Source: Alphaproteobacteria bacterium (GTDB lineage: Bacteria; Pseudomonadota; Alphaproteobacteria; RF32; CAG-239). Taken from it: a stretch of DNA of 64,000 nt. A model generated the notes under the pieces. That model worked only from the letters and a program-made list of their open reading frames with translations. It did not search any database and was not told the DNA's origin. The DNA lies in NCBI GenBank assembly GCA_017937705.1, contig JAGBDC010000016.1:27518-91517 (forward strand), given 5' to 3'. Of this stretch, positions 1 through 64,000 are shown piece by piece; positions within the stretch are counted from its first letter, which is position 1; each line of letters begins with the position of its first letter. The position numbers and the translations under genes are program-made.

Positions 1-3000
1 AGTTTACACTTCCTAAAGTTGATCCTGTTCCTCTTGCCTTTAACTGATCATAGTCATTGTATACCTCATCATAATTAAAGCTACTCCGATCAAAATAACA
101 ATATACTGTTGCATAACCTTCAAGTTCGCGAAAATGAACAGGGAATAAATTCCAGTAAACATCATCTTGTCCAATATCGGTGTCTAAAACTCCCAAGGAT
201 TCTGTCCAATGTGCTGCAGGATAAATGAAGCCAAGAACTGCTCCCCATCCTCCAAAGTTTTCTCTAGTACATCCGGTACTATCTTCTTGAAATTTTCCAC
301 AATAAGGAAGCACCATAGCCCTTAGCCAAGTACTTTTCTGAAATTCTAAAGGATCTATGTACCTCTCTCCTGTTACCGGATCAACATCAGCATAACTATT
401 TATGTTAAGATTTGGAACTATATCTAATTTACCATCTCCCTTGGGTATTGCTCTACCGGCAACTGCCATATTCCATCCGGCAGGTGTCAAAGTTATGGAT
501 TTTGCATATCCCGGAGGACATTGCGGAGTTGGAATAAATCCTGCGTATGGAGAAACTTCATTCCCGGCATTTTCTCCAACTTCTGTAGTAGGTATATCAA
601 CAGTATTAGGTGTCCAAGTAACATTTGGATCATAAGTAGTATCAACTACATAAATACCTTTATTAATAAAGTCAGGCAAAATATCGCTCAAACGTGCACC
701 ACCTCGAGTAGTAAGTTTAATATCATGCATTACTGAAGTATACGCAGGATTAACTTCATATCCGTCGTATGGCACATATTTTTTGGTTCCTCCTCCTAAT
801 GCATATCCTCCCTCATTACCAATATTGCTACTGCTCAATATATCACTCGGTTTATAGTGTGAAATAAATCTATCAGCAGCAATATATCCGACTGCATCAG
901 TTTCGCCATTCTCATATTGAGCATTTATTATAGTATTAGTAAGTTTTCTGTTGTTAGTTTCATCAACATTACTCTCTAATGCCATAGAACCACGGCGAAT
1001 ATAAACCGAACCGTTTTTAGAAAGACGATTTGAATTATTAACTAAGTCTGTTTGATATACCCCTTTACCACTATCAACTGTAAATACTTGAACTTTATCA
1101 GATCTATAATTATTAATTGCATATTCAACAGGGTCGTTTTGACTTGTATAAGTTGCATTAGGAGATCTAATTTGAAAAATACCAGTAGATGCATACACGG
1201 CAGCAGCAGCCCCATAATAGCCTGATCTGTTATTTTCATGATTATATCGTTTATATCCGTCATCATAAGATTTTCTCATATCAAAATTAGAATCATAAAT
1301 AGCCAATCCTCCGACAAAACGAGACGTCAGAGTTTGTGCTGACGGAATAATATCAACAATCGGATTTCCTGATGTTCCTGCAATAATAAAGCTAGAATCC
1401 GCCATATACACTCTTCCCCATGAGGTAGGACCATAGCCACCTCTATAATACTCATGTTTTCCGTCAGTAAAATAATCAGCATTATATCTATACTGATTCC
1501 AAAGCCAATTAGACATAAGATTTACTTGATGAGAAAACATATCTACAGTTTGCCAACCTAAATCGTTTTTATAAACTCTAAGCGTTTGTCCTTGAATAGA
1601 AACAGGAGCATTTGTCATATTTCCATTTTCATCAACAGTAGAAATGTTAACACCTTTTTCAGCACCTATTCTAACAATAGAATCTTCTGGAGAATCGGTA
1701 ACTTTATATGTTCTTGAAGCATCATCATAGTGTACTAAATATGCACTACCTGCGGAAATATCTACACCTCTTGCTCCGTCGAGGGCATCGGCGGTACTGA
1801 TAGAAACACCTCCGGGGATAACTCGTCCGGTATTGTCCGTTGTTTCCGTATCAGAAATAGTCATCATCGGAATTTCATTGGTACCAACAATAAAGCGGCC
1901 ACCATCTTGATCCATTTTCGCAACAGTATAAAAATCTGTATCATTTTCTGCTGTAGCAAAATCTTCAGGAGCAACACCACCACGCAAAGTTGATGCATCA
2001 ACATCAAGAGCTTTCAATTTACCCGTCAATAAAGTATCTTTAACAAAAGCAGCTCCATTAACTGATAATGCATAAAAACTTTCATTCATAGCATCCGGTT
2101 CAGGAGTATCTCCCGTCCATGCATATTCCTTATACTCTCCTTTATGAGCTTTGGCTACCCCATCATCTTTTTTAATAACAGTATACCATCTGTAATCTAC
2201 ATTTCCAGCAGTAGAATCTCTAAAAACATTCAAATGCCCATCACCAGCGCGGAATTTATCTTTATCAGCATACAATGTCTCCCCCTCCGGTTGAGCGGGG
2301 GTTGTCCCATTTGCAGGAACGGCAGATGTTCCAAAAGTCATACTTCCTGCAGATTTTACCGTTAATTTAGTTTTTCCGGCTCCGGGGTCTCCATAAACCA
2401 TCTCATCGGATGCAACTTTGAATACCGGTTTATCCGCACGCTTAGTAGTTATCGGCTTGGTACCTGTAGCAGGATCTAATGGACCTTCCACATTGGTTGT
2501 GGCAAAATATTTGATACCATCATCTTTCACCGTAAACAGAGAGTTCATAGCCTGTAAAGCACCTTCTACATAGGCACCACCACCTTTGGCAATGTATAAA
2601 GCTTTATCCAAGGTATTACCAAAACCGGCAGGATCAAGAGTATCCGCAGGAACATCTTCTTCACGGGTAGATGCAACATCGGCTCCTTTGACCATTCTAT
2701 CAACATTAGGATGCATAATGATTTGGTTTACAAGACGAATGTTTCTTGTATCTCCAACGTTATATCCCATAAATAAATCGGTTTCCATTGTGTTTAACTC
2801 ATCAGCGGCATCAGGTTCGTTTTTACGGTGCAGAACATCTTCATTAGCTAACCCTTGTGAAGAAATCGGCTGAACCGAAGAAACCACAAACGAGTTATCA
2901 ACTAATCCGCCGCCTAATTCAGATGTAGGTACACTCCAAATACCTTGAGCTCCCATAGCAACCTGCTCTGTTCCTTCCGTAGTAACATAACCACCATTAC

Positions 3001-3532
3001 TACCAATCATACTGGCAATACGAGAAGCTCGAACTGATCCTATTTCATCCGGAATTTTAGGAGTTGCGGTAACAAATCCGGTCAAGGTTTGGCTCAACAC
3101 CTTCCCCCCCTGAATATCACTTTCGAGTTTTATTATAACATTATATTCATCATCAAAAATTTTTGTTTCTCTGGGAGTTCCATCTGCTTTCAAAAAACCA
3201 TACGGCAAATAATCGCCAAAGTGAGTAATGCTAACCGGCCCTACTTGTCCTTCTGCAGCATTCTTAAAGCCGGAAAAGTCTAACTCATGTCCTGCACTAT
3301 CCGTTATTTTCTCACCCTTGGTAATGCGAGCAAAATTATCCTTCAAATAGCCATCAATTGCCGTAGACAATGCTCGCATTTGCGCAGAAGCATTAACGTC
3401 TTGCAATTCCACCGTTCTCTCCGATGCCTTTTTGTACAGCACAGGAGTAACCATGGCTATCAAGCCTAACATCGCCATTGCTTCAACCAGCAACGTACCT
3501 GTTTCATTAACCTTTTTAAATATCTTTTTCAT
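1..3532 (-). CDS. Giant protein with a prepilin-type (class III) N-terminal signal. It is 5'-complete, and its 3' end runs past the window edge (more than 1176 aa visible).
   Basis: Hand translation of the minus strand from the ATG at 3532 gives MKKIFKKVNETG|TLLVEAMAMLGLIAMVTPVLY. That is a basic leader, Gly at -1, Glu at +5 and about 20 hydrophobic residues. An AGGAGA RBS lies 6 nt upstream. The frame stays open to position 1. The mature part is rich in Gly, Tyr, Asn and Thr. It is absent from the ORF track because no stop codon falls inside the window. Confidence 0.6.
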   Translation of the reverse strand, partial: MKKIFKKVNETGTLLVEAMAMLGLIAMVTPVLYKKASERTVELQDVNASAQMRALSTAIDGYLKDNFARITKGEKITDSAGHELDFSGFKNAAEGQVGPVSITHFGDYLPYGFLKADGTPRETKIFDDEYNVIIKLESDIQGGKVLSQTLTGFVTATPKIPDEIGSVRASRIASMIGSNGGYVTTEGTEQVAMGAQGIWSVPTSELGGGLVDNSFVVSSVQPISSQGLANEDVLHRKNEPDAADELNTMETDLFMGYNVGDTRNIRLVNQIIMHPNVDRMVKGADVASTREEDVPADTLDPAGFGNTLDKALYIAKGGGAYVEGALQAMNSLFTVKDDGIKYFATTNVEGPLDPATGTKPITTKRADKPVFKVASDEMVYGDPGAGKTKLTVKSAGSMTFGTSAVPANGTTPAQPEGETLYADKDKFRAGDGHLNVFRDSTAGNVDYRWYTVIKKDDGVAKAHKGEYKEYAWTGDTPEPDAMNESFYALSVNGAAFVKDTLLTGKLKALDVDASTLRGGVAPEDFATAENDTDFYTVAKMDQDGGRFIVGTNEIPMMTISDTETTDNTGRVIPGGVSISTADALDGARGVDISAGSAYLVHYDDASRTYKVTDSPEDSIVRIGAEKGVNISTVDENGNMTNAPVSIQGQTLRVYKNDLGWQTVDMFSHQVNLMSNWLWNQYRYNADYFTDGKHEYYRGGYGPTSWGRVYMADSSFIIAGTSGNPIVDIIPSAQTLTSRFVGGLAIYDSNFDMRKSYDDGYKRYNHENNRSGYYGAAAAVYASTGIFQIRSPNATYTSQNDPVEYAINNYRSDKVQVFTVDSGKGVYQTDLVNNSNRLSKNGSVYIRRGSMALESNVDETNNRKLTNTIINAQYENGETDAVGYIAADRFISHYKPSDILSSSNIGNEGGYALGGGTKKYVPYDGYEVNPAYTSVMHDIKLTTRGGARLSDILPDFINKGIYVVDTTYDPNVTWTPNTVDIPTTEVGENAGNEVSPYAGFIPTPQCPPGYAKSITLTPAGWNMAVAGRAIPKGDGKLDIVPNLNINSYADVDPVTGERYIDPLEFQKSTWLRAMVLPYCGKFQEDSTGCTRENFGGWGAVLGFIYPAAHWTESLGVLDTDIGQDDVYWNLFPVHFRELEGYATVYCYFDRSSFNYDEVYNDYDQLKARGTGSTLGSVN

Positions 3533-3547
3533 TTTCAGTCTCCTGCC

Positions 3548-4402
3548 TTAAAGTGCTGACATATAAATTAAACAATATTCACACTGCTTATAATAAGCAT
3601 CGCTACCTTCATCTTCATCTGGATCTATAGCCGATGCATTGATTCCACTTCCGCATACATGATTAAATGACCGGTCTGCAGCAATACCGGATAAATTGTT
3701 ATGGCTCATATATTTCGGAATTGAATAATATCCTCTACTTCCTTGTCCTACAATACCATAGGGGGTACCTAAAGTATTATAATCAACGGCAACTTCATTT
3801 CCGTTTTTATCATGAATAACACCGCCTCCGGTAGTAGGTTTATCTTTTTCCACATTAACCACATAACCGAAGCCGTTAACATAGCCCAAAGTATCTTTCA
3901 TCGCATTTAACAACTCAGCACTGGGCTTACCGGTTTTAATATCACGCCACTTATATGGAACACATCCGTATGTAACCAAATATACGACTCGATTTTTTGC
4001 CGCACAACAATTGTTTGTCACCGCCGGCGTAGGATTAGCCGGATCTCCGCCTCCCGTTTGACAGTCCGTAGGTAAGGCAGAATGCCCTACACTATTCCTA
4101 TCCAGACAATAAATTGCAGTAGTAAACGTTGCTGTTCCGGAAGTTGCATTAAAACCATACGGAGCATATCCTTTCAAGTCATCCATAGTAACTTCGCCGG
4201 CCTCATATCCGACTCCGCCATCTGCTCCGCTTGTCCGATTTTTATGAATATATTTCATTGCGGCACGATGTTGGGTATATATTTTGGTAACAACATTTTG
4301 AGCTTGTGGCTCGACAAACAAATGCTTCATATCCGGCCGCAAAGACGTGGACATAAAAGCTATCGCTGTAATAAACGTTGCAATAATTACCCAAAGATAC
4401 AT
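3548..4402 (-). CDS. Hypothetical exported or membrane-anchored Gly/Thr/Tyr-rich protein with 10 Cys, co-operonic with the giant pilin-like gene
   Basis: Track ORF of 284 aa with a hydrophobic N-terminal segment (YLWVIIATFITAIAFMSTSL). An in-frame stop lies 2 codons upstream of the ATG. Its stop codon is 15 nt from the next gene's start. Confidence 0.5.
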   Translation of the reverse strand: MYLWVIIATFITAIAFMSTSLRPDMKHLFVEPQAQNVVTKIYTQHRAAMKYIHKNRTSGADGGVGYEAGEVTMDDLKGYAPYGFNATSGTATFTTAIYCLDRNSVGHSALPTDCQTGGGDPANPTPAVTNNCCAAKNRVVYLVTYGCVPYKWRDIKTGKPSAELLNAMKDTLGYVNGFGYVVNVEKDKPTTGGGVIHDKNGNEVAVDYNTLGTPYGIVGQGSRGYYSIPKYMSHNNLSGIAADRSFNHVCGSGINASAIDPDEDEGSDAYYKQCEYCLIYMSAL

Positions 4403-4605
4403 GTCTTACCCCAAAAATAAACACTAATCACTATTGTGAGTTTATCATAAATATTTTTCAAATAAAAGCATTGAATCGTTAATATATACTAAAATTCATA
4501 TATCTGTAACAAATTTTTTACATTTTTAAATCATCTCAAAATAAATATTGTGATGTAAGCAAATATTGGATAAAATACTTGAATAAAACAAACACGGATA
4601 CAGAA

Positions 4606-5406
4606 ATGAATAATAAAAGCGATATATCTGTCAGTAACCTACTGTCAACTGAGGAAATAACCGCACTTTTAAGCGGACAGCAAAAAAAAGAAACAAATAA
4701 TATTTTATCCTTTTTTACCTCTTCGGAATATAAGAAACAATCTGATATCTACACACATAGAATCAACAAAAAATTGTTGGAAATATATCGTGTCGATGCA
4801 AACATCATACCGACTATCCCCTCTTTTGACAATAATGACTTTTTTATTGCTTTTTCAATAGAAAACGAAGAGCAATCAGGAAAAATTTTGCTGTCAAAAA
4901 CTTTTTGCTCAAACATAATAAATCTTGTTTTAGGCGGTAAAACACAGGGAAGTGATATAACCAGAACACCGTCTACAATTAAAATAATTGAAAATATTGT
5001 CAAAGTTTTTTGCGAAACATTAATTTCCTCAAATGCAAAAATAATCATGTACGAACAACCGTACAACATTTCCGGTATATGCTCCGAAAATTGCTTTTCA
5101 TTCACACTGTCTGAAGGCGGTATGTTTTGCTTAATATTTCCGGAAATAAAAACAAAAAATGATATACAATACGAGAATAACAATTCATTGAGTGTGGATA
5201 TACCACTAACAATAAGCGCTGTTGTTAAGCAATCTGAAGTATCATTGCAAAATCTGTCAACATGGAAAATCGGAGACTTTTTGCCAATGGGTATTGAAAA
5301 AAACGCAGAAATATCTATACTATGTGAAAACAAGCCGTTATTTAAAGCCGTTATGGGGCAAAAAAACAATAATATTGCAGTTAAAATAACCAAGAAAGAG
5401 AAATAA
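4606..5406 (+). CDS. FliM/FliN-family protein (flagellar switch or T3SS C-ring-like), with an N-terminal CheY-binding-like LSxEEIxALLSG peptide and a C-terminal SpoA (FliN) domain
   Basis: The track ORF starts at 4579 (TTG); an ATG at 4606 gives MNNKSDISVSNLLSTEEITALLSG. The C-terminal 70 aa (VDIPLTISAVVKQ...IAVKITK) match the FliN/SpoA pattern. Confidence 0.55.
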   Translation: MNNKSDISVSNLLSTEEITALLSGQQKKETNNILSFFTSSEYKKQSDIYTHRINKKLLEIYRVDANIIPTIPSFDNNDFFIAFSIENEEQSGKILLSKTFCSNIINLVLGGKTQGSDITRTPSTIKIIENIVKVFCETLISSNAKIIMYEQPYNISGICSENCFSFTLSEGGMFCLIFPEIKTKNDIQYENNNSLSVDIPLTISAVVKQSEVSLQNLSTWKIGDFLPMGIEKNAEISILCENKPLFKAVMGQKNNNIAVKITKKEK

Positions 5407-5407
5407 A

Positions 5408-5845
5408 ATGAACAATATCGAATTAGCAATCAATATAACTGTCATCATCCTTTTAGTTGCGACCATAATTTGCATTTGGCGTTTTAGCCGCAACTTGTCG
5501 GTTTTACGCAACAAACACGACAGTCTGCAAAATTTAGTATTAGCTCTCAACACCGCTGCAGATAAAGCCAACAACGCCATAAACGGATTGAAAGCTACAG
5601 TAAACGAAGCTTCTCTAAACGTTGATATGGCTATTGAAAAGGCCCAAATTGCCGAAGAAAAATTGCTAAAAACCACTCGCAATATTTCAAAAGAAGCCGA
5701 TTTTTCTTACACGCCATCTACTCCGCAAAATCGCTTGGTCAAAAATATTCAACAACAATTTGAGCCAAATTTTGAAGAAGACAACAATGAAGAAAAATCA
5801 GAATCTGAAATAGAATTATTAAAAGTTTTACGTTCCATAAGGTAG
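5408..5845 (+). CDS. Hypothetical single-TM coiled-coil protein with an acidic C-terminus
   Basis: Track ORF of 145 aa. The start overlaps the previous stop codon (TAAAATG). It has an N-terminal TM helix (ITVIILLVATIICIW) followed by heptad-like sequence. Confidence 0.45.
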   Translation: MNNIELAINITVIILLVATIICIWRFSRNLSVLRNKHDSLQNLVLALNTAADKANNAINGLKATVNEASLNVDMAIEKAQIAEEKLLKTTRNISKEADFSYTPSTPQNRLVKNIQQQFEPNFEEDNNEEKSESEIELLKVLRSIR

Positions 5846-5855
5846 GAGAGTAACT

Positions 5856-6248
5856 TTGTCATCAAAACACTTAAAAATATTATTTGTTTTATTAATTTTC
5901 ACCGCCTCACTGCTTGTGGGTATAAAAACTTTTGTCATAATCGCAGATTTATACCACAAAAATCCGAATGTTGCGGCGGATTCTTGCCTTATGCAAAATT
6001 ATGACGAACTAAATCAAATCAGCAATGAATTAGAATCTCGTCGCCTTGAAATAGAAACCAAAACAGATGTATTAAATGCTTTAAGTGCTGAAATTGACGA
6101 TAAATTAGAAATGTTACAACAAGCAGAAAATAATCTTTTGCATTTAATACAAACACACAACAACAGTTTACAAAACAATGTTTCTGTAACTACTGATGCT
6201 GAAACAGAAACGGTTATAATTGAAATCGGCAATACCGATGAACAATAA
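5856..6248 (+). CDS. Hypothetical single-TM coiled-coil protein (TTG start)
   Basis: Track ORF of 130 aa with an AGGAGA RBS 5-6 nt upstream. It has an N-terminal TM helix followed by coiled coil. The 3' end overlaps the uvrB start. Confidence 0.4.
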
Positions 6249-8244
6249 ATTCAAAATAAACAGCCCTTTTGAACCGGCAGGAGATCAACCACAAGCAATA
6301 TCCGAGCTCTGCGCCGGGCTGGAACAAGGATTAAAAAATCAAGTATTATTGGGAGTAACAGGTTCCGGAAAAACATTTACTATGGCCAAAATAATCGAAC
6401 AATGCCAGAGGCCTGCGCTTATAATGGCTCCAAACAAAATTTTGGCAGCTCAGTTATATAGTGAAATGAAAGAGTTTTTTCCTAATAACAACGTTGAATA
6501 TTTTGTTTCATATTACGACTATTATCAACCTGAAGCCTATGTTCCAAAAACCGACACGTATATTGAAAAAGATTCTGCAATTAATGAACAAATTGATCGC
6601 ATGAGAAATGCTGCAACACGTAGCATACTTGAAAACAGAGATGTAATTATCGTTGCATCGGTTTCTTGCATATATGGTTTGGGAGATGTTGCATCATATT
6701 CGGCAATGACTTGTGAATTAAAAGTGGGCGATGAAACAGATACCTCTGATATTTGTCGTCGATTGGCAGAGTTGCAATATGAACGTAATCAACAAAATTT
6801 TGTTCGAACTACTTTCCGAGTGCAAGGTGACACGTTAGATATTTTTCCGGCTCACTACGAAGACAGAGCTTGGAGAGTTTCATTCTTTGGTGATGAAATT
6901 GAAAATATTTATGAATTTGATGCTCTTACCGGTAAAAAAATTGTCGATTTGGAACGTATAGTAGTTTATCCGGCAAGCCATTATGTTACTCCTCGTCCGA
7001 CACTGGCTCAAGCAATAAGCGGCATCAAAAAAGAACTTCAAGAACAGTTACAAATTTATCGAGATAACAACCAGCTTTTAGAAGCCCAAAGATTGGAACA
7101 AAGAACCAGATTCGATTTAGAGATGCTGGAAACTTCCGGACATTGCAAAGGTATTGAAAATTACTCCCGTTATTTGACCGGACGTTCTGCCGGAGAACCA
7201 CCGCCAACTTTATTTGAATATCTTCCGCCCGACGCTCTTTTATTTATTGATGAGAGCCACATATCCGTACCGCAAATCGGAGCAATGTTCAAAGGTGACC
7301 AAAATCGAAAATCGACATTGGCTCAGTATGGTTTTCGCCTACCATCTTGTTTAGATAATCGCCCTCTAAGACTGGAAGAATGGGAAAAAATGCGCCCACA
7401 AACCATTTTTGTTTCAGCAACACCGGGAGATTGGGAACTGGAGCAAAGCCAAGGTTGTTTCGCCGAGCAGGTTATTCGTCCTACCGGTTTGGCAGATCCT
7501 GTTTGTATTGTTCGTCCGGTAGAAAATCAAATTGACGATCTGATGGAAGAATGTCGAAAAACTATTTTGAAAAAAGAGCGTGTTTTAGTAACAACACTGA
7601 CAAAAAAAATGGCAGAAGACTTAACTGAATATCTTAATGAAAATGGTATAAAAGTTCGTTATATGCACTCGGATATAGACACGCTGGAAAGAATAGAAAT
7701 TATTCGAGATTTACGACTTGGAGTTTTTGATGTTTTAGTCGGAATTAACTTATTAAGAGAAGGTCTTGATATTCCGGAATGTTCATTGGTTGCAATTCTT
7801 GATGCTGATAAAGAAGGTTTTTTGCGTTCCGCACGTTCCTTAATTCAAACTATCGGACGCGCAGCAAGAAATGCCGAAAGTAAAGTTATTCTTTATGCCG
7901 ATAAAGTCACAAAATCAATAAAAGAAGCTCTTGATGAAACCTGTCGCAGAAGAGAGAAACAACTCAAATTTAATATAGAGCACGGCATAACACCGCAAAC
8001 AATCAAGAAAAGCATTTCATCAACTCTGCGAGAAATGAGCGAAACCGATTATGCTAAAAATGAACCGATAAATAAAGGTGATGCAAAAGATATTGAAAAA
8101 CAAATAAAAGAATATACAAAACTTATGCGCGAAGCTGCCGCTAATTTAGAGTTTGAACAAGCGGTCATTTATCGTGATAAAATAAAATCATTAAAACATT
8201 TAGCAATGCGAATTTATGATAACAGTATATATGAAAACGGCTAA
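6220..8244 (+). CDS. uvrB: Excinuclease ABC subunit B
   Basis: Protein of 674 aa with Walker [10 protein letters not shown], helicase motifs and a C-terminal UvrB/UvrC interaction coil. The true start may be the ATG at 6238 (MNNKF). Confidence 0.95.
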
Positions 8245-8750
8245 ACTTGGTATAGCCAACTTTTCTTAAGTTCAACTTCATATTTGCTCTTTAAAAATTT
8301 TATTTGTGCATTTGTTATTTTTGCACAAAACATTCTCTTTTTGTTGCCATCTTCAATCAATGTCAACGAAAACAAATCCTCCAAAACTTTAGGACGAATA
8401 TAGGCACAAGTCAGTAAAAACTTCGGCAAAGCAAATGATTTTTCAATAAAAAACCATCCTCCTCTGCAAACCACTCGGCGATTTGTAATCACCACTTCTT
8501 GCCATAAAGCTAACAACAAAGTATAAAAAATTATCGGAAAAAGAAAAATATCGTATATTGCCATCGGGACGAACAACAAAGACACAAAATAATAATACCA
8601 ATGACTTTTTATTCGGCAAATTATCTTTTCATCTTCTCTCAATTTTACGGCTAACAAATTACGCATATTTTGCCATAACTCTTGCTTTTTCCCGATTCCA
8701 ATCTCTTGTTTTTTCGGTTTCTCTTTTATCATAAAGCTTTTTACCCACAC
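8241..8750 (-). CDS. bPH_2/DUF304 (YdbT-like) membrane protein
   Basis: The track ORF overlaps smpB by about 90 nt. The likely true start is MRNLLAVKL at about 8663. It has two TM helices after a KSHWYYYF motif. Confidence 0.5.
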
Positions 8751-9147
8751 CGAGACCGACTTCTAATTTTGCTCGACCTTTCTCATTAAAAAACAGGCGA
8801 ATTGCAACCAATGTTGTACCTTTTTTTGCAATAGAACCGATTATATCATTTATTTCTTTTTTCTTCAGCAAAAGTTTTCTGTCTCGCTTTTCGGCATGAC
8901 TCGAATATCCTTTGTTGGAATATTCCGCAATAAACATATTGGATATATAGACTTCGCCGTTTTTATCAATTCCGAACGCATCAGTAATGTTTGCATGTCC
9001 TAAACGCAAAGATTTAACTTCTGTTCCGGTTAATTCAATTCCGGCAATAAATTTTTCTGATATATGATAATCAAACGAGGCTCGGCGATTTTGAGTCACC
9101 AAGCCCGTTGATATAAAATCAGACATTTTTGTTTTCTTAGCAGACAT
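8659..9147 (-). CDS. smpB: SsrA-binding protein
   Basis: Protein of 162 aa with FDYHISEKFIAGIELTGTEVKSLR and a C-terminal basic tail, typical of SmpB. Confidence 0.9.
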   Translation of the reverse strand: MSAKKTKMSDFISTGLVTQNRRASFDYHISEKFIAGIELTGTEVKSLRLGHANITDAFGIDKNGEVYISNMFIAEYSNKGYSSHAEKRDRKLLLKKKEINDIIGSIAKKGTTLVAIRLFFNEKGRAKLEVGLGVGKKLYDKRETEKTRDWNREKARVMAKYA

Positions 9148-9150
9148 TGG

Positions 9151-9588
9151 CTATTTTGCAACTCGTGCAGAAGCTTTTGTTTCTGTCTTTGTTTCAACAA
9201 CAGATAAAGAAGGCTTGCTTCTGATACAACGACCTTCAATATATGCACCAGGTTCAATAGCAATAGTATTGTGACTTGCATCACCGATTAAACGAGCTGT
9301 TTGTGCAATAAACAAACTGTCTGCATAGGCTTCACCCTGCAAAGCTCCGTATAGGTGCATGCTTTGAGCTCTTACCGTACCGGTAATTGAACCTTTAACC
9401 CCTATTATCAATTCTTCACAAGTAACATCCCCGTCAATAGTTCCGTCAACGTGCAAAATACCAGTCGAATTCATATTGCCTTTTACAATGGTATTTTCAG
9501 CAATAATAGTAGGCACAGAAACACCATTTCTGCCACGCCCTAAAAGTCTTGCAAACTTTAAATAAATAGTTTTTCTTAATTTTTTCAT
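9151..9588 (-). CDS. Bactofilin (DUF583, CcmA family) cytoskeletal protein
   Basis: Protein of 145 aa with repeated beta-helix motifs: GILHVDGTIDGDV...IIGVKGSITGTV...GALQGEAYADSLFI. Confidence 0.8.
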   Translation of the reverse strand: MKKLRKTIYLKFARLLGRGRNGVSVPTIIAENTIVKGNMNSTGILHVDGTIDGDVTCEELIIGVKGSITGTVRAQSMHLYGALQGEAYADSLFIAQTARLIGDASHNTIAIEPGAYIEGRCIRSKPSLSVVETKTETKASARVAK

Positions 9589-9596
9589 TTTTACCT

Positions 9597-10811
9597 CTAT
9601 GACAAACTGGCCTTAACAAAAGGCATTGGATTTACATCTTTACCCTGATATATAATTTCATAATGCAAGTGCGGTCCGGTAGAACGTCCTGTTGAACCCA
9701 ATTCACCGACATCGTCTCCTCGTTCAAGGTATTGTCCTTTTTTCACATAAGATTTATGCAAATGTGCATATTTAGTTATAAAACCATTTCCATGGTCAAC
9801 TTCAACAAGATTTCCGTAGCTTTTGCTATAATAAGACTTCGTAACTTTTCCTTTCGCCATAACCTTAATCTTATTACCGATTCTTCCTGCAAAATCAACT
9901 CCCTTGTGGGTTGCTTTGGTTCTCTTGAACGGGTCTTTTCTGGTTCCGTACTGAGAAGAAATCCAAAAACTTCTTACCGGTTTTCCGATAGGAACATATT
10001 CTAAAACCTCTCGATAGTAAGCAACATCATCAACCGTTTCATACAAACGACTAATTTTATCATTAACCTTTTTTTCTTGTAAAAATTTATTTTCTACCGG
10101 AACATAGGGGCCGCCGCTACGATGCTTTTTATTATTAGCTAGTGCATTAAAATAAAGCCCTTTCTTTTTCAATGGCTCATTAATAGCACTAATGGCACTC
10201 TTAATTTTGCTCATTTCTTCTTCGGCTATCTGCGAAACCTTATCTAAAACATCCATTTCAGCTGCTCGGATATCCTCAACCATATCTTGCATTTCGACCA
10301 ACTTGCGACGCAGTTCATCTCTTTCTGAAACAGCTATATCTCTTTGTAAAGAAACTTCATTAATGCTGGTTTTTTCTTCCAATTTTTCAGTATCAATCCA
10401 CTCCGAATTACTAGTAATTTGTTTTACTTTTTCCTCGACTAAAGATGCTTGTTGTTTATATTGTTCAACATCAAGTTTTTTATCTTCGGTTTCATCAAGA
10501 TTCTTAATCATTTGAGCGATATTACTTTGTAAAGTAACAAAGTCGCCCATCAGATCCATATAAGCATCACGAGTTGCATTAAGCTCAGAGTTTTTGCGAT
10601 TGATAATCAGACCGGAACGATTATACATGTGATGAGAATATCCGCTCCAAGCGGCAACAAATACAACCAATATCAACATTATCAGTTGCATTTTTGACGA
10701 TATATTAAACACTCTTGCTCGTCCATTACTTCTGAAAATAATTTCTTTATTTGAAAAGAACGGTTTTTTTTCAGTATAATTACGAACAATCTTTTTCGGT
10801 AGTTTCTTCAT
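9597..10811 (-). CDS. Membrane-anchored coiled-coil M23 (LytM) metallo-endopeptidase
   Basis: Protein of 404 aa with an N-terminal TM helix and a long coiled coil. The C-terminal LytM domain has HKGVDFAG and GSTGRSTGPHLHYEI motifs. Confidence 0.85.
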   Translation of the reverse strand: MKKLPKKIVRNYTEKKPFFSNKEIIFRSNGRARVFNISSKMQLIMLILVVFVAAWSGYSHHMYNRSGLIINRKNSELNATRDAYMDLMGDFVTLQSNIAQMIKNLDETEDKKLDVEQYKQQASLVEEKVKQITSNSEWIDTEKLEEKTSINEVSLQRDIAVSERDELRRKLVEMQDMVEDIRAAEMDVLDKVSQIAEEEMSKIKSAISAINEPLKKKGLYFNALANNKKHRSGGPYVPVENKFLQEKKVNDKISRLYETVDDVAYYREVLEYVPIGKPVRSFWISSQYGTRKDPFKRTKATHKGVDFAGRIGNKIKVMAKGKVTKSYYSKSYGNLVEVDHGNGFITKYAHLHKSYVKKGQYLERGDDVGELGSTGRSTGPHLHYEIIYQGKDVNPMPFVKASLS

Positions 10812-10914
10812 AATTTCACATGTTCCTTATTCGGAACATATATATCAAAAAAAAACAAAAAAATACAGAACTTTTTTTTATGTATTGAAAAATAAGGAGT
10901 CGCAAGCAATTTAA

Positions 10915-11229
10915 TTATTCTTCATCAAGAATAACGAACTCTCCCTCACCCACAAAATTAAGAACGGTTCTTGCGCGTTCATCAAGCATATCTAAATCTA
11001 AACTTTCTGAAGATAGCAACTTAACCTGTTGATCAAGTGTCTCTTTGTTTCTGCGATAGTGGTCGGCAATGTTGCGGGCGTGGGCGACTTCTTTTTGCAA
11101 ATAAATCAATTTTTGCAGTCCTCTTTCTCCGAATACCGCATTCAAAGTAAAATATATGCCAAGAAGAAAAGTTAATACCCAAAAACCGGTTTTGGTCATT
11201 TTAAGTTTTATATTTTGAAGCCACCCCAT
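10915..11229 (-). CDS. ftsB: Septum formation initiator (FtsB/DivIC family)
   Basis: Protein of 104 aa with an N-terminal TM helix and a coiled coil. Confidence 0.7.
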   Translation of the reverse strand: MGWLQNIKLKMTKTGFWVLTFLLGIYFTLNAVFGERGLQKLIYLQKEVAHARNIADHYRRNKETLDQQVKLLSSESLDLDMLDERARTVLNFVGEGEFVILDEE

Positions 11230-11321
11230 TTTATCAATCCGTTTCTATTTCATAATCAACTATTATTGATTATACGAATTTTTTTATTAAAAATTGGTAA
11301 CTCTTAATGAAATAAATAAAA

Positions 11322-11792
11322 TTATCTTGTTTTCATATCTTTAGGCGGATTCTTTATCATCTTCCACTTACCCGAAGTTCTTCCTTCTCTTATGGCAACA
11401 ATTCGTCCGGCATCAACAGCCTTAAATACCGGAATATAAATTTCCCTGGTTTCTCCCACAGCCATTTCTCCTACATCTTTTAACTGCGGAAAAAACACCT
11501 TTTTATTAATATTTACATGGGTGGTCTTATGTAAAACGGTAAGATTAGAGAAATTATTTACATCTTCACTTTCAGAGCCGGATAAAGGAAAAATATGATG
11601 AATATCCAAATCTTTCGGCAACTTGCCTTCTTTTGCTCGAGCAATTTCTTCTTCGGTAAGCACTCCGTCAAACTGATGAGTATAAGCTAAATATTGAACA
11701 AAGGCTTTTTTAACATGGCGCTCATAAAAACGTCGGTGAGCTTTGCTCACCTCTGGGGAAACTTTTGTAAAAACGACCTTTTTATATTTCAT
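11322..11792 (-). CDS. HNH endonuclease domain protein (orphan)
   Basis: Protein of 156 aa. DIHHIFPLSG followed by NLTVLHKTTHVNIN fits the H-N-H motif. Confidence 0.6.
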   Translation of the reverse strand: MKYKKVVFTKVSPEVSKAHRRFYERHVKKAFVQYLAYTHQFDGVLTEEEIARAKEGKLPKDLDIHHIFPLSGSESEDVNNFSNLTVLHKTTHVNINKKVFFPQLKDVGEMAVGETREIYIPVFKAVDAGRIVAIREGRTSGKWKMIKNPPKDMKTR

Positions 11793-11863
11793 GGCGCCCC
11801 TTTCGGTTTATATTGACATATTATAACTTTCGATTCGAAACACCAATAATTTATTAATATTGT

Positions 11864-12328
11864 CTACAACTTTTTCTGTCGTTTATTTCTGAAAAATATT
11901 TTTAAAATCTCTGAACATTTTTCCTCTAATATTCCGCTTTCAAATTCGGGACGATGATGACAGGTTTTTGCCTCAAAAAATTTAACCCCATTAACAATCG
12001 CTCCACCTTTTTCATCTGCAGCCCCAAAATATACTTTTCTGATTCGCATAAACGAAATTGCGGCAGCACACATCGTGCATGGCTCCAATGTAACATATAA
12101 ATCCATATTCCGCAAACGATTTTGTTTAAGCTTTTTACATGCTTTTTTCATTACTTCCAGTTCGGCATGAGCAAACGCATTTTCTCCATGTTCGCTACGA
12201 TTTCCCGCTTTAGCAATAATTTCGCCTGTTTGAACATCTACAACTATCGCTCCCACGGGAACTTCGTCTTTTTCAAAGGCCTTTTGGGCTTCTTTTAAAG
12301 CTATTTGCATATAATCTTGCGAATTCAT
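11864..12328 (-). CDS. tadA: tRNA-specific adenosine deaminase
   Basis: Protein of 154 aa with HAE...PCTMCAAA zinc-binding CDA-fold motifs. Confidence 0.85.
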   Translation of the reverse strand: MNSQDYMQIALKEAQKAFEKDEVPVGAIVVDVQTGEIIAKAGNRSEHGENAFAHAELEVMKKACKKLKQNRLRNMDLYVTLEPCTMCAAAISFMRIRKVYFGAADEKGGAIVNGVKFFEAKTCHHRPEFESGILEEKCSEILKIFFRNKRQKKL

Positions 12329-12387
12329 CTTTATTTTTCTCCATGTTTAATATATTATAGCTCAAAATTTGTTGAGGATTATTTAAG

Positions 12388-13107
12388 ATGAGTGAAAGAA
12401 TAGCAAAATTTATCGCACGTTCCGGTGTTTGTTCCCGACGAGCTGCAGAAGAATTGATTATGCAAAAAAGAGTTACCGTCAACGGAGAAACCATTAATTC
12501 TCCGGCCTATAATGTTGACGGAAGCGAAAAAATATTGATTGACGGAGAAAAGCTTCCGTCAATAGAACAAACTCGTCTCTGGTTATATTATAAACCGGTT
12601 GGTTTAATTACTTCACACAAAGATGCAAGCAGACCGACAGTTTTTGATAATTTACCCGACAATATGCCTCGAGTTATATCTGTAGGTCGCCTTGATCTTA
12701 ATTCTGAAGGATTGTTACTGCTTACCAATAACGGTGAACTTTCTCGTATGCTTGAACTTCCGCAAAACGGCTGGAGCAGACGATATAAAGTAAAAGTACA
12801 CGGGTTCGTAACTCAACAGAAATTGGATTCGCTCAAAAACGGTGTTACCATCGAGGGAATAAACTATGGTCCGGTAAAAATCAGTATAGAAAGCACGCAA
12901 GGAACAAATACTTGGCTTATGGTAACTCTTAATGAAGGAAAAAATCGAGAAATTCGTCGCCTTATGCAACATATCGGCTTAGATGTTGCTCGTTTGATTC
13001 GTTTATCTTATGGCCCATTCCAACTCGGAAGCCTTAAAAAAGGCGAAGTAAAAGAAGTTCCTCACAAGGTTCTGAAAGAACAACTCGGAGGAAAATTTGA
13101 GTTATGA
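12388..13107 (+). CDS. rRNA pseudouridine synthase (RsuA/RluB family, with S4 domain)
   Basis: Protein of 239 aa with an N-terminal S4 domain and the catalytic motif VGRLDLNSEGLLLLTNNG. Confidence 0.8.
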   Translation: MSERIAKFIARSGVCSRRAAEELIMQKRVTVNGETINSPAYNVDGSEKILIDGEKLPSIEQTRLWLYYKPVGLITSHKDASRPTVFDNLPDNMPRVISVGRLDLNSEGLLLLTNNGELSRMLELPQNGWSRRYKVKVHGFVTQQKLDSLKNGVTIEGINYGPVKISIESTQGTNTWLMVTLNEGKNREIRRLMQHIGLDVARLIRLSYGPFQLGSLKKGEVKEVPHKVLKEQLGGKFEL

Positions 13108-13646
13108 GAATAATCGGCGGACTATATAGAGGTAAAAAACTGCTATCTCCCTCGACAACAGACATCAGACCAACTGCTGATAAAGCCAGAGAGTCGGTTT
13201 TTAATATTTTATATTCAAAACTCGACAAACAATGGCAAGAACTCACTGTTGCAGATATTTTTTGCGGTACCGGAGCTTTTGGTCTTGAAGCCGTTTCACG
13301 AGGGGTAAAACAAGTAACACTGGTTGATATAAACACCAATACTGCAGCAAAAAATGTTGCACTATTCCCACAAGAAAAAAACAAAATAAGTTTAATCAAG
13401 GCAAACGCCATAAATTTACCTTTTTCTGCCAAACAATTTGATATTATTTTTACCGATGCTCCATATCATCAAAATTTAAGTGAAAAATCTCTGGTTTCCA
13501 TAATAGAAAAAAAATGGCTTTCGCCCGATGGAATTTGTATTGTAGAAACTGCCCACGACGAAAAATTACCAATTCCCGAAAATATGGAAATCATCGATAT
13601 TCGCCAATACGGAATAGCCAAATTCCATTTTATCACTTTCAAATAA
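13104..13646 (+). CDS. rsmD: 16S rRNA (guanine966-N2)-methyltransferase
   Basis: Protein of 180 aa with DIFCGTGAFGLEA...IIFTDAPY. It overlaps the upstream gene by 4 nt. Confidence 0.8.
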   Translation: MRIIGGLYRGKKLLSPSTTDIRPTADKARESVFNILYSKLDKQWQELTVADIFCGTGAFGLEAVSRGVKQVTLVDINTNTAAKNVALFPQEKNKISLIKANAINLPFSAKQFDIIFTDAPYHQNLSEKSLVSIIEKKWLSPDGICIVETAHDEKLPIPENMEIIDIRQYGIAKFHFITFK

Positions 13647-13659
13647 AATGTATAAAATC

Positions 13660-13692
13660 AAAAAGGCGAGGAAAAATCCCCGCCTTTTATTT
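13660..13692. terminator. Bidirectional intrinsic terminator between rsmD and plsC
   Basis: GGCGAGG-aaaaatc-CCCGCC hairpin flanked by A and T runs. Confidence 0.5.
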
Positions 13693-13708
13693 TCATTAAT
13701 CAGAACTA

Positions 13709-14533
13709 TTATTTATCACCATGATAATTTGCTTTTGTTTCAGGATAGTTTTTCATTGTTTCTTGATTTAACTCTTCACATTTATCTTCAATGCGTTTTT
13801 GCAACTTTTCGATAAATTCGTTTTTATCTCCCTCAACCGTCATCGGCGACATAAATTCAACAATAATCTTTCCGGAAAGGTGACTGAAAGAACTTCTCGG
13901 CCAAAACATACCACTGTTTAACGCCACTGGAACTATCGGCATCTTCAAATTTTGTGCTAAAAACAAAAATCCGGGTTTATATTTCAAGCTTGTTCCGGCT
14001 TTAACTCTGTGTCCCTCAGGAAAAATAATAATTGAACGACCTTTGGCAACTTCTTTTTTTGCGGAAGCCAACATTTTTTTCATTGCACTGGCTCCGGCTG
14101 AACGGTCAACAGGTATCAAACCATACATAGCTTGTACCCAACCGAAAAGAGGAATATAGGTCAATTCTTTTTTCAATATCATAGAACCTTTTTTTATCAC
14201 TGTCGGCAATGCGTATGTCTCCCAAGCAGATTGGTGTTTAGAAGCATAAATCATACCGTCTTTTACATTTTCCAGCCCTCTAAACTCAACCGAAAGACCG
14301 CCAAAAACTCTCAGTCCCCATAAAACCGCCGGCAACATTTTATTACACCACCAGTCCCAATGCCATTTTTGTGGCATAAACCAACCTATTATACTGCAAA
14401 CTATTACCGAAAAGGCAATAACTCCGTAAGTCCATATATTTCCTAATAACGAGCGTATAAAATTCATTTTAATTCTCCTTTTCGATAACCAAACTGTTTG
14501 ATAACAAAACATATAAAAACTTGTTATATTCAC
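13709..14533 (-). CDS. plsC: 1-acyl-sn-glycerol-3-phosphate acyltransferase family protein
   Basis: Protein of 274 aa with HQSAWE and FPEGHR acyltransferase motifs. The likely start is the internal Met (MNFIRS). Confidence 0.75.
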   Translation of the reverse strand: MNITSFYMFCYQTVWLSKRRIKMNFIRSLLGNIWTYGVIAFSVIVCSIIGWFMPQKWHWDWWCNKMLPAVLWGLRVFGGLSVEFRGLENVKDGMIYASKHQSAWETYALPTVIKKGSMILKKELTYIPLFGWVQAMYGLIPVDRSAGASAMKKMLASAKKEVAKGRSIIIFPEGHRVKAGTSLKYKPGFLFLAQNLKMPIVPVALNSGMFWPRSSFSHLSGKIIVEFMSPMTVEGDKNEFIEKLQKRIEDKCEELNQETMKNYPETKANYHGDK

Positions 14534-15053
14534 CGGCTAACAAAGTAAATGTTCGCCAACTTTTCCACCATTCTTTTGAAACTTTATCAGAATAAACCGG
14601 ATATGAAATAATTTCCAATTTCGGATTACGATAATTAAATTCCGCCATACTGCGAGGCATGTGATAATTTGATGTAACCAAATAAATCGATTTAATTTTA
14701 TTATCCTTAACCCAGCTAGACGCTTCTATCGCATTTTCAACCGTATTTGTGGATTTTTTATCCAAAGTTATATTTTCCGAATTTATAATTTCCACATCTT
14801 TTCTTTTTTGCAATGCCTTTAACGATGTATCCTTAAATACTCCGGAAACAAACATTTTATCGGCTTTTTTATTATTCAGTAATTTTACCGCTTCTTTAAG
14901 ACGATTTCTACCGCCGGTCAAAACCACAATCGCATCAGCTTTTTGTGTATCATCAATTTCAAAATCGTTTATACGATGATTGAACGCAACAAATCCGCTA
15001 AACCAAAGCAAGAACAATATAAATATAAAAATGATTTGTTTTTTTGTTACCAT
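14469..15053 (-). CDS. DUF218 (YdcF/ElyC/SanA-like) protein
   Basis: Protein of 194 aa with a signal anchor followed by the VVLTGG...FVSG pattern. Confidence 0.6.
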   Translation of the reverse strand: MVTKKQIIFIFILFLLWFSGFVAFNHRINDFEIDDTQKADAIVVLTGGRNRLKEAVKLLNNKKADKMFVSGVFKDTSLKALQKRKDVEIINSENITLDKKSTNTVENAIEASSWVKDNKIKSIYLVTSNYHMPRSMAEFNYRNPKLEIISYPVYSDKVSKEWWKSWRTFTLLAGEYNKFLYVLLSNSLVIEKEN

Positions 15054-15968
15054 TTACATCATTCTCTCTAAAGTACGTTTAACCGTATAATATGCCGTTT
15101 GCATTGCAACCAATGATGAAAACAACGGCAAACTCAAAATTATTATCCATGCTCCTGTAGAAAGATTGGCTTCATTAATAATACCACCTTCAATTTGTTG
15201 TGCCAAATGCGCAATCAAAAAGATAACCGGTATGGATATGGCAACTCCGATAACTCCTCCGATACCACCAAGCCATGCCGTTCTGATTGCATATTGTTGG
15301 GCAATATATGTATCTTTTGCGCCCATGAGGTGTAAAATTTCAATCACATCTTTATGCAGACCTAAACTTGTTTGAGTAGTATAGAATATTGCTCCCGAGG
15401 TTACACAAACAACCAACATTAAAACAGCTAAAGCTAACATTTTTAATCCGGCAGCAAAATTTATTAATTTATTGAGCCACAATTTGTGATTATCCAAAGA
15501 TGCCTGTGGTGCAATATGCGCAAGTTTTTGAGCCAAGATATTAAAATCAACATCCGCTCCCGGTTTTAACCTCACATCTATCAGACGAGGAATTGGCAGA
15601 TCTTGAGTTTTTATATCATCTCCCAACCAAGGTTTCAAAAGTCTTTGCAACTGTTCGTCTGTGAGCGGTGTAACTTTTTGAACTTCCGGCATAGCTTCAA
15701 GCATTGCGACCGTTCTTTGCTCTTGAATAATTGTTTCGTTTCTAGCTTTTTCTTTATCTACGCTGTTTTCAGGAATAATTTGAACCGTTAAAGAGCCCAA
15801 AATACTGCTATTCCAATTAACCAACATCGAATTAATCGATAAAACTCCGGCCAAAGTTACCGAAAACAAAAAGACCGAAATAGATATCATAACTTTCAAA
15901 AACAAGTTTGAACTATCTTTTGATAAGGGCAATTCACGGTCACGCAAAGATTTAAATTTCCATATCAT
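15054..15968 (-). CDS. ftsX: Cell division permease
   Basis: Protein of 304 aa with the FtsX topology of four TM helices, adjacent to ftsE. Confidence 0.85.
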   Translation of the reverse strand: MIWKFKSLRDRELPLSKDSSNLFLKVMISISVFLFSVTLAGVLSINSMLVNWNSSILGSLTVQIIPENSVDKEKARNETIIQEQRTVAMLEAMPEVQKVTPLTDEQLQRLLKPWLGDDIKTQDLPIPRLIDVRLKPGADVDFNILAQKLAHIAPQASLDNHKLWLNKLINFAAGLKMLALAVLMLVVCVTSGAIFYTTQTSLGLHKDVIEILHLMGAKDTYIAQQYAIRTAWLGGIGGVIGVAISIPVIFLIAHLAQQIEGGIINEANLSTGAWIIILSLPLFSSLVAMQTAYYTVKRTLERMM

Positions 15969-16668
15969 CTGTGCGCTCCCCCGGTTTTATAATTGAAAGA
16001 CCTTTGTTTTTGAGATGAATACAAGGATATTTGAAATCACGAATGAGATTTTCATTGTGAGTTGCAATGACAACGGTTGTTCCCAAACGATTTAGCTCGA
16101 CGAACAATTTCATCAACTTCGGAGCAATATCATTATCTACGTTTCCGGTCGGTTCGTCGGCAAGCAAAATATCCGGACGATTAATTACGGCTCGTGCAAT
16201 AGCCACACGTTGTTTTTCACCACCTGATAATGTAGATGTCAATGCTGATGTACTTCTGTCTATTTCCACCCAACGCAATAATTCGTTAACACGCTTTTTT
16301 ATCTCTTTTTCGCCCATTCCGCATACTCTCAAAGGCAAGGCGACATTATCAAAAGCCGATGTATGTTCCAACAATCGGAAATCTTGAAAAACAACCCCGA
16401 TTCGACGTCGAAACATTGCTAAAGAATTGCGATTGGTAAAATTAACATTATTACCGAATACGCTCACACGTCCTCTACTCGGTTTTTGTGCCAAATACAT
16501 CATACTTAATAACGATGTCTTTCCGGCTCCGCTTCGTCCGGTTAAAAAATGGAACGAACCTCGCTCCAACGAAAGATTAACATTACTGAGAATTTCCGGT
16601 CCACGTCCGTATCTGATACCGACATTTTCCATCTCAATAATAATATCTTTTTTCGGGTTATTTGCCAT
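15952..16668 (-). CDS. ftsE: Cell division ABC ATPase
   Basis: Protein of 238 aa with Walker A GRSGAGKT, signature LSGGEKQR and Walker B ILLADEP. Confidence 0.9.
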   Translation of the reverse strand: MANNPKKDIIIEMENVGIRYGRGPEILSNVNLSLERGSFHFLTGRSGAGKTSLLSMMYLAQKPSRGRVSVFGNNVNFTNRNSLAMFRRRIGVVFQDFRLLEHTSAFDNVALPLRVCGMGEKEIKKRVNELLRWVEIDRSTSALTSTLSGGEKQRVAIARAVINRPDILLADEPTGNVDNDIAPKLMKLFVELNRLGTTVVIATHNENLIRDFKYPCIHLKNKGLSIIKPGERTDDMEI

Positions 16669-16749
16669 ATATCCTCCTAAAAACTGCCTTTATACTAGTA
16701 TATTATTGCATTTAATAAAGCATTTTTTTGCAGATGTTCCCCATAAAAA

Positions 16750-16777
16750 AAGCCGCAACAGCGACTTTTTTTATTTT
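16750..16777 (-). terminator. argS intrinsic terminator (weak)
   Basis: Hairpin AGUCGC-uguu-GCGGCU followed by a U-run just after the argS stop codon. Confidence 0.4.
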
Positions 16778-18508
16778 TTAAGCTTTCGGCATAACCTCGG
16801 GAGCTTCAATTCCCAACAAATATAACAATGTTGTCAAAACATCTTTGGTTAATTTCGCCAGACCGACACGAGAAGACGCGATTTCAATAGTTTCTGCCCC
16901 TTTAACCGGAGAAGAATTATAAAAACTACTGAACAACTGCGCTAAAGTATAGGCATAATCAGAAATAATACTAGGTTCTTTTTCAGAAACAGAACGCATA
17001 ATAACGTTGCTCATCTGAGCTATTTTTAGCGCTAAATTACGCTCTTCATTATTGGTTATAATGATTTTTCCTGCTGTAATATCCGCATTTTTGCGCATAA
17101 CAGAGTTTATTCGAGCAATTGCATACTGAATATATGGACCGGTTTTTCCTTCAAAATTAGCAAAATCTTCCAAATCAAAAATATATCCTGATGCAATATT
17201 GTTTTTCAAATCCTGAAACTTGATTGCCCCAACCGCAACTTGAGAAATAAGCTTATTTAATTCCTCTTGTGTAAGTCCGCTTTCTCCTCCTGCTTTTGGC
17301 ATAGATTCGGCAACCTTGTCTTTTGACATTTGAATCATGTCACACAAATTCATTACACCGCCGTCACGGGTCTTAAACGGTTTTCCGTCTGCTCCGTTTA
17401 CGGTTCCGAAACCGATATGCTTCATAGTAACATTAGGAGCTATACCAAGCTTATCAACTGCTTCAAAAACTTGTTCAAAATGCAATGATTGACGTTTATC
17501 AACAAAATATATAATTTCATCAGCCTTCAAATCATCAACACGCATTTTAATAGTTGCAATATCCGTTGCATGATATGTAAAACCGCCATCAGATTTTTCG
17601 ATAATTACCGGAGGTTTCGGCTTATTTCCTTCTTCTAAACGAATAATATAGGCTCCGTCATCATATTCTAACAAACCTTTTTCTTCGGCAATTTTTTTTA
17701 CATCAAAACAAGTTTTATGAGCATCGGATTCGCCTAACCATAAATCGAAATGAACACCTAATTCTTTATAATTTTCTTTAACCGCATCAACCGAAACTTT
17801 TCTTATATGTCTCCATGCATTAGTATATTCTTCATCCCCATCTTGAAATTTTGCGGTAATAACACGAGCTTTTTCTTTTGCTTTTTCATCTTCTTTGCAA
17901 CGAATATTAGCTTGTTTGTAAAAAGCTGTAATTTCCGCAATATTATAGTTCTCCATTTTATCCAAATTACCGTCATGCTCAATAACTTCCGCCAAAATCA
18001 TTCCTATAGGAGTTCCCCAATCACCGAAATGGACATCAGAAATCGGTTTATTACCAACAAATTCTTCTATTCTCCTGAACGATTCACCAATAACTCCCGA
18101 ACGCAAATGACCTACATGCATTTCTTTTGCCACATTAGGACCACCATAATCCAAAACCACAGTTTTAGGTTCAGCGACGATTGCGCATCCGAAACGCTTA
18201 TCACTTGCCATTTGATTCATTGTTTCTGCAATTAAATCATCGTTCAGAGTAATATTTAAAAACCCCGGACCATCAACCGATATTTTACTGAAATCCTTAT
18301 CCATATTTAATTTTTCAGCAATCATCTCTGCAATTTGTCGCGGATTCTTTTTCTCGGTTTTAGCCAAAGCTAAAGCCCCGTTACACTGAAAATCACTCAA
18401 ATCCGGACGATCAGAATTTTTTATTATTGCAAATCTTTTATCAAATCCTAATTCCTCAAAAATATTCACCAATTTTTTATTTATTATTTCTTCTAAAATA
18501 TAACTCAT
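16778..18508 (-). CDS. argS: Arginyl-tRNA synthetase
   Basis: Protein of 576 aa with the class I HVGH motif and ArgS add-1 and anticodon-binding domains. Confidence 0.95.
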   Translation of the reverse strand: MSYILEEIINKKLVNIFEELGFDKRFAIIKNSDRPDLSDFQCNGALALAKTEKKNPRQIAEMIAEKLNMDKDFSKISVDGPGFLNITLNDDLIAETMNQMASDKRFGCAIVAEPKTVVLDYGGPNVAKEMHVGHLRSGVIGESFRRIEEFVGNKPISDVHFGDWGTPIGMILAEVIEHDGNLDKMENYNIAEITAFYKQANIRCKEDEKAKEKARVITAKFQDGDEEYTNAWRHIRKVSVDAVKENYKELGVHFDLWLGESDAHKTCFDVKKIAEEKGLLEYDDGAYIIRLEEGNKPKPPVIIEKSDGGFTYHATDIATIKMRVDDLKADEIIYFVDKRQSLHFEQVFEAVDKLGIAPNVTMKHIGFGTVNGADGKPFKTRDGGVMNLCDMIQMSKDKVAESMPKAGGESGLTQEELNKLISQVAVGAIKFQDLKNNIASGYIFDLEDFANFEGKTGPYIQYAIARINSVMRKNADITAGKIIITNNEERNLALKIAQMSNVIMRSVSEKEPSIISDYAYTLAQLFSSFYNSSPVKGAETIEIASSRVGLAKLTKDVLTTLLYLLGIEAPEVMPKA

Positions 18509-18523
18509 TATTCTTTCCTACAA

Positions 18524-18886
18524 TTATCTGACACATTGAAACTTTGCATAAGTGGGAGTAAACAAGCGACACGAAAATCTTTCTTCACCTTCAAATGATG
18601 CGGATGTTCCCGTATTGTGTTTTACACACTCTTCATTTGCCATTTTTTGCACTTCTTCAAAATCGGTAGCCCACCCATTATAGCATACAACCGGAGCATC
18701 TGTCTTTGATGTGCCGACATATAGCCCCGCGCCGGTTCTTCCGGCCTCCCTTCGTCGATCCACAAAAGGCTGTGTAAAAGAACATGCGCTTAAAAACAAA
18801 ACTAATAAAACAGCTTGAGCCATTTTTTTTCTAGACAATTTCAAAATCTCCATTAAAGTAAATATGTGGTACAACAATTTATACAT
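18524..18886 (-). CDS. Small Cys-rich lipoprotein, hypothetical
   Basis: The likely start is MAQAVLLVLFLSAC (lipobox LSAC) at about 18823. Mature protein of about 80 aa with 5 Cys. Confidence 0.4.
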   Translation of the reverse strand: MYKLLYHIFTLMEILKLSRKKMAQAVLLVLFLSACSFTQPFVDRRREAGRTGAGLYVGTSKTDAPVVCYNGWATDFEEVQKMANEECVKHNTGTSASFEGEERFSCRLFTPTYAKFQCVR

Positions 18887-18899
18887 GAAGAAGTAAAAA

Positions 18900-19487
18900 A
18901 TGCAAATTCAAAATAACTATATTGGTGATGATAAATTTACAAAAATGCTGGAACACTACAAATGTCCGGCTCCTTTATCATTGATAAGAATGCGCTTTGC
19001 TGGTGCAATGTGCTCCCCTAACTTAAACTTACGTCCTACCGACGTAATATCGTCATTATGGCCTGACGGCCAAGCTCCACGCCTTCAAACGAAAGAAGAA
19101 GCTGATTTGTTCTTCAAATTTTTCATGGGTTTTTGGGATGAAATTTTCAAACAGGTCACAAGTAGAAAGTTCAAACTTCCGTTACATAAAATCATTACCG
19201 GAAATGATTTGGTTTCAACTTGCAGACAAAGAGCTCTTGATGTTGAAGATGGTTTTTTAGAAGGTTTTTGGGGTGGACTTGAAGATGCAGATCTTCCCGA
19301 AGATATAGCTGAAATTATCGAGTCTGTTTCTGATTTGGTTGAGGCTTATGGATATTTGGGCAACTGCACTTTTACCGAAAATGAGCTTAACGCTTTGAGC
19401 AGAACAGTTACCGAAACAGATGAAATGGTTAATCGTTGTATTGATTATATTATCGAAAACTACGCATTACCACGTTTTAAAAAATAG
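18900..19487 (+). CDS. UPF0149 (YgfB/YecA-like) family protein
   Basis: Protein of 195 aa with AGAMCSP...W and an acidic C-terminal half, resembling E. coli YgfB. Confidence 0.45.
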   Translation: MQIQNNYIGDDKFTKMLEHYKCPAPLSLIRMRFAGAMCSPNLNLRPTDVISSLWPDGQAPRLQTKEEADLFFKFFMGFWDEIFKQVTSRKFKLPLHKIITGNDLVSTCRQRALDVEDGFLEGFWGGLEDADLPEDIAEIIESVSDLVEAYGYLGNCTFTENELNALSRTVTETDEMVNRCIDYIIENYALPRFKK

Positions 19488-19502
19488 TTTCACGAGGCCA
19501 AA

Positions 19503-20036
19503 ATGGATTTATACGAAGGATTGTTAACTCGTCGTTCGATTCGCAAGTATACGGATAAAAAAATTCCACATGACGTTCTGGAAGATATTATAAAAGCCGC
19601 ACAATATGCGCCATCAGCCCACAATAAACAATCATGGGAATTTTTGGTAATTGAAGATAAGGAAACTTTGGCAAGTTTGCGAGTTGTTCAACGTTGGACA
19701 TCTTTTGCTAAAGATGCTTCTTGTGCAATCATCGTGTGTGGCAACTTAAATAATGTTTTTTGTCGCGATAAAGATGGTGAAAAATGGGATTATGCAGATA
19801 TTGATTGTACCTTAGCTTCTCAAAACCTGATGTTAGCTGCTCACGCCAAAGGCATAGGAACTTGTTTTTGCGGAGCATCTCCAATGCCGTTAGTCATTGA
19901 AGGATTGCGAGAAAAATTGAATCTTCCCGAATATATTCGTCCGGTTTCCATTATTGTTATGGGATATCCTGACGAAACACCTGTTCAACCGAACAACAGA
20001 TACGTTGCCGAAAAAATACATTGGGAAAAATGGTAA
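19503..20036 (+). CDS. Nitroreductase family protein
   Basis: Protein of 177 aa with RRSIRKY...PSAHNKQSWEF. Confidence 0.8.
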   Translation: MDLYEGLLTRRSIRKYTDKKIPHDVLEDIIKAAQYAPSAHNKQSWEFLVIEDKETLASLRVVQRWTSFAKDASCAIIVCGNLNNVFCRDKDGEKWDYADIDCTLASQNLMLAAHAKGIGTCFCGASPMPLVIEGLREKLNLPEYIRPVSIIVMGYPDETPVQPNNRYVAEKIHWEKW

Positions 20037-20068
20037 AAAAAAAGAGGAGCATGAGCTCCTCTTTATTC
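20036..20068. terminator. Bidirectional intrinsic terminator
   Basis: AAGAGGAGC-aug-AGCUCCUCUU hairpin flanked by A and T runs, between two convergent genes. Confidence 0.6.
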
Positions 20069-20083
20069 AACTTCTACAATCCC

Positions 20084-20524
20084 TTACTTGCCGTAAATAA
20101 CAATGTAAAGGTCGCCCGATCCGGCTACGCCATCTTTTTTGTCGTAAGCCCAAATCCATTTGTACTTGGTTAACGGGTCTGCCATACCGGCGAACTCCTT
20201 AGCATCAGTAAGGTATTCAGCCTCTCCGACACTTTCAACAACTTCCATCTCACGACCGCTGACTTTAATGTTCATCTCTGTCAACTGTACATAGTAGTTG
20301 CCATCCTTGTCCTTAAGGATATCCGCCCAATCCGAAGTTTGTTTTCCGACAACCTTAAAAGCTTGCAGAAATTTTACTTCGCGAAACTCGTTCATATCGG
20401 TTCTAACCACGGTGTACTCATCATTGACTGTAAGAGTCACTCCGTTAACTTTAATAAAGTCATCAGCAAAAGCTGTTGACACAAAGCTACAAACACAAAC
20501 GATAATTGTAAGAAATTTTTTCAT
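20084..20524 (-). CDS. Secreted hypothetical protein
   Basis: Protein of 146 aa with signal peptide MKKFLTIIVCVCSFVSTAFA. Confidence 0.5.
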   Translation of the reverse strand: MKKFLTIIVCVCSFVSTAFADDFIKVNGVTLTVNDEYTVVRTDMNEFREVKFLQAFKVVGKQTSDWADILKDKDGNYYVQLTEMNIKVSGREMEVVESVGEAEYLTDAKEFAGMADPLTKYKWIWAYDKKDGVAGSGDLYIVIYGK

Positions 20525-20636
20525 AACTTTAATATATAATTATTTGGTTTAGAATGATATTGTACATTAAAAGTCTTTTTTTGTCAATATAGTCTAGCTT
20601 AACAAAGCTTAAAAATAGCTTGAAAAAAAATACTAA

Positions 20637-21716
<1,080 letters not shown>

Positions 21717-21724
21717 TCGTTATA

Positions 21725-21788
21725 CCCCGCAGGTATAAGAGCGGCTTTTGCCGCTCAATTACCGCGGGGATTTTTTATTTTTTTTAAG
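21725..21788 (+). terminator. Nested hairpin plus U-run between gap and pgk (partial terminator or attenuator)
   Basis: The outer stem CCCCGC(a)G/CGCGGGG encloses GCGGC-uuuu-GCCGC and is followed by UUUUUUAUUUUUUUU. Confidence 0.5.
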
Positions 21789-21798
21789 GAAACAATAA

Positions 21799-23007
21799 AT
21801 GAATTATAAAACAATTAATGATTTGGGCGATTTGCATAATAAAGTTGTTATGCTCCGTGCCGATTTAAATGTTCCTATGGACGAAAACTTTAACGTTACA
21901 AATACTGCTCGTATTGACAGAACAGTTCCCACAATCAAAGAACTCATGAGCAAAGGCGCAAAAGTTGTGGTTATTTCCCACTTTGGTCGTCCGGAAGGCA
22001 AAGGCGATATGAAAAACTCTCTCTCTCATATTGTTAGCGATTTGGAAAAAGCTCTCGGTAAAAAAGTTGTTTTTGTAGAAGATTGCATCGGCGAAAAAGT
22101 TGAACAAGCAGTAAAATCTATGAGCAACGACGAAGTTTTATTACTTGAAAATTTACGTTTTTATAACGAAGAAAAGAAAGGTGATGAAACTTTTGCTAAA
22201 GAATTGGTAAAGGTTGCTGATTTTTATGTTTCTGATGCATTCTCAACTGCACATAGAGCTCATGCTTCAATGGTTGCTGCAGCAAAAGAGCGTCCGGCAT
22301 CTATGGGACGTTTAATGGAAGAAGAAGTAAAAGCTCTTGAAGGTGCTTTATCTAACCCGACACGTCCGTTAATCGCTATCGTCGGCGGTTCTAAAGTATC
22401 CACAAAGTTAGACTTATTAAACAACTTGGTAAAGAAAGTTGATAAGTTGGTAATTTCAGGCGGTATGGCTCATACATTTATGAAGGCCAAAGGGATTGAT
22501 ACGGTTAATGAGGCTAACTCATTAGTTCAAATGGATATGATTGAAACCGCAAAAGAAATTATGACTGTTGCACAAGCAAACAACTGTGAAATTGTTTTGC
22601 CGGAAGATGTTGTTGTTTCTAAAGAGTTCAAACCTAATGCAGAGCACAAAACCGTTTCGTTGAACGATATTCCTTCAGAAGGTTGGAGCTTGTTGGATGT
22701 TGGCGAAAAGACAATCGCTGCCATCAGTGAAAAACTTGATGAATGCAAAACTCTGGTCTGGAACGGACCTCTCGGTGTGTTTGAAATGAAACCTTTTGAT
22801 AATGCAACCAACAAAGTTGCAGAACATGCCGCAGAACTTACACAAGCAGGAAAATTAATGTCTGTTGCCGGTGGTGGTGACACTGTTTCTGCTTTAGAAA
22901 ATGCAGGTGTTGCAAATAAGTTTTCTTATATTTCAACAGCCGGTGGTGCTTTTCTTGAATGGATGGAAGGAAAAGAACTTCCCGGTGTAGCTGTTTTGAA
23001 AAAATAA
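21799..23007 (+). CDS. pgk: Phosphoglycerate kinase
   Basis: Protein of 402 aa, conserved across the whole length. Confidence 0.95.
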   Translation: MNYKTINDLGDLHNKVVMLRADLNVPMDENFNVTNTARIDRTVPTIKELMSKGAKVVVISHFGRPEGKGDMKNSLSHIVSDLEKALGKKVVFVEDCIGEKVEQAVKSMSNDEVLLLENLRFYNEEKKGDETFAKELVKVADFYVSDAFSTAHRAHASMVAAAKERPASMGRLMEEEVKALEGALSNPTRPLIAIVGGSKVSTKLDLLNNLVKKVDKLVISGGMAHTFMKAKGIDTVNEANSLVQMDMIETAKEIMTVAQANNCEIVLPEDVVVSKEFKPNAEHKTVSLNDIPSEGWSLLDVGEKTIAAISEKLDECKTLVWNGPLGVFEMKPFDNATNKVAEHAAELTQAGKLMSVAGGGDTVSALENAGVANKFSYISTAGGAFLEWMEGKELPGVAVLKK

Positions 23008-23029
23008 GAAATTTTCATAAAATGCAAAA

Positions 23030-23064
23030 AAAGACATATGGTTTTCCATATGTCTTTTTTTTGT
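23030..23064. terminator. pgk intrinsic terminator (bidirectional)
   Basis: AGACAUAUGG-uuuu-CCAUAUGUCU hairpin with an A-run upstream and a U-run downstream. Confidence 0.65.
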
Positions 23065-23077
23065 TGCGGTGATAAGT

Positions 23078-23539
23078 TTAGTTAGTGTAGCAATCAGCCA
23101 CAATTAACACACTATGGTCGAAAATACGCACCCAATACACGTTCACATACCAAACCCAATAATCGAGTGTTTCTTTCCATACAGGATTATCGTGCTTTGA
23201 CCATGCATCATAAACCTGCTCTGACGGGAACAATTTTTGCAACTCAGCCTTGAGCTTAAATTCATCCGGACGAGCCACACATTCTGAGGCCATTGGAAGA
23301 CGGTGAGCACATTCATCACTGAAGTCTTCAATCACATAATCGTGAGCTTTTACTTCTCGATAACGTCTCATTGCGTTGTCAGCCTCTCTCAACAAATCAA
23401 CAATTTTTCGTTGATTTTCACTTGAGAAGAAACGCGCTAACTCTGGCTCATTTGCAGCCACTAAATGACGATAGGCAACTCTGTTTGCACAAATCTTTCC
23501 CTTTTTTACGAACTTGTAGTTTTGAAAGTTTTTAATCAT
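23078..23539 (-). CDS. Hypothetical protein
   Basis: Track ORF of 153 aa. It has no recognisable domain and is Trp/Tyr-rich at the C-terminus. Confidence 0.4.
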   Translation of the reverse strand: MIKNFQNYKFVKKGKICANRVAYRHLVAANEPELARFFSSENQRKIVDLLREADNAMRRYREVKAHDYVIEDFSDECAHRLPMASECVARPDEFKLKAELQKLFPSEQVYDAWSKHDNPVWKETLDYWVWYVNVYWVRIFDHSVLIVADCYTN

Positions 23540-23640
23540 AAATCAGAATAATATTTTTTAAGTTAGGTTTTAGCGGGATAAATCCCTTTTTTGACTTAAC
23601 ATCTTCGGCTTTCACCGAAGATGTATCTCTGAATAAAGAA

Positions 23641-24042
23641 CTAGAGCTTAAACAGCATTCCGGCAGTCTCTTCATGACATCCCATAAACTGGACTTTGCC
23701 ACTACCAAGCTCATAAGCCTCCATGTTCTCAACTTTGTCGGCAGCTGTCCAGATAACGTTCTTATGAGAAATCTGGAAACCGCAATCACACTTCTTAAGC
23801 ATCATTCGAACACCGCTCAAGCGACTGCTTATAATCTTGATATCTTCAGGACTTAACAGCTTCTTCTCAAATATTTCGGCATAATCAACCGCCATAGAAG
23901 CAGAAAAATCCTCCAACATACCTTCCGTAAGCAAGCAACAATTTTCAGAAATTCGAATTGCTTTTACAACTTTTTCTTCGATAAAATCGACAGACTCTGT
24001 GTTATCCGTATAGACAAACAGAAATTTAAATTTTTCTTTCAT
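23641..24042 (-). CDS. Hypothetical protein
   Basis: Track ORF of 133 aa with no recognisable domain. Confidence 0.4.
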   Translation of the reverse strand: MKEKFKFLFVYTDNTESVDFIEEKVVKAIRISENCCLLTEGMLEDFSASMAVDYAEIFEKKLLSPEDIKIISSRLSGVRMMLKKCDCGFQISHKNVIWTAADKVENMEAYELGSGKVQFMGCHEETAGMLFKL

Positions 24043-24111
24043 AATTGATTCATAATTGATTTGACTTCTGCTAGTATAGACAAAATTTTCACAAAAAGCA
24101 ACAGTGTTTTT

Positions 24112-24146
24112 ACAAAAAAAAGAGGAACATCTCTGCTCCTCTTTTC
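24112..24146 (-). terminator. rplQ intrinsic terminator
   Basis: On the minus strand, AGAGGA-gcagagaugu-UCCUCU followed by UUUUUUUU, just after the rplQ stop codon. Confidence 0.5.
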
Positions 24147-24164
24147 AAATCAAAGATATAAATC

Positions 24165-24602
24165 TTATTCTGCTTTTTCAGCAGCTTCTGCAGCAGCTTT
24201 TTCAGCAGCTACACGAGCTTTATCTTTAGCACCTTTAGCATTAACATCTCTGTCAACCAATTCGATGATTGCCATTGGAGCCGCATCGCCATAGCGGATA
24301 CCTGCTTTTAATACACGTGTATAACCACCATTACGAGAGCTGTAACGTTCTGCCAAAGTAGAAAACAACTTAGAAACAACTTCTTCGTCGCGCAAAAAGG
24401 CCAAAGCCAAACGACGACTATTCAAATCACCTTTTTTAGCAAAGGTAATCATGTTGTCAGCAAAAGTTCTCAATTCTTTAGCACGTGGCAAAGTAATTTT
24501 GATTTGTTCATGATTCAACAATGCGCAAGTCAAGTTAGAGAACAAAGCTCTTCTTTGGCTGGTCGGCATATTAAATTTTCTATGTGCATCACCATGTCTC
24601 AT
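24165..24602 (-). CDS. rplQ: 50S ribosomal protein L17
   Basis: The conserved start is MRHGDAHRKFN. The track ORF carries a spurious 55-aa N-terminal extension up to 24767. Confidence 0.9.
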   Translation of the reverse strand: MRHGDAHRKFNMPTSQRRALFSNLTCALLNHEQIKITLPRAKELRTFADNMITFAKKGDLNSRRLALAFLRDEEVVSKLFSTLAERYSSRNGGYTRVLKAGIRYGDAAPMAIIELVDRDVNAKGAKDKARVAAEKAAAEAAEKAE

Positions 24603-24744
24603 GGCATTTTCCTTTCTTCTATAAACTGTGCTTTGACAGGCAAAGCGGATAAAACACCGGTCTTTACTACGGAGTCGCTTTGCGACCATACATAAAAACC
24701 CACTCTTTCGAAACGGCTTATAACACACAACTTTTTGAAAAGCA

Positions 24745-24776
24745 AGAAAAAACGTCACATTTTTCAATGTGACGCA
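24745..24776 (-). terminator. Intrinsic terminator of the small membrane-protein gene, upstream of the rplQ leader
   Basis: On the minus strand, CGUCACAUU-gaaaa-AUGUGACG followed by UUUUUUCU. Confidence 0.55.
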
Positions 24777-24793
24777 TTAAAGATTGTAAAAGC

Positions 24794-25090
24794 TTATTCT
24801 TTTTCAAGAGCCTCTTTATTAAGCTCATTATATTCTTTTAAGCATTTACGTGACTTTTTATAACAAGACCAAAGGCCTATATCACAAAAGATCATCAACA
24901 GCCCCATAAATCCTATACCCAATTTTGAGTAAAGCGGCATTGTAACCACAGGAGGTGTTACAATAGCATACACAATACCCGCACAACCTATTATGGTTAG
25001 AAGCAGAGCGGTCAAAAACGTTACCTTTTGATTTCTTACATTTGCGGCCATACGAGCGACAATGTTTTTTTCGAAATTTTTCATACGCAA
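24794..25090 (-). CDS. Small two-TM membrane protein, hypothetical
   Basis: Track ORF of 98 aa with two hydrophobic helices. Confidence 0.4.
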   Translation of the reverse strand: MRMKNFEKNIVARMAANVRNQKVTFLTALLLTIIGCAGIVYAIVTPPVVTMPLYSKLGIGFMGLLMIFCDIGLWSCYKKSRKCLKEYNELNKEALEKE

Positions 25091-25173
25091 AATGTTAGTT
25101 AATAATATTCTTTAGTGGACAAATGATAGCAAATTTGATTAAAAAGTCAATAAATCAAATCAGGAGAATACAA

Positions 25174-25611
25174 ATGAAATTGCTGATACAAAGAGTAAAA
25201 AAAGCTTCGGTTAATGTAAATAACGATACTGTCGGAAAAATAGAACAAGGGATTTTAATTTTTATCGGAGTTTGCAAAGAAGATACTAAAGAACAAGCCG
25301 ATTTTCTCGCACGTAAAGCTGCAAACTTACGAATTTTTGAAGATGAAAACGGAAAAATGAATTTGTCTGTTAAAGATATAAAAGGTGAAGCATTGGTTAT
25401 CTCTCAGTTTACTCTTGCCGGAGATTGTACCCGAGGAAACCGTCCCGGATTTGACAAAGCTGCACATCCCGATATTGCCAAACCAATGTATGAATATTTT
25501 TCGGAACAATTACGTAATGAAAATATAAAAGTTGAAAACGGAATTTTTCAAGCAGATATGCAAGTAAGTTTAATTAATGATGGTCCGGTTACTTTCATTT
25601 TGGAAAAATGA
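25174..25611 (+). CDS. dtd: D-aminoacyl-tRNA deacylase
   Basis: Start at MKLLIQRVKKASV. It carries the SQFTL motif and the ...NDGPVTF C-terminus. It is oriented opposite to the flanking genes. Confidence 0.85.
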   Translation: MKLLIQRVKKASVNVNNDTVGKIEQGILIFIGVCKEDTKEQADFLARKAANLRIFEDENGKMNLSVKDIKGEALVISQFTLAGDCTRGNRPGFDKAAHPDIAKPMYEYFSEQLRNENIKVENGIFQADMQVSLINDGPVTFILEK

Positions 25612-25626
25612 TAATCATACTCAAAT

Positions 25627-26043
25627 TTAATTACAAATTTTATACAATGCATTAATTATTGTTTTAACTTTTTTAAGGTTATTCTTGTTTTGCAAAAAAC
25701 AGATGATTTCTTGCCATTTTTCTGTTTCCGAATATATATTTTTGCTAATAACAGAATAGTTATCTCCTCGAGGGCTCATTAATTTTATTTTTTCAGGCAT
25801 ATTTTCATAAAAATAACCGACCGGAACACCTAAAACCACTGAAAAATCATATAATCTACTGGCACTTATTCGATTCGCCCCGTTTTCATATTTTTGTAAT
25901 TGCTGAAAACTAATATTGATATTTTGAGCCAATCTTTCCTGAGTTAATCCTAGTTCCAGTCTTCGCAACTTTATTCTGTTGCCCACATATACATCAATCG
26001 GATTCGGTCTTCCGTCTGCTTGTTTTCCACGATTCTGTTTCAT
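25627..26043 (-). CDS. XRE-family (Cro/C1-type HTH) transcriptional regulator
   Basis: LGLTQERLAQNINISFQQLQKYENGANRIS forms a helix-turn-helix. The likely start is the ATG at 26043, with an AAGAGG RBS 5 nt upstream. The track gives an upstream GTG start. Confidence 0.7.
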   Translation of the reverse strand: MKQNRGKQADGRPNPIDVYVGNRIKLRRLELGLTQERLAQNINISFQQLQKYENGANRISASRLYDFSVVLGVPVGYFYENMPEKIKLMSPRGDNYSVISKNIYSETEKWQEIICFLQNKNNLKKVKTIINALYKICN

Positions 26044-26061
26044 TCCCACCTCTTAAAAAAA

Positions 26062-26290
26062 AAGAAAAGTCACTTGATGAGAGTGACTGGGAGCTGAAAA
26101 CTACACAACAATAGTGCGACTTATTACCGCATGGCTATTAGGTCGCCTCCCAGTCATAAGACCAAAAGGCAACCAAGTTTCGTCTTGATTAGACGTGCTG
26201 TGAAAGGTTTTCAGACCTTAAAACGTTCATCACTCGTTTCAAAAAGAATCTATAAAATAAACTGATAAAAGTAAAGAAAAATAAAAATTG
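26062..26290 (-). ncRNA. Candidate structured leader RNA or sRNA of about 200 nt ending in an intrinsic terminator that abuts the RBS of the XRE gene
   Basis: On the minus strand there are local hairpins AAGGU-cugaaa-ACCUU and CGUCU-aauca-AGACG. A long-range stem CUGGGAGGCGACC...GUCGC...CUCCCAG is also present. The terminator is AGUCACU-cucauca-AGUGACU followed by UUUUCUUUUUUUUU. GC content is higher than the flanking DNA. Confidence 0.35.
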
Positions 26291-26295
26291 CCACC

Positions 26296-26333
26296 AAAAA
26301 AGCCTCTTTTCTAAGGAAAAGAGGCTTTTGCAA
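26296..26333 (-). terminator. rpoA intrinsic terminator (bidirectional)
   Basis: AAGCCUCUUUU-ccuua-GAAAAGAGGCUU, an 11-bp stem plus a U-run, placed 13 nt after the rpoA stop codon. Confidence 0.7.
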
Positions 26334-26345
26334 AAGATATATGTA

Positions 26346-27356
26346 TTAGAAATGATCATCTACTCTTTTAATCAATTCTTCAATATTCTCAGGTGGCCAT
26401 CCCGGGGTATCCATACCAAGGTGAATACCCATCTTAGCCAATACTTCTTTAATTTCATTCAAAGATTTACGACCGAAGTTTGGAGTTCTCAACATTTCAG
26501 CTTCTGTTTTTTGAACCAAATCACCGATATAAACAATATTATCGTTTTTGAGACAATTTGCAGAACGAACTGACAATTCGAGTTCTTCAACCTTTTTCAA
26601 CAAATTCTTGTTGAACGGTAATTCTTCTTTTTCTTCTTCCACTTCATTTTCCGGTTCATCGAAATTAATAAACGGTTTTAATTGATCTTGAAGAATACGA
26701 GCAGAGAAAGCTACTGCATCTTCAGGGGTAACAACACCGTTTGTTTCAACAACCAATGTCAATTTGTCATAGTCTGTAACTTGACCAACACGAGTATTAT
26801 CCACACGATAAGAAACACGTTTTACCGGAGAATAAATAGCATCAACAGCTATCAAACCGATAGGAGCATCTGCTGGCTTGTTCTGACTAGCAGGGACATA
26901 ACCTTTACCTGTGTTAACAGTCAATTCCATATTAATTTTAGCACCTGCATCAAGGTTACAAATAACCAAGTCAGGGTTCATGATTTCAACATCGTGACCG
27001 GTTTCAATCATAGATGCAGTAACCGCACAAGGACCTTCTGCTTTTAATGTCATTGTTCTTGTACCTTCGCTGTGAACAGCAACGGCCAAGCATTTAACAT
27101 TAAGCACAATGTCGGTTACATCTTCTCTAACACCGGGGATAACCGAAAATTCATGTAAAACACCGTCAATCTTAATTGCGGTAACTGCACCGCCTTGTAA
27201 AGAAGACAATAAAATTCTTCTCAATGCATTACCCAGAGTAAGACCGAAGCCTCTCTCCAAAGGTTCAACAACTATTTTAGCTTTGTTGCCGCCTTCGCTG
27301 GGAACAATTTCTAAATTAGTCGGTTTAATAAGTTCTTGCCAATTCTTTTGAATCAC
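26346..27356 (-). CDS. rpoA: DNA-directed RNA polymerase alpha subunit
   Basis: Protein of 336 aa with conserved N-terminal and C-terminal domains. Confidence 0.95.
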
Positions 27357-27447
27357 TGGGATATCCTCTATTTTTTAGTGCATGCTATATTACGAAAATC
27401 AAAAGACGGCGAGGCCGACTCCTGCCAGCCCCACTATCATAAATCTA

Positions 27448-27831
27448 TTATACGCGGCGGCGTTTACGCAAACGACAACCGTTGTGTGGAATCGGAGTTA
27501 CATCACGAATCGTTGTAATTGTAAAACCAATAACTTGCAAAGCTCTGATAGCAGATTCACGACCAGAACCCGGTCCTTTAACTTCTACTTCAAGAGTTTT
27601 CACACCACACTCCATAGCCTTTCTTCCGGCATCTTCAGCAGCTACTTGAGCAGCATAAGGTGTAGACTTACGAGAGCCTTTGAAACCTTGTGCGCCTGCA
27701 GTAGCCCAAGAAACGGTATTGCCTTGAGCGTCTGTAATTGTAATACGAGTATTATTGAAAGTAGAATTCACATGTGCGACACCAGCTGTGATATTCTTCT
27801 TTTCTTTTTTCTTCTGTGTTGCTTTTGCCAT
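27448..27831 (-). CDS. rpsK: 30S ribosomal protein S11
   Basis: Protein of 127 aa, conserved. Confidence 0.95.
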
Positions 27832-27849
27832 TTGGGAACCTACCTCTTA

Positions 27850-28218
27850 TTATTTCTTCTTATTGGCGACAGTTTTACGTTTACCCTTACGAGTACGAGC
27901 ATTTTGTTTTGTACTCTGTCCACGAACAGGTAAACCTTTACGATGTCTCAAACCTCTGTAACAACCAAGATCCATAAGTCTCTTGATGTTAACACCAACT
28001 TCACGACGCAATTCACCTTCTACGAGGTAATCACGGTCAATCACTTCACGTACTTTAGCAACGTCTTCATCAGACATATCGCCAACACGCACGTCTGGGT
28101 TGACTCCCGATTTTGCACAAATATCTTGAGCATTTTTTCTACCGATACCAAATATGTAAGTCAAAGCTATTTCAATCTTTTTGGCAGTCGGAATATTTAC
28201 ACCAGCTATACGAGCCAA
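27850..28218 (-). CDS. rpsM: 30S ribosomal protein S13
   Basis: Protein of 122 aa starting [10 protein letters not shown]. It follows adk directly, with no infA or rpmJ. Confidence 0.95.
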
Positions 28219-28342
28219 ATTTCATCTCCATTAATTAAAATATTAAACTCAAAAAGTTGATCACCACTTTTCAAAAGTTAGCCGGATTATATGCCAATAT
28301 TTGTTAGTGTCAACCATTATCTTTAAGCATTTATTAAAAAAA

Positions 28343-29026
28343 TTACAAATGCTCTTTCAAATTCAGCAGCTTATCGATACGAGCAGCGACCACATCAACC
28401 GTTCCGTTACCGTCTACACTGCGCAAAACCCCTTTATCCCGATAGTACGAAATAGTCGGATATGTAAAATCTCGATATTTCACTAAACGTTTTTCTACGG
28501 TTTCCTTTGTATCATCGAGTCGTTTTGAAAACTTAAAACCGCCACATATATCACATACACCGGCAACTTTAGGTTTATGAAACTTATCACTATAATTCTC
28601 ACCACATGTAACACATGTATAACGGCCCATGATGCGATCAACAATAATTTCATCAGGAACCAATATTTCTAAAACAGCGTCTAATTTGATTCCTTTTTCA
28701 GCGAGCATTCCATCCAAAAATTCTGCCTGCTTGATTGTTCTTGGAAAACCGTCCAAAATAAACCCATTAACACAATCAGGCTCTTCGATTCGACGAGAAA
28801 CCATTTCAATTATCAGTTCGTCGGGAGCAAAATTTCCACCAGCCAATAGCGGTTCTAATTTTTTTCCAACTTCAGAACCTTTTCGAATTTCATCTCTTAA
28901 CATTTCTCCTGCCGACAAATGGCATATACCGAACTCCCTTTTCAAAACACCGGCTTGAGTACCTTTGCCTGTTCCGGGAGCTCCGGTTATAACCAAATGC
29001 AGACCTTTATTTTGGCCTATAAACAT
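28343..29026 (-). CDS. adk: Adenylate kinase (long zinc-lid type)
   Basis: P-loop GAPGTGKGTQ with Cys4 lid CVTCGENY...CDICGG. Confidence 0.9.
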   Translation of the reverse strand: MFIGQNKGLHLVITGAPGTGKGTQAGVLKREFGICHLSAGEMLRDEIRKGSEVGKKLEPLLAGGNFAPDELIIEMVSRRIEEPDCVNGFILDGFPRTIKQAEFLDGMLAEKGIKLDAVLEILVPDEIIVDRIMGRYTCVTCGENYSDKFHKPKVAGVCDICGGFKFSKRLDDTKETVEKRLVKYRDFTYPTISYYRDKGVLRSVDGNGTVDVVAARIDKLLNLKEHL

Positions 29027-30423
29027 TATTTTCTTTTACCTTTCTTATTTACCAATGCAGCCCTTTTCAATAATCCCTCATATTGATAAGCGATAAGATG
29101 GGTTTGAACTTGACCGACAAAATCCATCGTAACCTGAACCACGATAAGTAAAGTGGTACCACCTAATACAAATGGTACAGAAAGTTTAGAAATCAACACT
29201 TCCGGCAAAATACACAAAGCAGTTAAATATGCTGCACCTAAAACTGTTAATCTGGTAATTACATAGTCTAAATATTCAGCAGTGTTTTTACCCGGACGAA
29301 TACCGGCAACAAAACCTCCGTGTTTTTTCAAATTGTCAGCAGTATCTTCAGGATTGAACACTACTGCAGTATAGAAAAATGCGAAGAAAATAATCAATGC
29401 AGAATACAATGCCAAATACAATGGCTGTCCATGACCAAGTAAACGGCTCAATGTCTGAACCCAACTTGGACCGCTATTAGCAGAAAAGTTAGCAATAGTA
29501 ATCGGCAACAACAGCAAAGAGCTTGCAAAAATCGGAGGAATAACACCTGTCGGGTTTATCTTCAAAGGCAAGTGAGAACTTTCTGCTGAAGTCATTTTCA
29601 TACCCATTTGACGCTTTGGATACTGGATAACTATTTTTCTTTGAGCTCTTTCAACCAAAACAATTACATAAACCAAAGCCAAAACCATAGCCATTAACAT
29701 CAAAATAACCCAAATAGACATAGATCCTACACGACCTAACTCAAAAGTTTGAGCCAAAGCTGTAGGAATATTAGCAATGATACCGACGGTAATAATTAAT
29801 GACGAACCATTACCGACACCTCTTGATGTAATCTGATCTCCGAGCCACACAATAAACATTGTACCGCCAACCAAAGAAACGATTGTTGTAAATCTGAACA
29901 CAAAACCCGGCATAACAACAGCTGATGCGCCACTTCCGGCAGTCATACCTTCAAGACCTACAGCAATACCATAACCTTGAATAATGGTAATCAATACTGT
30001 TAAAACTTTTGTATAGTGAACCATTTTACGGTGTCCAGCTTCACCTTCTTTTTTCAAAGCCGCCAAAGATGGAATAATAGACTGTCCGAGTTGCAAAATA
30101 ATAGAAGCCGAAATATAAGGCATAATATTAAGTGCAAAAATAGTCATACGTTCTAACGCACCACCGGCAAACATATTAAACATACCGAGAATACCATTTC
30201 GGTTATTGTCAAATATTTGAGCCAAAATATGCGGATCAATACCCGGCAACGGGATAAAAGTTCCTAAACGAAAAACAATCAAAGCCAAAATTGTAAACCA
30301 CAATCTTTTCTTTAATTCTTCTGCTTTTCCAAAGGCTGACATATCCAAATTTGCAGCCATTTTTTCAGCAAGTGATACCATTTTTATTTCCTTACAATCA
30401 TTTAAAATAAACACACAGGGCAC
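29026..30423 (-). CDS. secY: Preprotein translocase subunit SecY
   Basis: Protein of 465 aa with 10 TM helices and conserved SecY motifs. The true start is probably a downstream Met (MVSLAEK). Confidence 0.95.
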   Translation of the reverse strand: MPCVFILNDCKEIKMVSLAEKMAANLDMSAFGKAEELKKRLWFTILALIVFRLGTFIPLPGIDPHILAQIFDNNRNGILGMFNMFAGGALERMTIFALNIMPYISASIILQLGQSIIPSLAALKKEGEAGHRKMVHYTKVLTVLITIIQGYGIAVGLEGMTAGSGASAVVMPGFVFRFTTIVSLVGGTMFIVWLGDQITSRGVGNGSSLIITVGIIANIPTALAQTFELGRVGSMSIWVILMLMAMVLALVYVIVLVERAQRKIVIQYPKRQMGMKMTSAESSHLPLKINPTGVIPPIFASSLLLLPITIANFSANSGPSWVQTLSRLLGHGQPLYLALYSALIIFFAFFYTAVVFNPEDTADNLKKHGGFVAGIRPGKNTAEYLDYVITRLTVLGAAYLTALCILPEVLISKLSVPFVLGGTTLLIVVQVTMDFVGQVQTHLIAYQYEGLLKRAALVNKKGKRK

Positions 30424-30516
30424 AAAAGCCCTTTTTAGCTATGATATTAATACATCATATTTTTTTTAATTCAACTAAATAATGCCGATATTCAGCTAAT
30501 TTTTTACACATGAAAT

Positions 30517-31083
30517 CTAAAACACCCAACAGATTGTATTATTGCTGTCATGACAAAGCTCAGTTGCTTTACTTATATTTACGGCTCCCTTAAATTCATT
30601 ACCGTTTCCGGACCCTAGTGTAGCCCCCGGAGCGTTTTTATTAATAGTAATTCTTAAAGCACTTTCCGTCACAGGTAAAGATAAGAGATTTACACACATA
30701 TCTTTGGTCAAATCTCCAAAGCGAATAACAAATTCATCTTTTGACGGATCAAGGTTATGCCCCACGGAACATCTGCCGTTCAAAGCGTGATAGCAATGTC
30801 CGTCATGCAACATTTCTGTCGGCAGAACTAACTGATTAATAACTCTTTCGTTATATAAATCATTTTTATTAGGATTGCCTAACATTAATGTATTATAATT
30901 AGATATAATGGTCGATATTTGATTAGCCGCTTCATTAACCTTAAATTTTTCCATCGCTTTGGTATATCCTGCAATTCCGGCAGTAGATAAAACTCCGATA
31001 ATAGCCAACACACCTAGCATCTCAATCATTGAACGGCCTTTTTCATTATTACATTTTGAGCAAACCATATATTTAATCTCCAT
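30517..31083 (-). CDS. Prepilin-type N-terminal domain protein (type IV pilin or pseudopilin-like) inserted between rplO and secY
   Basis: ...NNEKG|RSMIEMLGVLAIIGVLSTAGIAGY has Gly at -1 and Glu at +5. The track start at 31137 lies inside the rplO terminator hairpin, so I used the ATG at 31083. The exact start is uncertain. The mature part of about 160 aa contains 5 Cys. Confidence 0.55.
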   Translation of the reverse strand: MEIKYMVCSKCNNEKGRSMIEMLGVLAIIGVLSTAGIAGYTKAMEKFKVNEAANQISTIISNYNTLMLGNPNKNDLYNERVINQLVLPTEMLHDGHCYHALNGRCSVGHNLDPSKDEFVIRFGDLTKDMCVNLLSLPVTESALRITINKNAPGATLGSGNGNEFKGAVNISKATELCHDSNNTICWVF

Positions 31084-31119
31084 CTTTTTATAAGTATATT
31101 CAAGCCTTATAAAAAAACA

Positions 31120-31160
31120 ACAAAAAAAGCAGGCCATAAGACCTGCTTTAGTTTTTGCTT
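31120..31160 (-). terminator. rplO intrinsic terminator
   Basis: On the minus strand, AGCAGG-ucuuaugg-CCUGCU followed by UUUUUUUGUUGUUUUUUU, placed 10-40 nt after the rplO stop codon. Confidence 0.6.
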
Positions 31161-31166
31161 ATTCAA

Positions 31167-31631
31167 TTAAGCGATAATGTTTACTTTACCGCCAGCTTTT
31201 TCAATTGCAGCAACAGCAGCTTTAGAAGCTGAATTTACTGAAACTGTAACAGCCGATGTAACAGCACCGCGAGCCAACAAACGAACACCATCATAGGTTT
31301 TGTTGATAAGACCTGCATTGCTCAAAGCTTCCAAATCAACGTTATCTGCTTTCAATTTTCCGGCATCAATAGCTGTTTGCAATGTGTCAAGGTTGATAAC
31401 TGCAAAAACTTTAGCAAACGGATTATTGAAACCACGTTTCGGAAGTCTGCGGTAAATAGGCATTTGACCGCCTTCAAATCCATTGATAGCAACACCGCTA
31501 CGTGATTTTTGGCCTTTTTGACCGTGGCTTGAAGTTTTACCTTTGCCACTACCAATACCACGACCAACACGAATACGATTTTTGGTTGCTCCTTGGTTAT
31601 CTTTTAATTCATTAAGTTTCATATCTTTCAC
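31167..31631 (-). CDS. rplO: 50S ribosomal protein L15
   Basis: Protein of 154 aa, conserved. Confidence 0.95.
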
Positions 31632-31687
31632 CTAACATTTTATCTGTCGGAAGGCAAGTCTTGAAGCACAAGACTTGCCCCAACATA

Positions 31688-31870
31688 TTAATCTACGATT
31701 TGAACCAAGTGAGGAATTTTATTAACCATTCCTCTGATTGCTGCAGTATCTTCTAACTCAACAACCTTGTTCATTTTGTTCAATCCAAGTCCGATAAGAA
31801 TAGCTTTTTGCTTTTCCGGGCGACCGATTGGGCTTGCGATTTGTTTAACTTTAATAGTTTTTTTAGTCAT
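31688..31870 (-). CDS. rpmD: 50S ribosomal protein L30
   Basis: Protein of 60 aa starting [16 protein letters not shown]. Confidence 0.9.
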
Positions 31871-31873
31871 CGA

Positions 31874-32434
31874 TTAAGCCTCCTCTTTCTCAACCTTAAC
31901 TGCAGAACCTTCTCTGCGGCTAACGATATCGCCAACTTTCTTACCTCTCTTGGCAGCAACCATTCTCGGAGAATTAATAGCTAACAAAGCGTCAAAAGTA
32001 GCTTTAATCATATTGTATGGATTGTTAGAACCCAAAGATTTAGCAACTACGTCTTGTACACCTAATACTTCGAAGATTGCACGCATCGGACCACCTGCGA
32101 TCACACCGGTACCGGCAGGAGCAGTTCTCAAAATAACTTTACCTGCGCCATAGTGACCGTGAACATCGTGGTGCAATGTTCTACCTTCACGTAAAGGAAT
32201 ACGAACCATATTCTTTTTAGCTTCGTTAGTAGCTTTGGTAATAGCTTCCGGAACTTCGGCAGCTTTACCAGAACCGAAACCTACGCGACCTTTTTGGTCA
32301 CCAACTACTACAACAGCAGCAAATGACATTGTACGGCCGCCTTTAACGGTTTTAGCTACACGATTAATGTGAACCAGTTTTTCAACCAATTCTTCTTTCT
32401 TTTCTGTTTTACGACGATCTACAGCTTGTGACAT
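31874..32434 (-). CDS. rpsE: 30S ribosomal protein S5
   Basis: Protein of 186 aa, conserved. Confidence 0.95.
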
Positions 32435-32445
32435 CTTAACTCTCC

Positions 32446-32808
32446 TTAGAATTTCAAACCAGCTTCACGAGCCGCATCAGCCAAGGCCTTAACACGACCA
32501 TGATAAATGTAACCGCCGCGGTCAAATACCACTTCACTTACACCGGCTTTCAAAGCTCTTTCAGCAACAGTTTTACCAATAACACCAGCTGCTGCAACTG
32601 TAGAAGTCTTTTGAACATTCTCTCTTACTTCTTTATCTAAAGTAGAGGCAGAAGCAACAGTTGCACCTTTAATGTCGTCAATGATTTGTGCGTAGATATG
32701 CTTACCACTGCGGAAAACAGACAATCTCATTTTGCCGTTTGCAGCGTTTTTCAAAGCTGTTCTTACGCGTGCTTGTCTTTTCTTAAACAATTTTCTTGGC
32801 GTATTCAT
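32446..32808 (-). CDS. rplR: 50S ribosomal protein L18
   Basis: Protein of 120 aa. Confidence 0.95.
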
Positions 32809-32819
32809 TAAACTAATCC

Positions 32820-33359
32820 TTACTTTTTCTTGCCTTCTTTACGACGGACATATTCACCGGTATATCTTACACCTTTACCTTTATAAGGTTCAGGCTTTCT
32901 ATATTCGCGAATTTTGTCTGCGACTTGACCAACAAGTTGTTTGTTTGTTCCGAAAACAGTTAATTGTGTCGGAGAAACGCAAGTAATTTTAATGCCTTCA
33001 GGAGCTTCAAAAATCACATCGTGAGAGAAACCCAAAGACAATACCAACTTGTCAGCGCCTTCCATTCTGGCTTTATAACCTACACCAATCAATTCTAATT
33101 GTTTGGTGAAACCTTCGCTCACACCTTTAACGATAGAGTTAATTTGAGCTCTGGTTGTGCCCCATAAAGATCTGGCTTGTTGTGATTGACTCAACGGAGT
33201 AACCACAATTTTATTTTCTTCCAATTTGGTGTCAACATAGCCTTGGTCAAAAGTAAAAGACAGTTCACCAAGTTTACCTTTAACGGTAACAGTGCTGTTT
33301 TCAATAGTAGCACTAACACCTTCAGGGATAATAACTGGATATTTACCAACTCTAGACAT
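32820..33359 (-). CDS. rplF: 50S ribosomal protein L6
   Basis: Protein of 179 aa. Confidence 0.95.
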
Positions 33360-33371
33360 ACCAATTCTCCC

Positions 33372-33770
33372 TTAAAATACCTGACAAAGAATTTCACCGC
33401 CAACATTAGCTTTGCGAGCATCGCTATCGCTCATAACACCTTGCGGAGTTGAAACAATAGAAATACCTAAGCCATTGTACACTCTGGGAAGATCTTTAAC
33501 GCTAGAATAAACGCGACGACCCGGAGTAGAAACACGGTAAATTTCTTTAATTACAGAAGCACCTTCAAAGTACTTCAGTTGAATGCGAAGTTCATCAATA
33601 CCGGCTTTAACGTTATATTTTTCATAACCCAAAATGTAGCCTTCTTTTTTCAAAACTTCTAATACGCTTTCACGCAAGCGAGAAGCAGGAGAGATAACTT
33701 CCTTTTTCTTCGCGCTTTGTGCGTTTCTAATGCGTGTGAGCATATCGCCCAAAGGATCAGACATAGACAT
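33372..33770 (-). CDS. rpsH: 30S ribosomal protein S8
   Basis: Protein of 132 aa. Confidence 0.95.
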
Positions 33771-33785
33771 CTAAATAACCTCCTA

Positions 33786-34091
33786 CTACCAGCTTGATTT
33801 AACCAATCCTGGGATTTCGCCGAAGCTTGCCATTCTTCTCAATTCATTACGGCAAAGCTTAAATTTGCGATAAACCCCACGTGAACGACCGGTGTTCTCA
33901 CAACGATTCTTAATACGAACACGAGAAGAACTACGCGGTAATTCTGCTAATTTTAATACTTTCTTGAAGCGTTCTTCAGGAGAAGTATTTTTATCTTTAA
34001 TCTCTGCAACCAATTTGCTGCGTCTTGCTGCAAATTTTTCGGCTTTAGCGATTCTTTTTAAGTTTCTGTAAACTGAACTTGTTTTAGCCAT
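33786..34091 (-). CDS. rpsN: 30S ribosomal protein S14 (long form)
   Basis: Protein of 101 aa. Confidence 0.95.
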
Positions 34092-34104
34092 AATTTATCT
34101 CCGC

Positions 34105-34644
34105 TTAGTTCTTAATCGGTAAGTTAAAACTGGTCAAAAGCTCTTTAGCTTCTGCATTAGTTTTAGCTGTTGTACAGATAACGATGTCCATTCCACGAAC
34201 TGCATCAACTTTTTCATAGTTGATTTCAGGGAAAATGATTTGTTCTTTGATACCGAAAGCAAAGTTGCCGCGACCATCAAAGTTTTTGCCTTGAATACCA
34301 TGGAAGTCTCTGATTCGTGGCAAAGCCATATTAACCAATCTTTCCAAGAATTCATACATCTTATCGCGTCTCAAAGTAACTTTACATCCTAAAGGCATGC
34401 CTTCTCTAACTTTGAAAGTAGCGATAGATTTACGAGCATGGGTAATTACTGGTTTTTGACCGGCAATTTGTCCCATTTCGTCAGCGGCATTATTCAATTT
34501 CTTTTTATCTGTAACAGCCTCACTAACACCCATGTTCAACACGATTTTAGTCAACTTAGGAACCTCATGTGGATTGGTGTAACCGAATTTTTCCACAAGA
34601 GCTTTCTTAATGACTTCATTATACAATTTTTCAAAATTTGTCAT
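34105..34644 (-). CDS. rplE: 50S ribosomal protein L5
   Basis: Protein of 179 aa. Confidence 0.95.
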
Positions 34645-34655
34645 TTTTCAATCCC

Positions 34656-34976
34656 TTATTTATCGATTACTTCACCGGACTTACGGGCAAAACGTACCTT
34701 GCGTCCATCTACTTCTTTGTATCCAACTTTTGTTCCTTTGCCAGACTTGGAATCTACCAAGGCTACATTAGAAACACTAATCGGTGCTTCTTTAGTAATA
34801 ATTCCGCCGGCAGAAACTTGGCTCGGTTTGGTGTGGCGTTTAACTAAGTTAACGCCTTGAACCACAACCTTACCTTCTTTCGGCATAGCTTTTACTACTT
34901 CACCGGTTTTGCCTTTGTCATCACCTGACAAAACAATAACCTGATCACCTTTTTTAATTTTCAACTTAAGGTTCAT
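34656..34976 (-). CDS. rplX: 50S ribosomal protein L24
   Basis: Protein of 106 aa. ATGA overlap with rplN. Confidence 0.95.
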
Positions 34977-35344
34977 TATAATACCTCCGGTGCTAATGAA
35001 ATTATTTTCATAAATTTCTTTGCACGCAATTCTCTGGTAACAGGGCCAAAAATACGAGTACCGATTGGCTCGCCGTCCTTGTTAATCAGAACTGCAGCAT
35101 TAGAGTCAAAACGGATAACAGAGCCGTCTTTACGTCTAATGTCGCTTGCTGTGCGAACGATAACTGCTTTATGGACGTCACCTTTCTTTACACGTCCTTT
35201 TGGCAATGCATCTTTAATCGATACTACGATTACGTCACCGACGGTTGCATGCATTCTTTTAGAACCGCCCAGAACCTTTATGCACTGCACCTGACGTGCG
35301 CCTGAGTTATCTGCAACATCCAGGTTGGTTTGCATTTGTATCAT
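34976..35344 (-). CDS. rplN: 50S ribosomal protein L14
   Basis: Protein of 122 aa. Confidence 0.95.
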
Positions 35345-35359
35345 TTTCTTATTCCTTCT

Positions 35360-35599
35360 CTATTCGGCGTTATCAACTAACACTGTCCAAGCCTTGGTTT
35401 TAGAATAAGGTTTAGATTCAATGATTTTAACCTCATCACCAATCTTGAACTGGTTGTTCTCATCATGAGCAGCATATTTTTTGCTTCTCTTAATGAATTT
35501 ACGATAAACAGGGTGCATAACCTGACGTTCAACTTTAACGACAACGGTTTTATCCTGTTTGTCACTTACTACAACACCTTGAAGAATTCTTTTAGGCAT
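35360..35599 (-). CDS. rpsQ: 30S ribosomal protein S17
   Basis: Protein of 79 aa. Confidence 0.95.
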
Positions 35600-35609
35600 A
35601 TCTTTTCTC

Positions 35610-35807
35610 CTAACTATTCTTCTTACGCTCGGTTAAAAGCGTATTAATTTTTGCAATATCGCGACGAACTTTGCGAATACCTGCGGTATTTTGCAATTGT
35701 CCGGTAGACTGTTGAACTCTCAAGTTAAATTGTTCTTTTTTAGCTTCGAGCAATTTAGCTTCCAATTCATCAACACTCATACTGCGAAGATCCTTAATTT
35801 TTGCCAT
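35610..35807 (-). CDS. rpmC: 50S ribosomal protein L29
   Basis: Protein of 65 aa. Confidence 0.9.
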
Positions 35808-35808
35808 C

Positions 35809-36237
35809 TTATGCTACTCCTTGGTCAGAATTGAGGCGTTTTACAAACTTTGTTTTGATTGGGAGTTTTGCAGCACCCAAAGCAAATGCATTGCGAGCCA
35901 ATTCTTCAGAAACACCATCAATCTCAAACATAATTCTGCCTGGTTTCACTCTGGCGCACCAATATTCAACAGAACCTTTACCTTTACCCATACGAACTTC
36001 GGCAGGTTTATCAGATACTGGTACATCTGGGAAAATTCGAATCCATACTCTTCCGGCTCTCTTCATTTCACGTGTAATCGCACGACGAGCTGCTTCAATT
36101 TGACGAGCAGTAATACGATCAGGAGTGAGAGCTTTCAATCCATATGTTCCGAAACTTAATTCCGAGCCACCTTTAGCCAAGCCGTGGATACGGCCTTTGT
36201 GCTGCTTGCGGAATTTTAATCTTTTTGGACTTAACAT
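35809..36237 (-). CDS. rplP: 50S ribosomal protein L16
   Basis: Protein of 142 aa starting [15 protein letters not shown]. Confidence 0.95.
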
Positions 36238-36256
36238 TTTCTTATAACCTCAATGT

Positions 36257-36925
36257 TTACTTGTTTTCAGCCAACTTTTTGTCTTGAGCCATTGGATCGT
36301 GAGCCATAATTTCGCCCTTATAGATCCATACTTTTACGCCGCAAGCACCATAAGTTGTGTGAGCAGTTGAAGTTGCATAATCAATGTCAGCACGCAATGT
36401 GTGCAAAGGAACACGACCTTCACGGTATTGTTCTGTTCTTGCGATTTCAGCACCGCCTAAACGGCCACTGCAGCTAACCTTAATGCCTTCTGCACCCAAA
36501 CGAAGAGCTGATTGCATAACGCGTTTCATAGCTCTACGGAAAGCAACACGTCTTTCCAATTGTTGAGCAACACTGTCAGCAACGAGCTGAGCATCCAACT
36601 CAGGTTTTCTAACTTCCAAAATGTTCAATTGAACTTCTGAAGAGGTCAGGTTTTGAATTTCTTTTCTCAAAACTTCAATATCCTGTCCTTTTTTACCAAT
36701 TACTACACCAGGTCTAGCCGAATGAATGGTAACTCTGGCTTTTTTGGCAGGACGTTCAATTACAATCTTGCTGATACCGGCTTGAGCCAATTTATCTTTC
36801 AAGAATTCTTTAATTTTTACGTCTTCATGCAAGTAGCCGGCATAATTGTTGTCAGCATACCAACGAGAGTCCCAAGTGCGGTTAACTCCCAAACGAAGAC
36901 TTGTAGGATTTGCTTTCTGTCCCAT
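36257..36925 (-). CDS. rpsC: 30S ribosomal protein S3
   Basis: Start at [13 protein letters not shown]. The track ORF extends 5 codons further. Confidence 0.95.
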
Positions 36926-36929
36926 AAAC

Positions 36930-37304
36930 TTACTCCCCACGCTCGGTTACAACGATAGTAATATTAGAGAACGGTTTCAAAACACGAGCTCCTCTTCCGC
37001 GACCGCGAGCATGCATACGCTTCATTACCAAACCTTTTCCGCAATAAGCTTCACTAACATAAAGCTTATCAATGTTTAACTGATGATTGTTTTCAGCATT
37101 TGCAATAGCAGATTGCAAAACTTTCAAAACCGACTTTGCAATTCTCTTCTTTGAGAAAGTGAGTTCTGCAACAGCCTTTTCTACACTTAAACCACGGATA
37201 GTTTGAGCAACAAGATTGAGTTTTTGCGGGCTAGTGCGCAATGCGTTGCAAACGGCTTGAGCCTGATTTGCAGCGAGCATTCTAGTATCTTTAGATTTTC
37301 CCAT
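36930..37304 (-). CDS. rplV: 50S ribosomal protein L22
   Basis: Protein of 124 aa. Confidence 0.95.
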
Positions 37305-37306
37305 TA

Positions 37307-37585
37307 CTAACTCCTTTTAGCTTTCTTATCTGCAGCGTGGCCGTAGAATGTACGAGTAGGAGCAAATTCACCGAATTTGTGGCCTACCATATCTTCAGTA
37401 ACCAATACCGGGATAAACTTATGACCATTGTGAACACCAAATGTTAAACCTACAAATTGAGGTAACATTGTTGAACGACGCGACCAAATTTTAATAACTT
37501 CATTACGAGTAGAAGCTCTGGCAGCATCTGCTTTCTTCAGAAGATATCCATCAACGAACGGTCCTTTCCATACTGAACGTGTCAT
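37307..37585 (-). CDS. rpsS: 30S ribosomal protein S19
   Basis: Protein of 92 aa. Confidence 0.95.
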
Positions 37586-37599
37586 TAGCTTATCTCCTT

Positions 37600-38433
37600 T
37601 TATTTCTTATTATCATGACGTGAACGCATAATAAAGCGATCTGTCTTCTTGTTAGAACGAGTTTTACCACCCTTGGTCGGTTTACCCCACGGAGTTGTCG
37701 GATGACGACCACCTGATGTACGGCCTTCACCACCACCCATCGGGTGATCAACCGGGTTCATAGCCACACCACGAGATACAGGACGTAAGCCCAACCAACG
37801 TGCACGACCAGCTTTACCCAAGGATTTATTTTGATTGTCCGGATTTGAAACGGCACCAACGGTAGCCAAACATTCTTCACGAACAATTCTCAATTCTCCA
37901 GAACTCAATTTCAATTGAGCATAACCGGCATCTTTACCAACAACTTGAGCATAGCAACCGGCAGAACGAACTAATTGTCCGCCTTTGCCAGAACGCAACT
38001 CAACATTGTGAACAATAGTACCAACCGGCATATTCTTCAAAGGCATAGCATTACCCGGTTTAATATCAGCTTTTTGAGCAGAAATAACCTTATCACCAGC
38101 CTTTAATCTTTGAGGAGCAAGAATATATGATTTTTCACCATCTTCATAGCTAATCAAAGCAATGAAAGAAGAACGGTTAGGATCATATTCGATTCTCTCT
38201 ACTGTAGCTTCCACATCAAACTTATTACGTCTAAAGTCGATAATTCTGAGTTTGCGTTTGTGTCCGCCACCCTTTCTCCGACTTGTAACATGTCCGAAAT
38301 TATCACGCCCACCGGTCTTAGTAAGACCAATTGTCAAAGACTTCTCAGGAGCGCCTTTATAAAGTTCGCTTCTGTCTACGATAACGAGCTGACGAAGTCC
38401 AGGAGATGTGGGCTTATATGTTTTTAACACCAT
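37600..38433 (-). CDS. rplB: 50S ribosomal protein L2
   Basis: Protein of 277 aa. Confidence 0.95.
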
Positions 38434-38436
38434 CTT

Positions 38437-38754
38437 TTAAATTCCTGTTGTAACATCAATATTTTGACCTTCGGCAAGAGTAACCAAGGCTTTTTTGTAG
38501 TCTGAACGACGACCTTCATAACCTCTGAATCTTTTTACCTTACCAAACTGACGAATAGTATTCACTTTAACGACCTTAACGCTAAAAATAGCTTCAACGG
38601 CAGCTTTAATAGCTTCTTTGCTGGCATCTAAAGGAACACGGAAAACAATTTTTCCGGCTTCAGAAGCGAGCATAGACTTCTCAGTGATTACCGGACGAAC
38701 CAATGTATCATACATAGAAGCAACTACATTGTTGGCTTTAACATTCTTTTTCAT
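38437..38754 (-). CDS. rplW: 50S ribosomal protein L23
   Basis: Protein of 105 aa. Confidence 0.9.
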
Positions 38755-39371
38755 TTCAGTCTTTCCTCCAAGCAGTTAACAGCGTCTTTAGTCAACACTA
38801 ATTTGTCCTTTTTCAAGATGTCATAAACATTAGCACCAATTGTCGGCAAAACATCGATACCGGCAATATTACGAGATGCCAATGCGAAGTTAATATCTAC
38901 TTCTTTACCATCGATAAACAAGCAATTGTTAAATCCGCAAACATTCAATTTAGCTTGTAAATCTTTTGTTTTCGGAGAAGACAATTTAGCTTCATCGATA
39001 ACAACCAAGTTACCCTCTTTAGCTTTTGAAGAGAGAGCAATTTTCAAACCAAGTTGTCTGAATTTCTTGGTCAAGTCATGTGAATGATCACGAACAACCG
39101 GACCAAACACGATACCACCCTTTCTAAACTGTGTACCTTTACGGCTACCTTGACGAGCATTACCAGAACCTTTTTGTTTGAAAGGTTTAGAAGGCGACAA
39201 AGCAACTTCCGAACGGCCTTTAGTTTTGTGAGTGCCGGCTTGCATTCTGGCTAATTGCCATCTTACAACCCTTTGCAAAATGTCAGCTCTAACTTCCAAA
39301 CCAAAGATAGATTCGTTAAGCTCAATAGAACCAACATTTTTATTATCTAAACTTAAGATGTCCTGTTTCAT
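38751..39371 (-). CDS. rplD: 50S ribosomal protein L4
   Basis: Protein of 206 aa. Confidence 0.95.
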
Positions 39372-39389
39372 AACTTTTTATCCTTTATC

Positions 39390-40109
39390 TTATGCATTAT
39401 CAGCTGTTTCAGCTTTAACTGCGACAGGTGCATCAACTTTTTTCAATCCGGCAGGCAAAGGAAGCTCAACATTAGCAGTTTTCTTTACAGCATCGGTAAT
39501 ACGAACCCAAGCGTTTTCACAACCGGGAACACCACCTTTAACCATAATCAAACCTTTGTCAGCATCAACAGCAACAACCTTCAAGTTTTGAACGGTTACA
39601 CGTTCAGCCCCCATGTGGCCGGCCATTTTCTTGCCCTTGAATACTTTACCCGGGTCCTGTCTTTGACCTGTAGAACCATGAGAACGGTGAGAAATAGAAA
39701 CACCGTGTGTAGCTTCTAAACCAGCAAAATTATGACGCTTCATAACACCGGCAAAACCTTTACCGATAGAAGTAGCACATACATCAACATATTGTCCGCA
39801 GACAAAATGTTCTACAGATAATTCAGCACCAACAGAAAGCAGGCAGTCTTCAGATACTCTGAACTCACCTAATTTCTTTTTAGGCTCAACATTAGCCTTT
39901 GCGAAATGCCCCTTAAGAGCTTTTGAAACATTTTTAACCTTAACGGCACCGGTACCGAGTTGAACAGCAGTATATCCATCTTTTTCTTGTGTCTTTACAG
40001 CAACAACTTGAAGATTTTCAACACTCAAAACTGTTACAGGTACATGAGTTCCGTTTGCTTCAAAAATGCGGGACATCCCTATTTTTTTTGCGATCAAACC
40101 AGTACGCAT
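39390..40109 (-). CDS. rplC: 50S ribosomal protein L3
   Basis: Start at [16 protein letters not shown]. The track ORF begins 6 codons upstream. Confidence 0.95.
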
Positions 40110-40198
40110 TTTTATTTTCCTTTTCAATTGGTTGACTAACTTTATTTCACGAAAGCCAACATTGCTTTTTATTACGGGTAATTATTTATAACAAACAA

Positions 40199-40510
40199 TT
40201 ACAGTTTAATTTCAACATTTACACCGGCTGCCAAATCAAGCTTCATCAAAGCATCTACGGTTTGCGGTGTAGGATCTACGATATCGAGAAGTCTCTTGTG
40301 AGTTCTGATTTCGAACTGCTCACGAGATTTTTTATCTACGTGCGGAGAACGGTTAACAGTAAATTTCTCAATTCTTGTAGGCAGAGGAATCGGACCTCTT
40401 ACATTTGCCCCTGTCCTTTTGGCTGTATGAACGATTTCTTTTGTAGATAAATCGAGCAAACGATGATCAAAAGCCTTGAGGCGAATTCTTATATTTTGTG
40501 TATCCATCAT
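40199..40510 (-). CDS. rpsJ: 30S ribosomal protein S10
   Basis: Protein of 103 aa. Confidence 0.95.
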
Positions 40511-40533
40511 TTTTAAATACTTTTCCTATAACT

Positions 40534-40606
40534 AGATGGCACGATTCGGTATGAGCCAAATTTGCCATCTACAAAATTAACCTATGCAAACCCTTGGAAA
40601 CCAAGG
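40534..40606 (-). promoter_or_regulatory. Structured 5' leader of the S10 operon (candidate autoregulatory leader)
   Basis: The 8-bp stem AGAUGGCA...UGCCAUCU (22-nt loop) lies 24-60 nt upstream of rpsJ. It is followed by a second hairpin, CCUUGG-aaa-CCAAGG. The metG terminator further upstream implies an independent S10 promoter. Confidence 0.35.
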
Positions 40607-40842
40607 AACTGCGGGATATTTCATATTACAACCGAGCAGGCATAATCTGCCCAAACCCAGTTAATGTGAGCGCTTTGTAACATATCTGATATTATATTGC
40701 AAGCAAAAAAATCAATTTTCTTCTATTTTTTTACAAACGATGAATCGCTTATCCAGACTCTTATTGAGTCAAATTCCATTATTAACTTTTGACACACTTT
40801 AGACAAAAACGCCTTATAATAGAAATGACATAGTCAAATATA

Positions 40843-40870
40843 AAAAAGGGCTTTTAATAAGCCCTTCTTT
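40843..40870 (-). terminator. metG intrinsic terminator
   Basis: On the minus strand, AAGGGCUUAUUAAAAGCCCUU followed by UUUUUAUAUUU, starting 2 nt after the metG stop codon. Confidence 0.6.
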
Positions 40871-40871
40871 A

Positions 40872-42392
40872 TTATTCAACAATCGGGAATAAAGGATCAC
40901 CGACTTTTATTGTCGAAGCTTCTTTTAGTTCAAACGGTTTAAATTCGGCCTTGAACTCATTCAATTCAACACCCAACGATGTTTCTATTTTTTCCGCAGT
41001 TGACGGAGCTAGCGGATAAAGCGCCAACCCGATTAATCTCAAACATTCCAGAGTGGTATAAACAACCGCATCAAATCTATCTTTTTGTGTCGGATCTTTC
41101 GCTAAAACCCAAGGGGTATTGGCAGCAAAATAAGCATTTGTCGCATCCCCTGCTTTCATAATACTGTCAGCAAGTTCGCTAACTGTTTCCAAACTCATTT
41201 CTTGATTATAAATACGTTCAAAACGACCGGCAATATCGGTAATGAGTTTTTTATCTTCGTCGTTTAATGCTGCTTTTGACGGAACTTTACCATCCAAGCT
41301 TTTTTGCACCATTTTCAAAACTCTCATTTGTAAGTTGCCGATATTGTTAGCCAACAATTTGTACCCTTGTTTTAACAAATCAACGCTGATTTGGCTATCG
41401 CCGGTCATAGTCATATTGTTGATGAGATAGAAGCGCAAAGCATCTACACCCAACAAATTAACAACCTCAACCGGATCAACAACGTTACCTAAAGACTTTG
41501 ACATCTTAACACCGCCTTCTCCAATCCAATAACCGTGGACAAAGCAATGTTTCACCGGATTTAAGCCTAGTGCATGCAACATAATCGGCCAATAAATACA
41601 GTGAGGTTTCAAAATATCTTTTGCAATAAGGTGATTTGAGTTTGCCCAAATATTTTCAAAATCAGGATTATGTCCGTAGTTATGAGTAGAAATGTAGTTA
41701 ACTAAGGCATCGAACCAAATATAAGTTACGTATTCTTTATCAAATGGTAGTTCAACACCAAGCCACACACGAGATTTCGGGCGAGAGATACATAAATCTT
41801 CCAAAGGCTCACGCAACATACCTAATACTTCGTTAGCAAATTTTGCAGGCTGAATCCAATCAGGATTATTTTTGATGTGCTCAATCAACCATTGACGATA
41901 TGGTTCAAGACGGAAGAAATAGTTTTCTTCACTGATTGCTTTCGGTGCAACTTTATGGTCCGGACAACAACCGTTTTCATCTAAATCGGTCTTTTTCTTG
42001 AATTGTTCGCAACCTTCACAATACAAACCCTCATAAGATTTTTTTACAATTAAACCTCTGTCATAAATATTTTGCAAAATTTCTTGCACGATTTTTTTAT
42101 GTTCCGGTTTTGAAGTGCGAACAAAATAGTCAAAATCAATACCTAAATCCACAAACAAATTTTTGAAATTATCACTTTGTTTTTGTAAAAACTCTTCAGC
42201 AGATAATCCGCTTTCTTCAATACTATGCTGATTTTTTTGACCATGTTCGTCGGTTCCGGTAGAATAAAATACATTATTGCCCCGCATTTGCTCAAACTTT
42301 TTCATGACATCGCCCAAAATAGAAGTATATGCGTGTCCGATATGAGGCAAACCGTTAAGATAATAAATCGGGGTAGTAATATATTTTTCCAT
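40872..42392 (-). CDS. metG: Methionyl-tRNA synthetase (short form)
   Basis: Start at MEKYITTPIYYLNGLPHIGHAY (HIGH motif), with KMSKS present (VKMSKSLGN). The track ORF extends upstream to 42458. Confidence 0.9.
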   Translation of the reverse strand: MEKYITTPIYYLNGLPHIGHAYTSILGDVMKKFEQMRGNNVFYSTGTDEHGQKNQHSIEESGLSAEEFLQKQSDNFKNLFVDLGIDFDYFVRTSKPEHKKIVQEILQNIYDRGLIVKKSYEGLYCEGCEQFKKKTDLDENGCCPDHKVAPKAISEENYFFRLEPYRQWLIEHIKNNPDWIQPAKFANEVLGMLREPLEDLCISRPKSRVWLGVELPFDKEYVTYIWFDALVNYISTHNYGHNPDFENIWANSNHLIAKDILKPHCIYWPIMLHALGLNPVKHCFVHGYWIGEGGVKMSKSLGNVVDPVEVVNLLGVDALRFYLINNMTMTGDSQISVDLLKQGYKLLANNIGNLQMRVLKMVQKSLDGKVPSKAALNDEDKKLITDIAGRFERIYNQEMSLETVSELADSIMKAGDATNAYFAANTPWVLAKDPTQKDRFDAVVYTTLECLRLIGLALYPLAPSTAEKIETSLGVELNEFKAEFKPFELKEASTIKVGDPLFPIVE

Positions 42393-42471
42393 TTTTAAAA
42401 CTCCTATAAAACTGTAAAACAACGGGAGATTATACCAACCCCTTGTTAAAATCAACATTTTTTAACAAAAA

Positions 42472-45400
42472 CTATCTACTTTCTCTGTCGGGACGAGATA
42501 ACGGCAATTTAATTTTGTCTGTCGGAATGTCATTTTCAACTTCGTTTATTTGCGGATTTTTAATATCATTACTTATGCAATCGAGAGCGTAGGAACGAAA
42601 TTCTTTTAACTTATCGGCACTACATCCCTTATCCGTAATCAACTCCGCATTTGTTTTGTTTTTATTCCATATTGCAATGGCATAAACTTTTTCTTCATCT
42701 TTCAAAACAATACACCTGTCGCCCTTTAACCAATCTATTTCATCTTTGCTCGAAAATAGTGAAAAAGCTCTTAAGTCTTCATCGTCACCGGCTTTAATAA
42801 CAATTCTCTCTATTGTTTCTTGATTTGCATTAGGGTTGTTTTTTATAATTCTTTGAACCTCGGCATCTGTATAACCTTCATAACCATCGGGAAGAGGATT
42901 AGTCGATGAAATTATTTGCCCCTCTAAATAGATATCATTCCCACTATTACCAACGGTTATATACTTATAATTATCTTTTGAAAACTCTTCAACCATTCCC
43001 AAAAATAAAGTTTCTACCTGTTCTTCACAATGTTCATGTGTATCGACCTCCACATTATCAAAAGTAAGGCCTTTAAAGTTACCGTTTTGGCTCGCATAAA
43101 ACCAACTGCAGGCTACAATTTTCCACGGCTCATCTTCATTTTTTCTACTCTCAAAAATTAAACATCCCGAATTAGGGTTAATAACACTGTCTACGGCACA
43201 AGGGCCACCGACATCTCCATAACTTTGGCAACAGGATGTTTTTTCTCCGACAAACAAAATTCGAACATCATCCTTTTTGGCAACCAAACATCTAAAATTT
43301 TTGTCACTGCTATAAAGAACAGGTTTATCGGCAAAACGTGAGGGAGTTATCATCCCTTTATAATAAATAACTTCTGCTTCATCGTATGTTTCTTGAGAAT
43401 CAACATAAGCAGAATTTTCAATAGCAAATTCTCTGCATGTATAATCAAAATTAATTTTTGATAAACGCTCATATACTTCGCTATATTTCATAGAGCTCAA
43501 TTCTTTATCCGTCAGATATTTCAATCGGGGGATTATTAAACTGAAATCATCTGAAAATTCCAAATCAGTACGTTCTATATCGTTCAAACTTCTTAGTCTT
43601 TTCTCTTCCAAATGAGGAGCATTAACTCGTAAAAAGGGCTGTCCGACAATATTTTTTGCCTTAATATTCTTATCTGCAAATTTTCGGATTCGTTCAAAAT
43701 CTGCTTTTGTGTTTATGGCTTTAACCATCCAACTTGTCGCTCTTTCAAAACCTATCGGTTTGAATTGTTCATCACTTATATAATTAGACGTCGCATAAAT
43801 TGTCCCTAGCAAACCATTTCTTTTGGCTGCAAGTCTGCGTCTTTCTCTTTTTATGTCAAACGACGAAGATGACAACACATTATTTTTCCATTCGTTAATA
43901 TATTTCTTAATATGAGAATCAATCTCATACAGGAACAAATTTTTCTTTAGAGCAACTCGAGCTAACAAAGCACTGTCAGGTAAATTTTCAAGACTCTTGA
44001 GAATAAAATCGGTCGCTAAGTACATAAACTCAAGTTCTTCTTTTTTATCATCATATTCATTTGACTTTTTCCAAAACTCATCTTGTCTTTTGGGAATTTG
44101 CTCATTGTAGTTTTCGATGGTTCGAAAATAATTCATATATTCTTTACCATAAATTTTGGCACACGCTATTGCAGAAGGAATAACCCATTGAGTATTGGCA
44201 TCTTCTTCTTTTTCGAAAATATATTTTTTTATATTCAAATATACACCGATGTTAAAGTCCTTACAAAAACCAGCCCCATTAGTCAGTAATGTCATTTTTT
44301 CATCAAGACTTAATTTTTGCGATGACAATATCCGATTAATATGTATTTTTTCTTCACTGGTTAATGACCGATACTCTTTTTCTATATCGGAATATTTCTT
44401 TTTCCATAATAAATGATTATCCGTCGCATATCTATATCGAGCATCCCATTTATTAAAATATTTCTTTACGGTTTCTGCCAGTTGCAATTCCACAAAAACA
44501 TTCGGCATTTTATCACCGACAGATAACAAAAAGCTTTTATACGCATCAAGCCCTATTCTGATTTCTCTATAATTCCAACGATTATTGCAATATTTTTCGT
44601 CATTCAACCAAAATTCGGGCAAAACTTTTTTATCTTTTGCTAATGCCACGCTTTTATCAGCTTGTTCCGAAAAATGAGAAGCAAACTCATTTAAAAATTT
44701 CAAAGCAGCAATTTGTCCGTCACAATCCATTTTTTGCGGAAGCATTTCAAACATCTTCAAAATACGTTCCGGCTGCACTTTAGATTTAATAGTTATTTGC
44801 TCTAAACAATTCAACATTGATGAGTATTTACATTTTTCAGGTAACACAGAAACGTATATTTTCCATATTTTAATACATTCATCTGATAATTGCGGACAGT
44901 CTTTCAAAATTGTTGCTAAAATTCTATCTATCTGATACGGAGGAATTGTCCCTGTATCATTCATTTTGCAATGATGATGAGCCAGTTTTTTAATATCTGA
45001 CACAATTTGTTTCATCATATCTTCATTATCAGGTTGTGTTGCCACATGTTCAACTATGTCTAAAACAGATTCCCAATACGTGTGAAGAAGCTGGGTTTTA
45101 GGCTCTTTAATCTTTCCAAAATTAGCAATATTTCCTTTAATACATTCAAACGCTTGTTGAAAATATCCTCTTTTTATCAATAAAGGACAAAAATTATTAG
45201 ATGTATTTTGGGCTAATAACAAAATATCCGGTATAATTTTTTCATTAGGATAATCATCCGGTAACATTTCATAAAAATCTAGAACATCACCGATAATATC
45301 GCGGTTATGAGCTACTTTTTTTATCAGTAACGGAATTTCATTGTGAAAGAGTTCAACGGCTTTATCTCTAAACTCATCATGTACAACAAAATCCATACAT

Positions 45401-46401
45401 AGTGAATTAAAATCAGGAATAACTCGTGTTTTATTTTTTTGAACCGATTGAACCAAACTAAACAAAATATTTTTATCAACTCTCGGCTCTTCTGAAAATT
45501 CTTTTGCCAACAACAGAGCATAACAACAAAACTCATCACTTATGTTTTTTTGTTTTAATTGTTTGTCAATTTTGCTTATTTCATCAATATAAATTTGAAT
45601 ACTTCGTTCATTGTGATCAGATTTGAACATATCCCCGCTGATGAAATTACCGTTTAAAGCAGCAACATTAAGAATATCCAAAGTTTTTCTTCTGATATCC
45701 GGTGTAATATTATTGGCCTTGAGAATATTTGCACATACATCAGAAATATTATCTCCGCAATCAATACTGTTTTTTATATTTTTAGCGGCAAAATCAAGAT
45801 GACTAAACAGAATATGTATATGTTCGTTATTGTTCATATCCGAAATACCGGCAAAAGCAACAATAGCATCCGTATATACTTCAGCATCTGTTTCTTCTAT
45901 AACTCTGGATGGAACAGCTCTTAACATTTTGCCGATTAGTTGTGTTTGTTCATCGATTCTGTTATCTTCATCTGCACCATCTCTGATTATATCTTTGGCA
46001 TAATCCAAAATCTCATAATATGCTTCTTTATTTCCGGTGGAGTTTGCTATTGTTTTTTCCAAAATACGTAAAGCTTCCGTAGTCTTTTTTCCCGGCCAGA
46101 CATTTCTAGAAACGCAATTTACAAATTCTCGGCTATATTCATACCCGTTTTTTTGAGAAAATTTTTCAATCAGACCTAATGTGCTATCGCTATGCAATTC
46201 GGTTAAAGTTTTATAAAAAATTTTACAGAGTTTTGAAGATGGTTTTTCAAATTTCGGAGAAGAAACAACTTTTTCCAATAAATTAATTAATTCTGTATTA
46301 CGCAAAATTACGGAAGAACATATATTACCTATAATATTTTCGCAATCTTCATTAGATTGTATCTCTGATATTTGCTGTTCAAAGCTTTTAAAAACGCTCA
46401 T
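42472..46401 (-). CDS. Very large (1309 aa) orphan hypothetical protein with no signal peptide and a Cys/His-rich C-terminal region
   Basis: The track ORF begins with TTG at 46422. A GGAGGT RBS lies 6 nt before the ATG at 46401 (MSVFKSFEQ). There is no TM helix or signal peptide. The gene is markedly AT-rich, at about 25-30% GC by eye. Confidence 0.6.
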   Translation of the reverse strand: MSVFKSFEQQISEIQSNEDCENIIGNICSSVILRNTELINLLEKVVSSPKFEKPSSKLCKIFYKTLTELHSDSTLGLIEKFSQKNGYEYSREFVNCVSRNVWPGKKTTEALRILEKTIANSTGNKEAYYEILDYAKDIIRDGADEDNRIDEQTQLIGKMLRAVPSRVIEETDAEVYTDAIVAFAGISDMNNNEHIHILFSHLDFAAKNIKNSIDCGDNISDVCANILKANNITPDIRRKTLDILNVAALNGNFISGDMFKSDHNERSIQIYIDEISKIDKQLKQKNISDEFCCYALLLAKEFSEEPRVDKNILFSLVQSVQKNKTRVIPDFNSLCMDFVVHDEFRDKAVELFHNEIPLLIKKVAHNRDIIGDVLDFYEMLPDDYPNEKIIPDILLLAQNTSNNFCPLLIKRGYFQQAFECIKGNIANFGKIKEPKTQLLHTYWESVLDIVEHVATQPDNEDMMKQIVSDIKKLAHHHCKMNDTGTIPPYQIDRILATILKDCPQLSDECIKIWKIYVSVLPEKCKYSSMLNCLEQITIKSKVQPERILKMFEMLPQKMDCDGQIAALKFLNEFASHFSEQADKSVALAKDKKVLPEFWLNDEKYCNNRWNYREIRIGLDAYKSFLLSVGDKMPNVFVELQLAETVKKYFNKWDARYRYATDNHLLWKKKYSDIEKEYRSLTSEEKIHINRILSSQKLSLDEKMTLLTNGAGFCKDFNIGVYLNIKKYIFEKEEDANTQWVIPSAIACAKIYGKEYMNYFRTIENYNEQIPKRQDEFWKKSNEYDDKKEELEFMYLATDFILKSLENLPDSALLARVALKKNLFLYEIDSHIKKYINEWKNNVLSSSSFDIKRERRRLAAKRNGLLGTIYATSNYISDEQFKPIGFERATSWMVKAINTKADFERIRKFADKNIKAKNIVGQPFLRVNAPHLEEKRLRSLNDIERTDLEFSDDFSLIIPRLKYLTDKELSSMKYSEVYERLSKINFDYTCREFAIENSAYVDSQETYDEAEVIYYKGMITPSRFADKPVLYSSDKNFRCLVAKKDDVRILFVGEKTSCCQSYGDVGGPCAVDSVINPNSGCLIFESRKNEDEPWKIVACSWFYASQNGNFKGLTFDNVEVDTHEHCEEQVETLFLGMVEEFSKDNYKYITVGNSGNDIYLEGQIISSTNPLPDGYEGYTDAEVQRIIKNNPNANQETIERIVIKAGDDEDLRAFSLFSSKDEIDWLKGDRCIVLKDEEKVYAIAIWNKNKTNAELITDKGCSADKLKEFRSYALDCISNDIKNPQINEVENDIPTDKIKLPLSRPDRESR

Positions 46402-46526
46402 ACATACCTCCGTAACGAGCAAAATGTTACCATATTATAAAAATTTTTGCAAATTATAAAAAAGTTCTTTATTTTTCAAAAAAATATGTTATATGTTGAC
46501 TATTCTTTCATATTAAGTTTTTGAAA

Positions 46527-46552
46527 GTGGGGCCGAAAGCCCCGCTTTTTTG
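46527..46552 (+). terminator. Hairpin plus U-run 20 nt upstream of the rimP start (terminator or attenuator-like)
   Basis: GUGGGGCC-gaaa-GCCCCGC followed by UUUUUUG. Confidence 0.4.
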
Positions 46553-46571
46553 TTAGAAAAAGGAAAAGTTT

Positions 46572-47075
46572 ATGCAAAAAAAACATCATTTGCACGATAT
46601 GCTTGAACCCACAATTAATAATTTAGGGTTTGATTTGGTGCGCATTATGACAATCGGAAACGTTAATCCTACTTTGCAAGTTATGATAGAGAAAAAAGAC
46701 CGCAGTAATATGGTGGTTGACGATTGTGCTACCGTAAGCAGAGCCATATCTGTCATTTTAGATGAAAAAGACCCGATTTCGGGGAGATACACGCTTGAGG
46801 TTTCTTCTCCGGGATTAGACAGACCGTTGGTTGCTCTTGAAAACTTTGTACGTTTTGAAGGTTTTGAAGCTAAAATTGAAACTGATGTGGAAATCGAAAA
46901 ACGCAAAAGATTTAAGGGACGCATCATTCGTGTCGATGGTGAAGATATCATATTTTTAATGGACGATAAGGAATGGACAATTCCTTATGATGCCGTATCA
47001 AAAGCAAAATTATTGCTTACTGACGAACTTTTAGCTATCGCAGAAGCTGAAGCAGCTGCGGAAGACGAAGAATAA
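46572..47075 (+). CDS. rimP: Ribosome maturation factor RimP
   Basis: Protein of 167 aa, DUF150/RimP, with a conserved position upstream of nusA. Confidence 0.85.
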   Translation: MQKKHHLHDMLEPTINNLGFDLVRIMTIGNVNPTLQVMIEKKDRSNMVVDDCATVSRAISVILDEKDPISGRYTLEVSSPGLDRPLVALENFVRFEGFEAKIETDVEIEKRKRFKGRIIRVDGEDIIFLMDDKEWTIPYDAVSKAKLLLTDELLAIAEAEAAAEDEE

Positions 47076-47103
47076 ATTAACCCAACTTTCAATAGAGGAA
47101 AAA

Positions 47104-48660
47104 ATGCAAAATATTGAAAATATGCCCAGACCAGAAATCATTATGGTTGTAAACTCGGTAGCTACCGAAAAAAATATTGATAAAGAAGACGTTTTTACTG
47201 CTCTAGAAGTAGCAATTCAAAAAGCCGGACGTTCTCGTTATGGTTTTGAAAACGACATCAGAGCTCATATTGATCGTAAAAACGGTGCAATTTCATTGGC
47301 TCATTATCTTTTAATTGTCGAAGAATATGACGAAGAAAATAAATGTAACCAAATTTTGCTAAAAGATGCATTGTTAGATGATGAGAATGCCAAAGTAGGT
47401 GATTATGTTATCGACCCGCTTCCTCCGATTGATTTTGGTCGTGTTGCTGCTCAAACCGCAAAACAAGTAATTGTTCAAAAAGTTCGTGAAGCTGAACGCA
47501 ACCGTCAATATGAAGAATATAAAGAAAAAATCGGCACCATTATCAACGGAACAGTTAAGAGAATTGAAGTCGGCTCAAACGGCAACTTAAGAAACGTTAT
47601 TGTTGATATGGGTAAAACCGAAGCTATCTTGCGCTATGATGAAATTATACCAAGAGAAAAATTCAAAAATGGCGACAGAATCAGAGCTTATGTTTTAGAT
47701 GTTCGCCGTGAAAACAAAGGTCCGCAAATTTTCTTATCCCGTACCTGCCCGCAATTTTTGGCTGCATTATTCACTCAAGAAGTTCCTGAAATTTATGATG
47801 GTATCGTTAAAATCATCAGTGTTTCTCGTGATCCGGGTTCAAAAGCAAAAATTTCGGTAAAAGCCAACGATTTAACCATTGATCCGGTTGGAGCTTGTGT
47901 AGGTTTAAGAGGCATCCGTGTTCAAGCCGTAGTTAACGAATTACAAGGCGAAAAAATTGATATTATACCTTATTCTGAAGACAGAGCTCAATATATCGTA
48001 AGTGCTTTAGCTCCGGCTGAAGTTACTAAGGTTGTAATTGATGAAGAAAGCAATCGTATTGAAGCTGTTGTTCCGCAAGAACAATTTTCTATCGCAATCG
48101 GTCGTCGCGGTCAAAATGTTAAGCTCGCATCTCAATTGCTCGGCTGTGATATCGATGTATTGACTGAAGAACAAGAACAAGAACGTCGTGCAAACGAAAA
48201 CAAAGTTCGCTCTCAACGTTTTATGGACGCATTAGATGTGGATGAAATGATTGCTCACTTGCTTATTGCCGAAGGCTTTACAAATGTTGATGAAGTTGCC
48301 GGTGTAGCTTTGAGTGAATTGGCTGAAATTGAAGGTTTTGATGACGATATTGCTACCGAGTTGCAACAAAGAGCAAAAGAATTCATCACCAAACGTAATG
48401 CCGAATTTGCTAAAAAGAGCAAAACTTTGGGTATTGATGAAACAATCAAAACCGTTACCGGTCTTGACCAAGATATGATAATTACTTTGGCTGAAAAAGG
48501 TGTTAAAACTCTTGATGATGTTGCCGATTTAGCCGCTGACGAATTAATCGAAATGCTCGGAGAAAATACCTTATCCGAAGATGAAGCAAATAAAGTAATT
48601 ATGGCTGCTCGTGAGCACTGGTTTGAAAATGAAGGACAAAATTTGGATGACGAAGAATAG
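47104..48660 (+). CDS. nusA: Transcription termination/antitermination factor NusA (long form with a duplicated C-terminal acidic repeat domain)
   Basis: Protein of 518 aa with S1 and KH domains and two HhH acidic repeats. Confidence 0.95.
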   Translation: MQNIENMPRPEIIMVVNSVATEKNIDKEDVFTALEVAIQKAGRSRYGFENDIRAHIDRKNGAISLAHYLLIVEEYDEENKCNQILLKDALLDDENAKVGDYVIDPLPPIDFGRVAAQTAKQVIVQKVREAERNRQYEEYKEKIGTIINGTVKRIEVGSNGNLRNVIVDMGKTEAILRYDEIIPREKFKNGDRIRAYVLDVRRENKGPQIFLSRTCPQFLAALFTQEVPEIYDGIVKIISVSRDPGSKAKISVKANDLTIDPVGACVGLRGIRVQAVVNELQGEKIDIIPYSEDRAQYIVSALAPAEVTKVVIDEESNRIEAVVPQEQFSIAIGRRGQNVKLASQLLGCDIDVLTEEQEQERRANENKVRSQRFMDALDVDEMIAHLLIAEGFTNVDEVAGVALSELAEIEGFDDDIATELQQRAKEFITKRNAEFAKKSKTLGIDETIKTVTGLDQDMIITLAEKGVKTLDDVADLAADELIEMLGENTLSEDEANKVIMAAREHWFENEGQNLDDEE

Positions 48661-49216
48661 TCCAAATCGTAAGTGCTTATTGACAGGCGAGGAAAAACCG
48701 CAGGAAGAACTTCTGCGGTTTACCCTCACTCCTGACAATCAGGTAATACCGGACTTTAAAAAGAAACTGCCCGGAAAAGGTTTTTATGTAACCTGCTCCA
48801 AACAGTCTCTTGAACAAGCGATTGCAAAAAATATTTTCAAAAAGTTAGGTAAAAACGTAAAACCGATATCTAACTTGTTGGAAATTGTAGAAAATATCTT
48901 GAAAAGCCGTGCGTTAGAGGCTATAAACTTGGCTAAAAAGGCAGGCATGTTGGTTTCCGGCTTTGATAAAGTAAAAGAAAAACTGGCAAAAGATAAAGTG
49001 GCCTACGTTATTGATGCAACAGATGCCGGTGAAGACGGCAAAGCAAAAATAAAAGCAGCCGCAAAGAATGTAGAAATTTTGACATTATTTACAGTTGAGG
49101 AGTTAGACAAGGCACTAAACAGAGTTAACACGGTCCACGCCGCTCTACTTAAAAGCGAAATGGCACAAATGGTATATAATCAATTACAAAAATGGCAAAA
49201 TTTTATTAATTCTTAA
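48647..49216 (+). CDS. YlxR (DUF448)-L7Ae-like fusion RNA-binding protein
   Basis: N-terminal RKCLLTGEEKPQEELLRF (YlxR) followed by a C-terminal L7Ae/YlxQ-like region. The start is uncertain: the track gives 48611, with alternative Met codons at 48629 and 48647. Confidence 0.7.
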   Translation: MTKNSPNRKCLLTGEEKPQEELLRFTLTPDNQVIPDFKKKLPGKGFYVTCSKQSLEQAIAKNIFKKLGKNVKPISNLLEIVENILKSRALEAINLAKKAGMLVSGFDKVKEKLAKDKVAYVIDATDAGEDGKAKIKAAAKNVEILTLFTVEELDKALNRVNTVHAALLKSEMAQMVYNQLQKWQNFINS

Positions 49217-49238
49217 AAAATAATGGAGAAAAATTTAT

Positions 49239-51746
49239 ATGACAGAAGATAGTGCAAAAACCAAATTAACCTTATCGGGCAAAAAAACCCTGACATTAAA
49301 AGGTTTGGGAGAAAAAGCATCTTCTCACGACGGTAAAAAAGTTGTGCAAGTAGAAGTTCGCAAAAAAAGAGTTATTGCGACATCCGCACCTGCCGAAAAT
49401 AAAGAAGTACAATTAGACGAAGCTACACAAGCTAAATTGCGTCTTATTGCCGAGGCAAAAGAACACGAAGCAAAGCGTCAACAACAAGAAGAAGAAAAAC
49501 AACTTGCTCGCCAAAAATTAGAAGAAGAAATTAAAGCGGAAAAACAACGCAAAGAAGCTGAAGAAGCAGAGCGTTTGGCTTTGGAAGAACAAAAAATAAA
49601 AGAAGCTAAAGAAGCAGAAGAAAAAGCAGCTAAGGAAAAAGCTGAAAAAGAAAAAGCTGCCGCACAAAAAATGGCTCAATCCTCACCAAAAGAAGAAAAA
49701 ACATTCAAAAATAACGACCGTCACTCGAAAGATTATGATGACGATGATGACGATGAAAAATTTAGCGGAAAAAAACGCAATGTTAATAGAAATGAATCTT
49801 TTGAACAGGATCGTAAAAAAGTTACGAAACGCAGTTTTGAACCGCAACGTCGTAATAACAAGGTAAGCATAAACAGTTTTGGTGGCGATGACGATGATGA
49901 CGATTACGGATTTGGAGCACCTCGCCGTCGTTTCAAAAAGAAACAACCTAAACCGATAGTTGTTGTCCAACCGCAAGAAAAAATCGTTAAAGAAGTTACA
50001 ATTCCTGAAATTATTACTGTTCAAGAATTGGCAAATCGTATGGCAGAAAAAAGTGCCGATGTAATCAAAAAATTGATGTCTTTAGGTGTTATGGCAACAA
50101 TTAACCAAGCCATTGATGCCGATACCGCTCAAATCATCGTAGAAGAAATGGGTCACAAATGGAAACGTGTAGCCGATAGCGATGTAGAAGATGTATTGAA
50201 AAATGACGAGGACAGTTTGCCGGAAAGACAATTACCGAGAGCTCCCGTTGTTACCGTTATGGGACACGTTGACCATGGTAAAACCTCACTTCTTGACGCA
50301 CTGAGAGAAACCAACGTCGTAGCTAAAGAAGCCGGTGGTATTACTCAACATATCGGTGCTTATCAAATTGAAGTAGAAAGCGGAAACAAAATTACATTTA
50401 TTGACACTCCGGGACACGAGGCATTCTCAGAGATGCGTGCTCGCGGTGCAAAAGTTACAGATATTGTGGTTTTGGTTGTTGCCGCAAATGACGGTATCAT
50501 GCCACAAACCGTAGAAGCTATTCGTCACGCACAAGCAGCCGAAGTTCCGATTGTTGTTGCAATCAATAAAATTGATTTACCGGGTGCCGATCCTATGAAA
50601 GTTAAGACAGCGTTATTGCAACATGGTATTGCCGTAGAAGAAATGGGTGGTGAATACTTATGTGCCGAAGTTTCTGCTAAAAAACGCATTAATATTAATA
50701 AGTTGGTAGAAGCTATTTTATTACAGGCAGAAATTTTAGATTTGAAAGCTAACCCGAATTGTAAAGCAAGCGGAACCGTTGTTGAAGCTAAAATGGAAAA
50801 AGGTCGCGGCTCTGTTGCTACTGTTTTAGTTCAACAAGGAACTCTCAATATCGGTGATATTATCATTGCCGGTAAAGAATGGGGACACGTTCGTGCAATG
50901 TTCAACGAACACGGACAAAAACTCCAATCTGCAGGTCCGGCAACTCCGGTAGAAATTTTAGGATTGCAAGGAACTCCTGCTGCCGGTGACAACTTTAACG
51001 TTGTTGAAAGTGAATCTCAAGCAAAAGAAATCGTGAATTATCGTATTCAAAAAGAACGTGATGCGAAATTAGTTAAGAGTGCGAAATCTGCAATGGAACA
51101 AATGCTTGATAAAATTAAATCAGGTGAAGTTAAGCACTTACCAATCGTTATTAAAGCCGATGTTCAAGGCTCTATTGAAGCTATTGAAGGAACGTTGAAC
51201 AAGCTTTCAAACAACGAAGTTAGTGTTCAAATTTTACACTCTGCTGTCGGACCTATTTCTGAGTCTGATGTAACCTTGGCAAAAGCATCTCATGCTTTCA
51301 TTATCGGTTTTAACGTTCGTGCAATTCCGCAAGCTCGTGATATGGCACGTCGTGACGGTATTGATATTCGTTACTACTCCATCATTTATGATGTAGCCGA
51401 CGATGTTAAGAAGGGACTTGAAGGTATGCTCTCTCCTGAACTCAAAGAAAAGATTTTGGGTTATGCTGAAATTCGTAACGTATTCAATATCACCGGAGTA
51501 GGAAGAGTTGCCGGATGTATGATTACCGAAGGTATGGTTAAACGTGGCGCTAAAGTTCGTTTACTCCGTGATAACGTTGTTATTCATGATGGTAGTCTTG
51601 GACAACTTAAACGATACAAAGATGACGTAAAAGAAGTTAAAGAAGGTTATGAATGCGGTATGAGTTTTGAAAACTATAACGATATTCAGGTCGGTGACTT
51701 TATCGAATGTTACGAAATCGAAGCTATTGCCGCTAAACTCGACTAA
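49239..51746 (+). CDS. infB: Translation initiation factor IF-2
   Basis: Protein of 835 aa with the GTPase motifs [13 protein letters not shown] and NKID. The N-terminal region is low-complexity, Lys/Glu-rich, with poly-Asp tracts. Confidence 0.95.
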
Positions 51747-51759
51747 TTGGAGAAAGATA

Positions 51760-52149
51760 ATGGCTTTAAAAGAATTATCCCAAAGACAATTAAGAGTCGG
51801 GCAAGAAATCAAACGAATTATAGCAGAAGAAATCAATCAGGGACGAGTTCGCAATCTTGAACCTATTGATACTTTGGTAACAATTATGGAAACAACAGTT
51901 TCTCCCGATTTAAAATATGCCGATGTGTATTTTGTAACAACAAACGGAGAACTGGATGAAAAAGTTCGTGAAGCACTACAGTTGGCAGCAAACCACTTCC
52001 GCAAAGTGGTGGCTTCAAAAACCATGCTTCGCTATGTTCCGGAAATTCGTTTTTTCATTGATAACACAATGGCAGAAGCTGATAAAATTGAAAAATTGCT
52101 TCATGATCCCAAAGTTCAAGAAGACTTAAAAAAGCAAGATGAAGCATAA
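51760..52149 (+). CDS. rbfA: Ribosome-binding factor A
   Basis: Start at MALKELSQRQLRVGQEIKR. The track ORF begins upstream, inside infB. Confidence 0.85.
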   Translation: MALKELSQRQLRVGQEIKRIIAEEINQGRVRNLEPIDTLVTIMETTVSPDLKYADVYFVTTNGELDEKVREALQLAANHFRKVVASKTMLRYVPEIRFFIDNTMAEADKIEKLLHDPKVQEDLKKQDEA

Positions 52150-53047
52150 AAAAGGCAATAATATAAACGGCTGGTTGATAATTGACAAACCGCAAGGTAT
52201 GGGATCTACCCAAGTTGTCAATTTCACCCGCCGTTTTTTCAATGCTAAAAAAAACGGACACGCAGGAACTCTTGACCCCTTTGCTACTGGTGTTTTACCT
52301 ATTGCATTCGGTGAAGGAACAAAACTTATCGACTTTATAACCGACGGCGATAAAGAATATGAGTTTACTCTTGCTTTCGGTTCGGAAACGGATTCATCCG
52401 ATTGTACGGGAAATATAATTGTCAACGGAGGAAAAACTCCGACAAAAGAAGAAATTATCTCGGTTATTCCTAATTTTATCGGTAAAATAAAACAAACTCC
52501 ACCGGCATTTTCGGCAATAAAAATCAACGGACAACGAGCCTACGATTTAGCCCGAAAAGGAGAAGAAGTTTCGATTCCCGAAAGAGAAATTGAAATTTTC
52601 GGACTGGAGCTTATTGACACAAAAGATAACCTTGCATTTTTTAGAGTTCAATGTTCAAAAGGAACATACGTTCGCAGTTTGGGACGAGATATAGCTCGTT
52701 CTCTAAATACACATGGACATTTGACCGAATTGCGACGTACAAAATGCGGACTTTTTACAATCAACGATACGATTTTACTGGAAAAATTAAAAAATATAGT
52801 ATATGTTGAGCAAGCTAACGAATTTTTGCTTCCGTTAGAAACCTCTCTGCGCGACATCGCGGTTATGGCTGTTTCGGAAGCAGAGGCTGAAAAACTTAAG
52901 CATGGACAAGCTCTGAGCCCAAAAGTATGGGAAGGAAAATTTCCTCCTCAAACAATGGTGGCAACAACTTGTAACGGAGTTTTAACAGCCATGGTACTCG
53001 TCGAAGAAACAAGACTTTCTCCGATTCGGGTTTTTAATTTAACTTAA
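52139..53047 (+). CDS. truB: tRNA pseudouridine55 synthase
   Basis: Protein of 302 aa with [13 protein letters not shown]...[13 protein letters not shown]. Confidence 0.9.
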
Positions 53048-53067
53048 TTAATATAAGGAAAATAAAG

Positions 53068-53337
53068 ATGTCGATTACAAAAGAAGTAAAAGATGAATTA
53101 GTAAAAACTTATGGTTTGAGCGAAGGCGATACAGGTTCTCCTGAAGTTCAAATTGCAATTTGGACAACTCGTATCAATAACTTGATTGAGCACTTCAATA
53201 CTCACCGTAAAGATCTGCACTCTCGTTTAGGTTTGATGAAAATGGTTTCTAAACGTCGTCACTTGTTAGACTATCTCAAAGCTAAAGACGAAAACAGATA
53301 TAAAGAAATCATCAAAAAACTTAACATTCGTAGATAA
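53068..53337 (+). CDS. rpsO: 30S ribosomal protein S15
   Basis: Protein of 89 aa. Confidence 0.95.
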
Positions 53338-53346
53338 GTTTTTGAA

Positions 53347-53382
53347 CATTGCGGGGCGACACAGTCCCGCAATGCTTTTATT
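53347..53382 (+). promoter_or_regulatory. rpsO terminator / pnp leader hairpin (candidate RNase III and PNPase autoregulation site)
   Basis: CAUUGCGGG-gcgacacagu-CCCGCAAUG (9-bp stem) followed by CUUUUAUU, in the 110-nt rpsO-pnp spacer. Confidence 0.55.
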
Positions 53383-53448
53383 AAATCCTTATCTTAATCA
53401 AGGTAAGGTGCTGTTTATAAAGATGTAAAAGATGAAAGGTAATAGAAT

Positions 53449-55578
53449 ATGAATAACTTAAAAGTATCCACTCGTGAAATTGAATGGGGCGGACGCAAAC
53501 TTATCCTCGAAACCGGAAAAGTTGCAAAACAAGCTACCGGTTCAGTAATTGCTACATACGGCGAAACAAAAGTTTTGGCAACCGTATGTGCAGCTAAAGA
53601 AGTTAAAGAAGATCAAGACTTCTTCCCTTTGACTGTAAATTATCAGGAAAAATATTATGCCACAGGTAAAATCCCCGGTGGCTTTATGAAAAGAGAAAGC
53701 AAACCTTCCGAACACGAAGTTTTGGTATCTCGTTTAATCGATCGTCCGATTCGTCCTTTGTTCCCCGATGCTTTTAAGAACGAAGTTCAAATTATCTGTA
53801 CTGTTTTAGGACATGACCAAAAAACAACTTCTGATGTTGTTGCAATGTTAGCCGCTTCTGCAGCTTTAGCTGTTTCCGGAATTCCGTTTTTAGGTCCTAT
53901 CGGAGCAGCAAAAATCGGCTACAAAGATGGTCAATACATCTTAAACCCAACTATTGAAGAACAAAAAGAATCTGATTTGGAATTGACGGTTGCCGGTACC
54001 AAAGAAGGTGTTTTAATGGTTGAATCTGAAGCAAACGAACTCTCTGAAGAAACTATGCTCGGTGCCGTTATGTTCGGCTTTAACAGCTTCCAACCAATCA
54101 TTGACATGATTAATGATTTGGCTAAAGAAGCAGGAAAACCTGCTTGGGAAGCTCCGGTATTTCCGAAAGAATTTGATGAAATGTACGAACGTATCGCCAA
54201 AGATTATCGTGCAAAATATGAAACAGCATTTACAGAAACCAACAAATTGGCTCGCGGAACATTAGTTGGTCAAATTGATGAAGAAATTAAAGCAACCATT
54301 GATCCCGAAAACGAATTTGAAAACAGATATTTGTTAGATGTTTTAGAAAAAATCAAACATGTTGTGGTTAGAGAAAAAGTTCTCAATACAGGTCATCGTA
54401 TTGACGGTCGTGATACAAAAACCGTACGTCCGATTTGGTGTGAAGTTGACACTTTGCCGACATCTCATGGTTCTGCCATTTTTACACGTGGTGAAACACA
54501 AGCTTTGGTTGTCACAACACTTGGAACCGGTGAAGATGCTCAAATTGTTGACGGTTTAATGAACGAATATAAACAAGACTTTATGCTCAACTATAATTTC
54601 CCTCCGTTTTCTGTTGGTGAATGCGGACGTTTAGGCTCTCCCGGACGTCGTGAAATCGGTCACGGTAAATTGGCATGGAGAGCTATTCACCCGATGTTAC
54701 CTAAAGACAAAGATGCTTTTCCTTACACCATTCGTGTGGTTTCTGAAATTATGGAATCAAACGGTTCTTCTTCAATGGCTACCGTTTGCGGAACAACTTT
54801 GTCTTTGATGGCTGCCGGTGTTCCGATGACCAAACCGGTTGCAGGTATTGCTATGGGCTTAATTAAAGAAGACGACGGGCGTGTTGCTATTTTGACAGAT
54901 ATTTTAGGTGACGAAGACCACCTTGGCGATATGGACTTTAAAGTAGCCGGAACAAAAGATGGTGTTACAGCTTTACAAATGGATATCAAAATTACTTCAA
55001 TTACTGAAGAAATTATGAAAAATGCTTTAGCTCAAGCACATGAAGGTCGTATCCATATTTTAGGCGAAATGGCAAAAGCTATTGCAGAACCTCGCAAAGA
55101 AGTTGCACCTACTGCTCCACGCATTATCGCTATTAAAATTCCGGTTGATAAAATTCGTGAAGTTATCGGTTCCGGCGGTAAGGTAATTCGTGAAATCACC
55201 GAAAAAACCAATTCAAAAATTGATATCAGCGAAGACGGAGTTATTCATATTGCGACTGTTAACAGTGCTGACGGGCAAGCTGCTCTTGACTGGATTATGG
55301 GAATTGTTGCCGAACCTGAAGAAGGACATATTTATCACGGAACAATCACTAAAATTATGGACTTTGGTGCATTCGTTCGTTTTATCGGAACAACCGAAGG
55401 ATTAGTTCACATTTCAGAAGTTAAAAATGAGCGTATTGCTTCTGTTTCCGATTTCTACAAAGAAGGTGATAAAATTTGGGTAAAATGCTTGGGTACCGAC
55501 AATCGCGGCAAAATAAAGCTCTCTGCAAAAAGAGTAAACCAAGAAACCGGTGAAGATTTGGAAAAATCCGAACAATAA
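53449..55578 (+). CDS. pnp: Polyribonucleotide nucleotidyltransferase
   Basis: Protein of 709 aa with two RNase PH domains plus KH and S1 domains. Confidence 0.95.
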
Positions 55579-55584
55579 AAAACA

Positions 55585-55615
55585 AAAAGGTGTTTCTTCG
55601 GAAACACCTTTTTTA
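55585..55615. terminator. pnp intrinsic terminator (bidirectional)
   Basis: AAAAAGGUGUUUC-uucg-GAAACACCUUUUUU. Confidence 0.7.
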
Positions 55616-55629
55616 ATACCTGATAGAAT

Positions 55630-55917
55630 TTAGAGCAATACAACCGCTCCTAAAATCAACAGTAAGACTATCGCACCTATAACGAGGATTCTTCTGTCTC
55701 TTTTTCGCATTTTAATCCTTTCCTGCTCCAAATCCGTGCGAGAAATGATGTATTCGTTATTACGGTACACATAAACATAAATCTCGCTTCCTTCTTTGAG
55801 TTCCAAATCATCTTCCCAAAAATCAGCAGACTTAACGGTAATAACCGAACCGTCCTCAAAGGTCAGCTTGTAAGCATAAACAACTTTCTCTACAAACGTA
55901 CCTTCAGCATATTCCAC
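55630..55917 (-). CDS. Small C-terminally anchored membrane protein, hypothetical (GTG start)
   Basis: Track ORF of 95 aa with a C-terminal TM helix (ILVIGAIVLLLILGAVVLL). Weak support. Confidence 0.3.
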   Translation of the reverse strand: MEYAEGTFVEKVVYAYKLTFEDGSVITVKSADFWEDDLELKEGSEIYVYVYRNNEYIISRTDLEQERIKMRKRDRRILVIGAIVLLLILGAVVLL

Positions 55918-56031
55918 AACTTCGGGTTAAAAAAGTTCTTCAAGTTTAATAATTTTTCGTTTCATATCAATAATTTTTAATGTCGCTAACACACTAAAAT
56001 AAATTAATATTTATGTCAATTACATAATAAA

Positions 56032-56120
56032 AAACGAATCCGATTTGCACAATATTCGTTTATTACCTTGAAATAATATTTTTTAAGTTGTAGGTTAAAG
56101 ACATTAAGTTGTTTAACCTA
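56032..56120 (+). promoter_or_regulatory. Two perfect palindromes upstream of hppA (candidate operator or leader hairpins)
   Basis: AAACGAAT-N14-ATTCGTTT spans 56032-56061 and TAGGTTAAA-N12-TTTAACCTA spans 56091-56120. The second ends 23 nt before the hppA ATG. Confidence 0.35.
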
Positions 56121-56142
56121 AAAAATTTTAAGGAAGGAAATT

Positions 56143-58560
56143 ATGCAATTTTTAAAAAAATTATGCTCTGTTGCATCTGCATCAGTGTTGTTTTTATGCA
56201 GCTTTGTCGCTAGTGCAACAGCCTCTGAAATTGATTTAAAAATCCCATCGTTGGATATTGATTATAATTTCTGGGGACACACTATTACCGGTTCGCAAAT
56301 TCTTTTATACGGACTCGCTATTTGCGGATTTGGTTTTGTTTTCGGATTATACGAATTTTTGAAAATAAAAAAAATGCCGGTTCACAAATCTATGGCTAAT
56401 ATGGCTGCTCTCATTTATGAAACCTGCAAAACATATATGAAACAGCAAGCTGTCTTGTTAGTAATATTAGAAGCATTTATTGCTGTTTGCATTTTCTATT
56501 ACTTCTTTGGTTTGAACGGAACTCCGTTACCTATGGTTCTCAACATTTTGCTGTGGTCTGTTTTAGGTATTCTCGGTTCATTTGCCGTTGCATGGTTTGG
56601 AATGCGCATCAATACCTATGCTAACTCTCGCACCGCTTTTGCTTCATTAAAAGGCAAAGCATTTCCGGTTATGGCTCTCCCTCTTCAATCAGGTATGTCT
56701 ATCGGTGTTTTACTCATTTGTGTAGAACTGGTTATGATGATTTTTATTCTCTTGTTTATTCCGAGAGAAAATGCCGGCGCTTGCTTTGTAGGTTTTGCAA
56801 TCGGTGAATCATTAGGCGCTTCTGCCTTGCGTATTTGCGGCGGTATCTTCACCAAAATTGCTGATATCGGCGCCGACTTAATGAAAATTATTTTCAAAAT
56901 TGACGAAGATGATGCTCGTAATCCGGGTGTTATTGCCGACTGTACAGGTGATAACGCAGGCGATTCCGTAGGACCGACCGCTGATGGTTTTGAAACATAC
57001 GGTGTTACCGGTGTTGCTCTTATCAGTTTCATTGTTTTGGCAGCCGGAATGGTATATGCTCCTGACGGAGAACTCTCTTTAATGGCAAACGGTATTGATA
57101 TTCAAGCACGTCTTATCGTATGGATTTTTGCCATGAGATTAATGATGGTTTTAACCTCTATCGTTTCTTATTTAATCAATGGCAAAATTGCTAAACTTTT
57201 ATTTGGCAACAAACAGGATTTTGATTTTGAAACTCCGTTAACATCTTTGGTATGGATTACTTCCGTACTTTCTATTGCCGTTACATTTGCCATTTCATAT
57301 ATTATGATTGGTGATATGGGTGAAGATTTGTGGTGGAAGCTTTCCGTTATTATCAGTTGTGGAACTTTTGCAGCCGCCATAATTCCGGAATTTACCAAAA
57401 TCTTTACTTCGTCAAAATCCGGACATGTTCAAGAAATTGTTAATGCAAGCCGTCAAGCCGGTGCTTCATTGAATATTATATCCGGTATGGTTGCAGGTAA
57501 TTTCTCTGCCTTCTGGAAAGGCTTGGTAATGATTGGCCTTATGGTTGTTGCATATTTTACTGCCGCAAACGGACTTAGCGACTATATGGTTTATCCGACC
57601 GTATTTGCTTTTGGTTTAGTTGCTTTCGGTATGTTAGGAATGGGACCGGTTACAATAGCGGTTGACAGCTATGGACCGGTTACGGATAATGCTCAATCTG
57701 TTTTTGAATTATCACAAATAGAACAATTAAAAGGCATTAAAGCAGAAATCAAAAAAGAATATGATTTTGAGCCTAATTTCAAACTGGGTAAAGAATTGTT
57801 AGAAAAGAACGATTCTGCAGGAAACACCTTTAAAGCAACCGCGAAACCGGTATTAATCGGAACTGCGGTTATCGGTGCGACAACAATGATATTCTCTATC
57901 ATTCTGTTGTTAAATCTTGAACTCAACCTTATGGATCCGATGGTGTTATTCGGACTTTTAATGGGCGGTGCAGTCATTTATTGGTTCTCGGGAGCATCCA
58001 TGCAAGCTGTTTCAACCGGAGCTTATCGTGCTGTTGCATACATCAAAAAGCACATCAATCTCAATACCAAAGAAGCTGCATCTATTGAAGATTCTAAAAA
58101 AGTTGTAAAAATCTGTACAATTTATGCTCAAAAAGGAATGTTCAATATCTTTATGGTTATCTTCTGCATGACTATCGCTCTGGCTTGTTTTGATGCAAAC
58201 CTCTTTGCAAGCTATCTTATCTCCATTGCCGCTTTCGGTTTATTCCAAGCTCTTTATATGGCTAATGCCGGCGGTGCATGGGATAATGCCAAAAAGGTTG
58301 TAGAAGTTGATTTAAAAGAAAAAGGAACGGCTTTACACGATGCCGCCGTTGTTGGTGATACAGTCGGTGACCCGTATAAAGACACCTCTTCCGTTGCATT
58401 AAATCCGATTATTAAGTTCACAACTTTATTCGGTTTATTGGCTGTGGAAATGGCTGTTGCCGCTCCTCGCTGTATTGCTTTAGGTGCGGGTATTACCTTG
58501 TTCCTAATTTCGCTCATTTTTGTATGGCGTTCATTCTACAAAATGAGAATAGATGAATAA
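56143..58560 (+). CDS. hppA: Membrane-bound proton-translocating pyrophosphatase (K+-independent type suggested)
   Basis: Protein of 805 aa with DxxxD and GDTVGDPYKDTS motifs. GNTFKA (Lys present) falls at the K+-dependence position. An N-terminal signal-like extension and a long inserted loop account for the extra length. Confidence 0.9.
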   Translation: MQFLKKLCSVASASVLFLCSFVASATASEIDLKIPSLDIDYNFWGHTITGSQILLYGLAICGFGFVFGLYEFLKIKKMPVHKSMANMAALIYETCKTYMKQQAVLLVILEAFIAVCIFYYFFGLNGTPLPMVLNILLWSVLGILGSFAVAWFGMRINTYANSRTAFASLKGKAFPVMALPLQSGMSIGVLLICVELVMMIFILLFIPRENAGACFVGFAIGESLGASALRICGGIFTKIADIGADLMKIIFKIDEDDARNPGVIADCTGDNAGDSVGPTADGFETYGVTGVALISFIVLAAGMVYAPDGELSLMANGIDIQARLIVWIFAMRLMMVLTSIVSYLINGKIAKLLFGNKQDFDFETPLTSLVWITSVLSIAVTFAISYIMIGDMGEDLWWKLSVIISCGTFAAAIIPEFTKIFTSSKSGHVQEIVNASRQAGASLNIISGMVAGNFSAFWKGLVMIGLMVVAYFTAANGLSDYMVYPTVFAFGLVAFGMLGMGPVTIAVDSYGPVTDNAQSVFELSQIEQLKGIKAEIKKEYDFEPNFKLGKELLEKNDSAGNTFKATAKPVLIGTAVIGATTMIFSIILLLNLELNLMDPMVLFGLLMGGAVIYWFSGASMQAVSTGAYRAVAYIKKHINLNTKEAASIEDSKKVVKICTIYAQKGMFNIFMVIFCMTIALACFDANLFASYLISIAAFGLFQALYMANAGGAWDNAKKVVEVDLKEKGTALHDAAVVGDTVGDPYKDTSSVALNPIIKFTTLFGLLAVEMAVAAPRCIALGAGITLFLISLIFVWRSFYKMRIDE

Positions 58561-58577
58561 GCTCATTTATGATTAAG

Positions 58578-58616
58578 AAAAATCCTCAAAATTGTTACCA
58601 ATTTTGAGGATTTTCT
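58578..58616 (+). terminator. hppA intrinsic terminator
   Basis: Perfect 16-bp stem AAAAUCCUCAAAAUUG-uuacc-AAUUUUGAGGAUUUU followed by CUU. Confidence 0.7.
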
Positions 58617-58651
58617 TGCATAATACAATTTAATCTTATAGTATCGGCCTG

Positions 58652-59776
58652 ATGAAGAAGCTGAATATATATATCGCCAATCAAATATTTATTGGCTTTT
58701 TATTGGTTACATTTTCGTTGATGTCGATTTTGTGGCTTACTCAGTCTTTGCGTTTTATTGAAATGATTACCAACAAAGGCTTGCCTATCAGTTTGTTCAT
58801 TAAAATGACATCTTGCCTCATGCCTCGCTTATATGCAATTTTATCTCCTATTTCATTATTTGTTGCAGTCCTGTTTGTGTATAATCGTATGCTTTCCGAT
58901 AGAGAATTAGTTGTAATTAAATCGGCAGGTATAAGCCCGTGGCAAAGTGCAAAACCCGCTCTTTTTATGGGGATTTTAGTTTCATTGTTTGCTGTGTACG
59001 TAAATAACGTGGCCACGCCATCAGCAGAAAAAAAATTCCAAGATTTAGAATGGCAAGTAAAAAACGATGTATCACACCTTATGTTTAGGGAAGGCGAATT
59101 TACTACACTGAGCAATAACCTTACCGTTTTTATAACATCTCATAAAAAAGATGGCTCGGTAGAAGGAGTTATGATTAATGATGAAAGAAACCCTAAGGTA
59201 AAAGTTACTGTAGCGGCGGAGAGCGGAATTATTATTTATACGGAACAGGGACCTAGAATTGTTCTTATCAACGGGATAAGACAAGAGGTAAACAATCAAA
59301 CATCTCAGTTTTCTTCATTGTCATTTGACAGATATTCTGTTGACTTTGGGGCATCACAAAACAAACGCAGAAAAGCAGCATCTGCTCGCTCTAAAACCTT
59401 AACCGAACTGCTAAACGCCTCATCTAATCCCAATCTTTCACCGGCAGAGGCTCGCCGATACATTGTTGAAGGAAACAGAAGATTGCTTAATCCTTTTTAT
59501 AATTTTGTAATGTCATTATTGGCATGTGTCGGTCTTTTGGTCGGAAACTTCAATCGTCGCGGACAAGGAAAAATTATATCCTTTTCCATCCTGCTTATGG
59601 TAATGATACAAGCAAACGATCTTATTTTTGGAAATTTAAGCACTAAGAACTTATACTTTTTATCGCTCTTTTATGCAAATATCATCTTGCCGACAATATT
59701 CGGTTTTTGGTTCTTGTTTTTCTACAATCCTACATGGCTTGCTCGTTTAGGTAAAAAAGAGGAGTTTCCTAAATGA
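58652..59776 (+). CDS. LPS export ABC permease (LptF/LptG, YjgP/YjgQ family)
   Basis: Protein of 374 aa with 6 TM helices and a periplasmic beta-jellyroll insert. It overlaps lptD by 4 nt. Confidence 0.85.
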   Translation: MKKLNIYIANQIFIGFLLVTFSLMSILWLTQSLRFIEMITNKGLPISLFIKMTSCLMPRLYAILSPISLFVAVLFVYNRMLSDRELVVIKSAGISPWQSAKPALFMGILVSLFAVYVNNVATPSAEKKFQDLEWQVKNDVSHLMFREGEFTTLSNNLTVFITSHKKDGSVEGVMINDERNPKVKVTVAAESGIIIYTEQGPRIVLINGIRQEVNNQTSQFSSLSFDRYSVDFGASQNKRRKAASARSKTLTELLNASSNPNLSPAEARRYIVEGNRRLLNPFYNFVMSLLACVGLLVGNFNRRGQGKIISFSILLMVMIQANDLIFGNLSTKNLYFLSLFYANIILPTIFGFWFLFFYNPTWLARLGKKEEFPK

Positions 59777-61968
59777 CAAAGAAAATATCGTTGATTTGTA
59801 CTACTGTATTAACAATAATATTGTGTATTTTCTCGATTTCTTTTGCCCAAGAAAACGAGAAAAAAGTTCCCATATATTTTAGTGCCGATGAAGTTGAAGA
59901 AAACTCAAAAACAGGGGTTATTATAGCAAAAGGCGATGTCAATATTAACCGCAACGGTGTCACATTAAAAGCTGATAAACTAACCTATGACAGACAAAAT
60001 GATGTTCTTACTGCCGAGGGTAATGTCAGCGTTATGCAACCGGATGGAACGGTTGTATTTTCTGAATATGCACGTTTATCGGATAAGATGTCAAAAGCCA
60101 CCATTACCGAAGTAAAAGCTATTTTAGCAGATAAAAGTCGTGTTGCCGCACAAAGAATAAAACAAACAGCAAACAAGGATAAGCACTTTTTTTATGCAGT
60201 ATATTCTCCTTGTGATGTATGCGAAAACAATCCTAAGCCTCTTTGGTCAATAAAAGCTCGCAAAATAACCCACGATGCAAGCAACAATGATGTATATTAT
60301 CGTAGCGCTTTCTTATCATTTAAGGATATTCCGTTTTTATACACTCCGTTTATGTCGCACCCCGATCCGTCAGTAAAAAGACGTAGCGGTTTTTTAACTC
60401 CGTCATTAGCGAGCAACAACTATTTAGGAACAGCGGTTGAGTTACGTTATTTTATCAACATATCCGACCACGAAGATTTATTATTAACCCCTGTTTTCAG
60501 CAGCGACCAAGATATTGTGTTTGGAGGTCGCTATCGTAAAATGTTATACAATGGAGAACTTGACGTTTCTGGTTCGGTTATGAAAGACAGAGATACCGAT
60601 GAAATCAGAGGACACGTAGTTGCTAAAGGACGATATGAAATAAATGATCTTTGGGTTGCAAAAATGGATATTAATTATGCCTCCGACGGAGCATATTTAA
60701 AAGATTTATCATTACCCGGGAAAACCGAAACATGGTTGACATCTAAAGTATCAGCCGAAAGATTTGATAATCGCAACTATGCCAGCATTGAAGGATATGC
60801 TTATAAACTGGTAAGTCACTCATTGAGAACGTCGGATATAGACACATATAAACAACGAGAATATAGTAAACCATATATATTACCGCTGGCAACTTATGAA
60901 TATATCAGCGACAGCAACTCCATAGGAGCATATTTTAAAAACACTTTTAACATGGCGTCAATATATAGAGAACATGATGAAACACAAACGCAACGGATAA
61001 CAATGATAAACGCTTGGAATTTACCATACACAAGTCCGTTTGGAGAAAAATATCGTTTTACCGCATCATTGAAATCAGATTTATATTATGTTGACGACTA
61101 CTTTAACAGCAAAAACGAAAATTACACCGGTTTTGTCGGTCGAATTTTTCCGCAATTAGGTATGGAATGGAGACTTCCTTTTGTAAAGGCAACCGAAAAT
61201 TCTCGTCAAATTATTGAACCCATAATTGTTGCAGTAGCAGCTCCTAATGGAGGGAACAATACAGACAAAATACCAAATGAAGACAGTCTGAATGCACAAT
61301 TTGATGACAACAATATATTAGATTTGGATAGATATGCCGGATATGACCGAAATGATACAGGAAGCAGAATTAGTTATGGTTTTAATTGGAGTGCCTATGG
61401 CAATATTTTAGGGAGAACTTCTTCATTTTTCGGACAAACTTATTATTTGAAAAAAGATGAAAGCTATGCTCAAACTCTCGGCAACGATTCTCACTTCAGC
61501 GATTATGTCGGAAGGATTTTTTCCGCACCTAATTCTTATCTTGATTTCAATTATCGTTTTCGTCTTGATAAGAACGATTTCAGCATGAAGTATAATGAAA
61601 TAAATACTCGCATCGGAACATCTATGATATCTGCCTACATTTCGTTTATTTCAATAAAAGGACGTGATAAAGACGGAGCAGATTCCAGTTTATATTTCTT
61701 TGATGACTACAAGGAAAGAAAAGAATTATATACTTCTTTGAGAGCAAAATTATCTAAAGATTGGAGTTTCATTATTTATAATCGTCAAGATCTATCGGAT
61801 AGAGATATTTCACTGGAACATGGCGGTAAATTAATTTATGAAGATGAATGCTTTAAATTAATATTCAATACACATAAATATAATTCAACCGACCCTGACT
61901 ACGATGACGGTTATGAATTTTCAGCAACATTCATGCTCAAGACATTGGGCGGTATAGGTTCAGAATAA
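59773..61968 (+). CDS. lptD: LPS-assembly protein LptD
   Basis: Protein of 731 aa with a signal peptide, an N-terminal LptA-like domain and a large beta-barrel. Confidence 0.9.
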   Translation: MTKKISLICTTVLTIILCIFSISFAQENEKKVPIYFSADEVEENSKTGVIIAKGDVNINRNGVTLKADKLTYDRQNDVLTAEGNVSVMQPDGTVVFSEYARLSDKMSKATITEVKAILADKSRVAAQRIKQTANKDKHFFYAVYSPCDVCENNPKPLWSIKARKITHDASNNDVYYRSAFLSFKDIPFLYTPFMSHPDPSVKRRSGFLTPSLASNNYLGTAVELRYFINISDHEDLLLTPVFSSDQDIVFGGRYRKMLYNGELDVSGSVMKDRDTDEIRGHVVAKGRYEINDLWVAKMDINYASDGAYLKDLSLPGKTETWLTSKVSAERFDNRNYASIEGYAYKLVSHSLRTSDIDTYKQREYSKPYILPLATYEYISDSNSIGAYFKNTFNMASIYREHDETQTQRITMINAWNLPYTSPFGEKYRFTASLKSDLYYVDDYFNSKNENYTGFVGRIFPQLGMEWRLPFVKATENSRQIIEPIIVAVAAPNGGNNTDKIPNEDSLNAQFDDNNILDLDRYAGYDRNDTGSRISYGFNWSAYGNILGRTSSFFGQTYYLKKDESYAQTLGNDSHFSDYVGRIFSAPNSYLDFNYRFRLDKNDFSMKYNEINTRIGTSMISAYISFISIKGRDKDGADSSLYFFDDYKERKELYTSLRAKLSKDWSFIIYNRQDLSDRDISLEHGGKLIYEDECFKLIFNTHKYNSTDPDYDDGYEFSATFMLKTLGGIGSE

Positions 61969-61979
61969 AGGAGCTTAAA

Positions 61980-63068
61980 ATGATAAAATTATTTGCATTT
62001 CTTTTCGTATCGGCAATTTCTTTTTCAGCTAATGCACAATTTGCCCCCGGATATGCACCACGATACGATGAGCAGGAAGCAACATCAGAAGAAACAGCTG
62101 CGTACGAACAAGAAGAACAATCCTCTGTTTTTCAATCTGCACCGGCTGTTAGTGTTCCGCAAGCAGAACCTAAACCGGTGATTCCGCAAGCAATAAAAAA
62201 GCCTACTCCTTATGCCGGTAATTTACGAATTTTAGCCACCGTAAACGGAGAAATTATTACAACCGAAGACATAAATCATCGTGTCAGAGCTTTTTGTATG
62301 ACCACAGGAATACCATATAATGAACAAACAAAATTGCTCATCATTAACAAGGTTATGCAAAATACCATTGATGAAAAGTTAAAACTGCAAGATGCAATAA
62401 AAAATAGGATTGATATAACCGAAGAAGAAATAGACAATGCAGTTAGAAATTTTGCTCTAAGTAATAACTCTTCACCGGAAAAGTTAAAACAAGCGTTCAA
62501 AGAATATGGTGTCAGCGAAGAAATATTCCGTGAACAAATGAAAAGCGATTTGAGTTGGGTTCGCTTAGTTCGTAACAGAACATCTTTTGACACCGTTACC
62601 GAAATCGAAATTCAAGATGCTCTTGAATTGGCAAAAAAAGATATTAGCAAAGAAAAATATATGGTATCCGAAATTGTTATCAACAAAAACGATGCCAGAA
62701 ATATTTATGACCTATCCAGAACCTTGCGCCAAGATCCCCGTTTTGAAATGTATGCAGCACAATTTTCACAAAGCCCGAGTGCATCAAGCGGCGGTCGTTT
62801 AGGCTGGATAAATGTAGGACAACTTCCCGAAGAATTAGATAAAAAATTACAAACTATGTCGAGCGGTGATGTATCGGATCCGATTTTATATAATGGCTCA
62901 TATCATATTTTGAAAGTAGAGAAAAAGTTTGATCCCGAAAAAGATAAAATGCCCGATCCGACAGCAGCCGAAATTGAAGATTTACTTCAAGGTCAAAAAA
63001 CCGAACGTTTTGCCTCAAAACACCTTCAATATTTAAGACAAAAGGCTTCCATTGAATTGAAAGAATAA
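61980..63068 (+). CDS. surA: Periplasmic chaperone / parvulin-type PPIase SurA
   Basis: Protein of 362 aa with a signal peptide, a SurA N-terminal domain and one parvulin domain. Confidence 0.85.
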   Translation: MIKLFAFLFVSAISFSANAQFAPGYAPRYDEQEATSEETAAYEQEEQSSVFQSAPAVSVPQAEPKPVIPQAIKKPTPYAGNLRILATVNGEIITTEDINHRVRAFCMTTGIPYNEQTKLLIINKVMQNTIDEKLKLQDAIKNRIDITEEEIDNAVRNFALSNNSSPEKLKQAFKEYGVSEEIFREQMKSDLSWVRLVRNRTSFDTVTEIEIQDALELAKKDISKEKYMVSEIVINKNDARNIYDLSRTLRQDPRFEMYAAQFSQSPSASSGGRLGWINVGQLPEELDKKLQTMSSGDVSDPILYNGSYHILKVEKKFDPEKDKMPDPTAAEIEDLLQGQKTERFASKHLQYLRQKASIELKE

Positions 63069-63070
63069 AA

Positions 63071-63895
63071 ATGCTTCCGACACTGCGAGAAACTGTTGAT
63101 TTTTATGGCCTAATGGCCAACAAAGCATTAGGGCAAAATTTTTTGCTCGACAGTAATATTACCGATAAGATTATACGCCGCAGTCTTGCAAAACAAGAAA
63201 TTTCAAATTTCAACAATTTTAATATTATTGAAGTAGGTCCCGGACCGGGGGGATTGACCCGTTCTATTTTACAAGAAAATCCAAAGTCTTTAACTGTTGT
63301 CGAAATGGATTCTCGTTGTATAAAAATAATGGAAGATTTGCGACCGGAAACGCACTCCCCGATGAACATAATCAACGGTGATGCATTAGAATTTGATATA
63401 AAAGAGATTACATCAGCACCAAGACAAATAATCAGCAATTTGCCTTATAACGTATCTGTTCCGCTGTTGATAAAATGGTTGCAAGAAATAAAAAATATAT
63501 CGGCTATGACTTTGATGTTTCAAAAAGAAGTTGCCGAGAGAATTATGGCACCTACACGTTGCAAAGATTATGGCAGAGTATCGGTTATAGCTCAACTGAC
63601 TTGTCAAATAGATAAACTTATGGACTTAAATCCGGAATGTTTTACACCGGCTCCTAAAATTTGGTCAAGTGTTTTACTGTTTCGTCCGTTAAACAATGCA
63701 ATTAACAAAGAAGAAATTGCCAAGGTTGAAAAAATCACTTCTTTAGCTTTCGGTCAACGTCGTAAAATGTTGCGTCAAAGCTTAAAATCATTATCAGGTA
63801 TAAATGAAAAATTGGAGAAACTTGAAATTTCTTCTACCTGTCGAGCAGAAGAACTTACTCCTCAGCAATTTTTAGATTTGTCACGACTATTTTGA
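63071..63895 (+). CDS. rsmA: 16S rRNA (adenine1518/1519-N6)-dimethyltransferase
   Basis: Protein of 274 aa with GQNFL and EVGPGPGGLT SAM-binding motifs. Confidence 0.9.
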   Translation: MLPTLRETVDFYGLMANKALGQNFLLDSNITDKIIRRSLAKQEISNFNNFNIIEVGPGPGGLTRSILQENPKSLTVVEMDSRCIKIMEDLRPETHSPMNIINGDALEFDIKEITSAPRQIISNLPYNVSVPLLIKWLQEIKNISAMTLMFQKEVAERIMAPTRCKDYGRVSVIAQLTCQIDKLMDLNPECFTPAPKIWSSVLLFRPLNNAINKEEIAKVEKITSLAFGQRRKMLRQSLKSLSGINEKLEKLEISSTCRAEELTPQQFLDLSRLF

Positions 63896-64000
63896 TTTTG
63901 TCAAAATTTTGTTGATTAATAAAAAAAATAGTGATATATAGACGTCGCTATAGATAATTATTAACCAATTAAATACAACTTTCTATGAACCAAAAAGATG

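What the first reader, a model, noticed from the sequence alone, without database searches (positions are those of the whole stretch)
1..3532. Giant (more than 1170 aa) protein carrying a prepilin-type class III signal, ten-fold larger than ordinary pilins
The minus-strand ORF opens at the ATG at 3532 with an AGGAGA RBS. Its N-terminus, MKKIFKKVNETG|TLLVEAMAMLGLIAMVTPVLY, has the hallmark of substrates of prepilin peptidase (PilD/GspO): a short basic leader, Gly at -1, Glu at +5 and a 20-residue hydrophobic helix. Instead of a pilin globular domain of about 120 aa, the mature part continues for more than 1150 aa of Gly/Tyr/Asn/Thr-rich, presumably beta-rich sequence with Cys pairs near the visible C-terminal part. 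The ORF runs off the window edge. I cannot match the mature domain to PilY1, GspK, ComP or any pilin family I know. The architecture suggests a pilus-tip or pilus-presented adhesin or toxin, or a pilin-anchored surface protein. The non-canonical +1 residue (Thr rather than Phe/Met) is shared with the second pilin-like gene at 30517-31083, where it is Arg.
Basis: partly seen in the sequence, partly recalled or inferred. Interest (0 to 1): 0.8.

Follow-up and report, generated by a model that had tools for sequence, protein, structure and literature searches.

The report
Giant type IVb-like minor pilin
This is an intact gene for a 1,204-residue protein whose first ~225 residues look like a type IV pilin, always paired with a smaller leaderless pilin-like relative. 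The pair is conserved across hundreds of uncultured gut Alphaproteobacteria and most likely forms the adhesive tip of a type IVb pilus.

Summary
The minus-strand ORF from 3532 to 1 is open for 1177 codons. A 99%-identical full-length protein has 1204 aa, so only 27 residues lie off the window.

The Gly(-1)/Glu(+5)/hydrophobic-helix signature is kept in 131 of 134 family representatives clustered at 50% identity. The three exceptions are truncated gene calls.

New findings:
- The gene always follows, 2-26 bp downstream, a 204-295 aa paralogue of its own pilin module. That paralogue has no leader, no Gly(-1) and no Glu5.
- Residues about 590-840 form a hypervariable cassette: 20-55% identity inside proteins that are otherwise 97-100% identical.
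- The genomes carry many bundlin/PilS-type pilins. That pilin family sits in complete type IVb operons that lack a minor pilin.

Not shown: peptidase cleavage, and a pilus machinery in the same genome.

Verdict: a new, very large variant of the modular type IVb minor pilin.

The parts
1..3532 (-). Giant pilin-like gene: codons 1-1177 of 1204. The last 27 codons and the stop lie off the window.
   Evidence: Open frame. The 99%-identical P0001 is 1204 aa. 723 family representatives at E<=1e-3. At least 257 GTDB species genomes carry a relative.
3539..3544 (-). Shine-Dalgarno-like AGGAGA, 6 nt before the ATG.
   Evidence: Sequence read.
3497..3532 (-). Predicted leader peptide MKKIFKKVNETG (residues 1-12), basic and ending in the invariant Gly(-1).
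   Evidence: Across the family the leader is 8-27 aa, median 13. Cleavage is inferred, not shown.
3434..3496 (-). Alpha1-N segment TLLVEAMAMLGLIAMVTPVLY (residues 13-33) with the invariant Glu at +5. It is the only transmembrane-like stretch in the protein.
   Evidence: Top-residue frequency is 0.90 over residues 12-33, the most conserved block of the protein. Hydropathy scan. The AF2 helix spans 2-65.
2858..3532 (-). Pilin-like module (residues 1-225): a long N-terminal helix, an antiparallel beta-sheet, a second helix at 161-176, and the invariant YLPYG motif at 108-112.
2513..2857 (-). Conserved segment of low model confidence (residues 226-340), containing SSxQPISSQGLANEDVLHRK...LNTMETDLFMG...NIRxVNQIIM.
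   Evidence: Conservation is 0.57-0.80 but pLDDT is below 55. It may be an interface or linker; its function is unknown.
953..2512 (-). Beta-rich, poorly conserved central region (residues 341-860).
1013..1765 (-). Hypervariable cassette (residues about 590-840).
   Evidence: Compared with P0002 it is 20-55% identical inside this block (75% over residues 701-740) and 97-100% identical on both sides. No silent copies in the window or in the +-10 kb loci.
1..952 (-). Conserved C-terminal domain (residues 861-1177 and onward). It contains the near-invariant block NPAYTSVMHDIKLTTRGGARLSDILPDFINKGIYVVD and the invariant Cys1005 and Cys1145.
3548..4402 (-). Partner gene (284 aa): a leaderless paralogue of the pilin-like module. 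Met1-Tyr2-x-Trp4 are invariant, Ile/Val stands where Glu5 would be, there is a single N-terminal TM helix, and the periplasmic part is Cys-rich.
   Evidence: It lies immediately upstream in 75 of 75 loci, with a gap of 2-26 bp in most, and is found in 81 of 88 loci by tblastn. hhalign of partner family against the giant's residues 1-225 gives Prob 82%, E 1e-5, with a shared YLPYGF motif; the relaxed alignment covers partner 4-221 and giant 14-214. Conserved residues are listed.
30517..31083 (-). Candidate major pilin of type IVb (bundlin/PilS) type, located between rplO and secY. Part of the proposed system, not of the locus.
   Evidence: N_methyl at E 5.7e-4. The family profile hits BfpA (1zwt) at 2.4e-17, TcpA at 5.7e-4 and PilS at 3e-3. 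At least 7851 homologues, many with precomputed Bundlin and PilS hits.

Best explanation
The ORF encodes a 1,204-aa modular minor pilin of type IVb kind.

Proposed mechanism, with each step marked as shown or inferred:

1. Membrane insertion and processing (inferred). The protein would be inserted into the inner membrane through its N-terminal hydrophobic helix. A prepilin peptidase would cut after Gly12, leaving Thr13 as residue +1 and Glu17 as Glu5.
2. Docking (inferred). The first ~225 residues form a pilin module that can dock into the helical core of a pilus. That pilus would be built from the bundlin/PilS-type major pilins that these genomes encode in many copies.
3. Display (inferred). 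The remaining ~950 residues are too bulky for the filament body. They comprise a conserved linker, a variable beta-rich region with a hypervariable cassette, and a conserved disulfide-containing C-terminal domain. They would therefore sit at the tip, as the extra domains of TcpB, CofB and PilV do.
4. Partner (homology shown at moderate confidence; role inferred). The co-transcribed upstream gene encodes a smaller paralogue of the same pilin module. It begins right at the position of the cleavage site, so it needs no peptidase, and it has a hydrophobic residue where Glu5 would be. A hydrophobic residue at +5 is the mark of the minor pilin that forms the first, apical subunit (as in GspK-type pilins).
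5. Function (inferred). I propose that partner plus giant form the priming and tip complex of a type IVb pilus, with the hypervariable cassette as the exposed ligand-binding or antigenic surface.

Shown: sequence signature, conservation, gene pairing, paralogy at moderate confidence, predicted fold, mosaic variability, and type IVb pilins in a related genome that also carries the giant gene.

Inferred: cleavage, incorporation into a pilus, tip location and adhesin role.
For: - Intact ORF and N-terminal signature.
- G(-1) and E(+5) are invariant in 72 sequences and present in 131 of 134 representatives clustered at 50% identity, with leaders of 8-27 aa. Residues 12-33 are the most conserved block of the whole protein, as expected for a pilin alpha1-N.
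- AF2 model of residues 1-222 at pLDDT 80-88: helix 2-65 followed by a beta-sheet.
- Family member P0079 passes Pfam's gathering cut-off for Shufflon_N, the PilV constant region. P0081 matches the same region at E 6.6e-4.
- hhalign against the PilS-like pilin family aligns the leader, Gly and Glu in register (E 3e-4).
- The partner is immediately upstream in 75 of 75 loci, including the distant 1471-aa member. It is homologous to the giant's module at Prob 82%, E 1e-5. Its Met1-Tyr2-x-Trp4 are invariant and it has no acidic residue in positions 1-12.
- Mosaic cassette at residues about 590-840.
- The window has a bundlin/PilS-type pilin. MAG JAFTWG01 holds both a giant orthologue (L007) and two such pilins (L088).
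- The same pilin family sits in R64/TCP-like operons (TcpQ, secretin, PilO, T2SSE, T2SSF, pilins) on gut contigs. Two close homologues of their ATPase carry NCBI names, one labelled [Alphaproteobacteria bacterium]. These operons contain no class III minor pilin.
- Literature: the single type IVb minor pilin is large, initiates assembly and sits at the tip, and the first subunit characteristically lacks Glu5 (PMC5207764). Modular pilins graft effector modules onto a pilin module (PMC8179133).
Against: - The N-terminus gives no hit to PF07963 or TIGR02532 even at E<=10. The only hit is a non-significant GspG N-terminal match at E 0.078.
- Foldseek against the PDB gave nothing below E 0.1.
- No prepilin peptidase, ATPase, platform protein or secretin lies in the 64-kb window or within +-10 kb of the gene in about 90 loci.
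- The type IVb operons were found on contigs that I could not tie to a genome carrying the giant gene.
- No peptidase A24 gene was seen anywhere.
- Type IVb minor pilins are normally encoded inside the pilus operon. This gene never is.
- The window's own protein does not reach Shufflon_N.
- The partner-giant homology rests on one profile-profile hit of 82% probability.
Confidence: 0.6

Rival explanations
1. It is a component of a short periplasmic pseudopilus (type II secretion-like or Tad-like), not of an external pilus. Partner and giant would cap a piston, as GspK-GspI-GspJ do. Alternatively they would act like the Tad pseudopilins and membrane-anchored TadG. The large domain would then work in the periplasm or at the secretin.
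For: The only sequence-profile hit of the N-terminus is to the GspG N-terminal region (E 0.078). An E5-less, larger, tip-forming subunit is the GspK signature (PMC5207764). The partner has the hydrophobic +5. An uncleaved, membrane-anchored pilin-like partner recalls TadG (my own knowledge, not tested).
Against: There is no Pfam or NCBIfam hit to T2SS pseudopilin families or to TadE (PF07811). The best structural and profile matches are to type IVb pilus proteins. The only pilins seen in these genomes are bundlin/PilS type. A hypervariable cassette is expected of an externally exposed surface, not of a periplasmic part.
Confidence: 0.13
2. It is a cell-surface or envelope protein that uses a class III signal only for membrane targeting and peptidase processing, without being polymerised into a filament. 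Archaeal sugar-binding proteins with class III signals are a precedent.
For: Class III signals are known on non-pilin substrates (PMC3047682 abstract). The gene is never in a pilus operon. Its size is far beyond any pilin studied.
Against: Residues well beyond the signal fold as a pilin module, and their best matches are minor pilins. Conservation extends through the whole alpha1 helix (residues 12-65 at 0.81-0.90), which is the polymerisation interface. The obligate pairing with an E5-less paralogue fits a filament-priming complex.
Confidence: 0.12
3. The N-terminus is a generic signal anchor, and the pair belongs to the flagellar apparatus or another envelope structure. It lies divergently next to fliL/fliM/fliN and DUF6468 genes.
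For: FliN and DUF6468 genes lie directly upstream on the other strand in the window. A FliN-like gene lies within 2.5 kb of the partner in 42 of 74 loci (contexts). There is no N_methyl HMM hit.
Against: The flagellar neighbourhood is absent in 32 of 74 loci, whereas the partner was immediately upstream in all 75 loci where the giant's N-terminus was identified. An invariant Gly and an invariant buried Glu at fixed spacing in 131 of 134 divergent representatives are not a feature of generic anchors. The fold matches are to pilins.
Confidence: 0.07

Closest known systems
Type IVb minor pilins TcpB (V. cholerae TCP) and CofB/LngB (ETEC CFA/III, Longus)
   Different: This protein is about three times larger (1204 aa against 423-518 aa). 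There is no detectable sequence similarity to them. It is never encoded in the pilus operon. It is paired with a leaderless E5-less paralogue, whereas TCP and CFA/III have a single minor pilin. It also has a conserved C-terminal domain of unknown fold.
PilV of the IncI1 plasmid R64 thin pilus (Pfam PF04917 Shufflon_N)
   Same: PilV is a type IVb minor pilin and adhesin with a constant N-terminal region and a variable receptor-binding part. One family member passes the Pfam cut-off for the constant region, and another matches the same region sub-threshold. Here too a conserved N-terminus is combined with a swapped variable block.
   Different: PilV varies through a site-specific shufflon at its C-terminus. 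Here the variable block is internal (residues about 590-840), no silent segments or invertible repeats were seen nearby, and the C-terminus is conserved. The window's own protein does not score against PF04917.
Modular type IV pilins (S. sanguinis PilB/PilC; Raynaud et al. 2021, PMC8179133)
   Same: The design principle is the same: a pilin carrier module with a bulky effector module for presentation at the pilus tip.
   Different: That survey was defined by the IPR012902 signature plus a recognisable InterPro domain, and its most extreme multi-domain case was 860 aa (PMC8179133). This family is larger. It matches neither PF07963 nor TIGR02532, the models of that N-terminal motif, and it carries no known domain.
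GspK-type E5-less tip pseudopilins and minor pilins (comparison for the partner protein)
   Same: A hydrophobic residue stands where Glu5 would be, which is the proposed mark of the first subunit of the filament (PMC5207764). The partner is encoded next to other pilin-like subunits.
   Different: GspK has a normal cleavable class III leader. The partner starts at Met1, directly at the hydrophobic helix (invariant MYxW). GspK is the largest subunit of its set, whereas here the E5-less protein is the smaller one.
PilY1/PilC tip adhesins of type IVa pili
   Same: Similar size (about 1000-1200 aa) and similar presumed role as a large tip-associated adhesin with a variable part.
   Different: PilY1 is not a pilin. 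It has a Sec signal and a C-terminal beta-propeller (my own knowledge; the IPR008707 domain is named in PMC8179133). No Pfam family of any kind matched this protein, and beta-propeller fold matches were not significant.

Membership tests
Type IV pilin (class III signal peptide; PF07963 / TIGR02532 / IPR012902) | Short hydrophilic or basic leader ending in Gly(-1) | tested here: met
   The leader is MKKIFKKVNETG. G12 is invariant in 72 sequences. The motif is present in 131 of 134 representatives, with leaders of 8-27 aa.
Type IV pilin (class III signal peptide; PF07963 / TIGR02532 / IPR012902) | Glu at +5 within a stretch of about 20 hydrophobic residues (alpha1-N) | tested here: met
   E17 is +5 and invariant. 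There is a single hydrophobic window at residues 11-33. AF2 places a helix at 2-65.
Type IV pilin (class III signal peptide; PF07963 / TIGR02532 / IPR012902) | Match to the curated N-terminal methylation-motif models | tested here: not met
   No hit to PF07963 or TIGR02532 at E<=10 for the first 73 residues. By contrast, the second pilin in the window scores E 5.7e-4.
Type IV pilin (class III signal peptide; PF07963 / TIGR02532 / IPR012902) | Globular domain consisting of the C-terminal half of alpha1 packed on an antiparallel beta-sheet | tested here: met
Type IV pilin (class III signal peptide; PF07963 / TIGR02532 / IPR012902) | Cleavage (and N-methylation) by a prepilin peptidase of family A24 | not testable with these tools
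   This needs protein chemistry. No A24 gene was seen in the window or in any held locus, using a motif scan and Pfam on the window ORFs.
Type IV pilin (class III signal peptide; PF07963 / TIGR02532 / IPR012902) | A type IV filament assembly machinery in the same genome | tested here: inconclusive
   None lies within the window or within +-10 kb of the gene in about 90 loci. Type IVb pilins co-occur with the giant in MAG JAFTWG01. Full type IVb operons using that pilin family exist on gut contigs whose ATPase has a close homologue that NCBI labels [Alphaproteobacteria bacterium]. I could not link those contigs to a genome holding the giant.
Type IVb minor pilin (TcpB / CofB / PilV type) | Pilin module followed by extra C-terminal domains, and much larger than the major pilin | tested here: met
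   1204 aa against 188 aa for the candidate major pilin. Domain layout.
Type IVb minor pilin (TcpB / CofB / PilV type) | Sequence or profile homology to a known type IVb minor pilin | tested here: inconclusive
   P0079 hits PF04917 at 28.9 bits against a 27.5-bit cut-off. P0081 is sub-threshold, six other members do not hit, and the window protein does not hit either. The PDB sequence search is empty.
Type IVb minor pilin (TcpB / CofB / PilV type) | Encoded inside the pilus operon next to the major pilin | tested here: not met
   It is never near machinery genes, and it was not found by tblastn in the held pilin-bearing loci. The type IVb operons examined carry no class III minor pilin.
Type IVb minor pilin (TcpB / CofB / PilV type) | Initiates assembly and sits at the pilus tip (as a trimer in CofB) | not testable with these tools
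   This needs genetics, immuno-EM or a multimer model.
GspK-like E5-less apical minor pilin (tested for the partner, 3548-4402) | Pilin-like module with a hydrophobic residue at +5 | tested here: met
   hhalign to the giant's module gives Prob 82%, E 1e-5. Positions 5-7 are V/I/L in all 66 sequences, with no acidic residue in positions 1-12.
GspK-like E5-less apical minor pilin (tested for the partner, 3548-4402) | Cleavable class III leader ending in Gly | tested here: not met
   The ORF begins MY[LIV]W at Met1 with a stop codon just upstream.
PilY1/PilC tip adhesin | C-terminal PilY1-type beta-propeller domain | tested here: not met
   No Pfam hit of any kind. DDB1-type propeller matches in Foldseek are not significant (E>=0.18).
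Tad pseudopilins (TadE/TadF/TadG, PF07811) | TadE-like N-terminal domain | tested here: not met
   No PF07811 hit for the full protein at E<=0.01 or for the N-terminus at E<=10.

The most novel reading that the evidence does not exclude
The operon encodes a two-protein pilus-priming complex of a kind not yet described. The first part is a pilin-like subunit that needs no prepilin peptidase: it is leaderless, starts at the cleavage-site register, and has a hydrophobic +5. It would form the apex and offer its free N-terminus to Glu5 of a 1,204-aa pilin beneath it. Together they would serve, in trans, type IVb operons that have lost their own minor pilin. The swappable 250-residue cassette would set host or ligand specificity in a whole lineage of gut commensals.
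Probability: 0.3. Interest if true: 0.75.

Novelty: new variant of a known kind. Interest (0 to 1): 0.62.

Why it matters
Type IV pili are central to gut colonisation by pathogens (TCP, CFA/III, BFP). Almost nothing is known about them in commensal, uncultured gut Alphaproteobacteria.

This family is large: at least 723 sequence clusters and at least 257 species genomes. All members named so far are 'hypothetical protein', and signature-based pilin surveys would miss it. If the proposed role is right, it would be:
- the largest pilin class described;
- the likely host- or particle-binding tip of these bacteria, with an allelic cassette pointing to diversifying selection (immune pressure, phage or ligand switching);
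- paired with a leaderless pilin-like paralogue, which would be a natural test of current ideas that the first pilus subunit needs an N-terminal amine but not Glu5.

It also shows that minor pilins can be encoded far from the machinery, which matters when annotating 'incomplete' type IVb operons.

Tried and rejected
- Pfam and NCBIfam on the full protein, the N-terminal 73 and 237 residues, and the partner: no usable hit.
- PDB sequence search with the family profile: only a spurious E 0.36 hit.
- Foldseek of the full model against the PDB: nothing below E 0.15, and the DDB1 propeller matches are not credible.
- Search for machinery: Pfam on about 45 window ORFs. Motif scans for GspE-type Walker A and A24 motifs over 1.76 Mb, then 2.5 Mb, of related loci. 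Gene contexts of five distant homologues of the giant and four pilin paralogues. No machinery lies next to the giant or next to those pilins.
- Linking the type IVb operon contigs to giant-bearing genomes by blastn and tblastn failed. The NCBI MAG carrying the operon (JBJEXH01) is not among the listed giant loci.
- hhalign of the partner against PilS-like pilins: nothing (E 0.33).
- Promoter and terminator scan of 1-5000: no more promoter-like sites than in shuffles, and terminator-like sites only about 2 sd above them.
- Internal repeats in the central region: none.
- Silent cassette copies: none.
- Literature searches on pili in gut Alphaproteobacteria found nothing on this family.
- Rejected: toxin (no toxin or enzyme domain), pseudogene (intact in hundreds of genomes), and PilY1 or Tad membership (defining domains absent).
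- One call failed on size: Pfam on the whole of A1.

Full report
**Observation**

Translating the minus strand from 3532 to 1 gives 1177 codons with no stop. An AGGAGA lies 6 nt before the ATG. The protein has a single hydrophobic, transmembrane-like stretch, at residues 11-33. It has four Cys, all near the C-terminus.

A protein search found P0001, which is 1204 aa and has 13 mismatches over the shared 1177 residues. It continues for 27 residues to ...RLNDPKLKYYDPW. The window therefore cuts off only the last 27 codons, and the gene is intact.

In the whole window only two ORFs carry a G-x4-E motif followed by an uncharged stretch. They are this one and the gene at 30517-31083.

**Family and distribution**

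- There are 182 hits at E<=1e-3 among the candidates scored in the database clustered at 90% identity; the full-length ones run from about 970 to 1310 aa, and every one that carries a name is a 'hypothetical protein' from MAGs labelled Alphaproteobacteria or Rhodospirillales.
- A profile search of 1.84 billion representatives gives 723 hits at E<=1e-3 and 304 at E<=1e-30. The best 150 are 790-1471 aa long.
- At least 257 GTDB species genomes carry a relative. The 80 that were listed are nearly all gut, rumen or faecal MAGs called 'Alphaproteobacteria bacterium', 'uncultured Azospirillum sp.' or 'Candidatus Scatocola'. NCBI places Candidatus Scatocola in Rhodospirillales. From memory I believe this corresponds to the GTDB order RF32; I did not verify that.
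- Pfam, NCBIfam and a PDB sequence search give nothing for the window's protein.

**Test of the class III signature**

G12 and E17 are invariant in the 72-sequence alignment. The block NExG[TS][LM][LM][VI]EA[ML]A[MI]L[GA]L[IV][AS]M[VA]TP[VI]LY[KR]K is almost unchanged across proteins that are otherwise only 35-40% identical. Mean top-residue frequency is 0.90 for residues 12-33 and 0.81 for residues 34-65, against 0.32-0.39 for residues 341-840.

Among 134 further representatives clustered at 50% identity, 131 have the motif within the first 80 residues. The three exceptions are gene calls that start inside the helix. Leaders are 8-27 aa with a median of 13, and the +1 residue is Ser, Gly or Thr.

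Against this, the curated N-terminal motif models PF07963 and TIGR02532 do not match even at E<=10. Only a non-significant GspG N-terminal hit at E 0.078 appears.

**Fold**

AlphaFold on the full alignment gave a mean pLDDT of 63. The model shows:
- a helix at 2-65, followed by strands and a helix up to about residue 218, at pLDDT 75-80;
- low confidence for 226-323;
- a beta-rich region at 326-860;
- low confidence for 887-958;
- a mixed alpha/beta end.

A separate model of residues 1-340 raised residues 1-222 to pLDDT 80-88.

At the sequence level, family member P0079 passes Pfam's gathering cut-off for Shufflon_N, the constant region of the R64 type IVb minor pilin PilV. The hit is 28.9 bits against a 27.5-bit cut-off, over residues 123-269. 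P0081 matches the same region at E 6.6e-4. Six other members do not match.

Taken together, the first ~225 residues are a pilin module closest to type IVb minor pilins. The following ~950 residues have no recognisable fold.

**The partner gene**

The ORF at 3548-4402 (284 aa) ends 15 nt before the giant's ATG. An equivalent gene of 204-295 aa lies immediately upstream in all 75 loci where the giant's N-terminus could be located. The gap is 2-26 bp in most of them. tblastn finds it in 81 of 88 loci. The distant 1471-aa family member also has it.

The partner always begins MY[LIV]W at Met1, with a stop codon just upstream. It has one N-terminal TM segment, no acidic residue in positions 1-12, and near-invariant Cys99, Cys250 and Cys277.

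Profile-profile comparison shows that the partner is homologous to the giant's own pilin module. The score is Prob 82%, E 1e-5, with a core of partner 29-99 against giant 40-126 that includes the shared invariant YLPYGF motif. A relaxed alignment covers partner 4-221 against giant 14-214 in the same order.

In that register the partner's Met1 falls at about the giant's Gly(-1), and an Ile or Val falls on Glu5. The partner is therefore a leaderless, E5-less paralogue of the pilin module.

The literature proposes that the one minor pilin with a hydrophobic +5 is the first, apical subunit. It also proposes that the first subunit needs an N-terminal amine but not Glu5 (PMC5207764).

**Variability**

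Compared with P0002, the window's protein is 97-100% identical everywhere except residues about 590-840. There, identity drops to 20-55% (75% over residues 701-740). This is a clean mosaic, implying recombinational replacement of an exposed segment. No silent copies exist in the window or in the held loci, and there are no internal repeats.

**Pilus context**

The gene at 30517-31083 lies between rplO and secY. It matches N_methyl at E 5.7e-4. Its family has at least 7851 hits, many with precomputed Bundlin and PilS domains. The family profile hits BfpA at 2.4e-17, TcpA at 5.7e-4 and PilS at 3e-3 in the PDB. It is therefore a type IVb-class pilin.

These pilins occur in several copies per genome, scattered among housekeeping genes. 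MAG JAFTWG01 carries both a giant orthologue (L007) and two such pilins (L088).

A metagenome scan with the pilin profile found many contigs where this pilin family sits in an R64/TCP-like operon. The order is TcpQ-like, secretin, PilO, an unknown gene, T2SSE ATPase, T2SSF platform and 2-4 pilins, sometimes with a second, PilT-like ATPase. Two close homologues of the ATPase carry NCBI names: 'MAG: GspE/PulE family protein [Alphaproteobacteria bacterium]' and 'ATPase, T2SS/T4P/T4SS family [Pseudomonadota bacterium]'.

Within +-10 kb these operons contain no A24 peptidase and no protein with a class III signal other than the major pilins. That leaves room for a minor pilin encoded elsewhere.

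I could not tie an operon-bearing contig to a genome that also holds the giant. The window itself has no machinery gene. Neither do the +-10 kb flanks of about 90 homologous loci.

**Flagellar neighbourhood**

In the window and many relatives, the pair is divergent from a fliL/fliM/fliN-DUF6468 cluster. A FliN-like gene is within 2.5 kb in 42 of 74 loci and absent in 32 (see L006 and L095). The pairing with the partner holds in every locus where it could be checked, whereas the flagellar neighbourhood does not. I therefore treat the latter as lineage synteny.

**Interpretation**

The best-supported reading is a giant modular minor pilin of type IVb kind. Together with its leaderless E5-less paralogue, it would prime and cap a bundlin/PilS-type pilus and display a variable beta-rich domain at the tip.

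This follows the known logic of TcpB, CofB and PilV (PMC5207764) and of modular pilins (PMC8179133). It differs in five ways:
- size, at 1204 aa;
- no match to the pilin signature models;
- a location away from the pilus operon;
- an obligate leaderless paralogue;
- an internal allelic cassette.

Cleavage, polymerisation, tip location and adhesion are inferences.

The rivals are listed with their evidence in the rival explanations. They are a pseudopilus cap, a class III-targeted surface protein that is not polymerised, and a flagellum-associated anchor. None is excluded, mainly because the machinery and the peptidase have not been found in the same genome.

**Verdict**

- Novelty: a new variant of a known kind.
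- Interest is moderate to high for pilus biology and for the biology of uncultured gut Alphaproteobacteria.

Noticed in passing
window 30517-31083 (-), between rplO (31167-31631) and secY (29026-30423): A bundlin/PilS-type (type IVb) pilin gene is inserted in the ribosomal-protein operon between L15 and SecY. Its family has at least 7851 homologues. Members occur in several copies per genome, scattered among housekeeping genes rather than next to pilus machinery.
   Followed up: partly
window 1013-1765 (-), residues about 590-840 of the giant: This is a mosaic block. The window protein and P0002 are 97-100% identical on both sides but only 20-55% identical inside (75% over residues 701-740), suggesting recombinational allele replacement. 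No silent copies were found nearby.
   Followed up: partly
L122 364-12321; L176 3177-14091; L185 3188-17932: These are R64/TCP-like type IVb operons (TcpQ, secretin, PilO, unknown, T2SSE, T2SSF, pilins, sometimes a PilT-like ATPase) on gut contigs of 48-52% G+C. Within 10 kb they have no prepilin peptidase gene and no class III minor pilin.
   Followed up: partly
L176 444-2854 (-); L185 1-2867 (-): Divergent from the type IVb operon lie two or three TrbC/VirB2-like genes. One is fused to a long extension (530 to 998 aa or more) of unknown function.
   Followed up: no
L176 12829-13389 (+): The first 'pilin' of the type IVb operon gives a weak Bundlin hit but has a non-class III N-terminus (MDQRLDILRKINKKTAVAAGTALLAALLLIGFYGC...). 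It is a second example in these bacteria of a pilin-like domain without a prepilin signal.
   Followed up: no
window 42472-46422 (-): A 1316-aa ORF next to metG has no NCBIfam hit. It is Lys/Glu/Asn-rich and its function is unknown.
   Followed up: no
window 2564-2857 and 659-874 (-), residues 226-323 and 887-958: Two segments are strongly conserved (residues 921-960 at 88-99%) but modelled with pLDDT below 50. They may be interfaces with the partner or with other subunits.
   Followed up: no
L010, L051, L068 (genome contigs records): The record titles name Bacteroidaceae, Lactobacillaceae and Lachnospiraceae, yet the contigs carry the alphaproteobacterial gene pair. These are probably mis-binned or mislabelled MAGs.
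   Followed up: no
window 4579-6248 (+): A flagellar switch gene (FliN C-terminal domain), a DUF6468 gene and a 130-aa unknown gene lie divergent from the pair and are followed by uvrB. The fliN neighbourhood recurs in 42 of 74 related loci.
   Followed up: partly

Follow-up and report, generated by a model that had tools for sequence, protein, structure and literature searches.

rplQ set apart from rpoA: a predicted single-gene unit with a conserved structured leader in a gut lineage of Alphaproteobacteria

Known arrangements of rplQ and the layout of the locus

The genes rpoA and rplQ rank among the most strongly conserved neighbors in bacterial genomes (PMC9514032). In the classical alpha operon they close the series rpsM-rpsK-rpsD-rpoA-rplQ in E. 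coli and adk-rpsM-rpsK-rpoA-rplQ in Alphaproteobacteria. Control of the E. coli operon is exerted by S4 at the rpsM leader. A free-standing ribosomal protein gene is represented by rpsO (S15), which is autoregulated and has its own promoter, a structured leader near the Shine-Dalgarno sequence, and its own terminator. For rplQ itself, the closest described element is the L17-Actino-Proteobacteria leader, predicted upstream of rplQ in Actinobacteria and Proteobacteria as a regulator of rplQ alone (Eckert & Weinberg 2020, PMC7247131). That leader was predicted from covariation, and its ligand, L17, was deduced from the fact that rplQ is the only gene it could regulate (PMC7247131).

In the window, meaning the whole 64-kb stretch of DNA analyzed here, the pair is separated. 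The interval 24603-26345 is the exact space between the rpoA stop and the rplQ start codon (24602-24600) and measures 1,743 nt. Read from rpoA, it holds a terminator, a structured RNA of about 185 nt, an XRE-type regulator gene, an antisense dtd, a gene for a 96-aa protein with its terminator, a promoter, and a leader of about 110 nt. With the flanking genes, the features are as follows.

26346-27356, minus strand: rpoA, an open reading frame and the final gene of a truncated alpha operon, adk-rpsM-rpsK-rpoA
26296-26329, minus strand: predicted intrinsic terminator of rpoA, AAAAGCCUCUUUUC-CUUA-GAAAAGAGGCUUUU, then a U-tract (U6)
26055-26242, minus strand: conserved structured RNA of about 185 nt, between the rpoA terminator and the HTH gene
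25627-26043, minus strand: XRE-family HTH regulator of 138 aa (Pfam HTH_3, E 1e-13), with a Shine-Dalgarno sequence, AAGAGG, shortly 5' of it
25174-25611, plus strand: dtd, D-aminoacyl-tRNA deacylase (Pfam Tyr_Deacylase, 1e-59), antisense to rpoA and rplQ and convergent with the HTH gene
24794-25084, minus strand: open reading frame for a 96-aa protein with two predicted transmembrane segments, annotated as a gene in all contigs
24746-24775, minus strand: predicted intrinsic terminator of the 96-aa gene, from a terminator scan, a 10-bp stem GCGUCACAUU/AAUGUGACGU plus U6
24717-24745, minus strand: predicted sigma70-type promoter of rplQ, read from the sequence
24659-24700, minus strand: leader helix P1 with distal hairpin P1b (GUCGC-aaa-GCGAC, 24686-24674), on which RNAalifold and a manual structure agree
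24630-24646, minus strand: leader hairpin P2 (GCUUUG-CCUGU-CAAAGC), identified by covariation
24603-24629, minus strand: linker and Shine-Dalgarno sequence (GAAAGGA, 24616-24610) before the rplQ AUG, with AGAGAAAAUGAAAGGAAA kept in relatives
24165-24602, minus strand: rplQ (L17, 145 aa; Pfam Ribosomal_L17, 6e-38, score 130 against a cut-off of 27)
24112-24143, minus strand: predicted intrinsic terminator of rplQ, a 10-bp stem AAGAGGAGCA/UGUUCCUCUU plus a U-run

The rpoA product carries the three RNA polymerase alpha domains (Pfam RNA_pol_A_bac, RNA_pol_L, and RNA_pol_A_CTD) and is 85-91% identical to its counterparts in gut alphaproteobacterial MAGs, while the rplQ product also scores 140 bits against TIGR00059 (cut-off 70). 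A preliminary description of this DNA had reported rpoA and rplQ as split by a 1.7-kb insert with an XRE regulator, a convergent dtd on the opposite strand, and a small protein with two transmembrane segments. The open reading frame coordinates confirm the gap, Pfam confirms the first two genes, and two hydrophobic segments are present in the third product. No tRNA or tmRNA was found in the 64-kb window, and Rfam at gathering thresholds returned no match anywhere in it.

A stable G+C-containing hairpin followed by a U-tract, the mark of an intrinsic terminator, is present after rpoA, the 96-aa gene, and rplQ. The first had been described as an 11-bp stem at 26296-26333, which was essentially correct: the element is a perfect 14-nt inverted repeat (26329-26316 and 26311-26298) folding at -20.4 kcal/mol (z -3.8), and equivalent terminators lie 3' of rpoA in L001, L004, L005, L083, and L085. 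The second, earlier placed at about 24745-24776, indeed has its 10-bp stem (24775-24752) and U6, folds at -13.8 kcal/mol (z -3.6), and is kept in L167 and L170. The rplQ terminator folds at -14.3 kcal/mol. These predicted sites would be expected to terminate efficiently.

The synteny comparison suggested in the preliminary description was carried out, and adjacency of the two genes proved usual in Alphaproteobacteria. Each of the 69 other alphaproteobacterial rpoA loci compared has rplQ 2-289 nt (median 48) downstream of rpoA, and in 49 more loci the gap is 21-293 nt; this close spacing is taken as ancestral. Within the clade of uncultured gut Alphaproteobacteria to which the window belongs, the junction is highly variable.

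Gap of 213-257 nt: L006, L008, L001, L099
Gap of 469-702 nt with small open reading frames: L083-87, L005, L004
dtd alone inserted: L177
4-kb insert and dtd: L090
No rplQ within 5-6 kb of rpoA: L002, L003, L007, L009, L010
No rpoA within 2-5 kb upstream of rplQ: L088, L092-94, L096, L102

The split characterizes the lineage as a whole and has many variants.

Promoter, leader, and proposed control of rplQ

The predicted rplQ promoter consists of a -35 element TTGCTT (24745-24740), a 17-nt spacer that includes an extended TG (24725-24724), and a -10 element TATAAG (24722-24717), which would place the transcription start near 24710. Of 25 distinct relatives, 18 keep the pattern, for the most part at 111-121 nt from the ATG, while 0.086 occurrences per sequence (110 nt) are expected by chance. 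In many relatives, the last base of the -10 hexamer is G or A, not T, an ending that would be compatible with alphaproteobacterial promoters.

The leader that follows (24714-24603, about 110 nt) adjoins the rplQ AUG on the coding strand. Its helix P1 has a near-invariant core made up of A-U, U.G, a bulged base (G24691), Y-R, A-U, and U.G, in which 24693-24687 face 24671-24665; 25-26 of 27 sequences keep the U.G pairs unchanged, and 10 of 13 P1 pairs are changed on both sides. A conserved AUC (24650-24648, with AUCC extending to 24647) precedes P2, and the Shine-Dalgarno sequence of rplQ lies about 13 nt downstream of that hairpin. P2 covaries within the clade and also in distant Alphaproteobacteria, where 7 of 7 pairs are changed on both sides in sequences chosen by eye. 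In a MAFFT alignment (A1), 94.6% of cells are paired, compared with 41-48% in slid controls, and 14 pairs show double changes, a value matched by none of 500 shuffles. In a 27-sequence alignment that was fitted to the model, the canonical paired fraction is 96.5%, against about 40% in slid controls, with double changes in 17 of 23 pairs. RNAalifold returns the same fold as alignment A1, and the same P1 core was predicted independently in the type B leaders. The structured 5' leader noted previously is therefore a real, covarying RNA structure, and the GUCGC-aaa-GCGAC hairpin singled out there forms the tip of a longer conserved helix.

Two other functions were considered for these elements and set aside. 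A leader peptide starting at the conserved AUGs of P1 was dropped, as the frames, compared by eye, are not conserved and have no Shine-Dalgarno sequence. Transcription attenuation by P1 or P2 was likewise rejected: P2 is not followed by a U-tract, and the U-rich linker that comes after P1 shows no conservation.

The folded leader is retained upstream of rplQ in about 30 relatives, the majority of which have retained the promoter as well. Over 1.45 Mb, leader model R1 gave one strong match (E <1e-4) per close-relative locus, always at the 5' end of rplQ; over about 1.45 Mb, all matches of model R2 with E <0.01 (58 loci) lie directly upstream of rplQ. The 3' hairpin P2 precedes rplQ in many distant Alphaproteobacteria and predates the rpoA-rplQ split. 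A second motif, CCCCAAGGAG-hairpin-GGACAAAGYAUAAA, was also observed. Permissive Rfam scans of the region and, separately, of the leader returned no family resembling the leader, and those of 13 related loci and one distant rpoA-rplQ spacer returned nothing leader-like. Neither leader model matches inside the 16S, 23S, and 5S genes of E. coli rrnB.

The reading favored here, with moderate confidence, is that rplQ is a self-contained single-gene unit with a feedback leader and that the alpha operon ends at rpoA. The leader probably lets L17 control its own synthesis. On this model, the alpha operon would stop at rpoA through its strong intrinsic terminator, and rplQ would be expressed from a unit composed of the sigma70-type promoter, the leader of about 110 nt (P1, AUC-P2, and the Shine-Dalgarno sequence), the coding sequence, and a terminator. 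When L17 is produced in excess over 23S rRNA, the protein would attach to the P1 core of the leader, to P2, or to both. The bound protein would then block the ribosome at the nearby Shine-Dalgarno sequence or trap it there, as in other ribosomal protein leaders, so that binding would repress rplQ. Because rplQ would carry all its own signals, the rpoA-rplQ junction could take in other genes. Those accepted here would be the structured RNA with the XRE regulator, the antisense dtd, and the small membrane protein; in some relatives, rplQ has moved to another place in the genome.

The independence of rplQ as a transcription unit, already proposed in the preliminary description, is supported by the rpoA terminator, by the antisense dtd and second terminator that intervene, and by the conserved predicted promoter, the covarying leader, and the terminator of rplQ itself. 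It is also the point at issue in the strongest alternative, in which rplQ is expressed mainly by read-through from rpoA or the 96-aa gene and the leader serves RNA processing or stability, for instance as an RNase site or as a 5' structure that protects the transcript after cleavage. P2 is found in many Alphaproteobacteria in which rplQ begins 100-300 nt after rpoA and is presumably co-transcribed with it. Because P2 occurs where rplQ directly follows rpoA, it may have an intercistronic role, for example in processing or stability, and not act as an operator. L006, L008, and L099 likewise have the leader without an obvious promoter or terminator. However, the relatives that lack both terminator and promoter (L006, L008, L099, and L101) are exactly those in which rplQ still adjoins rpoA. 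In the window, read-through would have to pass two strong predicted terminators and an antisense gene. The promoter motif stands at a fixed distance in the 18 relatives mentioned above, and in several relatives rplQ retains promoter and leader beside unrelated upstream neighbors. In addition, the near-invariance of U.G pairs and of a bulge is typical of sites recognized by proteins, not of a mere stabilizer. Read-through as the main source of rplQ transcripts is consequently considered unlikely.

Still less likely is a regulatory leader with a ligand other than L17, whether another protein, a small molecule, or an sRNA. Such a ligand would fit the missing rRNA mimicry in E. coli rrnB and a motif that resembles no known family. 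However, the motif was found only upstream of rplQ, the sole gene of the unit, and the same argument was used for the published L17 leader (PMC7247131). Undetectable similarity to rRNA is, moreover, usual among ribosomal leaders (PMC2864571).

Inserted genes and the RNA upstream of the XRE gene

The preliminary description called the inserted genes foreign-looking, and in its extreme form this view makes the 1.7-kb insert a foreign or mobile island, acquired recently, which interrupted an otherwise intact operon. The G+C content of the insert is slightly lower than that of its surroundings (0.29-0.35 against 0.36-0.42), and XRE regulators and sRNA-Xcc1-like RNAs are typical cargo of mobile elements. 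Between sister species, the HTH protein and the 96-aa protein also diverge far more strongly than their neighbors. The 96-aa protein is 66-69% identical there, with nucleotide differences by codon position of 21/17/37, mostly in the third position; its open reading frame matches no family in Pfam or NCBIfam, and an analogous 87-aa open reading frame with two transmembrane segments occupies the same position in L176.

The homologues of the other two genes point in a different direction. The XRE regulator (HTH_3 score 51.5 against a cut-off of 23) has homologues in Azospirillum, Magnetospirillum, Niveispirillum, and others, and these are ordinary Rhodospirillales-type regulators. The start codon on record is the ATG at 26043, and a look-up of the protein with a GTG start gave no record. 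The dtd product (Tyr_Deacylase 201 against a cut-off of 25; TIGR00256 194 bits against 101.5) belongs to an unbroken series of homologues in MAGs from 100% down to 67% identity; few of them have a source name, and all that do are from Alphaproteobacteria or Rhodospirillales. Other species share the block, other genera share parts of it, and the split itself takes many different forms within the clade. No integrase, IS, or flanking repeats were found around the insert, and searches of phages and plasmids with it yielded nothing beyond weak similarity to dtd. A foreign or mobile origin was rejected on the basis of the homologue distributions, the phage and plasmid searches, and the missing flanking repeats; a recent island is highly improbable, and the inserted genes are, judging by their sequences, native.

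Although the genome derives from a metagenome and the organism is uncultured, a chimeric contig joining unlinked rpoA and rplQ regions has a negligible probability, because the arrangement recurs in at least 12 independently assembled contigs, identically in contigs from different samples and assemblers and also in a sister species: the exact XRE protein is present on at least 10 contigs, the same gene order was found in the 6 contigs shown of the 10 read with an identical HTH protein, and it is repeated in two more contigs from a sister species.

The highly conserved RNA between the rpoA terminator and the HTH gene was absent from the preliminary description. It contains an sRNA-Xcc1-like three-way junction at 26155-26077 and a terminator hairpin at 26088-26068 with a U-run through 26055. 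In a permissive Rfam scan, it scored 36.2 bits against RF02221, under the gathering score of 53; the copies in L172 and L173 score 37.3 bits. Compared with L167, the RNA is 98% identical in nucleotide sequence, while the flanking HTH is 69-81% identical. In L172 and L173, where the HTH that follows is 48% identical, the RNA is kept and shows compensatory changes; one of these, in L172, converts GCGAC/GUCGC into GCGGC/GCCGC. The closing stem and the terminator overlap, with 4 nt belonging both to the 3' strand of the former and to the 5' strand of the latter, and the MFE fold contains the closing stem but not the terminator hairpin. The RNA may act in cis as a leader (attenuator) that regulates the XRE gene, or it may be an sRNA in its own right.

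A broader interpretation is offered only tentatively. It holds that the rplQ leader is an undescribed structural class of L17-responsive leader with an ancient and widespread P2, that the promoter and P1 made it an autonomous cassette that repeatedly left rpoA, and that the RNA upstream of the XRE gene is a new attenuator-type riboregulator.

Comparison with known systems

The RNA upstream of the XRE gene resembles sRNA-Xcc1 (RF02221) in its 9-bp closing stem around two hairpins, followed by a C/U-rich 3' tail (cmscan alignment and MFE). Both adjoin genes for nucleic-acid-binding proteins, as some sRNA-Xcc1 copies lie upstream of symE or ORF6N. However, the RNA here falls below the gathering score, is part of a longer RNA of about 185 nt with an overlapping terminator, and is situated in a chromosomal, alphaproteobacterial context, not in an integron or transposon. 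It constitutes a second, independent lead, concerning what sRNA-Xcc1-like elements do upstream of genes.

The rplQ leader shares with the published L17 leader its position directly upstream of rplQ, in the space that separates this gene from rpoA, where it would regulate rplQ only, and its two hairpins, of which the 3' one is conserved and lies shortly before the ribosome binding site. In the published leader, this 3' hairpin has a 7-bp stem and a near-invariant GGUACCUGAUACGGCC, whereas the leader in the window shows no similarity to it in sequence or loop. The GGUACCUGAUACGGCC motif has no match in the window leader even with 2 mismatches and is absent from all 80 rpoA-centered loci searched. 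The published 5' hairpin is variable in sequence; P1 covaries but has a conserved core of its own. The conserved features in the window are instead the U.G/bulge core of P1 and an AUC-flanked hairpin of 6-7 bp, with a predicted promoter belonging to the unit. The leader, putatively a new structural type of autoregulatory L17 leader and a new candidate protein-binding RNA, is a well-supported addition to the short list of L17-associated RNA motifs. Judging from its 3' hairpin, feedback by L17 may be both old and widespread among Alphaproteobacteria.

Up to rpoA, the locus agrees with the classical alpha operon in genes, order, and strand, and rplQ still lies downstream on the same strand. It differs in that rplQ is 1.7 kb away, behind two predicted terminators, three genes (one of them antisense), and a structured RNA. 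Control by S4, as in E. coli, cannot operate here, since the operon of the window and of its relatives lacks rpsD. Alpha_RBS (RF00140) scored 27.5 bits at rpsM, under the gathering score of 38; this match falls mostly within the conserved rpsM coding sequence, which explains it, and it was discarded.

With rpsO (S15), the rplQ unit shares the single-gene layout and, as proposed, translational feedback by the encoded protein. The protein is a different one, the RNA fold is unrelated, and for rplQ the regulation is a proposal. In these terms, the lineage illustrates what a ribosomal protein gene needs before it can part from its operon, namely a promoter and a terminator that belong to it alone, together with a feedback element.

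Variability of the rpoA-rplQ junction

The split between rpoA and rplQ is real, and the more interesting content lies beyond it, in a conserved leader and in the lineage-wide freeing of rplQ. The preliminary description placed the split at 24603-26345, which is exactly the interval between the two genes (1,743 nt).

Features of the locus, minus strand unless stated otherwise
29026-28343: adk, first in the order adk, rpsM, rpsK, rpoA
27356-26346: rpoA (confirmed by Pfam/NCBIfam)
26329-26316 / 26311-26298: rpoA terminator, a perfect 14-nt inverted repeat (-20.4 kcal/mol, z -3.8) followed by U6
26242-26055: conserved structured RNA of ~185 nt, between the rpoA terminator and the HTH gene
25627-26043: XRE-type HTH protein, 138 aa from an ATG preceded by AAGAGG (confirmed by Pfam/NCBIfam)
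25174-25611, strand opposite to rpoA/rplQ: dtd (confirmed by Pfam/NCBIfam)
24794-25084: 96-aa ORF with two hydrophobic segments; no family in Pfam or NCBIfam
24775-24752: terminator after the 96-aa gene, a 10-bp stem and U6 (-13.8 kcal/mol)
24745-24740 and 24722-24717: predicted rplQ promoter, TTGCTT, 17-nt spacer, extended TG, TATAAG, 5' of the leader
24602-24165: rplQ, encoding L17 (confirmed by Pfam/NCBIfam)
24143-24112: rplQ's own terminator (predicted fold)
23641-24042 and 23078-23539: ORFs of 133 and 153 aa, 3' of rplQ; no match in Pfam or NCBIfam

An assembly artefact is ruled out by the repetition of this order across independent contigs and in the sister species. At least 10 contigs, assembled independently from several samples, encode the identical HTH protein; the six compared in gene order all carry, within the length of each, rpoA-HTH-dtd(reverse)-96 aa-rplQ-133 aa-153 aa-pgk(reverse). 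Gene order is identical in the sister species (loci L167 and L170), which also keeps the 133-aa (92%) and 153-aa (76-85%) ORFs; the latter adjoins rplQ in L081 (61%) and L090 (26%) as well.

The rpoA of the window is 85-91% identical to that of gut MAGs (human, reindeer, rumen) labelled uncultured Alphaproteobacteria, and about 70-76% identical to that of Rhodospirillales and other Alphaproteobacteria. The literature counts the rpoA-rplQ pair among the conserved gene clusters that occur most frequently (PMC9514032). The synteny comparison proposed in the preliminary description found rplQ 2-289 nt (median 48) after rpoA in 69 of 69 more distant alphaproteobacterial loci, and a spacing of 21-293 nt in another 49 loci from metagenomes; the junction of the gut clade is highly variable.

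Arrangement of the rpoA-rplQ junction in the gut clade (L labels denote compared loci)
Gap of 213-257 nt: L006, L008, L099/L101, L001
Gap of 469-702 nt with small ORFs: L083-87, L005, L004/L103
dtd alone as an antisense insert: L177 (more than 20 contigs)
4-kb insert plus dtd: L090
HTH, antisense dtd and 96-aa ORF in 1,743 nt: the window
rplQ with unrelated neighbours (e.g. tyrS, thioredoxin) and rpoA followed by unrelated genes: L002, L003, L007, L009, L010, L088, L092-L096, L102

The arrangement of dtd divergent from rplQ is kept in one subclade, whether or not rpoA is near (L081, L089, L090, L176, L177). Different lineages repeatedly have small predicted membrane ORFs (about 63-96 aa), without obvious mutual sequence similarity, between rpoA (or dtd) and rplQ (L005 7134-7370; L176 4656-4919; window 24794-25084; L105 and L106, between rpoA and rplQ). 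Just 3' of rpoA, several relatives carry nested long hairpins that look REP-like and in which a palindromic unit, such as AUGUACUUCUUUGUACAC or GUGUAGUUUUUCUACAC, recurs (L177 ~5440-5690, minus strand; L006 7010-7100; L008 5140-5240).

The interpretation of rplQ as an independent transcription unit holds as a prediction from its promoter and the surrounding terminators; the two terminators first described, the strong one after rpoA and that of the small two-TM gene, both stand. The promoter pattern TTG[ACT][ACT]N-16..18-TAnA[AT]N, expected 0.086 times per sequence from the window's own background, occurs in 18 of 25 distinct relatives, in most cases 111-121 nt 5' of the ATG, and several of the remainder have near variants (TTTACA-17-TATAAA, TTGCCA-17-TATAGT). 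Both the terminator after rpoA and the promoter are found despite a short gap in L001 and L083-87. No recognisable promoter before rplQ and no U-tract terminator after rpoA were found in L006, L008 and L099/L101, where rplQ still adjoins rpoA; these loci look like the ancestral co-transcribed state.

The structured leader of rplQ

Related sequence is retained 5' of rplQ in every one of about 30 close relatives, and the leader they share is a conserved structured RNA. The proposed fold has three elements: the long helix P1, in which a single base is bulged, the distal hairpin P1b, and hairpin P2. When 14 type A sequences were aligned with MAFFT, 94.6% of the cells were canonical pairs (41-48% with partners slid) and 14 of 24 pairs had changed on both sides (2-8 in controls); none of 500 shuffles equalled the observed percent paired, double-sided changes or covariation score. 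RNAalifold independently returns the same P1/P1b/P2 fold. The covariance model R1 strongly matches each close-relative locus once, invariably at the 5' end of rplQ, and has no other strong match, either in the window or in ~1.45 Mb of loci. A model-based alignment of 27 distinct sequences, which leans towards the structure to which it was fitted, gives 96.5% pairing and double-sided changes in 17 of 23 pairs.

Leader types
A, with P1b: window, L001, L004, L082-88, L091-93, L095, L099-101, L103, L104, L176
B, with a GAAG loop in place of the distal part: L005, L081, L086, L089, L090, L094, L096, L098, L177
C, a further variant: L006, L008, L102

One core is common to the three types: A-U, U.G, a single bulged base, Y-R (U-A or C-G), A-U and U.G. 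RNAalifold also finds it from type B sequences alone, and each of the two U.G pairs is unchanged in 25-26 of the 27 sequences. Leader type does not correspond to L17 similarity (window compared with L081, L176 and L177), which suggests that ORF, promoter and P1 domain may have been swapped as one set. The L17 of L081 is 97% identical to that of the window, yet its leader is type B and the small membrane ORF is absent; the window and L176 combine this ORF with a type A leader.

P2, preceded by (A)AUC and just 5' of the Shine-Dalgarno, also occurs 5' of rplQ in distant Alphaproteobacteria (Azospirillum, Magnetospirillum, Pelagibius, Kiloniellaceae, Dongiaceae and many MAGs), in which rplQ directly follows rpoA. 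Double-sided changes affect 7 of 7 pairs in 27 distant sequences (93.7% paired; 31-47% when slid), a figure inflated by the choice of these sequences by eye. The model R2, built from this set, matches 58 loci at E < 0.01, many of them outside the seed and all immediately 5' of rplQ on the coding strand; its only further matches are antisense images of the same palindrome. P2 predates the rpoA-rplQ split.

Other Alphaproteobacteria carry a second, distinct conserved sequence 70 nt 5' of rplQ: (G)CCCCAAGG(A/U)G, a variable hairpin and (C/G)GACAAAG(C/U)A(U/A)AA (L107, L109, L111, L122, L126-L128, L130, L135, L136, L138-L143, L146, L147, L149, L151, L152, L156, L157, L159, L160). It may be another candidate L17 leader class.

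Genes and a second RNA within the gap

The label of foreign-looking genes fails, and the inserted genes are native. Homologues of the HTH protein come from Azospirillum, Magnetospirillum, Niveispirillum and related MAGs and are XRE regulators about 155 aa long. Those of dtd form a smooth series from 100% to 67% identity in MAGs, the few source-named ones being labelled Alphaproteobacteria or Rhodospirillales. The gap region has no phage or plasmid match beyond weak dtd similarity, no flanking repeats and a G+C content only mildly below its flanks. The 96-aa ORF is kept in the sister species, with differences by codon position of 21/17/37, mostly third position, and L176 has an 87-aa two-TM ORF at the equivalent position.

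Between the window and the sister species, the HTH protein (71% in one comparison, 71-72% across L167/L170) and the 96-aa membrane protein (66-69%) diverge far more than their neighbours (rpoA 100%, L17 99%, dtd 94%, pgk 96%), through either fast evolution or allele replacement.

Window and sister species share 98% identity over the structured RNA 5' of the HTH gene, compared with 69-81% over the adjoining HTH gene and 72-75% over the 96-aa gene. Copies of this RNA are present in L167 (~4800-4995), L170, L172 (2817-3001) and L173. The last two, in which it precedes a 48%-identical HTH, show compensatory changes (GCGAC/GUCGC to GCGGC/GCCGC; CGUCU/AGACG to CGUUU/AAGCG). In its 3' part a 9-bp closing stem encloses two hairpins in the manner of Rfam sRNA-Xcc1, whose model it matches at 36-37 bits against a gathering threshold of 53. 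A terminator hairpin (26088-26068, with U-run) stops just 5' of the HTH Shine-Dalgarno and has 4 nt of its 5' strand in common with the 3' strand of this closing stem. The two structures compete, and the MFE fold forms the stem and not the terminator. The layout matches that of attenuator-type leaders; an independent sRNA is just as probable. According to the literature, sRNA-Xcc1 copies elsewhere also lie 5' of genes, e.g. symE and an ORF6N gene.

Two other Rfam matches were set aside. Alpha_RBS is sub-threshold at the rpsM start (27-31 bits, gathering 38) in the window (28186-28278, minus), L172 (418-512) and L167 (2772-2864); an S4-binding leader is improbable there, the aligned part being mostly conserved rpsM coding sequence. 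A Sarbecovirus-5UTR match overlapping the pgk start (21674-21848, minus; 30 bits, gathering 150) is almost certainly spurious.

Proposed regulation and history, and the published candidate L17 leader

The best-supported reading is that rplQ would be transcribed from its own predicted promoter and that L17 would bind the leader and repress its own translation. This is suggested by the occurrence of the motif only in front of rplQ, by rplQ being the sole gene of its unit, by the wobble pairs and bulge of the core, typical of protein sites, and by a Shine-Dalgarno about 13 nt after P2. The ancestor may have carried rpoA, the P2 leader and rplQ on one transcript. The clade leader would then have acquired P1 while rplQ was still beside rpoA (cf. 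L006, L008, L099), and independent units would have arisen once rpoA was followed by a terminator and the leader preceded by a promoter (cf. L001). Insertions could afterwards be tolerated, dtd alone first (L177), then the RNA with HTH and, at the opposite end, the small membrane protein (window), as could relocation of the rplQ cassette.

The leader has no match in Rfam 15, even at the most permissive settings. Neither R1 nor R2 matches inside E. coli rRNA genes, a negative of limited weight because similarity of ribosomal leaders to rRNA usually escapes detection (PMC2864571). For Actinobacteria and Proteobacteria, the L17 leader predicted in the literature comprises a variable 5' hairpin and a 3' hairpin with the near-invariant sequence GGUACCUGAUACGGCC (PMC7247131). 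This sequence was not found in the window leader or in the 80 rpoA-centred loci searched. The two leaders are alike in position, likely ligand and two-hairpin layout but differ in fold and sequence, and that of the window is treated here as a new structural variant outside the published family. The case as a whole combines a ribosomal-protein leader with operon fission, both known kinds of system.

What the first reader, a model, noticed from the sequence alone, without database searches (positions are those of the whole stretch)
26044..26290. Leader RNA of about 200 nt whose intrinsic terminator abuts the Shine-Dalgarno of an XRE regulator gene (attenuator, riboswitch or sRNA candidate)
The region between the rpoA terminator and the HTH gene has local GC of about 45% against a background of about 30%. 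It folds into several hairpins on the minus strand. It ends with a canonical terminator (AGUCACU-cucauca-AGUGACU followed by UUUUCUUUUUUUUU) whose U-tract stops about 5 nt before the AAGAGG RBS of the regulator gene. There is no room for a promoter between terminator and RBS. The regulator therefore either depends on conditional read-through of this terminator (attenuation or riboswitch logic), or the element is an independent sRNA and the regulator is translated from read-through transcripts. A possible anti-terminator pairing exists (upstream GAGUGA with UCACUC of the 5' terminator arm), but it is weak. I could not assign the element to 6S, SRP, tmRNA, T-box or any riboswitch class I know.
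Basis: partly seen in the sequence, partly recalled or inferred. Interest (0 to 1): 0.6.

Follow-up and report, generated by a model that had tools for sequence, protein, structure and literature searches.

The report
C4-like two-state leader RNA
A conserved structured RNA of about 190 bases, with its own terminator, sits directly in front of an XRE regulator gene; it is built like the c4 immunity RNA of phage P1 and the sRNA-Xcc1 family, so the regulator can only be transcribed by reading through this RNA.

Summary
On the minus strand, about 26240-26055, lies a structured RNA ending in a hairpin and U-run that touches the Shine-Dalgarno of the XRE gene. It is 100% identical across genomes whose XRE genes are only about 70% identical in DNA. 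Homologues occur in gut Alphaproteobacteria, Micavibrio, and MAGs labelled Bdellovibrionales and Planctomycetota. Each is followed 40-54 nt later by an SD and start codon of an unrelated ORF.

No Rfam family reaches its threshold. The 3' half (26155-26085) is a three-way junction that matches sRNA-Xcc1 below threshold, reciprocally. The 5' half carries two strands that pair with the junction strand J3/1 and with the P3 loop. These pairings covary strongly and are arranged exactly like a1/b1 upstream of phage P1 c4 RNA. A third strand pairs with the 5' strand of P1.

Two mutually exclusive folds result. The closed fold is the predicted minimum-energy fold and leaves the terminator intact. The three-way-junction fold removes the terminator's base.

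Best reading: a c4/Xcc1/IsrK-type leader RNA giving a short terminated RNA plus a read-through XRE mRNA. What flips it is unknown. New variant of a known kind.

The parts
26295..26329 (-). rpoA intrinsic terminator (upstream boundary; not part of the element)
   Evidence: Hairpin AGCCTCTTTTC/GAAAAGAGGCT followed by a T-run. It is less conserved than the element.
26249..26276 (-). Putative own promoter: CTTTAC (26276-26271), 16 nt, TATAGA (26254-26249). Inferred.
   Evidence: The same CTTTAC-N16-GATAAT/GATAGT geometry occurs in L009, L011 and L014, and CTTTACA occurs before both tandem copies in L031. In L011 the upstream gene is divergent, so a promoter is needed there. The site is below the consensus cut-off of the scan. 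L007 and L008 carry a 25-nt deletion here.
26220..26240 (-). H0: 5'-terminal hairpin GAAACG..CGUUUU
   Evidence: By my own reading of the sequences, a hairpin lies 2-4 nt before Pa in every homologue.
26204..26219 (-). Pa hairpin. Its loop CUGAAAAC (26214-26207) is the a1-like strand S1-5', which pairs with J3/1.
   Evidence: Cognate duplexes average -7.1 kcal/mol against -2.4 for non-cognate ones, permutation p<1e-4. It is the only other match in the window to the pattern CTGAAAAC..CACARCA.
26196..26202 (-). S2-5' strand CACAGCA (b1-like), which pairs with the P3 loop UGUUGUG
   Evidence: Cognate duplexes average -12.0 kcal/mol against -6.2 for non-cognate ones, p<1e-4. The pairing is fully compensated between paralogues L047/L053 and between the two L031 copies.
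26181..26195 (-). S3 hairpin CGUCU-AAUCA-AGACG. Its loop pairs with UUGGUU (26176-26171) to form pseudoknot PK1.
   Evidence: The stem shows compensatory C-G to U-A changes. For PK1 the cognate pairing is the best of 5040 permutations over 7 sequence classes.
26160..26174 (-). Strand 1 (GGUUGCCUUUUGGUC). It pairs with strand 2 (26155-26141) to form hairpin S4 with loop UUAU (26159-26156).
   Evidence: Duplex energy is -24.0 kcal/mol against -9.6 +/- 2.2 for shuffles. The same holds in 15 of 16 homologues.
26085..26155 (-). Three-way-junction core resembling sRNA-Xcc1 and c4: P1 26155-26147 with 26093-26085; P2 26146-26116; P3 26115-26100; J3/1 26099-26094
   Evidence: sRNA-Xcc1 (RF02221) scores 36.2 bits, E=8.6e-5, full model length. 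The same fold is predicted in 14 of 15 isolated cores. 99.3% of cells are paired; the covariation score is 0.264 against 0.145 for shuffles, 0 of 500 as high. Model R1 scores 72.7 bits, and this is the only copy in the window.
26055..26088 (-). Intrinsic terminator T: stem 26088-26082 with 26074-26068, U-run 26067-26055. The 5' arm shares AGUC with the 3' strand of P1.
   Evidence: When the RNA starts at the first G of P1, P1 forms and only a residual hairpin remains, set apart from the U-run.
25627..26054 (-). SD AAGAGG (26054-26049) and the XRE/HTH_3 gene (ATG 26043; 138 aa), transcribed only by read-through of T
   Evidence: Pfam HTH_3, E=9.9e-14. There is no promoter-like site between T and the SD.

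Best explanation
This is a leader-encoded regulatory RNA of the c4 / sRNA-Xcc1 / IsrK architectural class, with two outputs.

Transcription probably starts near 26240 from its own promoter. The RNA contains:
- a 5' arm: the Pa loop (a1-like), the S2 strand (b1-like), hairpin S3 and strand 1;
- a 3' three-way junction (P1/P2/P3);
- an intrinsic terminator that touches the SD of the XRE gene.

Shown by sequence, covariation and energy calculations:
- The RNA can adopt two mutually exclusive folds.
- In the closed fold, the 5' arm pairs with J3/1 (helix S1), with the P3 loop (helix S2) and with the 5' strand of P1 (hairpin S4). The terminator is then complete. This is the minimum-energy fold.
- In the open fold, P1/P2/P3 form. 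P1 takes the AGUC at the base of the terminator.

Inferred:
- Most transcripts end at 26055 as an RNA of about 186 nt.
- XRE mRNA arises only from read-through. Read-through is favoured whenever the three-way junction forms instead of the closed fold.
- By analogy with c4 and P4 CI (RNase P processing at UUAU|G) and with IsrK (the short RNA acts on its own read-through transcript), the toggle is probably RNA processing or RNA-RNA pairing, not a metabolite.
For: - Conservation: 100% identity over about 185 nt, against about 70% for the XRE gene.
- Homologues: 16 copies in 15 loci, each followed by a hairpin and then SD plus start codon 40-54 nt after P1. The ORFs are unrelated.
- Covariation: S1 and S2, p<1e-4. 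PK1, 1 of 5040 permutations. P2 and P3 compensatory changes, 99.3% of cells paired, 0 of 500 shuffles as high.
- S4 complementarity is present in 15 of 16 copies.
- The closed fold is the MFE or within 3 kcal/mol of it in all 13 sequences tested, and lies 10-22 kcal/mol below the fold with P1 forced.
- With the 5' arm removed, P1 forms and the terminator loses its base.
- Sub-threshold matches to sRNA-Xcc1 in both directions: 27-37 bits from the Rfam model, and R1 scores 20.6-24.5 bits on bona fide members.
- Phage P1 immI has the same layout. a1 pairs with J3/1, b1 pairs with the loop of the second hairpin, a strand-1 analogue is present, the flank is UUAU|G, and the ORF starts 51 nt after c4.
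- Bona fide Xcc1 loci have a1/b1-like sites, plus a b2-like site over the SD or start codon.
- IsrK shows experimentally that such an RNA can be both a terminated sRNA and a read-through mRNA with alternative structures (PMC4825925).
- G-U pairs are frequent in P2, P3 and S4. That fits RNA read from the minus strand, not a DNA palindrome.
Against: - No transcript data exist. The TSS, the termination and the processing are all inferred.
- The closed fold is so much more stable that nothing in the sequence says how the open fold would ever form on a full-length transcript.
- P1 and the terminator overlap by only 3-4 nt.
- 5 of 16 homologues have a poor U-run, so termination cannot be the universal output.
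- SD accessibility does not differ consistently between the folds.
- P1 and S4 could not be tested for covariation, because the homologues were retrieved with a pattern that fixes both P1 strands.
- The c4-type downstream target (a2/b2) is absent in the window clade.
- The Rfam thresholds for sRNA-Xcc1 and C4 are not reached, and R1 does not detect c4.
Confidence: 0.5

Rival explanations
1. It is an independent trans-acting small RNA, like sRNA-Xcc1 as originally described. The XRE gene simply lies behind a leaky terminator. The 5' arm only keeps the RNA's recognition loops masked or stabilises it. There is no regulated read-through.
For: sRNA-Xcc1 is a discrete 88-nt RNA with mapped ends (PMC2996969). 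Every nucleotide is conserved to an extreme degree. The terminator is canonical. The closed fold is always strongly favoured. No structural effect on the SD is seen.
Against: All 16 copies are followed at a fixed 40-54 nt by an SD and start codon of otherwise unrelated ORFs. The tandem duplication in L031 copied the promoter, the RNA and the ORF start as one unit. Some homologues have no usable U-run, so the ORF is necessarily co-transcribed. No second target-like site exists in the 64-kb window. In bona fide Xcc1 and c4 loci the RNA's target is the gene directly behind it.
Confidence: 0.3
2. It is a metabolite- or ion-sensing riboswitch. The three-way junction is the aptamer, and its P1 competes with the terminator.
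For: P1 overlaps the terminator as in many ON-switches. The structure is conserved and complex, with a pseudoknot.
Against: The junction strand J3/1 and the P3 loop are not conserved in sequence; they covary with 5' strands. The downstream genes share no function (HTH, TM2, lipoprotein-like and small hydrophobic proteins). No riboswitch family matches even at E<=10. Relatives of this architecture act by RNA-RNA pairing.
Confidence: 0.05
3. It is a ribosome-mediated attenuator. Translation of a short leader ORF that starts at the AUG in the H0 loop (26228) would cover S1-5' and S2-5' and favour the open fold.
For: In the window an AUG opens a 13-codon ORF that runs over Pa and S2-5'. Short ORFs also exist in L009, L011 and L014.
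Against: Frame and length are not conserved (13, 10 and 22 codons, in different frames). There is no proper SD. Distant homologues lack the AUG or have 4-codon ORFs.
Confidence: 0.03
4. It is a DNA-level feature. The three copies of the CTCCCAGTC/GACTGGGAG motif would be operators for the XRE protein, or recombination sites as in integron cassettes.
For: The motif occurs three times in direct and inverted orientation. sRNA-Xcc1 was first found in integron cassettes (bioRxiv 10.1101/2025.06.18.660453).
Against: The helices rely on many G-U pairs, which would be A-C mismatches on the other strand. Long-range helices and a pseudoknot covary. The element occurs before non-XRE genes. XRE homologues in Azospirillum lack it.
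Confidence: 0.02

Closest known systems
sRNA-Xcc1 (Rfam RF02221)
   Same: Both share the three-way junction P1/P2/P3. P1 contains GGGAG/CUCCC. P2 has an AAUA...AAUAA internal loop. An RCCA-like tail follows P1, then a hairpin, then an SD and ORF 45-52 nt after P1. Upstream strands are complementary to J3/1 and to the P3 loop. The CM matches are reciprocal.
   Different: The scores are 27-37 bits, below the 53-bit gathering score. Here the 5' arm joins the core directly through a UUAU loop, whereas in L067 and L068 a terminator-like hairpin and spacer lie between. A real U-run terminator is present here. There is no b2-like site over the SD. The context is chromosomal, between rpoA and rplQ, not an integron, plasmid or island.
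C4 antisense RNA with its a1/b1 sites (phage P1/P7 immI; Rfam RF01695; the c4-a1b1 motif of Weinberg 2010, PMC2864571)
   Same: The order of parts is identical: promoter, a1 (pairs with J3/1), b1 (pairs with the loop of the second hairpin), a strand pairing with the 5' strand of P1, UUAU|G, the three-way junction, an RCC tail, and an ORF start about 50 nt later. c4 is an RNase P substrate recognised through its 3' end (PMC5499578, PMC2190699).
   Different: No significant sequence or CM match to c4 was found. c4 has a2/b2 target sites over the icd RBS and no terminator. The window RNA has a terminator and no a2/b2. The gene controlled is an XRE regulator in a housekeeping neighbourhood, not an antirepressor in a prophage.
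IsrK of the Salmonella Gifsy-1 prophage (PMC4825925)
   Same: It is an sRNA whose Rho-independent terminator is partly read through to give the mRNA of the ORF behind it. The long form has two alternative structures, one of them strongly favoured.
   Different: In IsrK the alternative helices involve the downstream ORF and control translation. Here they lie upstream of the terminator. No match to the isrK model was reported. The trans action of the short form is untested here.
CI RNA with seqA/seqC of satellite phage P4 (as summarised in PMC4825925 and PMC5499578)
   Same: It is a leader-encoded RNA processed by RNase P. Its recognition sequence is complementary to a sequence upstream in the same transcript. 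The output is transcription termination.
   Different: P4 also has a downstream site (seqC) and acts on prophage replication genes. No sequence comparison was possible with these tools.

Membership tests
sRNA-Xcc1 (RF02221) | Covariance-model score at or above the gathering score (53 bits) | tested here: not met
   36.2 bits in the window. 37.3, 31.0 and 27.0 bits in L010, L049 and L047. No hit at gathering in the window.
sRNA-Xcc1 (RF02221) | Three-way junction: P1 of 9 bp enclosing two hairpins, with a single-stranded J3/1 | tested here: met
   Full-length alignment to the model. The same fold is predicted in 14 of 15 isolated cores. 99.3% of cells are paired, with covariation in P2 and P3.
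sRNA-Xcc1 (RF02221) | Discrete stable RNA of about 88 nt starting at the first base of P1 | not testable with these tools
   Known for Xcc 8004 (PMC2996969). There are no transcript data for this organism.
C4 antisense RNA / immI type | Match to the Rfam C4 model (gathering score 45 bits) | tested here: not met
   No C4 hit at E<=10 in 25950-26400. L047 scores 23.6 bits. The R1 model scores 4.4 bits on P1 c4.
C4 antisense RNA / immI type | Upstream a1/b1 sites complementary to J3/1 and to the loop of the second hairpin, in nested order | tested here: met
   CUGAAAAC (26214-26207) and CACAGCA (26202-26196). Covariation p<1e-4 for both. P1 phage layout confirmed.
C4 antisense RNA / immI type | Downstream a2/b2 target sites, with b2 over the RBS of the next gene | tested here: not met
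   No conserved site in the window clade. Over the whole family, downstream sites occur at about the chance rate. Such sites are present in bona fide Xcc1 loci.
C4 antisense RNA / immI type | 5' end made by RNase P: hairpin-like substrate with a 3' RCCA and U at position -1 | not testable with these tools
   The UUAU|G junction is shared with c4 and Xcc1. ACCA or GCCA follows P1 in most homologues, but the window has ACUC. Cleavage itself was not tested.
IsrK-type dual-function sRNA/mRNA | Terminator read-through yields the mRNA of the ORF behind it, and alternative structures exist in the long form | tested here: inconclusive
   The architecture fits: the terminator touches the SD and there is no promoter between them. 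Two folds are supported computationally. Read-through has not been measured.
Riboswitch | Conserved ligand-pocket nucleotides in junctions and loops, and a coherent set of regulated genes | tested here: not met
   J3/1 and the loops vary and covary with partner strands. The downstream genes are unrelated.
Leader-peptide attenuator | Conserved short ORF with an SD, overlapping the alternative helices | tested here: not met
   The ORF differs in frame and length among close relatives and is absent in distant ones.
Intrinsic (Rho-independent) terminator | GC-containing hairpin immediately followed by a U-run | tested here: met
   The stem energy is -6.9 kcal/mol, and 7 of the first 8 bases after the stem are U.

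The most novel reading that the evidence does not exclude
The 5' arm is a built-in antisense lock that makes the primary transcript a self-silenced pro-RNA. Cleavage at UUAU|G, of the RNase P type, would release a c4-like three-way-junction RNA. That RNA would then pair with the a1/b1 loops of nascent copies of its own leader and decide whether the terminator forms. This would be an RNA-only feedback switch governing a chromosomal XRE regulator. It would also mean that a phage-immunity device has been domesticated as a portable promoter-leader cassette in at least three bacterial phyla.
Probability: 0.2. Interest if true: 0.7.

Novelty: new variant of a known kind. Interest (0 to 1): 0.55.

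Why it matters
- It turns an unassignable structured leader into a testable member of the c4/CI/IsrK/Xcc1 class of leader-encoded RNA regulators. This class was known almost only from phages, prophages and integron cassettes.
- The a1/b1-type upstream pairings are only 'putative' sites in the P1 annotation. Here they are under strong selection, with full compensation between paralogues. That gives the first comparative evidence that they are functional.
- It suggests that sRNA-Xcc1, described as a trans-acting virulence-linked sRNA, is a c4-like regulator of the gene directly behind it.
- It documents such an RNA in a core-genome position, inserted between rpoA and rplQ, controlling an XRE regulator in uncultured gut Alphaproteobacteria.

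Tried and rejected
- Rfam at gathering thresholds: nothing in the whole window or in 12 homologous loci apart from tRNAs.
- tRNA or tmRNA: none found.
- Repeat or mobile element within the window: no second copy by BLAST or by the CM.
- Leader peptide: not conserved.
- c4-type downstream antisense target: not significant over the family. No second target-like site was found in the window.
- SD sequestration differing between the two folds: no consistent effect.
- Link to the XRE protein family: homologues in Azospirillum and a Rhodospirillaceae MAG sit in a polysaccharide-export cluster without the RNA. The XRE protein gives only generic HTH matches in Pfam, NCBIfam and PADLOC.
- Phage origin: two pattern scans of viral contigs gave nothing, or chance hits in coding DNA.
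- Many GC-rich pattern hits in the genome and metagenome scans are chance matches in coding DNA, scoring 16-34 bits against 47-82 bits for real copies.

Full report
**1. What is in the sequence**

All features lie on the minus strand. rpoA (27356-26346) ends with its own terminator at 26329-26295. An HTH_3/XRE gene follows, with ATG at 26043 and 138 aa. Between them the terminator scan finds AGTCACT-ctcatca-AGTGACT (26088-26068) and then a T-run. The T-run ends at 26055 and AAGAGG starts at 26054, so the terminator touches the SD. No promoter-like site lies between them.

The stretch folds better than shuffled sequence (z = -3.57). The window's mean GC is 37.2%, not about 30%. The element is 39-45% GC and the spacer DNA beside it is about 26%. 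The element occurs once in the window. No tRNA or tmRNA is present, and no Rfam family reaches its gathering score.

**2. Conservation**

Six syntenic contigs from gut Alphaproteobacteria MAGs carry the same rpoA-[RNA]-XRE-dtd-hyp-rplQ arrangement. About 185 nt, from TTGAAACGA to the T-run, are identical apart from one loop position. In the same comparisons the XRE gene is about 70% identical in DNA, rpoA is 94-97%, and the spacer upstream varies and even carries a 25-nt deletion.

Relatives whose XRE protein is 48% identical keep the RNA at about 90% identity. In one of them (L011) the upstream gene is divergent, so the RNA must have its own promoter. A CTTTAC-N16-TAnAnn motif is conserved there, in the window (26276-26249) and before both tandem copies in L031.

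Pattern scans of the genome and metagenome collections found more distant copies. These come from other Alphaproteobacteria MAGs, Micavibrio, a MAG labelled Bdellovibrionales, a MAG labelled Planctomycetota, and two copies on one 1-Mb contig. In every case the core is followed by a hairpin and then, 40-54 nt after the core, an SD and start codon. The ORFs are unrelated: XRE, a TM2-domain protein, lipoprotein-like proteins and small hydrophobic proteins, with no other Pfam match. XRE homologues in Azospirillum lack the RNA. The RNA is therefore a portable leader, not an XRE-specific element.

**3. Structure: the open fold**

The 3' half (26155-26085) folds on its own as a three-way junction in 14 of 15 homologues; L009's unconstrained MFE replaces P2 with other small hairpins. 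Its parts are:
- P1: GACUGGGAG with CUCCCAGUC
- P2
- P3
- a 6-nt strand, J3/1

On a model-based alignment of 16 copies, 99.3% of cells pair. The covariation score is 0.264 against 0.145 for shuffles (0 of 500 as high). Three of the five P3 pairs show double compensatory changes.

P1 itself could not be tested, because the search pattern fixed both of its strands.

**4. Structure: the closed fold**

The 5' half supplies three partner strands for the same nucleotides:
- The loop of hairpin Pa (CUGAAAAC) pairs with J3/1. This is helix S1.
- The next strand (CACAGCA) pairs with the P3 loop. This is helix S2.
- Strand 1 (26174-26160) pairs with the 5' strands of P1 and P2. This is hairpin S4.

S1 and S2 covary strongly. 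Cognate partners are far more stable than non-cognate ones (-7.1 against -2.4 kcal/mol for S1; -12.0 against -6.2 for S2; permutation p<1e-4). They are completely rewritten with compensation between the two paralogues on one contig and between the two tandem copies in L031.

S4 is present in 15 of 16 copies, at about -20 kcal/mol against about -10 for shuffles. The S3 loop forms a covarying pseudoknot with the bases just 5' of strand 1; the cognate arrangement is the best of 5040 permutations.

**5. The two folds exclude each other**

S2 uses the whole P3 loop and in some members part of the P3 arm. S1 overlaps the 3' arm of P3. S4 and P1 share a strand.

For full-length RNA the closed fold (S1, S2, S3, S4 and a complete terminator) is the minimum-energy structure or within 3 kcal/mol of it in all 13 sequences tested. 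It lies 10-22 kcal/mol below the fold with P1 forced.

If the RNA starts at the first G of P1, P1 forms. The terminator then loses the pairs at its base. In the window only 3 of its 7 pairs could remain.

**6. Relatives: sRNA-Xcc1**

A permissive Rfam scan gives one credible hit, sRNA-Xcc1 (RF02221). It scores 36.2 bits, E=8.6e-5, over the full model length, on 26155-26077. Divergent homologues hit the same family at 27-37 bits, and one also hits C4 weakly.

My model of the core hits three bona fide Xcc1 members, which themselves score 69-73 bits against the Rfam model. My model's scores on them are 20.6-24.5 bits, with E from 5e-5 to 6e-4.

Two of those loci (L067, L068) share the features below; the Neisseria locus (L069) differs, with no GGGAG, a GCCC tail, and a promoter and second copy after the core:
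- GGGAG/CUCCC in P1
- an ACCA or GCCA tail
- a following hairpin
- an ORF start 45-47 nt after P1
- upstream strands complementary to J3/1 and to the P3 loop, in order

Unlike the window RNA, they also have a copy of the second strand lying over the SD or the start codon of the next gene.

**7. Relatives: c4, IsrK and P4 CI**

The annotated immI region of phage P1 has the same plan:
- promoters
- a1 (pairs with J3/1)
- b1 (pairs with the loop of the second hairpin)
- a strand pairing with the 5' strand of P1
- UUAU|G
- c4 (77 nt)
- a2 and b2
- the icd start codon, 51 nt after c4

c4 and P4 CI RNA are hairpin-type RNase P substrates (PMC5499578, PMC2190699). IsrK, listed as a family beside C4 in the annotations quoted in PMC12189769, is experimentally both a terminated sRNA and, by terminator read-through, the inactive mRNA of the ORF behind it. 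That mRNA has two alternative structures (PMC4825925).

**8. How it most likely works**

Shown here:
- the conserved RNA
- two exclusive folds, each with covariation support
- the terminator touching the SD
- the fixed position in front of an ORF
- the architecture shared with c4 and Xcc1

Inferred:
- Most transcripts fold closed and stop at 26055.
- The XRE gene is expressed from the fraction of transcripts that read through.
- Read-through rises when the three-way junction forms, because P1 removes the terminator's base.
- The switch is driven by processing or RNA pairing, not by a small molecule.

I give this reading 0.5. The main rival, at 0.3, is a purely trans-acting sRNA with an unregulated leaky terminator.

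Weak points of the preferred reading:
- The closed fold has a large energy advantage.
- P1 and the terminator overlap by only 3-4 nt.
- 5 of 16 homologues have a poor U-run.
- The SD is no more accessible in one fold than in the other.

**9. Rejected readings**

- Riboswitch: the junction and loops covary with partner strands instead of being conserved, and the downstream genes are unrelated.
- Leader-peptide attenuation: the ORF is not conserved.
- DNA operator or recombination site: the helices depend on G-U pairs and long-range covariation, and the element precedes non-XRE genes.
- A c4-type downstream target in the window clade.
- Phage-borne copies: none were found.

**10. Novelty**

The kind of system is known: c4, CI, IsrK and Xcc1. 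This family is not in Rfam and fails the thresholds of its nearest families. It joins the a1/b1 arm directly to the core, and it replaces the a2/b2 target with an intrinsic terminator. It sits in a housekeeping operon in front of an XRE regulator.

I rate it a new variant of a known kind, with interest 0.55.

Noticed in passing
window 24165-26345: rpoA and rplQ (L17) are normally adjacent. Here they are separated by about 1.6 kb holding the RNA, the XRE gene, a convergent dtd gene (D-Tyr-tRNA deacylase, 25123-25611, + strand) and a 98-aa membrane-like ORF (24794-25090). The arrangement is conserved in several gut Alphaproteobacteria MAGs. In L011 the RNA-XRE-dtd unit lies next to different genes.
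   Followed up: partly
L067 780-1020; L068 790-1020: Bona fide sRNA-Xcc1 members (an Aeromonas caviae record and a P. aeruginosa plasmid) have c4-like a1/b1 sites upstream. They also have a b2-like site over the SD or start codon of the next ORF (a BRO-family gene in L068). This suggests that sRNA-Xcc1 is a cis-encoded regulator of the gene behind it, not only a trans-acting sRNA.
   Followed up: partly
L031 3100-3704: There is a tandem duplication of the whole unit: promoter-like CTTTACA, the RNA, the SD and the ORF start. Copy 1 is followed by a 9-codon remnant (MIEISKNNY*) of the copy-2 ORF (MIESSKEEL...). S1, S2 and P3 differ between the copies with full compensation.
   Followed up: yes
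L047 1017-1313 and L053 1157-1453 (both from contig LZQP01000001.1): There are two paralogous copies in one genome, in front of different small membrane proteins (one has a TM2 domain). Both lack a U-run after the hairpin, so in this lineage the hairpin cannot act as an intrinsic terminator.
   Followed up: partly
L069 885-1180: The Neisseria gonorrhoeae record has an sRNA-Xcc1 copy. It is followed by a perfect TTGACA-N17-TATAAT promoter and then a second, weaker Xcc1-like match at 1110-1180.
   Followed up: no
L066, L028, L016, L025 (start-codon regions): Four of ten distant homologues have a perfect complement of 6-8 nt to the P3/J3/1 region within 8 nt of the downstream start codon (for example GAGACAAC at -8 in L066 and GAAAACC at -7 in L028). 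This is more than the roughly one expected by chance. It hints that c4-type targeting of the start region persists in part of the family.
   Followed up: partly
L070, L071: The closest named homologues of the XRE protein (Azospirillum and a Rhodospirillaceae MAG) lie inside a polysaccharide export and glycosyltransferase cluster, with only 98-134 nt of upstream spacer and no copy of the RNA.
   Followed up: yes
window 26220-26240: The 5' hairpin H0 (GAAACG..CGUUUU) is followed by a short U-run, and its Micavibrio counterpart looks like a small terminator. I did not resolve whether it is a 5' stabilising hairpin or a second stop for rpoA read-through.
   Followed up: no

Follow-up and report, generated by a model that had tools for sequence, protein, structure and literature searches.

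A predicted type IVb-family pilin gene in the rplO–secY spacer of a gut alphaproteobacterium

Gene content of the rplO–secY locus

The window analyzed here, a stretch of 64,000 nucleotides of alphaproteobacterial DNA, carries on its minus strand, in this order, rplO, a hairpin followed by a U-run, an open reading frame of 183 aa, secY, adk, rpsM, rpsK, and rpoA. A first-pass annotation, made from the sequence alone, had placed a pilin-like gene between rplO and secY, and such a gene is present there on the minus strand. The features to which we refer below are the following:

31631..31167, minus strand: rplO, encoding ribosomal protein L15 (Pfam Ribosomal_L27A, 1.4e-21)
31149..31111, minus strand: predicted intrinsic terminator 3' of rplO, with a 10-bp stem, a 4-nt loop and a U-rich tail
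31120..31093, minus strand: tentative candidate promoter of the pilin gene, read from the sequence
31085..31115, no strand assigned: A+T inverted repeat of 10 nt, TTTTTATAAG and CTTATAAAAA, 11 nt apart
31081..31078, minus strand: Shine-Dalgarno GGAG of the pilin gene, from the sequence
31068..30517, minus strand: predicted type IVb-family prepilin gene, 183 aa (Pfam, profile, fold, dN/dS)
30474..30448, minus strand: secY promoter-like element, at a conserved position in relatives
30432..30417, minus strand: G+C hairpin in the secY leader, AGGGC-UUUUGU-GCCCU
30381..29026, minus strand: secY (Pfam SecY, 6e-106)
28313..28286, minus strand: sigma-70 consensus promoter of rpsM, a perfect TTGACA-16-TATAAT
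28278..28186: match to Rfam Alpha_RBS in the rpsM leader, below threshold (27.5 bits, the gathering score being 38; E 0.006)

Homologues of rplO begin at 31622, which gives a product of 151 aa, and the L15 protein is 100% identical across conspecific contigs. In the host clade, rplO is the final gene of the spc-type cluster.

The frame listed for the pilin gene by the ORF track, 31137..30517, has its start within the rplO terminator hairpin, and the first-pass annotation had rightly set that start aside as artefactual. The five nearest homologues (69-91% identical) carry 7-11 leader residues ahead of the Gly, two of the five are 183 aa long, equal to the product of a start at 31068, and the ATG at 31068 is preceded, at a distance of 9 nt, by a GGAG (GAGG in the diverged allele of contig L001, see below). 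Given the leaders of the homologues and this ATG with its GGAG, we take the product to be 183 aa rather than 206 or the approximately 190 first suggested; an alternative in-frame ATG at 31083 may be used, and would give a leader of 16 aa.

The product as a type IVb-family pilin

A class III signal peptide consists of a short hydrophilic leader ending in Gly at position -1, a Glu at +5 and a stretch of approximately 21 hydrophobic residues (PMC4471445). The N-terminus of the 183-aa product reads MVCSKCNNEKG followed by RSMIEMLGVLAIIGVLSTAGIAGY: residues 1-11 form the leader, with predicted cleavage between G11 and R12, E16 stands at +5, and a hydrophobic run (alpha1N) covers residues 17-34, so that the prepilin-type N-terminus first noticed in the sequence holds. 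Among 80 homologues, Gly11 and Arg12 (+1) are each kept in at least 90% and E16 is invariant; leaders in the family are 6-12 aa long. Arg at +1 is unusual for a substrate of prepilin peptidase. Cysteines are found at positions 3, 6, 92, 100, 125, 172, and 180, the last five of them in the mature domain, as had been noted; C125 and C172 are invariant across the 80 family members and are candidates for a disulfide of the C-terminal D-region.

The pilin-like assignment was upheld by profile and fold searches. Pfam PilS (2.2e-9, 37.9 bits, cut-off 22) and Pfam Bundlin (9.5e-6, 26.4 bits, cut-off 22.3) match residues 42-182, that is, the globular domain and not the N-terminus alone; NCBIfam gave weak N-terminal matches only, for example to the pseudopilins GspG and GspH. 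When a profile of 80 family members was compared with the PDB (hmmsearch), BfpA (1zwt) was matched at 4e-17 over chain residues 10-156, TcpA at 2e-5 and PilS at 4e-4. An AlphaFold (AF2) model from the family alignment (pLDDT 77.5, pTM 0.67) has a helix over residues 12-64 and then a beta-sheet, which is the extended N-terminal helix with antiparallel beta-sheet of the pilin fold, and in a Foldseek search of the PDB each of the 15 best matches was a type IVb pilin (TcpA, CofA, that of the ETEC type IVb pilus, or PilS of S. Typhi).

In type IVb pilins the residue at +1 is not Phe, and here it is Arg12. Historically, the class was defined by a leader of approximately 15-30 aa and a prepilin of 180-200 aa, a definition which is no longer strictly valid (PMC4471445); the length of 183 aa falls within it and the leader of 11 aa does not. 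With the major type IVb pilins (BfpA/bundlin of EPEC, TcpA of V. cholerae, CofA/LngA of ETEC, and PilS of S. Typhi and R64) the product shares Gly at -1, Glu at +5, a long N-terminal helix, an alpha-beta globular domain homologous to theirs, a residue other than Phe at +1 and two conserved Cys bracketing the C-terminal region. It differs from them in that sequence identity is merely 11-17%, in the short leader and the Arg at +1, in that its gene is solitary and outside any pilus operon, and in an N-terminal segment of 30 residues that is near-invariant across thousands of paralogues. Judged by sequence profiles and the predicted fold, the product of 31068..30517 is a real type IVb-family pilin.

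A large and dispersed pilin family

The family search scored 8,000 candidates, of which 7,861 proteins passed E <= 0.001. Nearly all named sources are Alphaproteobacteria MAGs; the family belongs to uncultured low-G+C gut Alphaproteobacteria, with records labelled “uncultured Azospirillum sp.” or Candidatus Scatocola. Across the family, the segment GRSM(V/I)EMLGVLAIIGVLS..GIAGY.KAM is invariant or nearly so, and the globular part diverges to approximately 35% identity. In the literature we found nothing specific on this pilin family in RF32-type gut alphaproteobacteria.

Of the copies examined, most stand alone or as tandem pairs between housekeeping genes. The homologue P0004 (71% identical) is in tandem with another pilin, far from ribosomal genes, P0005 (69%) is encoded just after atpC, and P0008 (50%) at another unrelated locus; further solitary copies lie beside dsbA, after a Na+/H+ exchanger gene, and between yacG and an Elm1-like gene, with ffh approximately 1.6 kb further downstream. 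A different setting was found in contigs L107, L109, and L110, where genes for TcpQ, Secretin, PAP_PilO, an unknown protein, T2SSE and T2SSF are followed by Bundlin/PilS genes, L107 having a second T2SSE gene (320 aa) nearby. By its gene content this is a predicted type IVb pilus machine; no Peptidase_A24 was seen in the flanks examined of these three operons. The order resembles that of the R64 pil genes (pilN-pilS) and of the TCP genes, in which secretin, PilO, ATPase, platform and pilin are likewise arranged; unlike in those operons, the pilin gene at rplO–secY has no machine genes in its window. Neither type IV pilus machinery nor a prepilin peptidase was detected in the 64-kb window (approximately 40 ORFs scanned), and machine genes are also absent within 10 kb of three other solitary paralogues in conspecific MAGs. 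Another family member, P0038, has 59% identity to the pilin next to the machine operon of L109 and is solitary in a conspecific MAG. The ATPase family counts 2,879 members at E <= 1e-50, and in one close cluster the named members come from MAGs labelled Azospirillum sp., Rhodospirillales or Alphaproteobacteria.

Alleles and selection at the locus

The evolutionary history of the pilin gene was investigated by comparison with the conspecific contig L001, whose L15 and SecY are 100% and 99.3% identical, respectively, to the proteins of the window. Nucleotide identity is 96-100% in the upstream flank, drops to 81-89% per 100 nt over the pilin gene (approximately 31102..30504), and is 96-100% again in the spacer and the 5' end of secY. 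The two pilin alleles differ by 63 synonymous and 31 non-synonymous changes, giving (Nei-Gojobori) a dS of 0.95, a dN of 0.075 and a dN/dS of 0.078; by the same method dS is 0.07 for rplO and 0.28 for secY. Across contigs, two allele classes that are 83-87% identical in nucleotide sequence are found on rplO backgrounds which are 98-100% identical. Since the divergence is mostly synonymous, we take these to be old alleles exchanged by recombination, and the comparison thus shows deeply diverged pilin alleles at the rplO–secY locus that have apparently been exchanged in this way.

Codons 11-45 carry 14 synonymous differences from L001 and two amino-acid changes, and this pattern together with the dN/dS of 0.078 indicates purifying selection on the pilin gene. 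Positive selection was considered and rejected on the same ratio, the divergence being mostly synonymous, and the island is not put down to relaxed selection either. That gene conversion keeps the N-terminus invariant was likewise rejected, as there are many synonymous differences in this segment among paralogues and alleles; the synonymous differences between paralogues point to conservation of the N-terminus by selection on the protein and not by conversion from silent cassettes. Neisseria pilE with its silent pilS cassettes is a multi-copy pilin repertoire, and the present family resembles it in its many dispersed copies, in a conserved N-terminus with a variable, exposed C-terminal part, and in allelic replacement at a fixed locus. 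Unlike the silent cassettes of Neisseria, each copy here is complete with start codon, leader and Shine-Dalgarno sequence.

One conspecific MAG contig, L103, has a more complex arrangement. There, rplO and its terminator are followed by a frameshifted pilin gene of P0005 type (86% DNA identity to the paralogue locus L087), then by a second, diverged copy of the region upstream of secY together with the first 19 secY codons, which are fused in frame to a pilin gene of the window type (99% identical), and last by the genuine secY. This order would fit the import of a foreign segment, “pilin + secY 5' end,” through one homologous and one illegitimate junction, and such an import implies another lineage in which a pilin gene lies directly upstream of secY; alternatively, L103 may be a mis-assembly.

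A mobile-element or cassette origin was also considered. Neither direct nor inverted repeats were found to bracket the pilin gene; at the paralogue loci L004 and L087 homology ends at the ends of the coding sequences, with no shared flanks; and in viral contigs 80 stretches matched the pattern, none of which was confirmed by tblastn. In the absence of bracketing repeats, shared flanks and viral relatives, such an origin was rejected.

Is the gene functional? It is solitary with no machinery nearby, its NCBIfam matches are weak N-terminal ones to GspG/GspH, and one tandem copy is frameshifted in L103, all of which would suit a transferred gene now in decay, or a pseudopilin-like protein (of type II secretion, for example) without pilus function. 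We consider this unlikely in view of a dN/dS of 0.078 and a frame that is intact in all conspecific contigs, of a globular domain which matches that of major type IVb pilins (BfpA 10-156 at 4e-17, with the fold of TcpA, CofA, and PilS), and of family members standing directly after an operon of type IVb type with secretin, PilO, ATPase and platform genes.

Terminator and promoters around the pilin gene

The hairpin 3' of rplO, AAAGCAGGUC-UUAU-GGCCUGCUUU (31149..31126), has a stem of ten pairs, five of them G-C, and a loop of 4 nt, and is followed by UUUUGUUGUUUUUUU. The predicted folding energy of a 66-nt stretch here is -21.8 kcal/mol, compared with -10.0 +/- 2.4 in dinucleotide-shuffled sequences (z = -5.0, with 0 of 200 shuffles as good), which bears out the strong intrinsic terminator of the first-pass annotation; Rfam gave only sub-threshold, chance-level matches over the terminator when run on the spacer. 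RNAfold predicts a G+C hairpin directly 3' of rplO in 15 of 15 close relatives, with a U-run after most; the position is the same and the stem sequence differs. Of the 12 closest relatives in which rplO and secY are neighbours (SecY 84-94% identical), 10 have a terminator under a fixed rule (a stem of at least six pairs, at least three G-C pairs, and at least six T in eight), whether an insert is present or not, and six insert-free relatives (L012, L016, L020, L021, L025, and others) are among them. Two loci at 70% identity both fail the rule, having a hairpin with a weaker U-run, and among more distant alphaproteobacteria 2 of 58 pass, a count that G+C-rich genomes may have lowered through poorer detection. 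This distribution shows that the predicted rplO terminator predates the pilin gene in the clade.

The hairpin and the ATG of the pilin gene are 57 nt apart, and between them lies a candidate promoter, TTGTTT (31120..31115)-16 nt-TATACT (31098..31093), which overlaps the terminator tail. It is identical in the diverged L001 allele; a consensus scan reported no promoter for the pilin gene, this pair included. The A+T inverted repeat TTTTTATAAG/CTTATAAAAA, which spans the candidate promoter and is perfect in the window with one mismatch in L001, could be an operator or could have arisen by chance. The pilin gene may be expressed from a weak promoter, by read-through of the terminator, or both. 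It has no strong terminator of its own, and its transcripts would therefore at most add to the transcription of secY.

Downstream of the pilin gene, the sigma-70-like secY element reads TTGAAT (30474..30469) and TGTATTA (30454..30448). The pattern TTG(A/C)A(A/T)-N13-15-(T/G)GTAT(A/T)A precedes secY by 62-71 nt in 17 of 23 relatives, among them L007, L015, L017, L022, L023, L024, and L026, in which rplO was not found in the 0.7-3 kb upstream; the whole window, both strands counted, has two occurrences where 0.41 would be expected. In the secY leader, the hairpin is followed by a U-rich stretch and the Shine-Dalgarno sequence AAGGA, and a G+C stem-loop stands at the matching position in 20 of 20 predicted folds, with stems GGGC, GGGG, GGGA, and GGGU. 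RNAalifold predicted no pairs in a MAFFT alignment of the secY leader, a result we attribute to the alignment having left the arms of the hairpin out of register. As with the terminator, the conserved position of the putative secY promoter shows that it predates the pilin gene in the clade. Further downstream, the rpsM promoter matches the consensus at 12 of 12 positions, from which we infer that the genes of the alpha operon have a start of their own.

These observations bear on the view, taken in the first-pass annotation, that insertion of the pilin gene itself broke the spc/alpha unit and left secY-adk-rpsM-rpsK-rpoA dependent on the pilin promoter or on read-through. The strength of the rplO terminator, the lack of a strong pilin terminator, so that transcripts probably enter secY, and the spacing of rplO and secY in distant alphaproteobacteria (46-290 bp, with 2 of 58 having a canonical terminator) would all agree with it. 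Against it stand the terminator in 10 of the 12 closest relatives, six of them without an insert, the secY element at its conserved position in 17 of 23, including genomes in which secY is unlinked from rplO, and the perfect consensus promoter of rpsM; neither the break by insertion nor the dependency of the downstream genes is supported by these data, and we regard this account as improbable. Because the terminator and the secY element are conserved in relatives regardless of insert, the predicted break between spc and alpha genes goes back to the ancestor of the clade, and the pilin gene sits in a pre-existing spacer.

The rplO–secY junction in related genomes

The question of whether the arrangement is ancient was addressed by a survey of the junction with one genome per GTDB species. 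The order rplO-pilin-secY is confined to the same species (SecY 99% identical), and sister species (SecY 84-95% identical) have unrelated genes or nothing at the junction:

L008, SecY 94%: spacer of 1041 bp, Xre-type HTH gene on the opposite strand
L009, SecY 94%: spacer of 985 bp, unknown 246-aa ORF on the opposite strand
L011, SecY 88%: spacer of 969 bp, two small ORFs
L013, SecY 85%: spacer of 893 bp, 67-aa membrane protein
L014, SecY 85%: spacer of 1553 bp, NUDIX and GNAT genes
L012, L016, L018-L021 and L025, SecY 84-86%: spacers of 106-273 bp, gene-free

In L015, L017, L022, L023, L024, and L026, no rplO was present in the 0.7-3 kb examined upstream of secY, and in distant alphaproteobacteria rplO and secY are mostly 46-290 bp apart. 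Given this varied content in sister species, the pilin gene is a species-level occupant and the arrangement is not an ancient one; the survey shows the rplO–secY spacer to be a variable landing pad for cargo.

The spc operon of E. coli (rplN...rpmD-rplO-secY-rpmJ) has been described as a single operon of twelve genes (PMC3616713). The order from rplN to rplO and then secY is kept here as well; unlike E. coli, the host clade has a predicted terminator after rplO and a promoter-like element of its own for secY, a spacer with variable cargo, and six species in which rplO was not found upstream of secY.

Within the species, rplO-pilin-secY is present, with the junctions on both sides, in at least ten independent assemblies, which come from different samples and assemblers and include a 713-kb scaffold, and the pilin gene is intact in each contig with an identical L15 that reaches beyond rplO; with at least ten independent assemblies, the arrangement is not an assembly artefact. 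The source is metagenome-type sequence and a multicopy pilin family with an invariant 5' segment could mislead assemblers, yet a chimera of assembly or binning, fusing a pilin-bearing fragment to the ribosomal cluster, is extremely improbable when the same junctions recur on both sides in these assemblies, the 713-kb scaffold included, with flanks collinear at 97-100% identity. The arrangement of the pilin gene at rplO–secY is real, yet fairly ordinary.

Proposed role of the pilin gene

We think it probable that 31068..30517 is a functional gene from a very large type IVb pilin family, a paralogue standing alone in a pre-existing spacer between the rplO terminator and the secY promoter. Transcription of the gene would start at the weak promoter over the terminator tail, or follow from read-through of the terminator of the heavily transcribed rplO, or both, and the transcript probably runs into secY, supplementing the promoter of secY and not replacing it. 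The prepilin would be inserted via SRP and Sec and cleaved after Gly11 by a prepilin peptidase; a type IVb machine encoded at another locus would then polymerise it, either by itself or together with paralogues. The invariant alpha1 segment GRSM(V/I)EMLGVLAIIGVLS would serve as a common assembly interface for any paralogue, and the variable globular domain would alter the surface of the pilus.

A more ambitious proposal, which we hold to be quite doubtful, is that the dispersed pilin paralogues form a combinatorial system of surface variation, sited by design in terminator-promoter spacers beside highly expressed housekeeping operons. If this were true, each pilin variant would have its dose set by read-through from a different growth-linked operon, and new variants would be captured at spacers by homology-facilitated illegitimate recombination; the case of L103, where a foreign pilin gene arrived with a fragment of the donor's secY, suggests such capture. 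Spacers that may be cited as examples are those at rplO/secY, after atpC, near ffh and beside dsbA.

For the solitary paralogue in its pre-existing spacer, the consequences are more modest. Apparent disruption of an operon in the most conserved gene cluster of bacteria is a tempting over-reading: the cluster would have been cut at this point already, clade-wide, and the cut is now a site at which cargo appears to be gained and lost. The locus is of mild interest for the size and dispersal of the pilin family, for the Arg at +1 and the short leader, and for the ribosomal-protein super-operon, which is unusually fragmented in this gut lineage. With more than 7,800 pilins in the databases, mostly solitary copies, the family is relevant to gut adhesion of poorly studied, uncultured Alphaproteobacteria.

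Organization of the ribosomal protein genes

The ribosomal-protein cluster of this clade is repeatedly rearranged. In the window, rpoA is not adjacent to rplQ, as an Xre-type HTH gene and dtd intervene, and rpsK and rpoA have a strong hairpin between them; metG and a 1316-aa open reading frame stand ahead of the S10 cluster, in place of tuf or fusA. The features are as follows:

27409-27434, between rpsK and rpoA: strong hairpin of 11 pairs (7 G-C), followed by a short U-run
27356..26346: rpoA (region 24165-27356)
26049..25627, minus strand: Xre-type HTH gene, between rpoA and rplQ
25123..25611, plus strand: dtd, between rpoA and rplQ
24767..24165: rplQ (region 24165-27356)
42458..40872: metG, ahead of the S10 cluster (region 40872-46422)
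46422..42472: 1316-aa open reading frame, ahead of the S10 cluster (same region); a Pfam search gave no match at E <= 0.001

Since rpoA and rplQ are split as well as rplO and secY, the ribosomal super-operon of this genome is broken in more than one place. The rplO-secY spacer of a related species (L008) likewise carries an Xre-type HTH gene. Among further relatives, rplO was not found in the 0.7-3 kb of sequence covered upstream of secY in the loci L015, L017, L022, L023, L024 and L026, and in the related contig L091 (17796-20663) an FGase gene, not secY-adk, precedes rpsM-rpsK-rpoA.

Divergence and tandem pilins in conspecific contigs

Comparison of the window with L001, a conspecific contig carrying a diverged pilin allele, gave dS values of 0.28-0.37 for secY and adk (window 28343-30381) and of 0.03-0.07 for the ribosomal genes flanking them on both sides. 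This mosaic suggests recombination tracts extending past the pilin gene, or else a codon constraint that is stronger on the ribosomal genes.

A conspecific contig, L103 (GCA_054284945.1, JAZTDT010000041.1; 1980-3480), has pilins in tandem: the first copy, resembling the paralogue P0005, is frameshifted, and after it the region upstream of secY and secY codons 1-19 recur as a diverged duplicate, with the codons joined in frame to a window-type pilin. The arrangement looks like homology-facilitated illegitimate recombination; it could also be a mis-assembly.

Leader elements

The stretch separating the rplO terminator from the pilin Shine-Dalgarno sequence contains an inverted repeat that could be an operator:

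31085-31115: perfect 10-nt A+T inverted repeat, TTTTTATAAG ... CTTATAAAAA

All 20 secY leaders considered (that of the window, 30417-30432, and those from L001-L026) have a small G+C stem-loop between the promoter-like element and the Shine-Dalgarno sequence, its stem varying in sequence (GGGC, GGGG, GGGA, GGGU) and a U-rich stretch coming next; it may act as an attenuator in the leader or stabilize the mRNA.

Genomic setting of solitary pilins

The nearness of solitary pilins to secY, ffh and a DsbA-family gene may be coincidence, these simply being busy housekeeping loci. Solitary paralogues are found near genes that prepilins require: directly upstream of secY in the window (29026-31068), some 1.6 kb ahead of the SRP54 gene ffh in L111 (L111/L112, 10001-13408), and adjoining the DsbA-family gene in L097 (8990-10579), and both SRP and Sec are used for prepilin insertion (PMC4471445).
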